Shown here: positions 1 through 64,000 of the stretch, one piece after another
Numbering within the stretch: the stretch's first letter is position 1
Layout: each line of letters starts with the position of its first letter
Assembly: GCF_963921235.1 (NCBI RefSeq)
Contig: NC_086108.1
Coordinates: forward strand, 21,886,001 to 21,950,000
DNA length: 64,000 bases
Direction of reading: 5' to 3'
Origin: Mobula hypostoma
Lineage: Eukaryota
Notes under the pieces: generated by a model
Databases searched by the model: none
Told to the model about the DNA's origin: nothing
Seen by the model: the letters and a program-made list of their open reading frames with translations, nothing else
Program-made: the position numbers and the translations under genes

Positions 1-2214
1 AAAGGAAAAGTCTTTACTGTCTATTTCCCTCCAGCAGTCTCTTTGGGAACAAAATATGCGATGTTGGCAGAAAGTCCACCTTTGTGCACTTTTTTGCAAA
101 GTAGTCATGATCTAGGAATATGTTCATAATGCATTGCACATTGCTTTTGTAAAATTTAACAATGTGTATCTCTCTTGTATTTTTTAAAAAGCTAAGTTCT
201 TGGAAGAACCTGAATATCTGCCTTTGAATGGAGTGAAGTTCTAGAACAAAAATTTCCATTGCATGTTAAATATGTGAAAAAGCTAATACAGTTGGAATAA
301 TAACAGAATTGTGTTTGCTGAGGTGTTGTTACCTTGCTGTGATGCTGCTTCAAAGTGTGTTTTGCTGACAAAGCAACCCGAAAAGCTAAAACCTGCATTT
401 GAAATCTGTTTTTGTTTCTCAAAAGGATTACTAAAATCTATCAGTGGTGTGGATCTTAGGTGTATTGTTGCTGAATAGAGCTTTCATCATTAGAGGTGGT
501 GTTGTTATTGAACTAAGGATTCACACAAATTATGGCCTTTTCTAGGATTTCGTTTTTGTTTGGAATTATAGGTTTTGGAAGGTGACCTCCGATTTTTCTT
601 CCAGGTCAGCAAAGACCTGCATTGGTTTATTTAGACTGATTACTCCCTTTGAACACATCATCTTTTCTTGGTGATACATAAGATCACAGACATTGGAACC
701 TGGAGCAACATGCAATCTACTGGAGGAATTCAGCCATCATGTGGCATCTTTGGGAGGAAAGAAATTACGAATGTTTCAGGTTGAGATCCAGCATCAGGAC
801 TTGGTGTTTAGAGTACTGTAATTTACCGCCAAAGTGGTGACACTGAAATTCTAAATTTTCTTAAGTACTTGGAAGTATTAGGAAGCCATGTAGAGGGAAA
901 GCATATTTGATAGTTGATTCGAGCAACACACACAGAATGCTGGAGGAACACAGCAGGCAGGTGATAGTTGATTTCTAAGTGAAATACAGGTAATAAAATA
1001 TTTGGGTGTATGCTGACTTAACTTTGCCAATCACACCACAAAGCCATTGGTTTATCAAAATTTGTTGGCTGACCTGATGAGGTTAAGCAAGATGTCTGAT
1101 GAAGGTTCCTGTTTATCTTATAAAAGGTCAAATAAGTTTTGCATGTTGATTTGTTCATGGAAGATCAATGAAGACAACTTATTAAAATTTTCGTATTGAT
1201 TTCATAGTAAAGCAGGAGATAGATTTTTCATCAATTAAAAAAAACTGTTGGTAGGATCCAAGGTGTTACGTTTAGTACATTGCCAAGATTTCAAAGAGAA
1301 GAGAAAAGGTAATAAATCTGAGCATGGGTCTTAGTTGAAGTTAAGCTACACTTTTCAATAAAGAATTCTTGCATTTTTTAGAGGAATTTAATTGAAATAA
1401 TTTAACATCATTGTGCCATTTGCTTGAAATAGTGTTTACTTCTGAGCCATAAATAAAATGTCATTATTCTTTTAACTATATCTCAAATTTATAGTTGGTA
1501 TGTATAACTGCAGATTTCAAGGATGAGATAACTCACAGAGGATTATCAAAAAAAAAACTGACCTACATTGCAATCTGCTAAACGTCAATCTGGAAAGCAG
1601 AATTTTTAATTTGGTCACTCTTACGAGTTCATTACTGATCCATTAATGTGCAAACTATATGGGCATTTGTAAATGTTATTCATAAAACTTTGGGCTCAGT
1701 TTTTGACAGGATTTGAAATTGAATTTCTGCAGTTTGATATGTGTACATAGCACTTATTTATCACAGAACAGGTTAATATTCAGAGCTCATCAGGTCCACA
1801 ATAAAATGAACATTAGATCATGTCAGACTTCAAGCTAATTGTAGCCTTGAGATCACTGAGCCAATAAACAAAGTAGGAGATGGGGGCACTGTCAAATTTA
1901 AGTTGAAAGGGATCTGTTTTTATTGCAGTTTAACATCGGGCCAAATAACCGACTTGGTGAAAGTCATAAAGAATTGGATCTACTGGAAATCTGAAATAAA
2001 AACAAAAAATGCCAGAATTTCTAGTATTTTCTTTTCTTACTTCTTGCATCTGCATCTCTGACAATTTTCATGTTTGTCTTTTGTGGCCTCGTGACTCTCA
2101 ATAACTCTTCCATGTTGGTCATCGTAAATTAATTACAAAAATTGTTTGTTTGATATTCTTGTTATCATAATTTCCTTTAAAATCAAAGAAAGTTATTATT
2201 GAGGTCTTTGTATG

Positions 2215-2520
2215 TCACCATATACTACCTAAAGCTCCTGTATCTTCTGTCTGATGGTAGTAGCAAGAAGAGAGCATGGCCTTGATAGTGGCCATGCTTG
2301 ATAATGGATGCTGCTTTCTTGTGGCAGTGCTTCTTAGGATTGTGCTCAATGGTGGGGAGGGTTTTTCCTGTAATACACTGGGCTGTATCCACCTCTCTCT
2401 GGAGACTTTTCCATTCTTGGGCATTGGTAATTCCATACCAGGCTGTGATGCAAGCAGTTAGGCTCCTCTGCACTGTCCATCTCCAGAAGTTTGTCAATTT
2501 ACATAAACTTCTCAGAAAGT
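2215..2520 (-). mobile_element. Rex1/Babar-type LINE, decayed 3' fragment
   Basis: The minus-strand ORF has SLTACITAWYG...LQR...KAASIIK, the same C-terminal motifs as the copies at 5564, 10567 and 46350. Confidence 0.7.
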
Positions 2521-3354
2521 AGAAAGTAGATTATCACATGTACATTGTTCTTTCCCAGAATTCAATTAATGATTTGAGCAAAATTTGAGAATAGGAAAAC
2601 TGGTTGTTAATTACTTCAAGGTTCAAATTTGCAATTAGCAGCAAAGTATTACAGCTTGTAAGGAAATGACACTGATGGAAAGGTAAAACTAATCAGGTTT
2701 GTGAATCCACTTCAGATTTGAAAGTGCACATTTTCTGTTGCAGTTGTCCAAAAATGAGAACATTAAGGCAATTCATCTCTGCTACTGTTAGCTAGCTTGG
2801 ACTCCACTGCTGCTCTCAATTGCTTCCCATTTAATACTTTTATGGTCAGCCATGTCACATGTCCTGCTGGCTTCTCCTGTAGCTTGCTTACAGTGTTTAT
2901 CTAATCATACTAATACAGAGTGGGAATAAGGAGTTATTGCTGATTGGAATTCTTGGCAAATTAAAATATGAAATGTGAGCAGAGGATTTTACTTGATGGT
3001 TTCAAAGCATGTATTTTGAACTGTGCTGGCCACTCCTTTTCTAAGTCATGATGGCCCATCAGCTGTTGCATATCTCTTGAAATAGATACTTAGTCTGTTT
3101 TATGACCTTAACACTTGATGCTTTGAATGTCAAAGCTTCCCTATGAATTGGACTGATGGCATTTCTGTATGCTGGTGCAGCTATACACATTGCATTCATC
3201 GCTCTGGAAAAGACTTTGGAAAGTTCATCAGTGTGAACTCAAGTGAAATTCAATAATTTAACTTTGGTTTGGTGATCAAGTATTATTTAACAGGGACGAC
3301 AAAATAGGTATAATGTAGTGAAGGCCTGAAACAAATTAGATCTTGTTGCAGAAC

Positions 3355-3846
3355 AAATTAGTATACTGTCAGTACTACTACAGTACTGTAAAACTGTATT
3401 AGTTCCTAGTAGTTATCGACAGAGGAATTCATCCAGCTTACATTGCCATACTGTTTTGATTGACTGTAAATGAACAAGACCTGCACAGACATCTGGTGCA
3501 GATAATGGACTACCTTTATACAATGCTTTCAACAATTGCAACCTCCAAATCTGAATTTTCATTGTAACATTCAAGATTATTATCGATACCTTTGTAGTTC
3601 CTAACTTGTTGAAATAGTGAAATTGTTTCGTTTTCACTCTTGGCTGTTTGTGGCATCTTCACGCGACTGACTCTAGTCAGAAACTGTTTGGCAACAGTTT
3701 CCTGTCCCAATTAAGCAGCATAGTGTCCCAAATAAATGAAGGGAATCCCTGCAATTTTCTTGATTAATTTTTGTTCTTTTTAAGAGTTGTCCCAAATAAG
3801 TGGCTGCCCTGATTAACCGATGGTCCATTTAAACGGAATCCACTGT
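3355..3846. mobile_element. Tc1/pogo (Tigger-like) non-autonomous DNA element, left end not found
   Basis: It ends in 'aaacggaatccactg-ta', a CAGT-type terminus plus TA. It has repeated subterminal 'gtcccaattaa/gtcccaaataa' motifs. Confidence 0.5.
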
Positions 3847-6092
3847 ATTTATTTTTCTTATCGACTCAAGGATTTTAGAAACGATTTATCCCTCTGTTTC
3901 AGTTCCTTGGAATGATTTTGGTAAATATATTCTGCAGGGTCCCCAAAACCTTTACACCTTTACAAAAATAAGGCACCTAGAACTATGATCAGTCCTCCAG
4001 TACTCCAGCTGAGGCCAAGCCTGTGCATTATGAATGTTCATCATGACTTTTTGTATTTTATGCTTCTATTTATAAATTAAAGCTCAGGATACCATATGCT
4101 TTATTAACTTCTTTGTTACCCTCTGTAACAGAAATATGATAGCAGAGGGGAAGAAACTGTTCCTAAAATGTTAAATGTGGGCCTTCAGGCTGCTATTTTA
4201 TCTACCGTTGATACATTCATTTCACCTGCCTGTCTCTGTCTCTGTCTCCTTGAAATATATTGCCCTTGTTCTCACAGGTTACTGGGCTTCCAAGTTTTGT
4301 ATCATCTGCACATTTGGAGATGGTGCTTTTTATAGCCAAGTCCAAATCATTCATACTGACACCTGGAGTTTCCCCACTGGACACTTCCCCCCCAGTTAGT
4401 ACTGCCCTCTGTGTCTGTTACTCAGTCAATTTCTGTCAATGCTGTCATCTTACACAACATGACTTTCAGTCTAATGGAAAGAATATTATGTGCCCCCTTC
4501 TCAGTGTCTTCTGGAAGTGCATGTAAACCATATTGGCCACATCAACCTTTTTCACCACTTCATCAAAAACTTTGACCAACTAGTTGAGTATATTATCTCT
4601 TGAACAAACCAATGCTAGTTTTCTCTAATCTATCAACACTTTTTCAAGTGACCACAGATTCTGTTCCTGATTATTGATTCTGAAGCTTGCCCCATTACAA
4701 TAAAACTGATGAGTCTGTAATTAACTGGAGTTACCCTTGCATCCTCTTTCTTCAAACAGTTGTAACATCCTGACCCTGAGGTACTTCTTGAATGAGTAGA
4801 TGTTTGGTAGTTTAAGCCAGAGCTGTGCTTCCCTCAGCAATTTGGCATGCAGACCATGTAGCCAGATGATTTATTGATGTGAAGCGTAACTAGTCCTTAT
4901 AGTTCCAAATTTTTATCAATATTTTGGACATTCAGAATCTCAATTACATCTTTCTTTGCTGGTGAACACTAACATAAAGTTTCTCATGTCCTCTGCCCTG
5001 ATGAGTAAATTTATTTTTGCTCTGGTCAGCCCCACCTCCTTTTAGTTATTTTCTGTTCACATGGTTATAGTATCCTTTTATGTTTGTTACTAGTCCATTC
5101 TCATTTCATTTTTCACTTGCCCTCTGAACCTGATTAACATGTATTAAAATTCAGCATCTGTCAAATGCTTTACTTTGCACCTCCTTTTTTTTTTAAATGT
5201 GCTTTTTGCCATCCTGGAGCTCTGGCATTGATATTTTTATCTGCCTCAGGAGAACTTGCCTCAGCTATGGCTGAAACATGCACACTTTAAAACCTCCCTG
5301 TTGCTCAATTACGGTATTACCTGCCAAGCCTTTATTTCACTTAACATGGACCAGATGTGTTATTATTCATTAAATCGCACCCTTCCCCAACCGACTGCTT
5401 TAATCTTGGGGTGGTCTATATCCTACTATTTAACAATACTATTATCACCATTTCCTATATGTTCCCTCACTGACATTTGCTGACTTGGCGTGGCTCATTT
5501 CCCAGGATATCATTCTTTACTGAGATTCTCGCGGTAACATTGTTCTTAATGTTAAAACTTCTCAACACTCAAAAACTTCTATAGTTGTACCGTGGAGAGC
5601 ATTCTGACAGGCTGCATCACTGTCTGGTATGGAGGGGCTACTGCATAGGACTGCAAGAAGCTGCAGAAGGTTGTAAACCTAATCAGCTCCACCTTGGGCA
5701 CTAGCCTACAAAGTACCCAGGACATCTTTAGAGAGCGGTGTCTCAGAAAGGCAGCGTCCATCATTAAGGACCTCCAGCACCCAGGGTCCTTCTCTCACTG
5801 TTACTATCAGGTAAGAGGTATAGAAGCCTGAAGGCACATGCTCAGCGATTCAGGAATGGCTTCTACCCCTCTGCCATCTGATTCCTAAATGGACATTGAA
5901 GCTTTGGAGACTACCTCACTTTTTTTTAATATATAGTATTTCTGTTTTTGCACGTTTTTTAATCTATTCAATATATGTAATTAATTTACTTGCGCAAACA
6001 CGAGGAATTCTGCAGATGCTGGAAATTCAAGCAACACACATCAAAGTTGCTGGTGAACGCAGCAGGCCAGGCAGCATCTCTAGGAAGAGGTA

Positions 6093-6130
6093 CAGTCGAC
6101 GTTTCAGGCCGAGACCCTTCGTCAGGACTA
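6093..6130 (-). ncRNA. Minimal hammerhead ribozyme motif, inverse copy
   Basis: The reverse complement reads TAGTC-CTGACGA-agggtctcggcct-GAAA-C-GTC-GACTG. Confidence 0.68.
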
Positions 6131-6880
6131 ACTGAAGGAAGAGTTAGTAAGAGATTTGCAAGTGGGAGGGGGAGATCCAAAATGATAGAAGAAGACAGGA
6201 GGGGGAAGGATGGAGCCAAGAGCTTGACAGGTGATTGGCAAAGGGGATATGAGAGGATCATGGGACAGAAGGTCCAGGGAGAAAGACAAGGGGGGGGAGG
6301 AACCCAGAGGATGGGCAAGGGGTATAGTCAGAGGAACAGAGGGAGAAAAAGGAGAGTGAGAGAAAGAATGTGTGTATAAAAATAAATAACGGATGGGGTA
6401 CGAGGGGGAGGTGGGGCATTAGCGGAAGTTAGAGAAGTCGATGTTCATGCCATCAGGTTGGAGGCTACCCAGACGGAATATAAGGTGTTGTTCCTTCAAC
6501 CTGATACAACACCTTATATTCCGTCTGGGTAGCCTCCAACCTGATGGCATGAACATCGACTTCTCTAACTTCCGCTAATGCCCCACCTCCCCCTCGTACC
6601 CCATCCGTTATTTATTTTTATACACACATTCTTTCTCTCACTCTCCTTTTTCTCCCTCTGTCCCTCTGACTATATGACTATACCCCTTGCCCATCCTCTG
6701 GGTTCCTCCCCCACCCTTGTCTTTCTCCCCGGACCTCCTGTCCCATGATCCTCTCATATCCCCTTTGCCAATCACCTGTCAAGCTCTTGCTCCATCCTTC
6801 CCCCTCCTGTCTTCTTCTATCATTTTGGATCTTCCCCTCCCCCTCCCACTTTCAAATCTCTTACTAACTCTTCCTTCAGT

Positions 6881-6918
6881 TAGTCCTGACGAAGGGTCTC
6901 AGCCTGAAACGTCGACTG
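6881..6918 (+). ncRNA. Minimal type I hammerhead ribozyme motif (PLE-associated)
   Basis: TAGTC-CTGACGA-agggtctcagcct-GAAA-C-GTC-GACTG. Stem I is TAGTC/GACTG, the CUGANGA and GAAA boxes are intact, the cleavage triplet is GUC (6911-6913), and a palindromic ACGT replaces stem III. Confidence 0.7.
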
Positions 6919-7459
6919 TACCTCTTCCTAGAGATGCTGCCTGGCCTGCTGCGTTCACCAGCAACTTTGATGTGTGTTAATTAATTTACTTGTTTATTTA
7001 TTATTTTTTTTTCTCTGGTAGATTATGTATTGCATTGAACTGCTGCTGCTAAGTTAACAAATTTCACGTCACATGCCCGTGATAATAAACCTGATTCTGA
7101 TTCTGAAGACTGATGTGCAGAACTCTAGTACCTCATTTTATTATTTGAGATGTGTTGTAAGGAACAATAACAGTAATGGAAGTCGTCCTAGAGGGGATCA
7201 TTTTTGGAATGTATGCATTTCTAATCATATATGTGTTCAGTAACTGGTGTGAATTTCTTCAACAAAACAACAATTTCACATCATATGTCAGTAATATTAA
7301 ATCTGATTCTGACAATTTGTTAACAATAGCAATGATCTATGTCAGACGTGTCTTATTTGTTGTTTTGATCTATTGCAAAGTTTTAAAGCTTAAGTAGACA
7401 CTTCATGAAACATTTTGAGAAATTAACAACATAGTATTCAGTTCTATTGAAGTGCAATA

Positions 7460-9011
7460 CAGGTTCCCCCGCCATCCAAAGGAAGAGCATTCCTAAGAAA
7501 CGGTTCGTAAGCCGAAATGTCGTAAAGTGAAGAAGCAATTACCATTTATTTATATGGGAAAATTTTGTGAGCGTTTGCAGACCCCAAAATAACCTACTAA
7601 ATCATGCCAAATAACACATAAAACCTAAAATAACAGTAACGTATAGTAAAAGCAGGAATGATATGATAAATACACAGCCTATATAAAGTAGAAATACTTT
7701 TCCACAATCATTATTGCACTGTTCTCCGTAGCGAAAATCTCATGCAAGCTCTCTCGGCAAAAACACGGCGCAAGCGCGCTCTGCAGTAACCTTTAAGCTA
7801 TGAAGCTGCCAAATCATACCAAATAACACGTAAAAATACACAGCCTTTATAAAGTAGAAATAATGTATGTACAGTGTTGTATCACTTACCGGAATTGGCT
7901 CAGCGCTGAGCATACTGATGATGGTGTGTTAGATTGAGTTGGAGGTTGGTGTGGTGCAGTGGCCCCCACCCTCCAGGCCACCGACCAATATATTGCTGCG
8001 AAGCATGCAGGGGTGCAGCGGTAGCCGGGAGGCACACAGCACATCTTTAAGAAAAAAGCCGAAATAAGCATGCTAATAAATTAGGTGCTGGCCGGCACGT
8101 AATTGTCGGCCCAGATCAGTGCCGATTTCCGATTGCGTCGTCTCTGATCTGGGCCGACAATTACGCGTCGGGCGGCACCTAATTAATTAGCATGCTTATT
8201 TTGGCTTTTTTCTTAAAGATGTGCTGTGTGTCTCCTGGCTACTGCTGCATTCTCCGCGAATCGATACTGTATCTGTCCGCAGCCTGGGATTTGGGGTGGT
8301 GGGACACTGGGGTGTCATCTCGTCGTCTGTTTCCATTAGAGCAGGCAGCTCATCTTCTCCTATGACTGCCCGCCTCGATGTCAAACGTCGAGGTTCGTCG
8401 TCTGCTGTGGCTGATGTGGAAGGCTTGCTTGACTGCTGAGCCTTGCTCATTTTTCTATCACACAGTTTTTGTAAGCACTCAATCCATCCTGCAAATATCC
8501 CCTAAACCTATGTATCCTTTCAAAATTAAAGTCGTACTTTATCATTACTCATTCAGTTTCGATTGTTATCCTTTCCTCTTCCAATTGCATCAGCTCTTCA
8601 TCTATCAGTTCTTGGTCATGGGATGCCAAAACCTCTTCAACATCATCTTCGTCAGCTTCCACAAGCCAAGCTCACTTAGTCCTTGCTTTGTTCACCACGA
8701 TCGAAATGCTTAATTATGTCTAGTTTTATGCTAAGTGCGACACCCTTACGAGCTCTTTCAGGCTTTTCCGATACCATAGAACTCATCTTGCTAACGGCTG
8801 CTCACAGACACGTATTTAAGCAATGCCAGCGAGAATGCAGTTCCGAATCCGGGGGAGAGCGGCTGCTCGGGGCACGCGCTGCCTTTTATCGCGCTGCTTT
8901 TTTACTGTAACAGTGAAAACACCTTCTGAAAGCGAAAACAGGGAACTAATGTAGGTCTTTCGTAACAGTGAGGTTTCGTAAAGCGAACGTTCGAAAAGCG
9001 GGGGACACCTG
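7460..9011 (-). mobile_element. Internally deleted Tigger (pogo superfamily) DNA transposon, copy 1
   Basis: Termini are ta-CAGGTTCCCCC ... GGGGGACACCTG-ta with a TA TSD. The minus strand keeps transposase remnants (KGVALSIKLDIIKHFDRGE; VEEVLASHDQELIDEELMQLEEE). There is an internal palindrome at 8015-8249. Confidence 0.8.
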
Positions 9012-9286
9012 TATTTATTTCATGTTCTTCATTCTTTGCATAAGTTGAAGGTTTGTCTGGGCTTTTTAATTCCTGATATCTTGTCAGTAATACCTGAACA
9101 TTGATCAAAAGAGATTGCTGCCCTCCAATTTGAGCAATGTGGGGAAAAAAAGTGTCTTTTGTAGAGGTTAGCTTTGAATTAGAATGAGGCTGTGTTTTTT
9201 TTAAGGAAACCACCAAAACAAATTTTAGGAGATGGCTGTTTAATTAAACAGATGGGGATAAATAAATTTGTATTTGAGCTTATATT

Positions 9287-10985
9287 GCTGGCGATCAGCT
9301 GGAGCTCAAGAAAAGCAGCTATAATCTGCACAAAGCTAACGAGGCTGCGAAACAACAATACAGGGACGAAATTGAGTCAAGATTCACAACAAATAGCACA
9401 CGTGACTTGTGGCGAGGGCTGCATACCATCGCAGACTTCAAAGCCAAATGGTGCCACCAACATCGTGGCCTCTCTCCCAGATGAGCTCAATCGCTTTTAC
9501 ACTCAGCTCGATGTTGCTAACTCTGAGCCTCCGAGGAAAGCCACCGTTACAACCTGCAACCTGGTCATCTCTGAGGCTGAGGTATGCAGATGTTTTCAAC
9601 GAGGGGACAGTCACAAGGCTGAGAGACCGGACGGCATCCCAGGGCGGGTACTTAGGATATGCACAGCTCAACTGATAGGTGTGTTTGCGGACATTTTTAA
9701 TCTCTCCCTCTCCCAGTGTAGAGTGTCCTCCTGCTTCAAATTATCCACCATTGTCTCTGTACCGAAAAGACTGAGGTAACATGCCTGAATGACTGGTGTC
9801 CTGTCACACTTACCTCAATAATAAGTAAATGCTCTGAGAGGCTAGTCAAGGATTACACCTTCAGCTTGCTACCACCCAAACTGGACCCCCTACAATTCGC
9901 CTACCGACACAACCGATCGACAGACGACGCAATAGCCACTGCTCTATATACCGTCCTTACACATCTGAAGAAGGATGCTTATGTGAGAATGCTGTTTTTG
10001 GACCACAGTTCAACATTCAACACTATAGTTCCATCCAGGTTCGACAGGAAGCTCTGAGACCTCGGCCTTGACCCTGCCTTGTGCAGCTGGATCCTGTCAG
10101 ATCGCCGGCAGTGGTAAGAGTGGGCTCCCTCACCTCTACCCCTCTGACTCTCAATACAGGAGCCCCTCAGGGCTGTGTACTAAGTCCCCTCCTTTACTGC
10201 CTGTATACCCATGACTGTGTCGCCACCCACAGCTCTAATCTGCTCATTAAATTTGCCGACGACACTACATTGATTGGCCTTATCTCAAACAATACCGAGG
10301 TGGCCTGCAGGGAAGAGGTCATCTGTCTGACACAGTGGTATCAAGAAAACAACCCTTCCCTCAATGTTGCAAAAGCAAAGGAGCTGGTTGTGGATTACCG
10401 GAGGAATGGAGACGAGCTAACCCCTATTGACATCAATGGATCTGGGGTTGAGAGGATGAACAGCTTTAAGTTCCTCGGCATCCACATCACCGAGGACCTC
10501 ACATGGTCTGTACATACCAGTTGTGCGGTGAAAAGGGCACAACAGCACCCATTTCATCTCAGATAGTTGAGGAAGTTTGGTATGGGCCCCCAAATCCTAA
10601 GAACCTTCTTTAGGGGCACAATTGAGAGCATCCTGTCTGGCTGCATCACTGCTTGGTATAGGAACTGTACTTCCCTTAATCGCAGGACTCTGCAGAGAGT
10701 GGTGCTGATGGCTCAGCGCATCTGTAGTTGTGGACTTCCCATGATTCAGGACATTTACAAAGACAGGTGTGTAAAAAGCGCCCGTAGGATCATTGGGGAC
10801 CCGAGTCACCCTAACCACAATCTATTCTAGCTGCTACCATCTGGGAAACGGTGCCACAGCATAAAAGCCAGGACCAACAGGCTCCGGGACAGCCTCCTCC
10901 ATCAGATCATAAGACTGATTAACTCACGTTGATTTGAGTGTATTCTATGTTACATTTACTGTTCTATTTATTATAAATTATTATA
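9287..10985 (+). mobile_element. 5'-truncated Rex1/Babar-type LINE, reverse transcriptase pseudogene
   Basis: Frameshifted ORFs carry the RT motifs [53 protein letters not shown] and ESILSGCITAWY. Confidence 0.9.
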
Positions 10986-12941
10986 GATTTTTGGTGAATG
11001 AGATTTGTTGTATTATCTGATGGAATGTGATCATCCAATTCTTATGAAAACGCAAGCAAAACAGCAAGAAAATCAGACTCTATTTTAGTGTTGTGCATGT
11101 TGAGTGATGTCTTTGTGCGCTAAATCTCCATCACTACCTGATCAAATGCAACTAGAGCAGGGTAATTCATGTAACCTTGCAAGTAATATCCATATTGTTG
11201 CATGAATGAAGTCACTGGAGAAACGTACTGGTAGAATCAAAGCAGCTTCTTTATTTGACAAAACAAGGTACATCAGGGCATCATATGGGAGATGCTTTCA
11301 CTCAAAGGTCTGGCTGGGCCAACGTGGGGCTTGTGTGCCAAATATCAAAGGACAATTCCAAATTTACAGTGTATGGACAATGCTTTCTTTGTAACTACAT
11401 ACAACCTTCACAGCTTGTGATTCGCATCCATATCATAGACATCCAAATAAATTTTAATCAGCATTGTCTGGTTTGGAAACCATTGTTCAGAGCTGCGCTC
11501 CAAATTAAATCCACAATACATTTTAAGATGTGAAGTCTGGTAAATGTATGTGTTTAGGACACCTACATTGCTAAATGTATGTGTCTTAAACCCCAAAAAT
11601 TGCTCTAACAATCCAGTATCTGAGAATTAATATTTATTTCTTAAAAAAAGCTCTGACATGTAATCTCTTAGTGCAGTGGTAAGAGATTATTTTACCCATT
11701 GAGTCTTTAATGACTTTGTCTCTGATTGATCCCATTCCTCTGTTCTATTCTTGTAGTTCTAGAAATGATTTACAAATAGTATCCAATTCCCCTTTGAAAG
11801 CTGCCTTTGACATTTTCCCTAGCACTGGCTTATAGACGGTGGATTCCAGTTCATAACTACGTTCGACACAAGTTTTTTTTTGCAGTATTCACCACATCTT
11901 TGCTCATCAGTTCCCTTATTTTAAAACCATTTGCCATTAAGCAATATCTTTGTGTTTACTCATAGCAGTTATGATATGCATATATTTTGTGTCTTGGCCC
12001 AACTTCCTTCTTTGCTTCAAAGAAATCAAACTCATTTTCTGCAGCTGAAATCAAGTCATTCCAAGAACTATTGTAGGGAAACTTTCCTCCACCACGTCTG
12101 TGTACTACTTGTATTTTCATGACTGTCTTTAGAATCAATACTTGAATTGTTGCTAAACCAATGTATTATAGCATTCCAGCTTTTGTGTTCTACCTTTTAA
12201 ATTGATTGTAAATTACTCTTACAAATGCTGCCACTTTCAAATGTTTCTCAATATATGCATTCAAATCTTCTTTTCTTATAAGCCATTTGTATCTCTGCCA
12301 TTTGGTTTATGTTGACTCTTGTTCTTTTGTCAAAAATATCACACCTCACTCCATTAAAATTCATTGTTCCTATCTATCAATGACTTGGTGTAGTTTGGTA
12401 GTATTCTCTTTGAAGTTTTGTCAAAATGCTGTGCTAACTGCACAAACATTTGCCTTTCCTGCTGCTGTGATATAGACTTGGTTGTGGTTCAGTCCTCCAT
12501 TAGCATTCCTTCAGCAATGAAACAATTAAAATTATTTCTTTGCTACTTGTCAGTGTGGAGTGAGCCATGTGCAATGGCAGCCTGTGAGGTCTGGGTTTGG
12601 GTGGGCTGGAGTACTTAGCATGGCCTCTTAGATTGAATTCCTCTGTTTGGCTGCACAGCTCTCAACCCAGAGATTTCTGCAACCAGTGTAAGGGTGGTTG
12701 CTTGCCAATGTACCCTAATACTATTCACATACTTATAGAAAACCTCTGGATCTTCTTTAATATGAATTGCAATAAAAAAAATTTCCCTTCCTATTTCCAT
12801 TTCCATGGTCTCTTTCAGTCAGGTGCTTACTTGAACTATTCCCCTGATGTGCCTCATAAATCTTGTTTTATTTCATCTTATTCCTTATTTCCTTTATTGT
12901 TAAAATTCAAGTTTTGATTCCCTATACTTCCCCTTCTATAA

Positions 12942-13038
12942 GTGTATATATATGTATGTGTGTGTTTGTGTGTGTACGTGTATATATATACATACACACA
13001 CACACATACACACACACATAGGTGTATACCTATATATA
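12942..13038. repeat. Compound (TA)/(TG)/(CA) microsatellite
   Basis: Seen directly. It abuts the Tigger terminus at 13039. Confidence 0.85.
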
Positions 13039-14603
13039 TAGGTGTCCCCCACTTTTCGAACGTTCGCTTTACAAAACCTCACTGTTACGAAAGACCTACA
13101 TTAGTTCCGTTTTCGCTAACAGAAGGTGTTCTCACTGTTACGAAGAAAAGCAGCAGCGAGAAAAAGGCAGCGCGCGATAAAAGGTAGCGCGCGCCCCAAG
13201 CAGCCGCTCTTCCCCGGATTCGGAACTGCATTCTAGCCGGCATTGCTTTAACACATGCCTGTGAGCAGCCGTTTACAAAATGGGTTCTAAGGTATCGGAA
13301 AAGCCTAAAAGAGCTGGTAAGGGTGTTACACTCAGCGTAAAACTAGACATAATTAAGCATTTCGATCGTGGTGAATGCAGTAAGGACAACGTGAGTCTGG
13401 CTTGTGGAAGTTGACGAAGGTGATGTTGAAGAGGTTTTGGCATCCCATGACCAAGAACTGATAGATGAAGAGCTGATGCAATTGGAAGAGGAAAGGATAA
13501 CAATCGAAACCAAATGAGTAATCATAAAGTACGACTTTAATTTTGAAAGGGTACTTGGGTTTAGAGCGTATTTGCAAGATGGTTTGAGTCCTTACAAAGA
13601 ACTGTATGATCTAAAAATACGCGAGGCTCAGCAGTCAAGCAAGCCTTCCACATCAGCCACAGCAGACGATGAACCTCGACCTTCGACATCGAGGCAGGCA
13701 GAGATAGGAGAAGGTGACCTCCCTGCCCTGATCGATGATGAGATGACACCCCAGTGTCCCACCTCCCCAACCCCTGGGCCGCGGACAGATACCGATTCAC
13801 GGAGAATGCAGCAGTAGCCGGGAGGCACGCAACGTATCTTTAAGAAAAAAGCCGAAATAAACATGGTAATTAATTAGGTGCCAACCGGCACATAATTGTT
13901 GGCCCAGATCAGAGACGATTACGGATTGCATTGCCTCTGATCTGGGCCGTCATTTATATGCCGGGCGGCACCTAATTAATTAGCATGTTTGTTTTGGCTT
14001 TTTTCTTAAAGATGTGCTGTATGCCTCCCGGCTACCGCTGTACCCCTGCATGCTTTGCGGATCGGTATCGGTTTGCTGCCTAGAGGGTGGGGGCCACTGC
14101 ACCACCCAAACTCCGACGACTCAGCCTAACACATCATCATCAGTGTGCTCAGCGCTGTCTTCCTGATTCCCGTAAGTGATACTACACTGTACATACATTA
14201 TTTCTACTTTATATAGGCTATGTATTTTTACGTGTTATTTGGTATGATTTGGCAGCTTCATAGCTTAAAGGTTATTGCAGAGCGCTTGTGCCATGTTTTT
14301 GCCGAGAGCGCTTGCGTGAGATTTTCGCTATGGAGAACAGTGCCGGCAATGATTGCGGAAAAGTATTTCTACTTTATATAGGCTGTGTATTTATCATATC
14401 ATTTCTGGCTTTACTAAATGTTACTGTTATTTTAGGTTTTGTGTGTTATTTGACGTGATTTGGTAGGTTATTTTTGGGTCTGCGAACACTCACAAAATTT
14501 TCCCATATAAATAAATGGTAATTGCTTCTTCGCTTTACGACATTTCGGCTTACGAACCGTTTCATAGGAACACTCTACCTTCGGATGGGGGGGGGCAAAC
14601 CTG
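13039..14603 (+). mobile_element. Internally deleted Tigger DNA transposon, copy 2 (inverted relative to copy 1)
   Basis: Termini are TAGGTGTCCCCC ... GCAAACCTG-ta. ATG near 13280 gives MGSKVSEKPKRAGKGVTLSVKLDIIKHFDRGE, a psq/CENP-B-type HTH N-terminus, joined to an acidic C-terminal remnant. It is a reverse-complement homologue of 7460-9011. Confidence 0.82.
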
Positions 14604-16469
14604 TATTCTACATCTAAAATGTTACTATTTTAATGTGTCACCCATTATCCTCTTTCAATTTTTGTACATGTATTTGGTTCTACTGCATCTTGTCTAAATT
14701 TTTTCTCCAGTTCAAGGTTTTGCATTACCTGTCATGCTTCTGTCTTACACTGTCCCCTAATGAAGCATTATTTCCAATTCTACTGCTGGTTAACCCTCCC
14801 TTATCCCTCCCTGATGATTGTATGTTCTAGTATCAATTGTTCGGCGACAATAAAGTATAAAGTATTTCTCGTTTCTACTGTTATATGTATTTGCTTACCC
14901 CAATGCCATTTTAGTTCAAACCTTTCCAACTACATGAGTGAACCTTTTCAAAAACTGATTCTTGTCCTGTCAAAACGCAATACACCCATATTGAACTGGT
15001 CCCAGTTCCCCATGAAATTAAAGCATCATCTTGAGACAAATGTTAGTCTGCCTTCTAATCCTAATCTCAAAATGTAAAACATAGAACTGGACATTATCCC
15101 TTAAGCATTTACTTTCAAAATTCTTCAATAGCTCCTGAGAATCTGACTGTAGGATCTTAATCCTATTTCTCCTTATCTGTGTGTGTGTTTGTGTTATGAT
15201 CAAAGAATGTCATTTATTCTGGGTCTTCCCCAAACATTGGCAACCTGCTTCTATTTGAACACTTTACTATATGATCAATTTTTCATTGATTTAGAAATTT
15301 GGTGAAGACATTTCATGAGAGATTGGATAGGTGGAGAGAAAAAAGAACACCTTTTCATATGATTAACTGTGATTATTGTCAAATTATAGCCAACTTGTGA
15401 CAGTAATCGATCAGGTAATGAAAACAAAAGGTTATGATTTGGTTGGGTGATGCATGGCTCTTGACTCCACAGTGTATCAATTATATGTGAAGAAATGAAA
15501 GTTTGTTGGATTTCTAATTACATGCAGTTTATCATGTAACCACACTGATTTTTTTGTCTTATGTTCAGCACTTCTATACTATTTTTTGCTTTTCCTTGCT
15601 AGGTTGGTTTAATGCTTGTAATTCTCTCAAAATAAAATGTATTTACATGCTTCAATGTAATTTCAACAAAAATTGGTGTGTGTGAGTTAAAAATATGAGC
15701 AGAATGATGGAAAATGAATTGAAGCAAGCTTGCAATAATGTCATTCACTGTCAAAAGGTAAATATGTAAATTATTTGTGCCTATATTTCACATGCACCCA
15801 ATCAAAAATATCGTGCAAGGTTGACTTACTTTAAGCAGTGGTTCAAACCTTCAAATACTAAAAGCCTACTATATGAGCATTTATTGTTAATATAGTACTG
15901 TGCTACCATTGGCAGACAACCTTTTAAATTGATTTAGGTGTGAATCAAATTCACAGAAATTGTCTAAGTTGATATAAGTGCCCATTAAACTGATGTTCAG
16001 AGCTGTCGGTATAGCTGTCATTTGTGATGAAATGGAAGAATCTTTATAGAGAATAGTTTGGGGTTGGAGTAGTGTGCTTTTGTAGACTCAATGGACAAAA
16101 TTATCAAAAGTTTCTACACATCAGGTAGCCATATTGTATAATTCTACTTGGCTGATCTTACTTTGCATCCCTTTTCTAAAGCTTCACTGGTTCTGGCATT
16201 TAAAGTGCTTATCCAAGTGGTACAAATGTCCAGGATTTTTAAATTATGGCTTTGTTGTGTATTGAGGGTTTCTGCTTAATAGGAAATGGACTCTCGATCC
16301 CCACCATTTATTTAAGATAAAGATGGTTTTGGTTTAAGATGGTGCTGGTGAAAAACAGCAATGATTTGCTGGTAGCAAACAAAGCTATTACCTACTTTAT
16401 TAATCACAATTTTTCTTGGAAATGATCACTGCACTCAATATCCCGTAACTTTAGAGTTGAGTTTTTGAA

Positions 16470-17093
16470 CCCGGCATTTTTGCGGTGTGAAGTTTCGAAG
16501 GTGTTAGATGGTTGCGGCCTGGTGGGTATGGTCTGAATTGAGCCAATGGAACCCAAGAGATTGGTTTGCTGTTTGGCCAATTTAAGCACCAAGTCAGATT
16601 GGAAAGGTTGGGTATGGGCCGAATTCAGGCGGTTGGGCCTGGGCCTGAGAGCATATTGATGTGGCAGGACCTGGGTCTGAGAGTGAGGAACGGACCTGAG
16701 TTATGGCTGATTTAAGCGTTGAGCCAGATTGAAAAGGTTAAGTTGTCAGGGCCGGAGGAGTGGGATGGGCTGGTGTTCATCTTGCTTCTCCGCAAGGTTT
16801 TCTCATTTGTGCGCTGAACTGAGCCGTGGCCTGTAGAGGCTGTAGTGATGACTTGCTTCGTGGCTGTGAACTCCCTTTAGTGAACTTCAGTTCTGACTGT
16901 TATTTGTTTTTATTGTTTGCACGATTTGTTTTTTCCCCGAAACGTTGGGTGTTTGATGGTCTTTTTTAATGGAAAAAAAGCAATAAGACCATTCTTTTTT
17001 TTTCTATTAGGTTTTGTAGCTGCCTATAAGGAGACGAATCTCTAGGTTGGATATAGTATACATACTTTGATAATAAATGTACTTTTAACTTTA
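16470..17093 (+). repeat. Unclassified interspersed retroelement remnant
   Basis: A GC-richer island ending in a LINE/SINE-like tail 'tttgataataaatgtacttttaacttt'. Confidence 0.35.
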
Positions 17094-18218
17094 AAAAATT
17101 TATCCTCAACTCCCTTCTTATCACTGTCCAAATTCAATTAACTTAAATCTATTGATCTCTCTGCTAAAGTAAACATGTTGTTTTCTGTTTGCCTCTCACA
17201 AATTTATATAGTTCAATTAAATCTTGGCCTCTTTCTTTCTCAGAAAATTACCCAAGTCTTGATGTCTAATTTTAAAGCTATAATGCCAAAGCTCTAGCAA
17301 CATCCTCTTAAATCTACTCTGTTATCTTGTGCAATTATCTTTCTCCATGCAGTGCTGCGTAGTCAGAAAAGTATACAGTACAAAGCGGTGGCCCAGTTTC
17401 CGTTTACTTGTTGTCTGTTCATTATATACTACTAAAACTCTTATGCTCTGTTTGTGACCTCCAATTAGTGCAAATGGTGCATTACGGTGGCACTTTTTCT
17501 GGCTAAATCGAATTAAAATGCACTAACTTACAGAATTCAGGCAAAGTTCAGGGTTATATATTCATATAAAATTGCTCATTCGCCAAAAATCAACAGGCTC
17601 ACTTTCACCCAAGACCCGATTGGCCATCATGGAAATCGGGACGCGACAGCCCGACGCATGTGCACGGCCAGCCTCAGCAGCAACACCTACCGGAGCAAAA
17701 GGGCAGGGCAGCTCTATTTCGAGGGGTCACATTCTGCTAATCACCATCAGCATGTGCAGGATTGGGTCAGATCTAATGTCCACCCATCAATAAGAGATAA
17801 TTAAATTTTATTGTAATGACGTACTTCGAGACACCCATAAAACCCTTTGCTGCATTCAAAGGACAGCGGTGACTATATCCTGTCCATTAAGGAGAGCGCC
17901 AACCACATCATCAAGAATAATCAACATCCTTTGGTGTTAGCGCTTCGTATCTTCTATCCAGCATTAGAGTAAAAAAAATGGTCAGCCTAATTATGCTGTG
18001 TGGAAGGGGAAGGGGGACATTATGGTCAAGAGATGACGCCAAACGTCGTCGGGAAGCGGCAAGGAAAGGAGAGAACAAGATCGGATGAGGCCAGGGCCGC
18101 ACGACTCCAGGATCAAAGAGTCGGGACAAAAAAAGATGAAAGAAGAAGAGACAGAGGAGGAGAGGCATGCATGTCTCCAGGATCAGAGACAAACAACAAA
18201 CAGCAGAAGAGCTGAAGA

Positions 18219-18397
18219 GACAATAGACAATAGGTGCAGGAGTAAGCCATTCGGCCCTTCGGGCCAGCACCACCATTCACTGTGATCATGGCTGATCATG
18301 CACAATCAGTACCTTATTCCTGCCTTCTCCCCATATCCCTTGACTCCACTATCTTTAAGAACTCTATCTAACTCTTTCTTGAAAGAATCCAGAGAAT
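18219..18397 (-). mobile_element. CR1 LINE extreme 3' fragment
   Basis: Similar to the 3' end of the CR1 at 23648 ('taggtgcaggagta.gccattcggccc'). Minus-strand translation is SLDSFKKELDRVLKDSGVKGYGEKAG. Confidence 0.75.
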
Positions 18398-21300
18398 GAC
18401 AAAAACAGGCACAGGAGGAGGAGAGAGGAAGAGACAAAGGAGCTGAGAAATGCACGTCTCCAGGATCAGAGACAAAGAGCATACAGCAGAAGAGATGAAG
18501 AGACCGGAGGATGAAAGGACTGCACATCTCCAGAATGACAACGAGAAGCACGAGGGTGGCAGATAAACCAGAAATGATGCCATCAAAAATGTCCTTCGTT
18601 AAACGAGGAGGAGCTATATTTGCTTTGCTGTGCATCACTCTTCTTTAATAAACTGAGGTTTTCTACTTCAGTTTCCAAAGCAAAGTGATACCAATAGCAT
18701 TCAGGAAAATTTAATGTTCATTCTGGTCACATCAGACTGCACTACCCTTCTTAAAGGGTGCCCCAACGGGTCACCCCGTTGTCTAGTGTATTTTATACTT
18801 TGGCAAATGAAGATTTTGGAAATAAAGTTTTCAGTATGCCTTTTTGATCTCCACACTTACCTGTCCTGGTATCTTAATGGATTTGTGGACAGAATCCAAA
18901 ATCGATCTGTTCCTTGACCTTTCTCAGTATCCTACCATTTATCACCTATGGCTTTGCCTTGTTTGCCCTTCTCAAATGCATTACTCACACTTGTACAGAT
19001 TGAATTCCACTTGGGCATTTGTGCTATCCTGAACAATCCATTGATATCTTTCCATATTCTTGAGCATACTTCCTCACCATCGGGTACACTGCTACTTTTA
19101 AGTGTGCCAGGTGCCTTAATATATTATATTTTGTCATTTCCATTACTTTACATTCTTCAGTGTAAATGCTTATGTCAACTTCCACTTAATACAGATGGAT
19201 GCAATGTCTTCCTTGAGGATGTTCACAGTTTGTCATTTCAGTCTTCAGTGTGCAGAAGAGCATCTCTAAACATACAGCATGTTGAACTTCGAAGTGGATG
19301 GCAACAGCAGCAGAAGACCGCTGCAGGTTCCACTCCTATACCTAATAAAGTGGCTACCGAGTGCCTTCATGAATCCCTGGCGTGTTTTCAAGGTTTTGTC
19401 ATTGTGTTAAATTGCTTTATTTCATCCTCCTTTCTTCAGTCCAGTTGCTGACTTTCTTGTTGCTTCCTGAGAGTGGTGTCCCTTGGGAATTCTCTTTCCT
19501 GGAGGGCTGTGGAGTCATAATGATTGATTGCTAGAATTCTGGATACTCGAGGCACCGAGGGGTATGGGGACACAGCAGGCTAATTGTGTTGAAGTAGAAA
19601 GTTAGCCAAACTTTCATGGAATGGAGGCGTATATTTGAAGGGCCAAGTGGTCTACTCATGCTTCCATTTCTTATGTTCTTAAGTACATTGCTGTTTTATC
19701 TTGAATGTAGAAATCATTTACATCTGTGTTTTACTGTGGGAAATGAAAATAGATGCAACTTATTCAATGTTCATGGGTTAACGCCTGGCACTGCAAGAAG
19801 AAAATACTGTAAGTATATTTTGAAAATCTAGTGGTTTGAACTCTGGGTGGGAAAACCCAGAGTAAAACTAATTAGAGCATTTATATTTATCATCTCAATT
19901 AACCAAATTGATGTGCTTAGGAATATTTTCAGCTCTGTTTTAATCAAGCTTATTGTGTCAATGAGCTGCAAATCAATCAGACTCATTATTTGAATCAATG
20001 AACTTTATTTGTCCAAAGGAAATTGTGTGCAGATGTAACTGAATGTCTATGTGACTATCAAGAGCAAACGTAATTGAACAAAAGCAAAATACAGTAGATG
20101 CTGAATACAGAAATCCAAAATAAAATTCATAAATTTGGGATTCGGTTGATCAGAGCAGAATTTAAAGCTCAGAATAAGGTGAAGCAGCAATATAGGTCCA
20201 CAAAGCATACAGAGCTGAAATTCTGTGGATGATGGAGAGTCTTTGAACCAAAACATTAATTGTCTTAGCTGTTCCCACAGATTCCCAACAGCTACACATT
20301 TTAGATCTTTCTCTGCATTTCATACACAAGCCACTAAAATTCCTCTGTAAACCAACAAATTTTTGTACACAAAAAGGTTTTTTTCCTCCAAGTTCCTCTC
20401 ATTTTCGTACTTCATGTCCCTTTTGCCATCTTTATATTAATTCTTGTAACTCATCTGCATTCCTTTCCAACTCTGTTTTTCTCGCAGTTTATTTTTCCGT
20501 TAAGCTTTTTATCAGCAAGTTTGTATCTTGTATTCCATATTTTCATCAAAATCATTAATACAGATTGTAAATACCCGAATGCTCCATACTAATTCTTGCC
20601 AAAAATAACACCTAGCCACCATGAAAGAAAGTTTTGTTGACTTTTCATGTAGTTTGAAAAATTTTCCTGTTGATTGTTTTATTTAAATTGAGCCAAAGGA
20701 AGTGTGATGATAGTGGGAATGTGTCTTAAATAATTGATTTATAATGTGTTTTCTCTATTTCCCAAACAAGTTAACTGGAAAAATGAACCAGTTAATAGCA
20801 TTATATCATAGATTAGCTGTTTTCTAATTATATATTCTCAAGGGTTCTATGCTAATTTAATTTATATGTGCTTGAAGAGAAAGGCAGGTTAATATTTCTT
20901 GCTCCATTTGACTGTTCTAATGATCTGCACCCAGTGCTCATGTCAGCACTTCTCTGATAAATATGAAGAACATTTTGATTGAATAATTCTCATTTTTGTG
21001 TTAGTTCAAGTCAGTTAGAATAGTTAAGCCGCCAGAAACAGTTGTGTTTTCAGTCGTGCCAGCTGATGGGTAATTTGTTATATTTGTTTGACCTTGATTG
21101 GATTACTTGCAAAGGTCTGGTATATGAGCTTCAAACTACAGTTGTGTGGTCACAATGTTTTTTGTCCCCCCACCTTCAGTGGCATTTGTGCAGTTGCACT
21201 CAGAATCTGAAGTCACCCTTGATTCTGGGGAACTGATGAGAAAGAGTTGTTTGACCCAGTAAAGAATTATATGTGTATGTATTTTGTCATTGCATTACAA

Positions 21301-21659
21301 TACGGAAAAGTTTACTGCTCAGTTATAGTTGAAATAATTCATAAACAGTTGGCTGTATGTTTGCAAGGTGCTAACGTGGTGGTGGGAAAGGTCTTGTGGG
21401 AATGTTGGGGGAGGATGTCTAATGGAGCATTGGTTGTAGCTCTTATTTCTGAATAATTGTCCCTCTTAACCTTCGCTCAACTTCCTGACAAGAGGCTTTT
21501 TCCCAATCTATTCTTATGTGCTTGAATGCATTTAATTTAATTGCATTACTTTTTCATTGGGGACCACATTTTTGAAAATAAAAGAAGAGTATCTAAGCTG
21601 CTTAGTGTCACTTGATTCTTAAATTTCCTTCTACTTCCTTAACCAACACTTAACATACA

Positions 21660-22230
21660 AATACACACAAAATACTACAGGAACTCAGCAAGCCAGGTAG
21701 GAGGGAAATGAACGGTCGACATTTGGGCAAAGACCCTTCTTCAGGATTGGAAAGGAAGATATTAGGCTTGTGGTACTGGGCAGCCCGGTGACCGTGAATA
21801 ACACATGAGAGACAGAGAGGTGAGGAACAAGTGTGCTGCTGTTTATTTACTTGTAAGTCATCTACCCAGAATGCCCTCTCACATTGCGTTCAATATGTAA
21901 CTTACAGGAAAGCTTGACGGTAACCCGTTAGGTTCAAGAAATCCATGAATACATAACAGAAGAGGGCAGAAGCCAGAATAAAAAGATAGGGGGAGAGGGA
22001 AGAGGACAAGCTGGCAGGTAATAGGTGAGTCCAAGTGAGAAGGTCCTGCCAAAGGGTTTCAGTCTGAAATGTCGACTGTACTTTTTTCCCATAGATGCTG
22101 CCTGGCCTGTTGTGGGGTGGGGTGGGTAGGTGAGTTGGAGAGGGGGAATGAAAAGGAATGATAGATGTAAGGAGATGATAGGTGGAAGAGGCAAAGGGCT
22201 GAAGAAGGAATCTGATAAGAGAGGACAGTA
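21660..22230. mobile_element. PLE 3'-end fragments in both orientations, interrupted by a solo LTR
   Basis: Shares the 'ggaactcagc...gacccttc.tcagga' and 'gtcctgcc..agggtttcag..gaaatgtcgactgta' blocks with the other PLE ends. Confidence 0.65.
21760..21958 (-). mobile_element. Short solo LTR with 5 bp TSD
   Basis: TSD GAAGA at 21755-21759 and 21959-21963. Termini are T(A)TTA...TAACA (decayed TG...CA), and AATAAA is on the minus strand at ~21842-21847. Confidence 0.55.
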
Positions 22231-22255
22231 ATTCCCTCCGTGGGTGCTATCTGAC

Positions 22256-22336
22256 TGGGGTTCCCAACCTAGGGTTCACGGACCCCTTGATTAGTGATAT
22301 TGGACCATGGCATAAAAAGAGGTTGGAAACTTCTAC
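22256..22336. mobile_element. ~80 bp hAT/Charlie-type MITE
   Basis: Inverted ends 'ggggttcccaacc...ggttggaaac'. It is a reverse homologue of 41731-41810. Confidence 0.55.
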
Positions 22337-22777
22337 TCAATGAAGTAATAATGCTCTACTTGATGTTGCAATAATGACTGGTGACCAGATGAAGTATCAT
22401 GTAGTTGGAGAATCTCCTGGCATTTGCTTTCACAACGCAACAGTTCATCATTGAGGTTGTGCTCCCACTTTGGATTTAGTTTCAGAAAAGTTAAGTTTTA
22501 CAGAATATTCATTGTATCTGATTTGCTTGTTTTAAATGCATGTTTTTTTGCATTGCCAGCAAGAGTTGGATTAACTTATCCTTGCTTGAGTCATATTATT
22601 GCACTTGATGAGATCATTGACTACTACAGCACTGTGATTAAGTCATAAGTCTGTATAGAATGAAGGAGCGTGTATTCTCGCAATTACTTTTTATTATAGT
22701 TCTTTTGAGACTGATCTTTCGAATGTCATTTGGTATCTTAATTTGGAAACTATATTTATATAGCAACTTTAATGGAT

Positions 22778-23058
22778 GGCACGGTAGCATAGTGGTTAGC
22801 ACAACACTTCTCAGAACTGGCGACCCGGTTCAATTCCTGCTACTGCCCGTAAGGAGTTTGTACATTCTTTTTGTGACAGTGTGGGCTTCCTCCCAGTGCT
22901 CCAGTTTCCTCATGCAATCTAAAGGCGTACTGATTAGTAGCTTAATTGGTCATTGTAAATTGTCCTGTGATTAGTCTTGGAGTAAATCGGGAGATTGCCG
23001 GGCGGTGTGGCTCATAAGGCCAGAAAGGCTTATTCCACACTGTATCTCAATAAATAAA
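22778..23058 (+). mobile_element. tRNA-derived SINE (V-SINE-like)
   Basis: Has an A box 'tagcatagtgg', a B box 'ggttcaattcc', a central 'gtgggcttcctcccagtgctccagtttcctc' V-domain-like core, and a CR1-like tail ending 'tgtatctcaataaataaa'. Confidence 0.75.
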
Positions 23059-23647
23059 ATGACTCCAGCAGTTTCACATCTATGTTATCAAAGCCATTAT
23101 GATGCTGATGGAATGAGAATCAGGTAGAGGTAAACAAATGTTGAAGTTCTTTTTCAGGAGAAGATCAGAGTGGGGAGGGAGGTTGATGTAGGGAATTTTA
23201 GAACTGTAAGGCTTTGATGTCTCAATATAAAACAGCCACTTGCTGGAAGAACTAAATATGGGAAGTCAAAATTGGATTTCAGTACGGCCCTCAAAGGGTT
23301 TGTGGAGATCATACAGATGGGGAGGGAGGAAACCATAGAAGAGTTTGGAGGCGGGGGATGTGAGTGTCTTGAAGCTGGAACATTTCTGATTAATATGGAC
23401 TGTCGGCTAAGCATGCCCAAGAATGATAGATTAACAGAATTCGGTGTAAGTCAGAATCGAGCTTCCAGTAAGACTCCGGCATGCTTAGATTCAGCGGCCA
23501 CTCTGGGTAATATTAAAGATGTTTTTGTTTGTTTTGGTCTTTTTATACAATCGCAAGTCACTGCTGGATACTAAGACCATCATGTACTGCATGACTATCC
23601 TATCATTGAGTTGTTTGTTAGTAATGAAGCTGGCCATTGCAAGCCAT

Positions 23648-26600
23648 TAGAAACATAGAAACACAGAAAATAGGTGCAGGAGTAGGCCATTCGGCCCTTC
23701 GAGCCTGCACCGCCATTTATTATGATCATGGCTGATCATCCAACTCAGAACCCCGCCCCAGCCTTCCCTCCATACCCCCTGATCCCCATAGCCACAAGGG
23801 CCATATCTAACTCCCTCTTAAACATAGCCAATGAACTGGCCTCAACTGTTTCCTGTGGCAGAGAATTCCACAGATTCACCACTCTCTGTGTGAAGAAGTT
23901 TTTCCTAATCTCGGTCCTAAAAGGCTTCCCCTTTATTCTCAAACTGTGGCCCCTTGTTCTGGACTTCCCCAACATCGGGAACAATCTTCCTGCATCTAGC
24001 CTGTCCAATCCCTTTAGGATTTTATACGTTTCAATCAGATCCCCCCTCAATCTTCTAAATTCCAACGAGTACAAGCCCAGTTCATCCTGTCTTTCTTCAT
24101 ATGAAAGTCCTGCCATCCCAGGAATCAATCTGGTGAACCTTCTTTGTACTCCCTCTAAGGCAAGGAGGTCTTTCCTCAGATTAGGGGACAAAAACTGCAC
24201 ACAATACTCCAGGTGTGGTCTCACCAAGGCCTTGTACAACTGCAGTAGTACCTCCCTGCTCCTGTACTTGAATCCCCTCGCTATAAATGCCAGCATACCA
24301 TTCGCCTTTTTCACCGCCTGCTGTACCTGCATGCCCACTTTCAATGACTGGTGTATAATGACACCCAGGTCTCGTTGCACCTCCCCTTTTCCTAATCGGC
24401 CACCATTCAGATAATAATCTGTTTTCCTATTTTTGCCACCAAAGTGGATAACTTCACATTTATCCACATTAAATTGCATCTGCCATGAATTTGCCCACTC
24501 ACCCAACCTATCCAAGTCACCCTGCATCCTCTTAGCATCCTCCTCACTGCTAACACTGCCACCCAGCTTCGTGTCATCCGCAAACTTGGAGATGCTGCAT
24601 TTAATTCCCTCATCCAAGTCATTAATATATATTGTAAACAACTGGGGTCCCAGCACTGAGCCTTGCGGTACCCCACTAGTCACCGCCTGCCATTCTGAAA
24701 AGGTCCCGTTTATTCCCACTCTTTGCTTCCTGTCTGCTAACCAATTCTCCATCCACATCAATACCTTACCCCCAATACCGTGTGCTTTAAGTTTGCACAC
24801 TAATCTCCTGTGTGGGACCTTGTCAAAAGCCTTTTGAAAATCCAAATATACCACATCCACTGGTTCTCCCCTATCCACTCTACTAGTTACATCCTCAAAA
24901 AATTCTATGAGATTCGTCAGACATGATTTTCCTTTCACAAATCCATGCTGACTTTGTCTGATGATTTCACCGCTTTCCAAATGTGCTGTTATCACATCTT
25001 TGATAACTGACTCCAGCAGTTTCCCCACCACCGACGTTAGGCTAACCGGTCTATAATTCCCCGGTTTCTCTCTCCCTCCTTTTTTAAAAAGTGGGGTTAC
25101 ATTAGCCACCCTCCAATCCTCAGGAACTAGTCCAGAATCTAACGAGTTTTGAAAAATTATCACTAATGCATCCACTATTTCTTGGGCTACTTCCTTAAGC
25201 ACTCTAGGATGCAGACCATCTGGCCCTGGGGATTTATCTGCCTTCAATCCCTTCAATTTACCTAAACCACTTCCCTACTAACATGTATTTCGCTCAGTTC
25301 CTCCATCTCACTGGACCCTCTGTCCCCTACTATTTCTGGAAGATTATTTATGTCCTCCTTAGTGAAGACAGAACCAAAGTAATTATTCAATTGGTCTGCC
25401 ATGTCCTTGCTCCCCATAATCAATTCACCTGTTTCTGTCTGTAGGGGACCTACATTTGTCTTTACTAGTCTTTTCCTTTTTACATATCTATAAAAGCTTT
25501 TACAGTCAGTTTTTATGTTCCCTGCCAGTTTTCTCTCATAATTTTTTTCCCCCTTCCTAATTAAGCCCTTTGTCCTCCTCTGCTGAAATCTGAATTTCTC
25601 CCAGTCCTCAGGTGAGCCACTTTCTCTGGCTAATTTGTATGCTTCTTCTTTGGAATTGATACTATCCCTAATTTCTCTTGTCAGCCACGGGTGCACTACC
25701 TTCCTTGATTTATTCTTTTGCCAAACTGGGATGAACAATTGTTGTAGTTCATCCATGCAACCTTTAAATGCTTGCCATTGCATATCCACCGTCAATCCTT
25801 TAAGTGTCATTTGCTAGTCTATCTTAGCTAATTCATGTCTCATACCTTCAAAGTTACCCCTCTTTAAGTTCAGAACCTTTGTTTCTGAATTAACTTTGTC
25901 ACTCTCCATCTTACTGAAGAATTCCACCATATTATGGTCACTCTTACCCAAGGGGCCTCTCACGACAAGATTGCTAATTAACCCTTCCTCATTGCTCAGA
26001 ACCCAGTCCAGAATAGCCTGCTCTCTAGTTGGTTCCTCGACATGTTGGTTCAAAAAACCATCCCGCATACATTCCAAGAAATCCTCTTCCTCAGCACCTT
26101 TACAAATTTGGTTCACCCAATCTACATGTAGATTGAAGTCACCCATTATAACTGCTGTTCCTTTATTGCACACATTTCTAATTTCCTGTTTAATACCATC
26201 TCCGACCTCACTACTACTGTTAGGTGGCCTGTACACAACTCCCACCAGCGTCTTCTGCCCCTTAGTGTTACGCAGCTCTACCCATATCGATTCCACATCT
26301 TCCCGGCTTATGTCCTTCCTTTCTATTGCGTTAATCCCTTCTTTAACCAGCAACGCCACCCCACCTCCCCTTCCTTCATGTCTATCCCTCCAAAATATTG
26401 AATATCCCTGAACATTGAGCTCCCATCCTTGGTCACCCTGGAGCTATGTCTCTGTGATCCCAACTATATCATAATCATTAATAACAATCTGCACTTTCAA
26501 TTCATCCACCTTATTACGAATGCTCCTTGCATTGACACACAAAGCCTTCAGGCGCTCTTTTACAACTCTCTTAGCCCTTATACAATTATGTTGAAAAGTG

Positions 26601-27650
26601 GCCCTTTTTAATGCTTGCCCTGGATTTGTCGGCCTGCCACTTTTACTTTTCTCCTTAGTACTTTTTGCTTCTACCGTCACTTTACACCCCTCTGTCTCTC
26701 TGCACTGGTTCCCATCCCCCTGTTGTGAACTAACCTCCTCACGCCTAGCCTCTTTAATTTGATTCCCTCCCCCAAACCATTCTAGTTTAAAGTCACCTCA
26801 GTAGCCCTCGCTAATCTCCCTGCCAGGATATTGGTCCCCCTAGGATTCAAGTGTAACCCGTCCTTTTTGTACAGGTCACGCCTGCGCCAAAAGAGGTCCC
26901 AATGATCCAAAAACTTGAATCCCTGCCCCCTGCTCCAATCCTTCAGCCACGCATTTATCCTCCACCTCATCGCATTCCTACTCTCACTGTCGCGTGGCAC
27001 AGGCAGTAATCCCGAGATTACTACCTTTGCGGTCCTTTTTCTCAACTCCCTTCCCAGCTCCCTATATTCTCCTTTCAGGACCTCATCCCTTTTCCTACCT
27101 ATGTCATTGGTACCTATATGTACCACGACCTCTGGCTCCTCACCCTCCCACTTCAGGATATCTTGGACACGAACAGAAATATCCCGGACCCTGGCACCAG
27201 GGAGGCAAACTACCATCCGGGTCTCTAGACTGCGTCCACAGAATCGCCTATCTGACCCCCTTACTATCGAGTCCGCTATCACAACTGCCCTCCTCTTCCT
27301 TGCCCTACCCTTCTGAGCTACAGGGCCAGACTCTGTGCCGGAGGCACGGCCACTGTCGCTTCCCCCGGGTAAGCTGTCCCCCCCAACAGTACTCAAACAG
27401 GAGTACCTATTGTTAAGGGGCACAGCCACCGGGGTACTCCCTATTACCTGACTCTTCCCCTTCCCCCTTCTAACCGTGACCCACTTGTCTGCCTCCCGTG
27501 GCCCCGGCGTGACCACCTGCCTGCAACTCCTCTCTACCAACTCCTCACGCTCCCTGACCAGACGAAGGTCATTGAGCTGCAGCTCCAGTTCCGTAACGCG
27601 GTCCCTTAGGAGCTGCATCTCGATGCACTTGGCGCAGATGTAGACGTCCA
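23648..27650 (-). mobile_element. Near full-length, young CR1 LINE (5' end truncated within ORF1)
   Basis: ORF1 and ORF2 are colinear, followed by a 3' UTR and an octamer tail that reads (TAGAAACA)n on +. Confidence 0.95.
23745..26560 (-). pseudogene. CR1 ORF2 (AP endonuclease + RT), disrupted by two stops and one frameshift
   Basis: APE motifs NARSI, GITET, YRPP, GDFN and SDH; RT motifs YRPVSLTS, LDFQKAFD, GVPQGSVLGP and FADD. In-frame TAG stops at 26444-26446 and 25814-25816, and a frame change near 25260. Confidence 0.92.
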
Positions 27651-27651
27651 C
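26782..27651 (-). CDS. CR1 ORF1: zinc-finger remnant, coiled coil, SGNH/GDSL esterase domain
   Basis: CAKC...LLRDRVTELELQL, and the esterase blocks (A)DSIVRG, LPGA, HIGTNDIG and DGLHLN. Confidence 0.85.
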   Translation of the reverse strand: MDVYICAKCIEMQLLRDRVTELELQLNDLRLVREREELVERSCRQVVTPGPREADKWVTVRRGKGKSQVIGSTPVAVPLNNRYSCLSTVGGDSLPGGSDSGRASGTESGPVAQKGRARKRRAVVIADSIVRGSDRRFCGRSLETRMVVCLPGARVRDISVRVQDILKWEGEEPEVVVHIGTNDIGRKRDEVLKGEYRELGRELRKRTAKVVISGLLPVPRDSESRNAMRWRINAWLKDWSRGQGFKFLDHWDLFWRRRDLYKKDGLHLNPRGTNILAGRLARATEVTLN

Positions 27652-28950
27652 TGTTGTGGTATTGCCTGGATTTGTTGTGTACTGTTGTGTTGTGATGGTG
27701 TATGATCCAACAAACGGACTGTGTGGTTGTCTTGGACATTCTTATTGTGTTCGCAAGGCCCTGTTGGACGTTGGTAATGCTGCAAGTCTGGTTCCCTGGT
27801 GAGACCGATGGCGGGGGAGCTGCGTTGCCTCGGTTGTGTTGAGGGCTATGTTGAGGCCACAGTATGATTTGTTGCAGGTGCCCAGGGGATGAGAGCCGAG
27901 ACTGTGTAGGAGAGAGTATGGGCTTCTGTTGGGCATCCTGGAGCCTGTCCTGGGTCGGGGGCTGGTGCCTTCAGTTGGTGCTGCTCTTTAGTGTTCACTC
28001 ACTGCTGCTCTCCTGCTTGGAACTGGACAAGGACAATCTACAATAATGCCTCTTAGGAACTTGGGCTATAATTATTTTTTCTTTGTGACTGCATGTTTTT
28101 CTGAAATCGGAAACCATATGTGTTATTTGTGCTATGTGCAATGTTCTGTGTGCTATTGGTAATGGGTTTGCACCTTGGCCCTGGAGCAACACTGTTCATT
28201 TGACTATAATCATGTGTGGTTGAATGATAATTGAACTTGAAGTTGAAGCTTGAATGGGTGACAAAGTTTTATCCACGGGATTTAAGAGTATAATGAAGGA
28301 AGCTAACCTGGCATAGTCAAGACTTGAGTATAAAGCATAGGCTGAGATTTTGGCAGCTTGTTAGTGGAGATGGATGATGTTATGGAGATAGTAATTTCCA
28401 TAATTCATGGCTGGAATAGATTTTCTGAACCTCATTGCAGTGTCATGTGACGTCAAAGTTTATGCAGTCTTGTTCAGTTGCAGATATGCCAGAAGCAGAA
28501 AAGGATGTAGTTGGGGAAGAAGGTTGTTGATGGCAGGAGAAGGTCATGGCTTTTGCTCTTTTATTTTAAATTAAGAGGGAATATCTATTTATTCAGTGCT
28601 GCATTTCAAAAAGGTGTTTGACAACTTAATGACAGCAGGAGATCTCGAAAGGTGGAGTTATCTGTCAGCAGCGTGATGGTGTGTTTTGTTGAACACTGAT
28701 GTGCCCATATGGAATAGACAAAGATGAGGTTTAAATGCATGAACAATATCAGATGGTGCGAGAAGCATAAAGTCATTCATGATTTTTATTTTATTTTGAG
28801 ATACAGCACAGAACAGGCCCTTCCAGCTCAATGAACCTTGCCACCCAGCAATTGGCCTATTTAACCCTAGCATAATCACAGGACAATTGACAATGACCAA
28901 TTAACCTACCAAGGGTACATCTTTTGGATTGTGGTAGGAAACTGGAGCAC

Positions 28951-29779
28951 TGGAATCAGCAGAAGAACATCTAATAAGTTAGGGGTGTTTACAGTGGAGA
29001 TGCTGGCAGTGTTGGTTGCGTTGCAATGGCTGCAGAAAGCCAGACAAGCCAAAGCATTGATATGTTCAGATTCATTCTCAGTTCTAGCAAATTTAAGGTC
29101 TTTTCACACAAACAGTCGGCAAGATGTACTTTATGAAGTCCTTCAGTTAGTAATCAGGGAGGTCAGGTAAAATTTCTATGGGTTCCAGCACATGTGGGGG
29201 TGAAGGGGAATGAGAGGGTGGATGAGTTGGCAAAGAGGGCGTTAAAGAAAGAAAATGTGGAAATGCACATTAGTATCAGTAAAGCAGAGGTTAAGTGTGT
29301 AATCTGGGAAAAAGTCAACCGAATGTGGCAAGAAAGATGGGACAGGGAGGGGAAAGGGAGGCATTTATATCAAATGCAAAAGAGTGTTGCATTTACTAGG
29401 GTAGGTAGTGGAAATAGAAGAGAGGAAATTGTGTGGACTAGGTTAAGGCTGGGGCATTGTGCATTAAACAAAACATTGAAAATGATAGGGAAAAAACAAA
29501 AAAGGATTGTGTGAGGAATGTCAGGAAGAGGAGTCAGTAGAACATGTAGTTCTGAGTTGCAGGAAGTATGGGATACAGAGAGAGATGATGAGAAATAAAT
29601 TAAGGGAGTTGGGGATGCAGGAATTCACATTAAAAGGGTTGCTGGGCATGGGTGAGAGAGCACAAGTCCGGGTATTTTTAGTGTTTTGAAGGGATACAGG
29701 GGTTTTTTATAGAATATGACGAATAAACAGGAATAGGATGCTAGGATGGTCAAAGATGGGAGGGTGAAGTGTAGGTTTG

Positions 29780-29841
<62 letters not shown>

Positions 29842-29962
29842 CGCGATTGGGTGAAGGGATTTAGAATGTATGTCTAGTGCACATTCTGGAGCAGAGGGTG
29901 GCAGTAATGCACCATTAAGCTGGATGCCAACCGCCGTAAAACAAGATACAGACAGACAGATA
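28951..29962 (+). mobile_element. 5'-truncated I/Nimb-clade LINE with RNase H and C-terminal CCHC knuckle, 13 bp TSD
   Basis: RNase H motifs VFTVEMLAV, ICSDS and WVPAHVGVKGNERVDELAK; then TRLRLGH and CEEC-EESVEHVVLSC. It has a (GACA)n tail and the TSD 'gaaactggagcac' at 28938-28950 and 29963-29975. Confidence 0.85.
29780..29845. repeat. (TA)n(TG)n(CG)n compound microsatellite inside the LINE 3' UTR
   Basis: Seen directly. Confidence 0.9.
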
Positions 29963-32564
29963 GAAACTGGAGCACCCAGAGGAAACCCACACATTCATGG
30001 GGCAAGTGTACAAACTCCTTACAGATGGTGCCAGAATTGAGCTCCAAACTCTGACACCGAGAGCTGTAATAGTGTTGCGCTAACCAATACGCTACTGCGG
30101 TGCCTATCGCCTGTGTTTGAGTAGATTATTTGTGGACCATGTAGTGAGGTCCAGCCCATGTAGGCACTGGAGGAGGATGACCCTCCAACGTTCCCTGGAT
30201 CGGAAATTGTAAATATAACACTGCATCTTAAGAAAGGAGGATAAAAGAAAGTAGACCAATTAGCCTACAATTTATTGTTAACAAAATGCTGAATTCCTTG
30301 TGCTGGAAGCAATTAGGACACCTAGAAGGTTATAATATGATCAGTTGAGTACAAAATATTTTTATGCAGGGGAGTTGTGTTTCACAAATTTTGCTAAGTT
30401 ATTTGAGCAAGATGACCTAGGATGGAGGATATTTGGCTGTCTTGTGGAAGGTATAAAAGAACTTATTCATTGAGTTGAGGGCAATGTATTAGCATGGATG
30501 AAAGAGGGAAAAACTAAGAATGGAGTCATTTTCAGATTGGCAAATGTATTTGTAAGATATCTTCAATAAATTTGGCATTGCAAGTTGGACATGGCCAGTC
30601 TGTTCTCTTGATTGCAGAATTTTAATAGAGCTAATAGAAAAGCATTCAAATGTCAGCATTTTCAAAGCCAAGTAATTTGGAGCCCTCATTGATGACAACT
30701 GAAACAGTTGAAGGTGAGAAGCACCAGTGAGTCAGCAATCTTGTAACCAAAATACTGCAATTGTTGGATGTTTTAAATGTGCTCAAAGTACAAGATAATA
30801 TTTAAACTGTGGTATTTTGTCGGACTTACCAGTGTAAATATGGCAGCAGGGTCTACTACTGAACTGCACAGATTTTTTATTCTGTTGTTGAATATTGCTT
30901 AAGTGCTTATAATTTTATTTTGCCACAGTGAGCTTAACCAATTCAGATAGATGCAGTTGTGCATATGCTTGATCACAGAAAGTACTTGCTTACACTTTCA
31001 ATTTTAGGAGACATGTTCTTTAATTTTATCAGTCATTTTCATGTGATCACCATTCTGTCTCCTGCTGAAAAGCATCTATTTATTGTTACTGTGGAAGTTG
31101 GATACATAAAAACCAATGAACACTGAGCTGTACTAAGCAATGAATGTCTTAGCTTTTGCAAACTGCTATTTTCTTTTGTTAAGTATTGTATGCTCCTTCA
31201 GAATATGATTAAAGTTATTTTAATATGAAGATTATATATAAGTAGGGATTGAGCAGAAAATGATTTGCTGGCATTGATGGATGAAATTTCAATGTTACTG
31301 TGTATTTGCCATTACCAAATAGTTCTTCCCTTTCAAATGCTTTTGGAAATTGTCTTCAGATCAAAATGTTGAAAATAGTTTAAATTTAAAACTGAGGTAA
31401 ATGTGATTATTTGAAACAGGAATTTTAGAAAGACGGATTTAATTTTCAGCTGAGTGTGTTGGGAACGACATGGAGACGAAAAAGCTGTAAAGATAAATTA
31501 AATTAATGGCACAATTTCAAAGCAGATCTTCTTCCATTTTCAAATAAAGTCACCATCTTATTTTTTTTCACTGTTGTGTAATCTTGCTCAGGCCACAGTA
31601 TTGGATGAACTTAGAGGCTATCAAATGCTTCTGATTGAAGGTTTTTGTCTTGATTATGATTGTGTTAGCTGCTTTTTGATTTAGATGTTCTTAATTTCTT
31701 GTTCAGGCTTTCATTACAGGGTATTTGACCTGTGCTCAAATTTGCACGTACTGAACAGGGAAAAAAGTACTCTTGAACCTGGACACAATTGTTAATCAGT
31801 ATGCAGAAGAGTAATCATGAGATAGAACACTGTGTACTATGGTATACTAGTTCTCCATTGTGCTTAATATCCTATTCAAGTTATACAGAAGATTGTGAGT
31901 AACTGTTCAGTTACATCTGTGATGAGCAGATGGTAGCTGTGTTTGCACTAGAGGGGTATTTTGGCCACAGATTAGCATTTTTCACATGTTGAAGTATCTG
32001 AAGCATGAAATTGATCTGTTGAAACTGCATTTGTTGGATAACAAACTGGAAAATGCTCTTCACACACTTGCTAACAAAGGATCAGTGATTAGATATTATT
32101 TGAAATCATGATGTTCTCCACAATATTGTGCTGCTAGGGAACTTAAGATGTTCTTGGTTGATAAGCCAGTTGCATTTACATTGCAGGACTTTTTGCATTA
32201 TATAACTGATATTTAAGTTTAAATTGTCTGAATGAATTTCCATTATCAGACAAATAGTCATTGCACCTGTCAGCTGCCAATTTAAAACTGAAAATGGGAG
32301 GGGACTTTCCTTGGGATGGCATGTGATAATTAATATGGTGGGGTCTGGATACATAATTGCACAGGATTTATTATAGAAATAGAGGTTTAAGTTGACAGCT
32401 TTTTTGAAAAGTGTGTATAATCTAAGTTGATTTTGCTTTAAAAAATGAAACTAGCTTGAGTATTTTGTTTTATTTAGGAGGGAATGCATCAGATTACCAT
32501 AAACGTGTTTCTTAAGACTATGAATGTTTTTACGCTTGGGTCAAATCATCTGATCTGCTTTTCC

Positions 32565-32662
32565 TGTCCTGACGAAGGGTCTCGGCCTGAAATGTTGACT
32601 GTACCTCTTCCTAGAGATGCTACCTGGCCTGCTGCGTTCACTGGCAACTTTGATGTGTGCTG
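32565..32662 (+). mobile_element. Short PLE 3'-end fragment with hammerhead-like core
   Basis: 'gtc-ctgacga-agggtctcggcct-gaaa-tgtt-gactgtacctcttcctagagatgc' is near-identical to 6883-6978, but with CpG-type decay at the cleavage triplet. Confidence 0.75.
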
Positions 32663-32759
32663 CTTTTCCTGTGCTGTTTTCTTGGAAACAAGGGTTTTGC
32701 CCCTTGTTGTCCCTGGCCACCTCTAATGCAGGCATCATCAGGTGCTGAAATCTTTGTAA

Positions 32760-35712
32760 CAAACAACACACACAAAATGCTGGAGGAATTCAACAGGCCA
32801 GGCAGCATCTATGGAAAGGAGTAAACAGTCGATGTTCTGGACTAAGACCCTTCATCAGGACTGGAAAAAAAGGTGTCACAGTAAGAAGTACAAGGTGTTA
32901 GATGAAACCAGGAGAGGGGGAGGGGTGAAGTAAAGAACTGGGAAGTTGAATGGTGAAAGAGATGAGGGGGTGGAGCAGGGGGAAGCTGCTAGGAGAGGAC
33001 AGAAGGCCATGGAAGAAAGGGAAGGGGGAGGAGCACCAGAGGGAGGTAGTGAGCAGGCAAGGAGATAGCATGATAGAGGGAAATGGCAATGGGGAATGGA
33101 AAGGGGGGTGGCAATTACCAGAAGTTCAAGAAATTGATATTCATGCCATGAGGTTGGAGGCTACCCAGATGAATTATAATGCACCTCCAACCCAAGTGTG
33201 GCCTCATTGCAGCAGTAGAGGAGGCTGTGGACTGACATATAGGAATAGGAAGTAGAATTGAAATGGGTGGCCACCGGGCAATCCCGCTGTTTTTTGGTGG
33301 ATGGCAATGTGGTCTCCCAATCTACGTTAGGTCTTGCCCATATACAGAAAGCCACACCGGGAGCACCGAGTACAGTGGATGACCCCAGCAGACTCACAGG
33401 TGAAGTGTCACCTCACCTGGAAGGACTGTTCGGAGCCCTGAATGGTAGTGAGGGAGGAGGTGTGGCACTTGTTCCTCTTGCAAGAGTGAGTACCAGGAGG
33501 GATGAATGAGCAAGGGAATCGCATAGGGACCGATCTCTGCGGAAAGTCAAAAGTGGAGGGAGAGAAAGATGTTTGGTGGTGGGATCCCGTTAGAGATGGC
33601 GGAAGTTACATAGAATTTCGTGCTGGATGTGGAGGCTAATGGGGTGGTGGGCAAGGGCAAGAAGATCCAGTTCAAACCTTGCTCCTTCCGAATGTAGTGC
33701 CCTCCACTCCCTCCACACCAATCCTAACATCACCATCAATCCTGCGATAAGGGGGAAACTGTAGTAGTCTGGCGGATTGACCTCTACCTTGCTGAGGCCA
33801 GGCGACAACTCTCAGACACCTCCTCTTACTTACCTCTCGAACAGGACCCCACTAAAGAGCACTAGGCCATTTCATCTGCACCATCACTGACTGTATTAAC
33901 TCTGGGGAATCTCCCATCCACTCCCACGAACCTTATGGTTCCCTTACTCCAAACCTCCCATTTCTATCTCCTTCCAAGATCCACAAATCCATTGTTTCTA
34001 CTTGTTTTTACCTCACCAAACGTTTATTAACTCTGTTTTACCCCTTTTGATTCAGTCCCTTCCTACCTGTATCTCTGACACTTCACACGCTCTGGATCTT
34101 TTCAATGACTTTAAGTTACCTGGCCCTGATCGTTTTATTTTTACCATGGATGTCCAGTCCCTCCTACACCTCCATCCTGCATCAGGAGGGCCTGAAAGCT
34201 CTCTGCTTTCTAGACAACAGATCCAACCTGTTCCCCTAAACCACCACTCTCCTCTGTCTGGCGGAACTGGTCCTCACTCTCAATAATTTCTCTTTCGACT
34301 TCTCCCACTTCCTTCAAATGAAAGGTGTAGCCATGGGAAGACGCATGGGTCCCAGCTATGCCTGCCTTTTGGCCGGCTACGTGAAACAATCAAATTTATC
34401 TGGTCCATTTCCAACACCTCCCTCCCCTTTCTCAATCTCTGTATCTCTACCTCTGGAGACAGTTTATCCACTGATATCTTTTATAAACCACTGATTCTCA
34501 TAGCTACCTGGACTACACCTCTTCCCACCCTGTTACTTGTCAAAATGTTATCCCCTTCTCTCAATTCCTTTATCTCTGCTGCATCTGCTCTCAGGATGAG
34601 GCTTTTCATTCTAGAACTAATGAGATGTCCTCCTCCTTCAAAGAAAGGGGGTTTTCTTCATCCATCATCAACACCGCCCTCATCTGCATCTCTTCCATTT
34701 CACGCACGGCTACTCTCACCCCATCCACCTACCACGTCACCAGGGATAGGGTTATTCTTGTCTTCACCTACCATCCTACTAGTCTCTACATCCAGCGCAT
34801 AATTCTCCCATGGAATCCCACATCTTGCCCTCCCCCACACACTTTTCACAGGAATTGCTCCCTATGCGACTCCTTTGTCCATTCGTCCCTCCACCACTGA
34901 TCTCCCTCCTGGTACTTACCCATGAAAGTGGAACAAGTGCCACACGTGCTCTGACACCTCTTCCCTCACTACCATTCAGGGCCCCAAACAGTCTTTCCAG
35001 GTAAGGTGATACTTCAGTAGATGTTGGCCATCTACTGTATCTGGTGCTCCCATTGTGGCTTCCTGTATATTGGTGGACCTGATGCAGATTGGGAGACCGC
35101 TTTGCTGAGTACCTATGCTCCATCCGCCAGAAAGAGCAGGATCTTTCGGTGGCCACCCACTTAAATTCTACTTCTCATTCTCAGTACAATAAGTCCATTG
35201 CCTCCTCTACTGCTGCGATGAGGCCACACTTAGGTTGGAGGAGCACCTTATATTCTGTCTGGGTAGCTTCTAACCTGACGGCATGAATATGGATTTCTTG
35301 AACTTCCAGTAATAGCCTCCCCCTCCCCATTCCCCATTCCTGGTTCCCTCTCTTGCCTTATCTCCTTACCTACCTGTTACCTCCCTGTGATGCTCCTCCC
35401 CTTCCCTTTCTTCTATGGTCTTCTACCCTCTCCTGGCATACTCTCCCTTCTCCAGGCCTTTATCTCTTTCACCACTTAACTTCCCAGCTCTTTACTTCAT
35501 CCCCCTCTCCTAGTTTCACCTATCACTTACTACCTTGTACTCCTTCCTCCACTATTCCCACCCTCTTACTCTGACTTCTCATCTTTTTTTCCAGTCCTGA
35601 TGAAGGGTCTCAGCCTGAAACGCTGACAGTTTACTCTTTTCCATAGATGCAGCCTGGCCTGCTGAGTTCCTCCAGCATTTGGTGTGTGCAGCATCTGCAG
35701 ATTTTCTCATGT
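32760..35712 (+). mobile_element. Decayed Penelope-like retroelement: RT + GIY-YIG body (33666-35712, +) preceded by an inverted copy of its own 3' part (32760-33665, -)
   Basis: PLE RT remnants ADKG..VVVW, FIFTMDVQSL and QMKGVAMG.RMGPSYA. GIY-YIG remnants IYCIWC..CG.LYIG, LGDRFAEYL..IR, VATHLN and LIFCLG..PDGMN. Hammerhead-like cores at ~35593-35630 (+) and ~32827-32863 (-). Confidence 0.85.
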
Positions 35713-37049
35713 ATGCCAAAATATTTATGATATGTCTACAAATAAAGTCAAAGTGTTCTTGTGAACTCTCATAGTTTTACGCGCAATGCTGAATCAAGTA
35801 TTACATATGGAATTATGAGAACTCACACATTTGTTAATAGGAATCATTTTCAAAGTAGTGTTGTACAGAGCAAAACTGTACTTATTTCATTTGAGATTTA
35901 TTTATGTAGATCCCTTCATTAATGGCTTTGTTTGTTTGTTCAATAAAAGCTTAAGACTTTAAGAAGTTTTAAATATGATTCTTAGGTGACCACATGCTGT
36001 GTGGTTTCTGCTTTGATTGCAGCTGTTCTTGGAGTTCTAAGTCCCAAATGTATCAGTAGCTCTACCTAAATTGTTCTTGGAAATCTGAATGGTCATCGGA
36101 ATTTTTGAACATAAATCCATACCAAAACCAAGGAAACGTTTATACTGTATAAACAGTCTTTAGTTCTGCAGCTGTAATTCAGGTTGCATCCAGACAAAAT
36201 CACATTCACACTGACTGGCTTAGATTAACAATTGCCCAAGGGAGCTATGTGCATAACTTGGTACAAATGAGAACATATCCCTCTGTGAATAAGTTAAATA
36301 TATTACGCTTTGAGAAGGCAAAATAAGATTCTATGAAATAGGACAAAGCAGATTTACATTGTACCTTTAAGGTTAAATGAGTCCATTGAATACTTTGAAG
36401 GCTGCAAGTCGTGTATCATGGCAAGAGAAAATGATGTGAGGCTTCCCCCGCCACGCAGTCATGATGCATTTCAGCTGAAGTCATTGATTTCTGGTTTTGA
36501 GTTTAAAAAGAACTCGACATCTGTAAGAAGTCAAAATAATATGCAATAAATGCAGTATTTTTAATATAAATTCATTGTCAACCAAAACTGGGCAAGTTAA
36601 TTAGGCTGGCTTTGTATTACTTTCATCTTTTTGATCATTGGTAAATTTACATAACACAGTATTTCAGTAATAATTTCACCTTTTCAGCCCTCTAGATGTT
36701 AAACTTTTCTCTAGCTGGCGAAATAATTTGCATTCTCCATAAGGACTTTTTTGTGAGCAAGATTTAGCTCCAATTTGTGACTTTCTGAAAATTAGATCTC
36801 TCTGATGCCATGACATTTTTATGGAACACTGTCTACACAATCCATAGAGAAACAACAAAGCCACATAGGAATGAATCTTCAAACCCTATTAAAATAGATG
36901 TAATGCTGTGCTAATTGGAATAGGCATCTGCTCTTTAAATAATACTTATTTTGTCTTTCAGCAGACTTTACCATGTCTGAAGTTAGGGGGGGAGGAATTA
37001 GGGAGCTACCACCCTGTTGGCTGACATTGACAGCTAGGAATATGTTGCA

Positions 37050-38200
37050 TAAAAAGATTGGTTGATCACTATATAAAAGAATATGATTGAGCAAAGTCAG
37101 TATGGATTAATAAAAAAGGCATCCTGTTTGACTGCTGTTTTAGTTCTTTGAGGTTGTGCATAAAAAAGGTAGAGAAAGGGACCTGTATGTGTCACGTAAT
37201 TTTCAGGAGGATTTCAATAAGGTTTCATGCAGGAGATTGATGATCAAGTTAGGAAAATGTGAAATTGTTGTTATATTTTCTCTCTGGATTGATAATTGGT
37301 AACACAGAAAACGATGAATAGGAATAAATAGGTCCTCCTCACCTTTGAAGGTTGTGATCTGTAGAGCAATGCAAGAGTCAGAGCTTGTGCTCCAAATATT
37401 TACAATCTACGTTAATAATTTGGCTGAGGTGACCATATTTCCAAGTTTGCTGGGAATAGAGTCACAAAGAGATTTTGACAAGATGAGTGAGGAAACAATA
37501 TCTTGACAGATGGACTACAAAGTGGAAAAACGTGAGGTTGTCCATTTTGTTACAAAAATGGAAAAGCAGAATACTTTGTGAATGCAAAGAAATTGGGAAA
37601 TGTTGATGTTCAAAGAAACCTGAATGTCTTTGTATATGGGTCACTGAAATCAAAAATGCAGTTGCAGCAGTAATATAGAAAGCAAATGGTAAATTGATAT
37701 TTATTGCAAGAATATTTAAGTACAAGAAGGATGATTTCTTACCGTGATTTTATAGGGCATTGTTGAGACAGCACCTGGATTATTTTGTCCAATATTGATC
37801 TCATTATTGGACATGAGTACAGCAGAATAATCACCAGACTGGGAAGGCAGGTTTTGTTTTATGATGAAAGTTGAAGTAGGCTAGGCCACCATTACCAGAG
37901 TTTGTAAGAATGAGAGGTGCTTCATTAAAGTGTACAGAATCCTTGGGAGTGATTGGTGGTATTGATGAATGATTAATGTTTTCCCAGAATGAGGAGTCTC
38001 AGTCACAAATTAGGCATTGACCATTTAGGATTAAAATGGGGAGAAATGCCTTTTAATGAGAGCATGATGAATCTTTGGAATTCGCCACACTGCAGAGCAA
38101 TTGCGAGATTAATTGCATTTAAAATATAATTAATCGATAGATTTTTGGATATTGAAAAAATCAGGAATATGGTCAGAAAATGGTGTTGAAATTGAGGCAT
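37050..38200 (+). mobile_element. Old, heavily decayed CR1 LINE RT/3' region
   Basis: Degenerate counterparts of QHGF.K.KSCLT, DKV.H.RL, SKFA and LVRQHLDY.VQ, in the same order as in the CR1 at 23745. Confidence 0.65.
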
Positions 38201-39979
38201 TGAGATTCAGTGCTTCTTCAGAGTGTTGTAAAGCATGGAGATGTACAGATGCATCAGCATGAGGGAAGAAAGTAGGTAGAAATCAGTAGGATTCTTGCCC
38301 ACATTTAATCTGATGCTGAGACCTCACAAAATTTGTCAGGTTCATTCCACCTACCTGTATCCCTGTCCGTGGAACAGGAGGTATCCAAGGATTGGCAGAG
38401 TCTGCCGTATTCTGTCAAAGATATGATTCTAAGTATAACTATGTCTAGTGGCTGTTTGACTTGTTCGTGGAATGTCGATGGTCAAATGTTTATGAGGACG
38501 ATTTTGCATGTTTGAGTGACTGGCTGTGACTTTGTCATACTAAGGTCAATCCCAGGAAGCCTTTACTGGTTTTATTCTTTTTTCATTTTAACATTACTAT
38601 CATAATATATCCAAGTGATTCGCTAGACTAGTTCAGTGGTAAGCTGAAGTTGACTACATGGCTATGTGTCTAGAGTTAGTTATGTACAGCTCAAAATAGG
38701 TAAACGCAACAGATTTCCTTAGATGTTTTTAAATGTAATAATCCAGTAGTTTCACAATTGTTTTTATGTTTCGTTTTTAAATTCCAGGTTATTTTTAACT
38801 AAATTTAAGTTCCACAGCTGCCGTTGTGGGATTTGAGCTCATGTCTCTGGATTGTTAATGCTGGCCCCCCCAGTCCAGAAACTTAACCATTATGCCAGCG
38901 CTGTTCCTTTCTTTAATTTTTGTGGTCCATTTATGACTAAGGAAGATGATACAGCAATCCATATATATTCCATGTAATCACAGCTGTCAGAAGTATCTTA
39001 AAGGGCCACATATAAAATACTTGAGGTTCTCTGAGATGTATTTCTTTAACAAACATAAATTATGCAAGTGGTAAGAGCTCTCAAATGTGAATGAGTTTTT
39101 TATTGCATCCTTTACATTTGAATGCTGTCACATTATTGGTCATTTTTAGAAGGTAGCTAGACAACATGATTAGTTGTTCCCATCTTCACATACACTTCTT
39201 TGTTTTTATTAGATGTTTGGTCAACTTTTTTGCAATGCAAGCAAATTTAAAAATTTCATACAATATTTACAAACATCAACTAAATTGTGTGTGTCTGTGG
39301 TGATTTTTCTCCTGCGAGCAAAGATGTAGGTACTTTTTTTTATTACATTTAAAAAATTTCCTTCAAGTAAGAGTAAAGTGCTATGCTGCCAAAGAGCAAT
39401 TTAAATTCAAAATTGGACTTGGACTAGATGTATTAGTGAACAGTTTTCTCTTCAAGGAGTGATTATGTTCTTTAATGTTGGCAGCAGACATATTAAAACT
39501 ATGATTCTTTTACTGAAGCACTGTGAAATGTTTGTATTTGGAAATAGTTTGGAAGCATCTTCAGTTTGTTATTTTTTACTTTCATTTGATAAATCTATCT
39601 CATTATATGGTACTTTTACTGTTAAATGGAAGTATGAAACAGCACGGGGACAACTGATGAGCCTTTGCATTCTTAGCCAGTCTATCTTGGGCGACTTTTG
39701 TTTATGACATCTCTCTAAGTACGGTGAAATGTGGATTTTAAAGAAATCTCTTTGAGGAAAAATACTTCGCTAGCTACTAAGTAACTTAAACAACTTCTCA
39801 ACATTGTTGCTGTCTGGTTATTAGTCAGAACAGCATCATGTTACAAATAATGTTTTCATAGTGATGTAGTTACTTGCATTGAAGTGAGTTAGACCTCAAT
39901 TATGTTCCTTATCAGATCTTTTTACCACTCAAACTATAGACATTAAACAAAACAACTTTAAAAGAGGAACAAATCATAT

Positions 39980-40612
39980 GCATGAGAAAGTCTGCAGATA
40001 CTGGAAATCCAATGCAACGCACACAAAGTGGCAGAGGAAGTCATCAGGTCAGGTAGCACCTATGGAAATGAATAAGCAGTCAATGTTGCTGACCGAGACC
40101 CTTCTTCAGGACTGTAAAGGAAAGGGGAAAACGGCAAAATAAAAAAAAAGTGAGTGGGAGTGAGGGAAGGTGATAGGTGAAATCAGATGGATGGGAAAGT
40201 TGAAGGACCAGAGAAGAAAGAATCTGATAGGAGAGGAGGGTGGACCATAGGATAAAGGGAAAGAGGAGGGGACCCAAGGGGGGAGTGATAGGCAGGAGAG
40301 AAGAGGTAAAAGTCCTGATTGGGGGAAAAGAAGTGGGGAGAGGGTGGGATTTTTTTCTACCAGAAGGAGAAATCAATATTCATACCATCAGGTTGGAGGC
40401 CACCCAGATGGAATATAAGGTGTTGCTCCTCCACTCTGAGGATGGCCTCATCTCAGCACAAGAGGAGGCTATGGACCATCATATCAGAACAGGAATGAGA
40501 ACTAAAATATTTGGCCACCAGAAAGTTCCACATTTGGCGGATTGAGCGGGGATGCTCAGTGAAGTGGTCCCCCAATTTTTGATGGATCTCACCAATGTAG
40601 AGGAGGCCGTGA
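39980..40612 (-). mobile_element. PLE 3' fragment
   Basis: LLYIGEIHQKLGDHFTEHPRSIRQ (GIY-YIG) on the minus strand, plus the shared 3' UTR block. Confidence 0.75.
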
Positions 40613-41730
40613 GGAAAAGAGGCAAATGTTCTTTGAGAGATTAGGTGAAATATGAAAGACCTTTCTGGTTTCATGTTACCATCGACTTGCCAAATCAAGA
40701 TTAAGTATGAGCTGGAAGTCATTGTCCTTGCTCAGTAATTAAGACGAAATGTTACGTAACACAATCCCAGAAAAATAACTGTACCATTGATCATGCCATC
40801 TTAATAAAAGTGTTAAATAAAAGGTAGGTTGCAAATATTTTAAACACTTGTATAATGGCGATATGCACAGATGAAAAGCTTTGTCATTCTGCAATGAGCA
40901 ATCAATGTAATGCAACGAAGTGGCATTTCAGAACATTTGCATAAATATTTTTAGTTATGGACATCAACTTTTCTGTTAGCATTACGTGCTTGTGTGGAAG
41001 TTTAATAGTTATGCAATGAGGAAGATGGTAGTTATCGAATCAGCTAGTACATAATGAATTGGTATAATTTCATAGTGAAACTTCTAACAGGATTTCAAGA
41101 ACATTATTCATTTTTTTCTGCTTGAATCCACAGATTTTGACTTATAGGGGCTAGATACAGTTGAGCTATTTTACTCTGGTTGTGGATGAATGGGTTTTCT
41201 GAAATGGGAAAATCTGCTGCATTGAAGCCTGGTACTTGATGTACATTATTTGAATATGGCCTGTTTGACTTGTTTTGTTGGTCAGAAGTGACTTGTAAGG
41301 CTGGGCCAAGTAGGTTACAGTGGGATGAAATCAAGCACTCAGTTGTGGTTGGGCAGGCCTTTGAAGTTATCTTTTCAGTGGGTGTTGACTGCCTCCTTAT
41401 CTTTGTTCATCTTCCCATTGGGTCCTCAAGGTAATTCGGGTCATGGGTGGCATTGACAGTGCCAAAAAACCACACCGAAAGTGGCTCTTGGTGAATTGCT
41501 GAGCCTCTGTCCATCAATTGTTAGATTGAGGATTTTCTCCAGGACTTTATCTTTCAGGTGCTTATATTAATGTTCCTTTTCTCTTGATGAATGGTGGAGC
41601 TAATTGGTGGATCTAAAATGGTGGATCCAGATGCACTTTGTTTGTGGTTTACTAGTTTCTTGGTCTTATGGTCACTCTCATTGGACCATTCCTTGTACTT
41701 CCTCATAGAAGAGGCCAAGAGACTCTACAT

Positions 41731-41810
41731 CAGGGGCTTCCAACCTTTTTTATGCTATGGACCCTTGCCATTAACCAAGGGTTCTGTGGACCCTGGGTTG
41801 GAAACCGCTG
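41731..41810. mobile_element. 80 bp hAT/Charlie-type MITE
   Basis: Terminal inverted repeats CAGGGGCTTCCAACC / GGTTGGAAACCGCTG. The flanks ctctacat / ctttacag form a degenerate 8 bp TSD. Confidence 0.7.
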
Positions 41811-43982
41811 CTTTACAGTTACTGATTATAGTGACCTATTTTTTGTGGTTCCAACTCAAATTGTTTCCACAAATACCACATAACTTGACGAGTTTTCCAG
41901 CATTTGTTGCTCTTAGCATCTACAGATATATCTTTGATTTTGATAAGTTGCCTTTGAAACACTGCCTCAGATGAGCTACCTTTTGAGGAGTGCTTGAGAG
42001 CTTCAACATTGATTTTCTTGCACAACACTTCTGTTGGTGTTCATGGTTGAGGACATGGTTGATGGAGATGATAGAGCAGATTAGGTTATAGATGGTCTAA
42101 CTGTTACTGGTTCCTGTCATGGTGCGTGTGATGTCTGGCAGTCCTTCATGTATTGTAATCACTGCCTGTGTCATGATTCTGGTTGTTGCTATGTGGCTTT
42201 GCTTTTGTCCCTTCAATGGAATAGAATGTTCATTATGACTGGATTGTTCTTCAAGCAATTTCTCATCCTTAAAAGAAAGGAGACAATCTCCCAAAACAAA
42301 AGCAATAAGGAAGTTGAAGTTGACCAGGAGGATCAGTATGTCTTTCTTTTCGATGCTGACCATGTTTCTCTTCAAGTTTGAGGTGAAATTCTTCCTGCCA
42401 GGATCAGAGAACAACTCAGCCCAACCATCGACCATTGGAATTACACACTTTCCAAATTATTTCCTACAAATTATATTCTTTGAAATATTTTATTTTAATC
42501 ATCAGGCTTGATAGATAGGATATTATAAAATCAGGTCAAGCAGTATCAGTGGAAAGGGAGACGATAGAGCTTCATGCTGGTGATCTTTCATTGAGTGTTT
42601 TCAGGAAGTTCTGTTTTAATTTACATTTCAAGCCACAATGTTATTTTGTTTTTGACTGACCCAATCATCATGAGTGAGAACAGCATTATCACTGAATGCA
42701 GTTTTTGTTTGTAAAGGTATGTACCATATGTTAGTCTCTTGATCCACATTTAAGGTGGAACTTACGCTCTGATGCTACTATAGTGGTGTTACTCGTTTTT
42801 TTTTATTATATTCATTAAAGGGGTGTGGGCTGAGCCAGCATTTAATGGAGATACAAGAGAGTACATATTGCAAGGATGGGAGCTGCAATCAGTGTACTGG
42901 AGGAACTCAGTGGGTCAAGAAGGAGTCTGAATTTAGCATTGCTGGTGGATAAATCAGCTCTGGGAAGTTAGGAGATAAGATACATGCCAAAAAGTTTATA
43001 TCTGAATGTACTTGACACTTGTTATTTCATGGGGAATCAAACTACGGATAATTTATATTGTTGCAGGAGAATGCCATTCAATTGCTCTCAACTATTCCAC
43101 CATTTCACTAAATTATACCTGAACTATGGTTTAATCACATATACCAACATTGGTTTCATTTTTCGTCTGAATCTTGAAATACACAATCAAACCAGCTGAA
43201 AATTTCATTGGGATAGAGTTTACGATTTCCACTTTGTGTGGAGAAGTGCTTCATGACCTCTGTATTGAACATCCCTTCTCCCATTTCAAGATTATGTCCC
43301 TTGTTCTGGACAGCTCAGTTATAAAATCAAACACGGCAATTGTTATAGTAGGCTGCATGGCCCAGAGAATCTTTTGCTGACTCTTTGTGCAGCAATTGAG
43401 TTAAGTCCTGTTTCTCTGATGCTTATCTGTAAATATCTAATTCTTTTTCAAAAGGTAGTAATTGAACCACCATCCACCGCACTTTCAGATTGCACCTTTC
43501 TGCTTATTCAGCAAGTGTGCATGCACAAATTGAATAAATCTGGAAAATGGATGTTGTTCAACCCCATGCATCATGATTGCTGAATATCTTCAAGCATCCT
43601 TTTAAATGTGAAAGGAGCAATTCATAACAATTTTAATTTTGATGTTTTCTTTCATGTAAGATTTGTATCTTTTGCTGATTACTCTAAATCCATTGGTCCT
43701 TGATCGTTTGCTGAATGCTTTAAGTCCAGAGAAACTAAGAACGATATCATCTGAACACCTACAACACATTACTTAGATTCCTCTGCTCCTAGGATAACAA
43801 TCCATGTTCTCACATCTATCATAAATGTAATCCCTTATCCCAGGAAATATACTTGTAAATCCCCCATAGGGCCTCTTTATCCTCAAGAGTGTTGAGGTGA
43901 GTGGATTTGGATGGAATGACTTTAAGGGTGATTTATTTCTTTTCTCCTCATTATATCTGCCAGATATTTTAATCATCTAAAA

Positions 43983-44179
43983 CGGGTCCCTAACCTTTGG
44001 CGCACCGCGGACCAGTTTAATATTGCCGATAATCTTGCAGACCGGCCAACCGGGAGGAGGGGGAGGTGTTCAAGTTCAACAGTGCGTGACAGGGAATGAG
44101 GAAATGTGCAGCTGACTCATATTGTTTCATATCGCCAAATCATATTGTTTCCTCGCGGTCCGGTAGTTGGGGACCACTG
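43983..44179. mobile_element. hAT/Charlie-type MITE with perfect 8 bp TSD
   Basis: TSD 'atctaaaa' at 43975-43982 and 44180-44187. Termini are cgggtccctaac / gttggggaccactg. Confidence 0.78.
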
Positions 44180-44364
44180 ATCTAAAACATAATTATGTTA
44201 ACCCTTATTTATTGTTGCATACTCAGTAGGATGTATACCTATCCTATATAAATTCCATTCACAGTTAACACTTTTAGCCCACGTATTATTGAGAATTTTG
44301 TGATTACACACTTTCCAAGATTATGATCCCTTTTCTCAATGAGTGGTATGCAAATAGCCTCTGA

Positions 44365-44855
44365 CAATCAAGTTCAGCTCCTGGCCTTCACGTGTGAGCC
44401 CAGTGGAGCTATTTCTACTGACAGGCAAAAGGGTGAAGGCTGGTTACTGGCACCTTAAAACCAGTTACTTTGGGCAGTTGGGCCTCTTCAGCTGTGGGAG
44501 GCAGCTCATCTAGGAGAAGAAAGAGTCTGATCTCAAACGTCTGCTGCCTTGTGGCTATGTCCACTGACGATGAAGGCTATGGGAGTAAACCCCGCGGGGA
44601 AATAATCCGGAGCTGGAGTCCATATGACAGTCCTGTGTTGAGTTCAACAATGACTGGCAACTCCTGTGACGCCACTGGTTCCAAACTGTGTCGGTCTCTG
44701 CAGCTCCTTTGGATTCATCAGCTGCGTGAAGAGGGGAACCTGCTACATGGGCAATAGTTTGCTTTCCATATTGTATTGCTCTGGCTTGCGTGTCATGTTG
44801 ACAACTGGGATGCAATATCCATGATTGATCCTGACCAACAAGAGTCTCAATGGTG
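44365..44855 (+). repeat. Interspersed repeat, copy 1 (possibly RTE-derived non-autonomous retroelement)
   Basis: Colinear with 47395-47930 ('ggcaccttaaaaccagt', 'gactggcaactcctgtga', 'tttggattcatcagctgc'). Confidence 0.6.
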
Positions 44856-44859
44856 TGCA

Positions 44860-45545
44860 ATATCTCATCCAGGGGGTCAGTGTGGACATGGTGAAGGATT
44901 ACAAATACCTGGGGATATGAATTGACAATAAACTGGACTGGTCAAAGAACACTGAGGCTGTCTACAAGAAGGGTCAGAGCCGTCTCTATTTCCTGAGGAG
45001 ACTGAGGTCCTTTAACAACTGCCGGACGATGCTGAGGAAGTTCTACGAGTCTGTGGTGGCCAGTGCTATCTTGTTTGCTGTTATGTGCTGGGGCAGCAGG
45101 CTGAGGGTAGCAGACACCAACAGAATCAACAAACTCATTGGTAAGGCCAGTGATGTTGTGGGGATGGAACTGGACTCTCTCACGGTGGTGTCTGAAAAGA
45201 GGATGCTGTCCAGGTTGCATGCCATCTTGGTCAATGTCTCCCATCCACTACATAATATACTGGTTGGGCACAGGAGTACATTCAGCCAGAGACTCATTCC
45301 ACCGAGATGCAACACAGAGCGTCATAGGAAGTCATTCCTGCCTATGGCCATCAAACTTTACAACTCCTGTCTTGGAGGGTCAGATACCTTGAGCCAATAG
45401 GCTGGTCCTGGACTTATTTCCTGGCATAATTTACATATTACTATTTTAACTATTTATGGTTCTATTACTATTTATTATTTATGGTGCAACTGTAACGAAA
45501 ACCAATTTCCCCTGGGATCAATAAAGTATGACTATCACTATGAAT
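44860..45545 (+). mobile_element. Rex1/Babar-type LINE 3' end (second subfamily)
   Basis: YKYLG...KKGQSRLYFLRRLRSF, FYESVVASAIL and RHRKSFLP.AIKLYN, with tail 'caataaagtatgactatcactatg'. Confidence 0.8.
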
Positions 45546-46349
45546 GATGTGATAATGCACAATTTAAATTTATTTAGCCTTCAGTATGTAAGTGTGATGA
45601 TTTAATGTTTCTCTCCATATAGAATTTTCAAAATTAAACTTGTAAACATGATTAATAATAGTGAAAGTGCTAAGTAAATATAGGTTTTGTTTTGTACATT
45701 CAAACCAGCGAAGTAATATTAAATTTCTATAATGAAATGGCACATTCTTAACAGTGTGGAGGAACAGAGGGATCTTGGGGTTTACACCTATAGATCCCTC
45801 AAAGTTGCAGTGCAAGTGATCGGGAGGTTAAGAAGGTGTATGGTGTGTTGGCCTTCATTAGCCAGGGGATTGAGTTCAACAGCCACAAAGTAATGTTGCA
45901 GCTGTATAAAACTCTGGTTAGACCCCATTCCGAGTATTGTAATCAGTTCTGGTCTGATTAGTGGGGATTGCACTTCAAATGTGCTCAGAAATCTGTACAT
46001 CTGCAGCATTTATTCATCTCTTTGCCTTCTAGGTTCCATGGGGAAACATGATACTATATGCCAGTTTTTTTGGCTACCAGTTCAGCTTTTGCCAGTTTCT
46101 TTGTTCTTGTATAATTTTCAATTTTGCACTGTTTAGAAGATATTTAAATGGATCTTTCTGAGGTTCAAAATAGATGCTGTTGCATTTTTTCTGCATTGAC
46201 TTCTCCCATCAATCAACTTGCTTTTGCAGCTTTCTGCATCCTTCCAAGCAATTTGCAGTGCCCCTTAAGTGTTAACAACTTATTTGGATATAGAAGCAGA
46301 GTATTCTACCTGAATTATAAAGAAGGCAAGACAGCGGCTATACTTTGAG

Positions 46350-46938
46350 TTTGAAGAGATTTGGTATGTCAACAAATACACTCAGAAACTTCTATAGATA
46401 TACCATGGAGAGCATTCTGACAGGCTGCATCACTGTCTGATATTTGGGGGGGGGGGTTACTGCACAGGACTGTAAGAAGCTGCAGAGGATTGTAAATTTA
46501 GTCAGCTCCATCTTGGGAACTAGCCTACAAAGTACCCAGGACATCTTCAGGGAGCGGTGTCTCAGAAAGGCAGCATCCATTATTAAGAACCTCCAGCACC
46601 CAGGGCATGCCCTTTTCTCACTGTTACCATCAGGTAGGGGGTACAGAAGCCTGAAGGCACACACTCATCGGTTCAGGAACAGCTTCTTCCCCTCTGCCAT
46701 CTGATTCCTAATGAACATTGAACCTTTGGACACTACCTCACTTTTTTAAAATATATAGTATTTCTGTTTTTGCATGATTTTTAATCTATTCAATATACAT
46801 ATACTGTATAAAGTATACTAAATAAGATTTATTTATTATTATTTTTCTTCTATATTATGTATTGCATTGAACTGCTGCTACTAAGTTAACAAATTTCCCA
46901 TCACATGCCGGTGATAATAAACCTGATTCTGATTCTGA
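46350..46938 (+). mobile_element. Rex1/Babar-type LINE 3' end, uninterrupted
   Basis: LKRFGMS...ESILTGCITV...RFRNSFFPSAI, with a (TGATTC)n tail. Confidence 0.82.
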
Positions 46939-47394
46939 GTCTCACGTGAGTTTACCATGCATTGGGATGAAGTCTCTTTGAAAAGTGATCATTGCATTCT
47001 TAGCCTCTGATCATTCATTTCTTCATAACTATAATTTTAAAAAATCACTGATTAATTAGCTGGGTTACAGTATGTGCACAATATCCCTATGCAAACATCT
47101 CAGAGTGACAGGACAAGCCAGCAAGCCAGGAATTGATGGGCAGAAGCAGTGGCTCAGTTACAGGAGTTGCTGAAGACAACCCCTCAGTGAAGCCCACTTA
47201 CTAGCATAACTCATCTACTGTTGGCAAGGCTGTAGTTGCGTATCCAAAAAATTATATTTCCTTGTGTTCTCTCTGTGTTCAATTTTGCCATTTTTAGATT
47301 GAATATTAGTTTTACATCCTCGTTCCTAAGGCTGGCGAAGTTGGTTGGGGGGGGGGGATGGGTGGAGCATGGGGATGAGCTCCCTCTATCTGTT

Positions 47395-47930
47395 AAATGC
47401 TCCTAATGGCGTACACCTCCTGGACAACAGAGTCCATCTCTTGGCTTTCTTTTGCGGCTAAGCCTGGTGGAACTGTTTCTACTGACCGGAGAAGAGGCAA
47501 GGCAGGCAACTGGCACCTTAAACCAGTCACTTTAGGCTGATGGGGCTCCTCAGTTGTGGTGCAGGAGGAAGAAAACTCTAATCTCAAACCTTCACTGCCT
47601 TGCGGCTATACCTGCTCATGGGGAAGGCTTCGGAAGTAAAGCCCAAGGAAAAATTTGGAGCAGAAGTTCCTAAGGTAGTCCTACATTGAGTTCAGCACTG
47701 ACTGGCAACTCCTGTGATGTCGCTTCTGCCAAACTGTATCGGCCTCTGCCATTCTTTTGGATTCATCAGCTGCTTGGAGAGAAGGAACCTACTGCATGGG
47801 CAACAGTTTTCTTTCCATATTTTACTGCCCTGGCTTGCATATTGATTAGTGTATTGATTTCGAAGCAGTTGGCTAGGATGTAACATCCTTGGTCGACCCT
47901 GACCAACGGAGGACCATTTTATATCCTTAT
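47395..47930 (+). repeat. Interspersed repeat, copy 2
   Basis: Homologous to 44365-44855. Confidence 0.6.
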
Positions 47931-48084
47931 AGAGTTCCATAACCTTGCACTATCTGTGTCATTGTTAAATCTGGTGAAGCGTTGGATCCTTGGGATAGAC
48001 TTGGATTACTTGGAATGCCACGAATGATATCTTTCCAAATGTCATACACTGTATATATCTGTACTTTAATTTTTTCTACAGTTC

Positions 48085-49440
48085 TTTAAAGTTACATGTG
48101 CTGTGGATAAAGGGGAATTGATGGATGCAATGAACCTAGATTTCCAGAAGACATTCTATAAATATGTTTTCATCAGAGATTGTTCGGAAAGCCAAAGTTC
48201 ATGCTGTGGGAGGTAAAATATCTATCTGAATAATGAGTAATTGGCAACAGAAAGTTGGTATTTATGGATCTTACTCAGTTGGTGAGCTGCAATGTGACAG
48301 ATTGATGCCGAGTTGTCAACTTTCAGCAAATTATAATAAAGACTTGGATTAAGCCACTGAAGATATGGTTTCTAAATTTGCTGATGGCACAGAAATAGGA
48401 AAGTAATTGTAAAGAAGGCATGAGGAATCTTGAAAGGAGTTTAGATAGATTGAGTGCATGGGCCAAGATTTGACAAATGGAGGATAATGTGGATAAATAT
48501 AAGATTATTCAGTTTGGCAGTAAAAGGAAAAGTACAAGAAATTCTGCAGATGCTGGAAATTCAAAGCAATACACACAAAATGTTGGAGGAACTCGGTAAG
48601 GCAGGCAGCATCTGTAGCAATGAATAAACATTCAACGTTTCAGTTGAGACCTGAAGAAGGTCTCGGCCCGAAATGTCAACTGTTGGTTCATTTCCATAGA
48701 TGTTGCCTAAGCTACTGAGTTGCTCCAGCATTTGTGAAAATAAAAACGAACATGTTATCTGAATGGTCGTACATTGTAGAGCTCTGAAATACAGGCATAT
48801 CTGAATACCCTGGTATATGATTGGCAAACATAAAGTGATTAGGAAAGCTAACAAAATGTTATTGTTTATTGCAGGGGGATTTCATTGCAAAATTTGTGTG
48901 TTTATGATGCAGTTATGGGCAATGGTGCAATTCATTCTGGAGTACTGTCAATAGCGTTTCCCTCTTAACCGAAGAATGTCAATGAATTGGAAGCAGAACA
49001 AAGAAAGTTTACTGGGCCTCCAGTGGGTGGATTACCTGATCAGATGAGGTTGAGTGGGGTAGGCTTGTACTGCTGAATGTTAGTAAAATGAAAGAAAAGA
49101 ATTGAAGCACAAAAATCTATGATGGATATGGAGATGATACTTCTTGTGGAAAATTCTTGACCTATTGTGCTTAAAATTAAGGGTCACGTATTTAAGATGG
49201 ACAAGGTGAAATCTTTTTTCTCTTTGAGGATCCTGCATCTTTGAAAAATTCTTCCTCAAAGGGTTGGTGGAAGCAGAGACTTTGAATATTTTTAAGACAG
49301 AATTAGATTGATTCATGCTAAGTAAGGGAGTGGATGATTATTAAGGGTAGGGGGATATGGAGTTGCGATTGCAGCCAGATCAACTGTGGTCTATTGAACG
49401 ATGGAGCGGTTTGAATGAGCTGAGTGACCATCTCCTGTTT
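48085..49440 (+). mobile_element. Decayed CR1 LINE, interrupted by a PLE-derived palindrome at ~48533-48737
   Basis: VDKGE..D...LDFQKTF, SKFADGT and a CR1-type 3' end. The insert is centred on gagacct-gaaga-aggtctc. Confidence 0.65.
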
Positions 49441-49644
49441 GTATATACTGAAGAATTTCCTATTTATTTGTGTTGAATACTGCATTTGAATTTTTCTTGT
49501 TATTTTCCTGTTTGTAGCTTTTTGAAGTATCTTTTGTATGTTTATCTTGGCATCATCTATTGACAACCTTGTACTCGTAAATAGACGGTTTGGTGTGATG
49601 TATAAATTTCTGCCATTTTCAATGAAGTGACACCATAAGTTTAT

Positions 49645-49998
49645 TGTGGAAGTCGAATCCTGATAAAGTCACTCATACGGCATAAGTACAAACTCTTTAT
49701 TCAAAGCCTCCGGGGCACTTCAGTTAGTCGCTCAAACAGGAACAGTCTGTTCCTGCTCGGTCCACCGACTAACTGGCAGTTTCTCTTGCAGGAGAGATAT
49801 AGATGTTCAGATACCCCCACACAAGACAGGCTGGAACCAGACTTATCTATGTGCATGACAGTACCAAGGAGCTTGAAATACTGTCTAACTCCAAGAAGAA
49901 ATGTGGCTCAGCATGGCTTAGCACATCTGTTGATCATCAGCAGGTTCTTACAGAAAAACAGGCTGCTATTCTTTAACTGACCGTGTTAACCCTTTACA
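49645..49998 (-). mobile_element. Probable solo LTR
   Basis: On the minus strand it reads TGTAAAG...TTCCACA, with AATAAA ~50 nt before the 3' end. I see no clean TSD. Confidence 0.45.
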
Positions 49999-50139
49999 TA
50001 CTTTATCATTATGGTCCCCTTCTAGTATCCTTAAGAGACTGTTTTTTCCTCAACATATATGCTTATAGGCTTATTTTGTCCAACATCTTGTTGTCTGCCT
50101 GCAGGACATACCCATGCAACTGTAGGAGATACAGCACAC

Positions 50140-50850
50140 TAATATGCTGGAGAAACACAGCAGGTCAAGCAGAATCTATGGAGGGTGATAAGAAATGAAC
50201 AGTCATTGTTTCAGGCCAAGACCCTTCATCAGGAATAGAATAAAAGAACGCAGAAAGAATAAAAGGTTGGGGTAGTGGGAAGCTCCCTAGTGAGGTGGGA
50301 GGGTGCAGAAGTGGGAATGATGTCAGAAACTGGGAAATGATGGGTGGAAGAGACAAATGGCTGAACAAAATGGAATCTGATAGGAGAGGACTGCAGACTA
50401 TGGAATAAAGGGAAGGAGATGGGGAAACAGTGAGAGGAATGTGTGGGTAATGGGCAGGTTGGAAAGGTGGGGGAGGGAAAAGAGAAGGGATTAAAGAGCC
50501 AGTGGGATAAGAGAAAACAAAGGGGAAGGTGGAGACAGAGAGGAATGATTATTGTATGTTAGAGAAGTTGGTGTTGATGCCAATAGGTTGGAGACTATAA
50601 AGGATGAATATGAGATGTTGTTCTTCTCTCTATGTCTGGCTTTAACTTAACAGTAGAGGAGTTTGTGGACAGACATGTCCGTGTAGGAATGGGAAGTGGA
50701 ATTAAAATGGTGGGCTAGAGGAAGATTATGGGTGTTAAGATGGGTGGAGCAAAGAAAGCTGAGCACGGTCTACTTTGGGTCTCAATGACGTGGATGGAGG
50801 CTGGACTTGGGAGTACTGGAGGGAATAAATGACATTGATATGCAAGAGAT
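50140..50850 (-). mobile_element. PLE 3' fragment
   Basis: Shared 3' UTR block ('gtttcaggccaagacccttcatcagg') and decayed GIY-YIG sequence. Confidence 0.65.
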
Positions 50851-51920
50851 GCAACACTAGTTTTTTTTACCTCTTCCCTTCCCATTGTCCAGGGGTCCAA
50901 ATAGTTTTCTTTGATAAAATAATGATCAATTTGTACCTCTTCCATTTTGGTAAACTACATTCAGTGCAGTTGTCTCTGTGATAGAGAAATTGGACACTGA
51001 TAGAGTGACTACTTTGACAAATCATAAATATAAGATTCTGCAGATGCTGGAGATCCAGAGCCACACACACACGTAATACTGTGAAGGAACTCAGCAGGTC
51101 AGGCAGCATCTATGGCAAGGAATACACAGTCAATGTTTTGGGCCAAGATCTTAATCAGAAGTGGAAATGAAGGGGGAAGAAATCAGAATAAGCAGTTGGG
51201 GAGAGGACAAGGAGTACAAGCTGGAAGGTGATAGGTGGGAAAGGACTGAAAAAGAAGGAATCTGGTAGCAGGGGAGAGTGGACCATGGGGAAAAGAGAAG
51301 GAGGAGGCGCACCAGAAAGAGGTGATAGGCATGTAAAGAGTAGGTAAGGGTAAGATGGGTATTAGAATGGGGAATGGAAAAAGAGAGAAAGGAAAAGGGG
51401 AGAAATGACTGGCATTTAGAGAAATCAGTGTTAATGCCATCAGGTTGGAGGCTACCATACAGAATATGAGGTGTTGGTCCTCCACCTTAGAGTGGCCTCA
51501 TTGTGGCAGTAGAGGAGGCCATGGACTGACATGTTGGAATGGAAATAGCAAGTAAAAATAAAATGGGTGGCCATTGGGAAATCCTGCACCTTGTAGCAAA
51601 TGGAGCGACGGTGTTTGATGAAGCAGACACTCAATCAGGTGTCACTGCAACATAGGAGGCCAGACTGGGAGCACTGGATACAGTAGACTTGCAGGGGGCC
51701 TGTTGCCTCACGTGGAAGGACCATTTGGGACCCTGAATAATGGTGAGGGAGGAGGTGAAAGGGTAGGTATAGCACTTATCCGACTGCCAGAAGCAAGATC
51801 AGTAGAGAGGAATGAGCGGATAAGGGAGTCACAGAGAGGGTGATCCCTGTGGAAAGCAGAGATGGGGAGAGAAGGAAAGGTATGCTTAGTGGTAGGATCC
51901 CATTGAAGATAGTTCACAAG

Positions 51921-54340
51921 GCGCAAGATAGATATGTCCCACAGAGGAACTAGTTCTCAGTTGGAAGGGGTAGGCAACCGTGGCTGACAATAGAAGTCAA
52001 GGACTGCATAAAAGCCAAGGAAAGGGTATATAAGGTAGCAAAAGTGAGTGGGAAGTTGAATGATTGGGAAGCTTTTAAAATCCATCAAAAGGCTTCTGAA
52101 AAAGCTATAAGAAGGGAAAAGATGAAAGGCAGGCTAGTCAATAATATAAAGCAGGATACCAGAAGTTTTTTCTGTTATATAAAGGGTAAAAGGGAGGTGA
52201 GAGTTGATATTGAACCACTGGTCAGGTTGTAATGGGGACAAAGAAATAGCAGATGAACTTAATGAGTACTTTGCACCTGTCTTCACTGTGGAAGACACTA
52301 GCAGTGTGCCAGAGGAATGTGAGTGTCGGGGAGCAGGAGTGAGTGCCTTTGCTATTACAAAGGGGAAAAGTGCCAGGCAAACCGAAAGGTCTTAAGATGG
52401 ATAAGTCAGCTGGGCCAGATGGACTACATCCTAGAGTTCTGACAGAGGTTGCTGAAGAGATAACAGAGGCATTAACCATAATCTTTCAAGAATCACTTGA
52501 TCCTGGCCTAGTGTCAGAGGCTGGTAGATTGCAAATGTCACTCCACTCTAAGAAGAGAGGAAGGCAAAAGAAACGAAGTTATAGGCCAAGCAACACACAC
52601 ATAAATGTTGGAGGAACTCAGCAGGCCAAACAGCATTTATGGGAAAAAGTACAGTCGATGTTTCAGCCCGAAATGTCAATTGCACAGTCCTGCCGAAGGT
52701 TTCGACCTGAAACATTGACTGTACAGTCCTGCCGAAGGGTTTCAGTCCGAAAATGTTGACTGTACTTTTTCCCATTGATGCTGCCTGGCCTGCTGAGTTA
52801 TTCCAGCATTTTGTGTGTGTCGCTCAGATTTCCAGCATCTCCAGATTTTCTCTTGAGTGTGAGAGGGGGGAGGTAGGTGGGTAGGAGAGGGGGAATGAAA
52901 AGAAATGATATGAGAAGTTAGGAGATGATAAGTGGAAGAGGCAAAGGGCTGTTGTGGAATTATAGGCTAGTTAGTCTAACCTCAGTGGTTGGGAAAGTAT
53001 TGAAATCTATTATTAAGGATGAGGTTTCGAGGTACTTGGAGACTAACGATGAAGTAAGTCAAAGTCAGCATGGTTTCTGTAAAGGGAAATCTTGCCTGAC
53101 AAATCTGTTAGAATTATTCAAGGAAGTGACAAGCAGGTGGACAAAGGAGAGGCAGTGGATGTCATTTACTTGGATTTTCAGAAGATGTCTGATAAGATGC
53201 CACACTTGAGGCTGCTTAACAAGATAAAATCCTGTGGTGTTACAGGAAAGATACTGACATGGACAGAGGAGTGGCTGACAGGCAGGAGAGAGTGAGTGGG
53301 AATAAAAGGGACCTTTCTTGGTTGACTTTTGGTGTTCCTCAGGGTTTGTATTAGGATTGCTGCTTTTCACATTGTTTGCCAATGATTTAGATAATGGAAT
53401 TGATGGCTTTGTGGCAATGTTTGTGAATGACAAAGATAGGTGGAGGGGTAGGTAGTGCTGAGGAAGCAATGCGATTGCAGCAGGACTTAGACAAATTGGA
53501 AGAATAGGCTTAAAAAGTGGCAGATGGAATACAGTGTTGGGAAATGTATGAGAATGCTTTTTGGTAAAAGGAACAATAATGCAGACTGTTAGCTCAATCG
53601 GGAGAAGGTTCAAACATCAGAGGAGGAAAGGGACTTAGGAGTCCTCATGCAAGACTCCCAGAAGGTTAATTTACAGGTTGAGTCTGAGGTAAGAAAGACA
53701 AATGCAAAGTTGGCATTTATTTCCAGTGGAATAGAATATAACATCAAAGAGGTATTGTTGAGCCATTATAAGACGCTAGTCAGGCCGCACTGAAGAGTAT
53801 TATCAACAGTTTTCGGCCCCATATCAGAAGGGATGTGTTGTCATTGGAGAGAGTCCAGAGGAGGTACATGAGGATGATTCCAGGAATGAAGGGGTTAACA
53901 TATGAGGAGCGTTTGGCAGCTTTGGGCCTGTATTCACTGGAATTTAGAAGAATGGGTGGGGATCTCATTGAAACCTACCAAATGTTGAAAGGGCTAGGTA
54001 GGGTGAATGTGGAGAGGATGTTTCATATGGTGGGGATATTCAGAAATAGAGGCCACATCCTCAAGATTGAGGGGTAACCCTTTGGAACAGAGATAAAGAG
54101 GAATCTCTTTAGCCAGAGAGTAGTAAATTTGTGGAATACTCTGCCACAGACTGCAGTGGAGGCCAGGTCCGGCGGAAGTTGATCATTTCCTGATCGGCCA
54201 GGGCATCAAAGGATGTGGCGAGAAGGTAGGTGTATGGTGTTGAGTGGGATACAGGATCAGCTATGATCGAATGGTAGAGTAGACTGAACGGGCTGAATGG
54301 TCCTAATTCTGCTCTTGTGTGTTACGGTTTTGTGATCTTA
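51921..54340 (+). mobile_element. Decayed CR1 LINE ORF2/3' end
   Basis: DKSAGPDGLHPRVL, YRLVSLTSVVGK, QHGFCKGKSCLTNL and LYSLEFRRMGGDLIETY, followed by a CR1 3' UTR. Confidence 0.88.
52587..52959. mobile_element. PLE-derived fold-back insertion with tandem hammerhead-like units, 8 bp TSD
   Basis: TSD 'ttataggc' at 52579-52586 and 52960-52967. The inverted arms are ~52594-52665 and ~52750-52820. Confidence 0.7.
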
Positions 54341-54514
54341 AGAAGGCAGAAGATACAGAGAATGGTGTGTTCGATGTAAATGCCTCTGGGAGCGATAAGT
54401 AAGGACAAGGGAAATCCTGTCTTGTTTTGCACCTGGAAGATGGCGTGAGGGTAGATGTCTGGGAAGTAGAGGAGATGCAGGTGAGGGCAGCACTGATGAT
54501 AGAGTGAGGGAACC

Positions 54515-56027
54515 TGAGGAATTGAGGATATAGAAAATAATTTTGAACCTATGTAACCTCTGGCGAAAAGAATAATTGGGACTGAAAAGGAATTTTTGAA
54601 CTGAAGTAAACTCTGTCTTCAGCAGTTAGCTAAAACCGGCTTATACTAGTTCTCCCTTGGTTTGCAGAGAGACATTGAGAGTTTGATAGCATTGTACATT
54701 GTACAGTCGGCGCTCCTTATCCACGAGTTCTGCATGCGCGAATTCAACCAACTGCGAATCGAGAAAACCCGTAAGTGCTTTTCCAGCACTTGTTGTTCGA
54801 ACATGTACAGACTTCTTTTCTTGTCATTATTTCCTAAACAATGCAGTATAACAACTATTTACATAACATTTACATTGTATTAGGTATTATAAGTAATCTA
54901 GAGATGATTTAAAGTATACGGGAGGATGTAAGTAGGTTATCATGGATCGGGATCGAAAAAAAACCGAAAGTTCTCTTACTAAGTAAGTCGGAACAGGTAC
55001 ATCCGATATTATTTAGTGTCAGTTAGTCAAACGTTTGTCTTAGTATATAGTATATATTTTACCTTTCTTTGCATATAAAACACTTAAGAAATGTATGTTT
55101 CAGCGGCGGGCTCGGGAACGGAAATTCCCAAGTTCAGGCCAGTGACAGACTGCTTCCGAGCGCGCTCTCCGTCCCTGCCGGGTTGATCTGGAGGATCAAA
55201 AACCCAAAATCCCAAAACCCAATAATTAAACCACTGCGTTGCTTAGTAATAACTGTAGCTTTCATCGGGGCAGGGATTTTTTCACTTTATCCTTTAAAAT
55301 CGTTCCGACTGTAGCCTAACGCTTTTCCAATGACTGGTGGCGTTTCACCTCTTTCCGATCGCTTTATTATTTCCACTTTATTTTAAATCGCAATCGTGAT
55401 TATTTTCGTGAACAGAAATACTGCGGATTCAGAGCTCCGCCGCTGGGCCCTAATGTTCACCGCACTGAGACAGGTTAAATAAGGTCTGGGGTTCCGCTGG
55501 GTCCTAAGGTCCACTGCATTGAGACAGGTTGAATAAGGGACTTGAGCGTTTGCGTTTTTTGGTATCCGCGAGGGGTCCCGGAACCATTCCCTCGCGGATA
55601 AGGAGGGCCGACTGTACCCTCGTTTGAGTAGGGGAAGGAGGACTCACCGATAAGGATAGGAATGAACATTCATCTGTTTTAAGTCAGGGCCTAGCAAAGG
55701 GAATAACTGATAAGGACTGGACAACACATCCATCTGTAGTTAAGCCTTGATCTAGCAGACTCTCTTATCTGTTACTAAGTTTCTCACCAACAGACTTGGT
55801 GGGCGTACCAGTTCAAATGACATCTTGCAATAGTAATGTGTGGGGCTTACTATGTATAAATATAAGGCTGTAACCGGGGAGAGTGGGCCCACTTGTCGGA
55901 TGGTGGCAGTACTTACTTGCCTTCCCTCTGACAACTGGGTCTGAAACTCTTGAAGGAGGGTGCGCAATAAACTATTGTAACTATAAGAAGTTGGTCTCCC
56001 GAGTTTTATTCAGATTCAGCTTTAACA
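54515..56027 (+). mobile_element. Solo LTR (~600 bp after removing the Tigger insert)
   Basis: TG...CA ends, flanks aacc / aact (4 bp TSD with one mismatch), TATA-like 'tataaatataa' at ~55855 and AATAAA at ~55966. Confidence 0.6.
54704..55614. mobile_element. Tigger3/MER7/MER2-like non-autonomous pogo DNA transposon
   Basis: 24 bp TIRs CAGTCGGCGCTCCTTATCCACGAG / CAGTCGGCCCTCCTTATCCGCGAG (2 mismatches), with TA on both sides. Confidence 0.88.
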
Positions 56028-56967
56028 AACTCTGTTCTTCGAAGAAAGAGGATGTCTCCAATATTGAAAAAAGGAAATTTGAGGAAAAAGATTTGTTAAT
56101 GTTGAAGAGGGAAAAAGAGTATTTTCTCTATTTTGGATTCTTTTATTTTATATAGTTGTGTACTTCCAATAATTTATTGTACTTATTTGTTGTTGAGAAA
56201 TTGATTGCATTCTTTTCCCATGCCACCCCCACCAAAGAAATCACCTTTATCAGAGGAATTAAGTTGTTACTTCTGTTGAAGTTGTCAGTATGAACTGGGG
56301 TTGGTAGATTACAAGTAAAGCAATGTAAAAATTAAAACTTCAGATTTAGCTGAGCTTAAATCTATGAAGTAGAAGACTTCACTAAAGTCCTAAGCATAAT
56401 TATATTACCCATATTTACTATTAGAAAATGAGAAGAAACATGGTGCATACACGGATATCTACAAATGGGAAGATCATATTTGGTAGTCAACACCACGCGC
56501 CAATTACGTACTGCAGTTTCTGGGATGTATTTGATCAGAATATTTATTGTTGCTATCAGGCTGAAGACAGTTTGACTTGTATTTGCAGGGCAAGGATGTT
56601 GCAGACTGCAGTTTGTGCATTCCTGTCACACACAAAGTTGGGCGTCTTGTGATTCTGTGATGTAGTGCTTTTAAAAAGAGGAGGGGGTGGTCGCTTTGCT
56701 CAGTTCAATGCCAGTAACTGTACTGCAGTATTTCTGATTGCAGAGAAGGGAATGTGTTCACCTAAGCTGAGAAGATATAGAATTTTGTAAAAGAAGACTT
56801 ATGTGATGTGCAAACTGATTTGGTAGCTGTGCATTACATGGAGCAGGGCATTAGTTAGTGTGCTCATCTCTGCAGCAGAGTTGTTCCTTTTTAGAATGAA
56901 TAAGGACTTCTACTGCTGCAAGTGTCGAACGTAGTGACGAATTGGATGCAGCAGTTGGCAATTCCTG

Positions 56968-57037
56968 ATGGATCGAATGGGTCTGAAAAGAAGGTTGTTG
57001 TACTTCTGTTCGAAATCGTGTGCATCTGAGATTTCAG
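56968..57037 (+). CDS. Candidate alternative first coding exon of the RASAL2-like gene (MDRMGLKRRLLYFCSKSCASEIS + G)
   Basis: ATG at 56968 is preceded by an in-frame TGA at 56935. It is followed by 23 codons plus 1 nt and a CAG|GTATAG donor. The phase-1 G would complete the GAT (Asp) codon of exon 61552. It lies in sequence I do not recognise as repeat. There is no expression evidence. Confidence 0.35.
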
Positions 57038-59629
57038 GTATAGTGGGTCAGGTTATTGTGCTGGTGTTGCAGCCCTGCTAGCTGGCCTTTTTAAACATCT
57101 GATACACAATGAATATACAAAACTAAGAAATTCTAACCTCAGTATTTTGATGGGATAGCACCCATGCAAGCTAAAGTATAAGAGGTGTAGCATGCAAAAG
57201 AAAATGTATAGGCTGATAACCACTACAGGAGATTGGCAATGCTGGAACTGGTTTGTTTCACCCAGTTTAGAGAACCAATTAACTTATGAAGTATAAATTA
57301 GTTTTTTTTGTATGAGCTGTTGTTATAATGTGGTATATTTGGAGCTTGAATACCAATTTTTGTGATTAGATCTTCAATATTTCCTTTAATCTTTGTTCTG
57401 TTAGTGACTGGTTATTCATTTATTATATTTTTGATCAATATCTTTGGTAAGATTGATGAACCTGGGTTCCTTTAATAGATCTCAGTTGAATTGATAATCA
57501 CATTGACAATAAAGCATGCACATTCTAGGTTACACTGGACTTATTGCACCTCTGTTTTCTTTGACAACTGCTTCATCTGTCTGTATCTTCCTTTTCGATG
57601 GATTTCTGAGGTCTGTTGGAACACTTGTTCAACAGTGAAAGCAAGTAACTTAGTAGAGCACATGAAGATACATATCAGGTCGTAAAGGACTCATTGGTCA
57701 AGTGCTTATTGTTTTCTGTCAGATTTATTTAAAAGATAGAAAACATAGGTGTATCAATTAGTTGTGAGCTTTGATGTTTTGTGTTCGAATTTCACTCAGA
57801 CTTCGTTATTTTTGCTCTTAATATAAGTTTATTCTTAAAAAATTTATTGTGTTGGAAAAAAGTATATCGCAAACTGCTTGACGCTAGTAGCCATAGCGTT
57901 GCAGGTATGTCACTGTACTACCAGTTTGCATAGTATGAGTGAAAACCATATTAGCTTTGGTGCACCTTTCCAACATTGATTTAACTGCACATTGAATCAC
58001 ATTGTATCACATTATATCTTCACAGAGTTTTAAGTGGTGAATGTGAAGACATGCTCATTCACAATGGTCTTTTATCATCATAGTCAATGAAGGAGTAGCA
58101 GTCTCAGCTCTCACAGTCTGGGTTGAGCAGGGTTTGAACTTTGTTGATGTTATAAAATTGTGTTGGTACTGTCAGTGAAAGGAATGGTTCATGAGTGTGG
58201 CTCACATGACGTTCACAAAAGTAATTAATAATGAACATTAAAGGAGGGTTTTGCCAGCTGTTCACATAACCCATGGATAAACAATAAAAACTGCAAAGTT
58301 TGCCAACTTGTTCTAAACCCCTCCCTCAAGCAGCTTGATTTTATAACTCCTTTCTGCAAGTGTGAATTATTGACTATGATTCTGATATCCTAATCATCAT
58401 ATAGTTTGGTATTAACTTAATAGATAAAAAAGGCTTGGGACAATGGACCTGAGATCTACATTGCCAAGAAGTGGAATTAATCTGGGTGGATAATAAGACA
58501 TAGCAAAGGCAAAAAACAGTTGTGGAAATGATATATTGGCCCCCAAACAGTAATGGTTCTGTTTTCCCCTTGTGTACAGTGTATCAGGAAATGAGAGGAG
58601 CAGATAACAAGGGTAATGCAATAGCCATATGGGACTTTGGTCTACATGTAGACTGGGCAAACCAAGCTAACAGCGATGCTGTTGAAGATGAATTTTTATA
58701 ACTGTATAAGAGATAATTTTAATGATCAGTATGTTAAGTAAGTAATGCAGGTGCTATCTGTCTTTGATCTAATATTCTGTCTTGAGAATGGATAGGTTGA
58801 AAATCTGCTTGTTAAGAGCCTTTTGTTCAAAAGAACTTGCAATTTGAAATGGGTCTTTCAAATCAGACTGAAGCAAAATTTGGGGAAACGGGTTGGTTAT
58901 GGTAGATTGAGAAGCTACATCAAAAGGTCTGATGGTAAACAAGTAATAGTTGACTTTTAAAGAATTGAGATTACATGATTGCTCTTTTGTTTCAAGCATA
59001 AAATACATTTGGAAAAAAAAGTACAGCTGTTGCTATTGAAGAATGGCAGATAGTATAAAGATTTGGTCTCAGCCGATTATATCTGACAGGGACCACCTGT
59101 TTTCTACCAGATCCTCAATATCATTCCTCAACCAGGCTCCCCTTGTCCTTTACTCTTACACTGTCTCACTTCAAAAACCATGCACTTGTCAGAGATTCCT
59201 TTTCTCACTGACAACTTTTTCCAATCAACCTTTGTAAGTCCAGTGAAAATCCTGCCATCAAATTAGCCTTCTCCCAATTTTAGACTTCAATTTGTGGATC
59301 GTCCATCTCTATTTTGAAACATAAATCATGGTCACTAGTCCCCAAATGCATCCCCACAGACATGTCTGTCATTTGCTCAGCTGATTTTTGTGCTGGGAGG
59401 TTGATTGCTTGCCCCTCTCTCGTTGGACCAACCACATAATGATTAAGGAAAACTTTCCTGCGCGTACTTAACAATTTCTTTTAGCGTATCAATATTAAAA
59501 TCACCAAGTCATTTTTCGAAAGCTCTCTGTAATCTCCCTATATATTTGCTCCTCTAATTCCTGCTGACTGTTGGAAGGTCTATTATGCAAACACAACAAA
59601 GTGATCATTCCCTTCTCATTTATGTTTTT

Positions 59630-59893
59630 AATTTTATTTAGAGATACGGCATGGAACAATCCTTCTAGCTTAATGAGCCGCACTGCCCAGAAACCCACCT
59701 ATTTAACAGGACAACTTCCAATGACCAATTAACCTACTAACTGGTATACCTTTGGACTGTGGGAGGAAACTAGAGCACCCAGAGTCATTGGTAAAACGTA
59801 CAAACTCCTTACAATGGTGCCAGAATTGAACTCCAAACTCCGGAATGCCCAAGCTGTAATAGCATCGTGCTAACCGCTACACTACTGTGGAGC
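59630..59893 (-). mobile_element. V-SINE-like tRNA-derived SINE
   Basis: Homologous to the halves at 28788-28950 and 29963-30105. It is inserted next to decayed CR1 endonuclease sequence at 59220-59610. Confidence 0.72.
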
Positions 59894-60249
59894 CCTCTGC
59901 ATTCCACCTGTGTAGTCTAACTAAAGCTTCTGTCATTCTTAGCAGTGCAAATGTCCCTGAGTAAGTTCAGCTGCTTGTTGCAGTGAGGTAGGAGCCACAG
60001 CTAGGTACTCTAACAGAGACAATGGAGGTTTCTGTGATTTTTTTTTCCCATTCATCTGTAGAACACCAGGACTACAGAGGAAAGTAAAAGATCTCACTTT
60101 ATCTTCCCTTTCCACATGCAGCCTCCTTGACAAAGCCTCTGAAAACAAAGCTCCAGCACTTGCGTCTCAAGTACAACACTTCAGCCTCACTGCAGCCACT
60201 CTCACAATGCAACATTGAAGCTAATGATATAATGGGTGGAGTTCATATG

Positions 60250-61300
60250 GATTTACGATTGTGATTTACAAACTTATTAGATATTTGTTGAGGTTGGAAC
60301 AAGCAGACTGCTTGTTGATTTTGGACTTTCAGATGGCCTTCAGTAAGATGTCTTACAATGCCTCTGAACAGAATCAGAGCATATAATTTTGAGGATTTAA
60401 TAACTCAAACTGAGGTTTGATTAATCAAAACAAAACAGCTTGGAAATAAGTGGCTCCTGCTCAGCATGGAAGCTCTTCACAAAAATTTTCGTGCTGAAAT
60501 TTTCATTTGTTGAGAAGTATAAAGAGATCTTCGTATCCTTGTAATACATTTCTGGAAATTAAAATGCAGGTTGAGAAAGCTGTTAAGAAGGCAGTCAGTA
60601 TGTTGCAAAAGTCGACCAGAGTAACAGAAATGTGATGCTCCCATTATAATAAAGCTCTAGAATGTTGTCATAGATCGAATTTTCCAACTTGAGAAAGGAT
60701 CCCCTGTGATTTTGGGAGTTCTGCAATGTTCATCAATTGATTTCATGGATAGCAGACTTGTATGAAAAGAGGAAAGGGCATGGTATATTGGCACTACAAT
60801 GTGTGGTGACACTTGCAGGCTGCTCCCGGCACATCTTTGCGTGTGCTGGTTGTTAATGCAAATGACTCAATTCACTGCGTTTTGATGTATGTGTGGCAGA
60901 TAAATCTGAATCTGAGAGCGAGTGAGCTAGTCCTTTCCATATTTTTGAAAATTATGAAACAATCTCAATGAATATGAATCTCTGAGGAGCTGACAGCGTG
61001 GATGTGGAATTAACGTTTCTCTTGGCAATATTGTCCAGAAATTGGGATCACAGTTTCAAAGTGATGAGAAGACGTTCACGTACTGCACTGAATCTTTGGA
61101 ATTCTCAACCTAAAGCAGTTGTGGAAGCTCACCTGATGAGTCAATTCACAAGAAATTATTTTTGATATTAAAGAGGTGAAGGGATGTAGGGTTGGAATAG
61201 GGGAGTAGTACTGTTGCTGAAAATCAGCTGCAATCTTACTAAATGATCATGTACACACAACTGGTGGAATGCCCTACTCTTGCTTCAATCTATTAATGTT
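60250..61300 (+). mobile_element. Very old CR1 LINE remnant
   Basis: Degenerate LDFQ.AF.K, QV.KAVKKA..ML and NLWNS.P...VEA motifs, plus a CR1-like 3' end. Confidence 0.55.
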
Positions 61301-61551
61301 CTTTTACTTTGTACTTCTTGACCTCCTACTTTAACAATAGAACTTGACTTCCTCTCAATTCTCATGGGAGTTGTCCATGAATTGTTGAAGGTTGACATTC
61401 TGAAGCTCAAACAGAAATGCTTTCAACTGGTGAACAACAGAAGGGAAATAGTTTCCCTAAGTTAGATGCTGGAAATGTAGATTTTGTTTTGACATCTTTT
61501 GAAGTTTATAGAGAAAGACGTTTAATCTGTTTTGTGTCTCTTTATTTGCAG

Positions 61552-61676
61552 ATGTGAAAGGTCCTCCAACACACAGACTGTCTTGTGGCCAGTCCCCATA
61601 TGCAGAAACAGCCTGGGATCAGAAATATTGTATGCTAACTGACAGCCAGATGATCCTTCTGAACAGGGAAGAAGAG
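61552..61676 (+). CDS. RASAL2: Internal coding exon (probably exon 2 of the long isoform) of RAS protein activator-like 2 (RasGAP, SynGAP/DAB2IP family)
   Basis: Polypyrimidine tract and acceptor 'tgttttgtgtctctttatttgcag' ends at 61551. Donor 'gag|gtaaaa' starts at 61677. The 125 bp exon (phase 1 to phase 0) translates (D)VKGPPTHRLSCGQSPYAETAWDQKYCMLTDSQMILLNREEE. This matches my recollection of RASAL2 DVKGPPTHRLSCGQSPYTETTTWERKYCILTDSQLVLLNKEKE; the SYNGAP1 paralogue is more divergent here. Confidence 0.88.
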
Positions 61677-63099
61677 GTAAAAATCATAATGCCTGTATTG
61701 CTAATCAGCAAAATGACCAACAACTATGTGCAATTCTTCCCCAGGTTATGATAGGATTCTGTTGCAATTCTGTGAATTGTTTGTCACCCAGAAGATGGCT
61801 GCAGCCCTGCACAACCTGCAATTCCATCTCGCTGGTCTCCCTAATGCTCATTTGTATGTACAGGGGGTACCTCAGTCAGGCTTTCATAAGCTGCTGAGGT
61901 TTGCATGAATAGACTCTATAGCTTTTGACGCTTCTCAGTAGAGACAGAGTATTCCAGAACGTGGTCAAATAATTTTTAAATGAATTAAAAGAAATGTTTT
62001 GCATCATTTGATCTCCTTGATCACTTTGCTTTTCTAAAACCTTTTTTAAAAAAACAAAAGGCTGACATGAAAGAGATGGGGGAGATTTTATGCGATTTTT
62101 GGGATTATCATGCTTTTTGGCACAAGGAAATCTTATCTGACACTGAAATCACTAGAAAAATAGCATGTCCTGAACCCTACCTGGACAGTTTTCTTCATTG
62201 TCAAGTAAATACCAGTTTTGTAATTATATTGGGACAGCTTGTCTTGGGGATGTGATTAGTTCTGTAGTACAAGTCTTCAGCACCACACCCGAGATATTGT
62301 CTGGTAGATACCCAAGTTGGAATTATACTGGAAAAAATAACTGGAGGTGTGACTAGTACTTTAGCACAAGTCTTGAGTACTATACCTGGTGTGTCGTTGT
62401 GTTCCTTTACTTTGTTGCATCAGTACTTTTTGCCATTTCTTGATACCATGTACAGTGAATGGACATAGCTGAAGATTGGCTTCTGTGATTTTGTGGATCT
62501 CTAGAGGAAGCTAAGGTGGATCATCCTCTCAGTCCCTCTGGCTAAACATGCTTATGAATCCTTAAACCTGCAAGAGTGCACATGCAGGGGCTCTGCCATC
62601 ATTAAGGTCTTTAGATTGTCCTTTCATTAACTGTTGAATTGTCCATCACAATTTATACTAAGATGTGGTTGCAGTTTGGAGTTTTGATCTAATTTACTAG
62701 ATGTATGTCCTTGTCCATTTCATGCTGTTTTTGTTGTTCACCACTTCTGTCATCCTGTGGTGCTTCAGGTGACCACCATGTTTAATTTGTCTGATCCAGT
62801 TCCTTTACTGCACTCCTCACTGTTGATTGCCTCCCCATAATTGATCATCTTATTTTGAATGTAATGGTAGAATGAAGCTTATGTGGTTACACCTTGTGGC
62901 TGTATCCTGATCTGTCTATTTATCATCCATGAATTTTCAGATATGAACTGCAGGTCTGTTCTAAATAAAGGACGTTTATTTAGTCAGTTATATGGCATCC
63001 TCAGACAAAATCAGAGATGGAGGAATCTGCACTCCTCGCGGTGCTCAGACGTGGCAGTTCTGAGTAACTCTTGCTCACTCAGTTTTGAATATCTTAACG

Positions 63100-64000
63100 G
63101 TGAAGTGTCACCCATACTACCTGACAAGGGCATTCACTTTAGCTATCCTGATGGCAGTCTCCACCCCACCTCAAACTGACATGGAGCCTGCATTGAGTGA
63201 TCTATACTCTGTGGTCAGCAGCTTTGAAAAGGGATACCCAAAGGCCTTTTTCATCATTGACGGTGACTTTAACCAGAACAACTTCAAGAGCATGTCTCCT
63301 GACCCATCAGAGGATCAAGCACTCTTGACATTGGTATACACCATCAAAGGTGCCTACTAAACCATCCTTCATCCATATTTTGGTAAATCAGACCACTAGG
63401 CTGTGCTCCTACTTCCTGCATACAAATAGAATCTAGTACAGAAAGTCATACAATGCTGGTCTGGGAAAACAGATGAGATTTTATGCAACTGCTTGAGTCA
63501 GTAGACTGGTCCATGTTCAAAGATTCAGCTGCCAGCCAAGATGAGTATGACAACACCATCAGGGACCTTATCAGCAAGTATGTTGAGGATTTGTACCAAA
63601 GAGGACAATCTGGGTTTTCCCAAACCAGAAACCGTGGATGAACTGGGAGATCAACTCTCTTCTCCAGTTTAGGTCTGCAGCATTCAAATCAGGTGATCCT
63701 GAGTTTTATAAGAAAACAAGATATGTACTCTCTAAAGCTATCAGAGATGTTAAGAGACAGTACCAGTCTAAAACTGAGTCCCAGTCCAGCCGTCAATTGT
63801 GGCAGGGCTTGCATACCTAATGGGCTACCAAAGTTGCATAGCATTGCTGACAGCAGCACAATTCCTTCGTAATGAGCTTCACAATTCTCTGTATGTTTTG
63901 AGCAGAAGGGAAATGAGTATGAAACGAGACCATCTGCAGTCACTGTCATGGATGTAAAATCAGTCTCTGGAGGGTGATCCTATGGAAAGCATGAGGCCTG
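63100..64000 (+). mobile_element. Decayed Rex1/Babar-type LINE endonuclease/linker region, running off the window
   Basis: PPQ...GDFNQ, FGKSDH, PNQKPWMN, FKSGD..Y...RY.L.KAI and RQLWQGL motifs. Confidence 0.75.

Follow-up and report, generated by a model that had tools for sequence, protein, structure and literature searches.

A minimal hammerhead from a Neptune-type Penelope-like element in a mirror-image insertion of RASAL2 intron 1 in Mobula hypostoma, likely inert through its mirror arm

The window (the whole analysed stretch of 64,000 nucleotides from Mobula hypostoma) contains a 38-base motif at 6881-6918 of the plus strand. It belongs to no host element but represents the minimal hammerhead carried in the pLTR of a Neptune-type Penelope-like element (PLE). 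We consider it highly probable that this hammerhead sits in a dead mirror-image insertion and is inert, since base pairing with the mirror arm is predicted to set in once the motif is transcribed. As judged from its letters, the motif is a further member of the minimal hammerhead (min-HHR) class of PLEs, with its closing pair off the consensus and its cleavage putative. The features of the locus are as follows.

5978-5992, no strand: target-site duplication (TSD), left copy, 15 bp, AT-rich (identical 15-mers)
5993-6505, minus strand: left arm, an inverted 5'-truncated copy with an extra tail (inner end approximate)
6093-6130, minus strand: inverted twin of the hammerhead with one mismatch, antisense on the RASAL2 transcript (from arm comparison)
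6506-6977, plus strand: right arm, a 5'-truncated Penelope-like copy with ORF end and pLTR (short 3' end)
6506-6578, plus strand: final 23 codons of the element ORF with the stop codon, the C-terminus after the GIY-YIG endonuclease (from translation)
6862-6883, plus strand: branch-point-like heptamer (6862-6868), pyrimidine tract, and AGs at 6878-6879 and 6882-6883 abutting stem I (from sequence)
6881-6918, plus strand: minimal type I hammerhead (from letters, fold and descriptor scan)
6978-6992, no strand: target-site duplication, right copy, 15 bp (identical 15-mers)
61552-61676, plus strand: second coding exon of RASAL2 (nGAP), 100% identical to ray nGAP/RASAL2 proteins

The 38 bases and their coordinates agree with an earlier sequence-only reading of the window, whose stem I, CUGACGA, GAAA and palindrome were borne out letter by letter. 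Stem I is formed by 6881-6885 with 6914-6918 (four Watson-Crick pairs and one U-G), the core C3-A9 (CUGANGA) occupies 6886-6892 and the GAAA (G12-A15.1) occupies 6906-6909, giving the type I order CUGANGA ... GAAA ... UH. The palindrome of the loopless helix III lies at 6909-6912, C17 is 6913, and the predicted cut falls at 6913/6914. One unpaired extra A at 6893, between A9 and 10.1, had been omitted in the sequence-only reading. This unpaired nucleotide and the palindromic 15.2-16.2 without a helix III loop are both traits of min-HHRs, and an A stands at the equivalent position in 73 of 73 young copies, a sample enriched for exact matches. Helix II joins 6894-6897 with 6902-6905 through four pairs, G-U (G10.1-U11.1), G-C, G-C and U-G, and this register has -2.3 kcal/mol versus -1.1 for a shifted register of three pairs. 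The consensus closing pair G10.1-C11.1 is absent and G-U stands in its place, which is not exclusionary for a min-HHR. The only change of the window copy's own within the motif is at 6901, in the helix II loop.

The hammerhead belongs to the right arm of a 985-bp head-to-head insertion at 5993-6977, the left arm of which was overlooked in the sequence-only reading; the region 6023-6987, which contains the motif, forms one long inverted repeat. Each arm begins with the ORF's last codons, followed by the pLTR. The right arm ends 64 nt beyond the cut site, and the left arm alone carries an extra 3' tail of about 40 nt (5993-6033). The reverse complement of 6485-6504 extends the ORF frame as in locus L151, and the C-terminus encoded at 6506-6578 is identical in kind to that of longer copies bearing GIY-YIG and reverse transcriptase (RT). 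An alignment of the two arms (457 columns) shows 5 substitutions and 4 gaps. They are about 1% apart and 5-8% from the long element copies, so the insertion looks recent. It is nested in an older repeat, which has a paralog at 46715-46900 without the insertion. Contigs from four sequencing runs over 6900-7100 gave repeat families only, none across the junction.

The same architecture recurs elsewhere in the genome. Among 40 fetched 10-kb loci and the RASAL2 region, 17 of 18 head-to-head pairs (<=3 kb) consist of one tailed and one short arm, and seven of the 18 have a common flank of 13-15 nt. We also took 30 copies picked by a downstream anchor (L158-L187; four inverted pairs are counted twice), and their 3' ends lie 56-75 nt past the cut site in 21 and 100-107 nt past it in nine. 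Nearly all of these copies (27/30) run through the hammerhead cut site, and the position of the 5' end differs among them, as truncated retrotransposition would produce. No 5'-end pile-up was seen at the cut site (1/30 within 4 nt, a sample too small against mild enrichment). Thirteen of the 30 have their start inside the hammerhead or shortly ahead of it, from 60 nt upstream to 6 nt downstream of the cut; this points to an RNA end at that place or to an obstacle for reverse transcription.

Inverted 5'-truncated units with a one-sided tail of 30-40 bp are described for endonuclease-positive PLEs (PMC8557442, PMC3846280), with the same head-to-head arms and TSD, although the TSD is 15 bp here and 8-10 bp in the rotifer examples. 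The two classes of 3' ends are also those of PAc, a Poseidon element of the green anole, in which they correspond to two RT start sites; PAc likewise has an AT-rich target and copies made from uncleaved RNA (PMC11167929). We infer that the element endonuclease cut the AT-rich site with a 15-nt stagger, and that reverse transcription from the two known internal starts (the short end and the tail end) would have made the two arms on an RNA template uncut at the hammerhead. Such two-ended priming is our own proposal; the layout of the insertion agrees with what was shown in vitro for the anole element, namely two RT start sites and a template left uncleaved.

The identity of the element comes from longer genomic copies, in which the same ORF extends upstream through a GIY-YIG domain and then a Cx4CxxC linker to RT. 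With Pfam, RT was above the cut-off in one of three proteins from long open frames and GIY-YIG was below the cut-off. A near-complete element of the same subfamily (L147) has the order pLTR-ORF-pLTR with an open frame of 899 codons, and two same-strand hammerheads, one per pLTR, 3.4 kb apart. A single ORF with RT and C-terminal GIY-YIG between pLTRs is seen in L147, L148 and L150, and the window copy keeps its last 23 codons. The hammerhead lies in the pLTR of a Penelope-like element, and the earlier assignment to Penelope-type minimal type I hammerheads with a palindromic helix III is supported. Homologs of the element protein are shark proteins (57-72% identity) and coral proteins (52-53%). 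A CX2-5CxxC linker between RT and endonuclease marks Neptune and is common to Nematis (PMC8557442). The linker, the taxa of the homologs and the likeness to a published Neptune hammerhead, rather than a tree, point to the Neptune (or Nematis) clade. The ray element differs in the linker from the Poseidon element PAc, and also in that the first ATG of the long frame in L147 is downstream of the tail and not in helix II (PMC11167929).

The min-HHRs of metazoan PLE pLTRs described by Cervera and De la Pena 2014 (PMC4209133) are alike in type I topology, core, the extra nucleotide 9/10.1, the loopless palindromic 15.2-16.2, the short helix I and the pLTR location, and they also occur as dispersed single copies and as opposite-strand pairs 100-700 bp apart. 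In Fig. S3 of that paper, the Neptune example from Acropora digitifera shares with the ray motif the N7=C core, a helix II of 4 bp and the cleavage triplet. Two differences are the length of helix II, 4 bp in the ray versus 7-8 bp in S. mansoni, and the G-U at 10.1-11.1 in place of the consensus G-C (PMC4209133). One supplement file of the same paper gave no shark or ray term, and a literature search on ray or shark PLE hammerheads found no relevant paper.

The element is highly amplified in the ray genome. The exact 38-mer has 1,938 genome matches (996 + 942); 39,877 matches were counted for a subfamily 33-mer (two positions free) and 59,464 for a 33-mer downstream of the hammerhead, each with 0 for its reversed control. 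Among the subfamily 33-mer matches, C11.1 occurs in 7,081 and U11.1 in 32,796. The sequence-only reading had called stem II imperfect; this imperfection is no private decay of the window copy, as 32,796 of the 39,877 subfamily copies have the G-U wobble. Post-insertion CpG decay was tried as the origin of U11.1 and rejected: such decay should affect the two strands equally, yet the opposite-strand product was counted by eye in only 14 among the first 100 C11.1 matches listed, which extrapolates to roughly 1,000 copies versus 32,796 with U11.1. The hammerhead 3' of the ORF has U11.1 in eight of nine long-ORF loci of the subfamily (12 were fetched, and three from another subfamily were left out). 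Because the opposite-strand product is rare and U11.1 prevails in the long-ORF loci, U11.1 is inherited from the master element, and the copy counts indicate that the G10.1-U11.1 wobble is the subfamily master state.

The wobble is no novelty, as G-U at 10.1-11.1 occurs in at least eight of the 56 rows of Fig. S3 in PMC4209133, counted by eye. A G-C pair alone supports a miniribozyme (PMC544870). A literature search for a measured rate effect of the 10.1-11.1 wobble found nothing usable. The most amplified subfamily spread with G-U replacing the consensus G10.1-C11.1, and these natural U11.1 and C11.1 variants let one ask whether hammerhead strength matters for Penelope mobility.

For the host gene, the exon at 61552-61676 has its best named protein match in Mobula birostris. 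A tblastn search of 200 kb fetched upstream placed the first RASAL2 coding exon on the plus strand, about 77 kb ahead of the window; a weak match for an alternative first exon lies about 7.6 kb ahead of it. Since RASAL2 exons lie on both sides on the plus strand, the hammerhead is on the sense strand of the first intron, which is about 138.5 kb long; the intron location and the co-orientation with the host exon given in the sequence-only reading are upheld by this exon placement. The 264 kb around RASAL2 contain 37 BLAST matches to the hammerhead region, 18 on the plus and 19 on the minus strand, and a strict descriptor scan of the 138.5-kb intron found five motifs, two sense and three antisense. 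Pfam on 18 ORFs of the window identified neither the RASAL2 exon nor the old PLE fragments.

Folding predicts that the two arms close on each other. The region 5990-6995 forms a hairpin of -949.5 kcal/mol with 459 pairs across its centre, in which 37 of the 38 motif bases (all but 6901) are paired to the twin at 6093-6130 and the probability of stem I is 0. A transcript ending at 6918 still has 37 of the 38 bases paired to the twin. The duplex of motif and twin has -74.0 kcal/mol versus -11.5 for the active dimer geometry. The twin is 761 nt upstream of the motif and is transcribed first on the RASAL2 pre-mRNA, so the antisense arm would emerge first and capture the sense arm in a predicted duplex of about 460 bp; the hammerhead would then be unable to fold, and a partner copy for helix III would not be nearby. 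The sole other intact sense motif in intron 1, 68 kb upstream, is masked likewise according to the descriptor scan and folding. The folding is nearest-neighbour only; the duplex could be opened by tertiary contacts, proteins, helicases or A-to-I editing, none of which enters the model. Two further points speak against inertness: no letter of the core deviates, and in principle the transcriptome offers identical partners by the tens of thousands.

Any working role of the motif would lie in the tandem RNA of the full element, as a protein-assisted dimer. Head-to-head insertions with a hammerhead in both arms have the antisense arm first on either strand, and such insertions are therefore predicted to silence their own ribozyme, which may help explain why the host tolerates them in introns. 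The RASAL2 locus itself has little significance, being one masked remnant among tens of thousands.

The same arms raise the question whether the insertion acts on the host RNA in another way, as a 460-bp dsRNA hairpin (editing or small RNA) or through its branch point and acceptor. The near identity of the arms (5 substitutions and 4 gaps in 457 columns) and the presence of a branch-point-like heptamer, a pyrimidine tract and an AG upstream of stem I on the sense strand favour such an action. But an adjacent inverted arm was found in 14 of the 30 anchor-picked copies, which is genome background, and the splice signal is itself within the hairpin, so we regard an effect of this kind as unlikely. 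The signals at 6862-6883 probably represent the 3' splice site of an intron within the pLTR of the element itself. In the D. virilis Penelope the intron end maps at helix I (PMC4209133), and splicing at the ray acceptor would probably alter helix I in the same manner.

The sequence-only reading proposed that this copy could cleave the pre-mRNA after 6913 if it dimerises, and the corresponding explanation is that dimerisation in trans through the palindrome, perhaps aided by the element protein, cuts the RASAL2 pre-mRNA. Core, stem I and palindrome are intact on the sense strand of intron 1, and very many identical potential partners exist genome-wide. Single min-HHRs show no cleavage and dimers show low cleavage in vitro (PMC4209133), dimer cleavage of small PLE hammerheads was reported by Lunse et al. 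(as cited in PMC6765202), and cleavage by the anole PLE hammerhead required the protein of the element, with no RNA-seq reads ending at the site (PMC11167929). Against cleavage of this copy, the upstream twin is predicted to sequester the motif completely and no tandem partner is nearby. Even with the twin omitted, a rod that pairs the cleavage triplet with core bases is more stable (-11.0) than the open fold (-7.0), and in local folds without the twin the probability of stem I is at most 0.02. The active dimer has -11.5 versus -22.0 for two closed monomers, and a natural G-C copy has -16.7 versus -25.8, so by the model the dimer penalty applies equally to the G-C copy and the window copy is not singled out. 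The intron also has no orientation deficit, with two sense and three antisense motifs, numbers too few for a selection test. Cutting in trans is thus quite improbable, and the claim of the sequence-only reading finds no support in these folds.

In a wider form of this idea, the tens of thousands of near-identical min-HHRs in transcribed introns would pair in trans through the palindrome, aided by the element protein, and cut host pre-mRNAs genome-wide, the mirror-arm hairpins would be an off-switch released by editing or helicases, and RASAL2 intron 1 would be one regulated target. We give this form slightly less credence still.

The inert mirror-image remnant also has to be distinguished from other known hammerhead settings. 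The domesticated intronic hammerheads of amniotes (RECK, CTCL, DTNB; PMC6155905) are alike in being type I in a host intron, but they are canonical, with tertiary contacts, and conserved across amniotes, whereas the ray copy is the remnant of a multi-copy transposon, apparently recent, which lacks helix III and has an antisense twin. The window motif is probably no conserved domesticated intronic hammerhead, and it is no retrozyme. A non-LTR retrozyme would be a tandem non-coding hammerhead repeat spreading through circular RNA; such elements have been described from a chondrichthyan and trace back to PLE pLTRs (bioRxiv 10.64898/2026.07.22.740005), and same-strand pairs <=3 kb exist at other loci. 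However, the units at 5993-6977 are inverted and not tandem, ORF C-terminus, tail and TSD are present, and the 5' ends vary as noted above. A retrozyme at this locus was rejected, as at least two consecutive tandem hammerhead units are required and the layout is inverted, and we hold this origin to be very improbable.

Comparison across families indicates that the fold itself is under constraint. A pattern forcing a different second helix II pair gave 261 genome matches versus 29 for the control, and among these are several unrelated families whose stem I and helix II have different sequences. The pattern left stem I free, and over all 30 loci fetched stem I is paired in 109 of 150 cells; shuffles had a mean of 75.9 and 0 of 2000 reached 109, a contrast which related copies inflate. 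In a 23-row alignment, four of five stem I pairs change on both sides and the covariation is 0.466 versus 0.188 shuffled; the alignment was hand-picked, with 19 rows from the 30 loci, and two of five summary measures were not above the shuffles. Helix II sequence differs between families and was scored at the closing pair only. The sequence-only reading would have given way if covariation were lacking across genomic copies, and stem I does covary across families. The structural constraint on the hammerhead acts on master elements and not on the window copy.

A chance match to a short consensus would fit the Rfam/Infernal search of the whole window that the sequence-only reading had suggested, in which none of 27 matches at E <= 5 was a hammerhead family, but this explanation is refuted by the stem I pairing, by the use of different stem I pairs in the families, and by the same strict descriptor finding 0 motifs in each of 10 dinucleotide-block shuffles of the intron, and its probability is negligible.

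At least four or five distinct min-HHR families are present in this ray genome. One of them (L065, L067, L072, L076, L088) is similar to the Xena/Poseidon min-HHRs of fugu, cichlid and snake in Fig. S3 of PMC4209133. A minor family (L073, L075, L078, L079, L082, L085, L086 and G000:C9:28526099-28526132) closely resembles, in a comparison by eye, the two min-HHRs of the liver fluke Clonorchis sinensis in the same figure, and G000:C9:28526099-28526132 equals C. sinensis (2) from C3 to position 17, with similar flanks. For this fluke-like family the homolog search was empty at E <= 1e-10 and the literature search was also empty; L085 has a GIY-YIG remnant. The resemblance could be horizontal PLE transfer between flatworms and rays, or deep conservation.

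Other repeats were observed in the window. TA/CA microsatellites at 12936-13035 and 29711-29888 gave spurious microRNA and snoRNA matches below gathering scores. A fairly intact, probably CR1/L2-like LINE lies at 23745-27741 on the minus strand; its RT frame of 508 aa matches Pfam RVT_1 (E 1.7e-34), and endonuclease-like and ORF1-like frames are also present. A large interrupted inverted repeat spans 7466-14594, with arms at about 7466-9018 and 13032-14594 that are 84-93% complementary; it has internal palindromes at 8014-8249 and 13809-14040 and encloses a LINE-like RT fragment at 9183-10830. Short tandem units with degenerate hammerheads are found at 52587-52820, beside an inverted arm. An older head-to-head Penelope insertion at 32766-35688 is about 75% identical to the young family and retains RT and endonuclease remnants between its arms.
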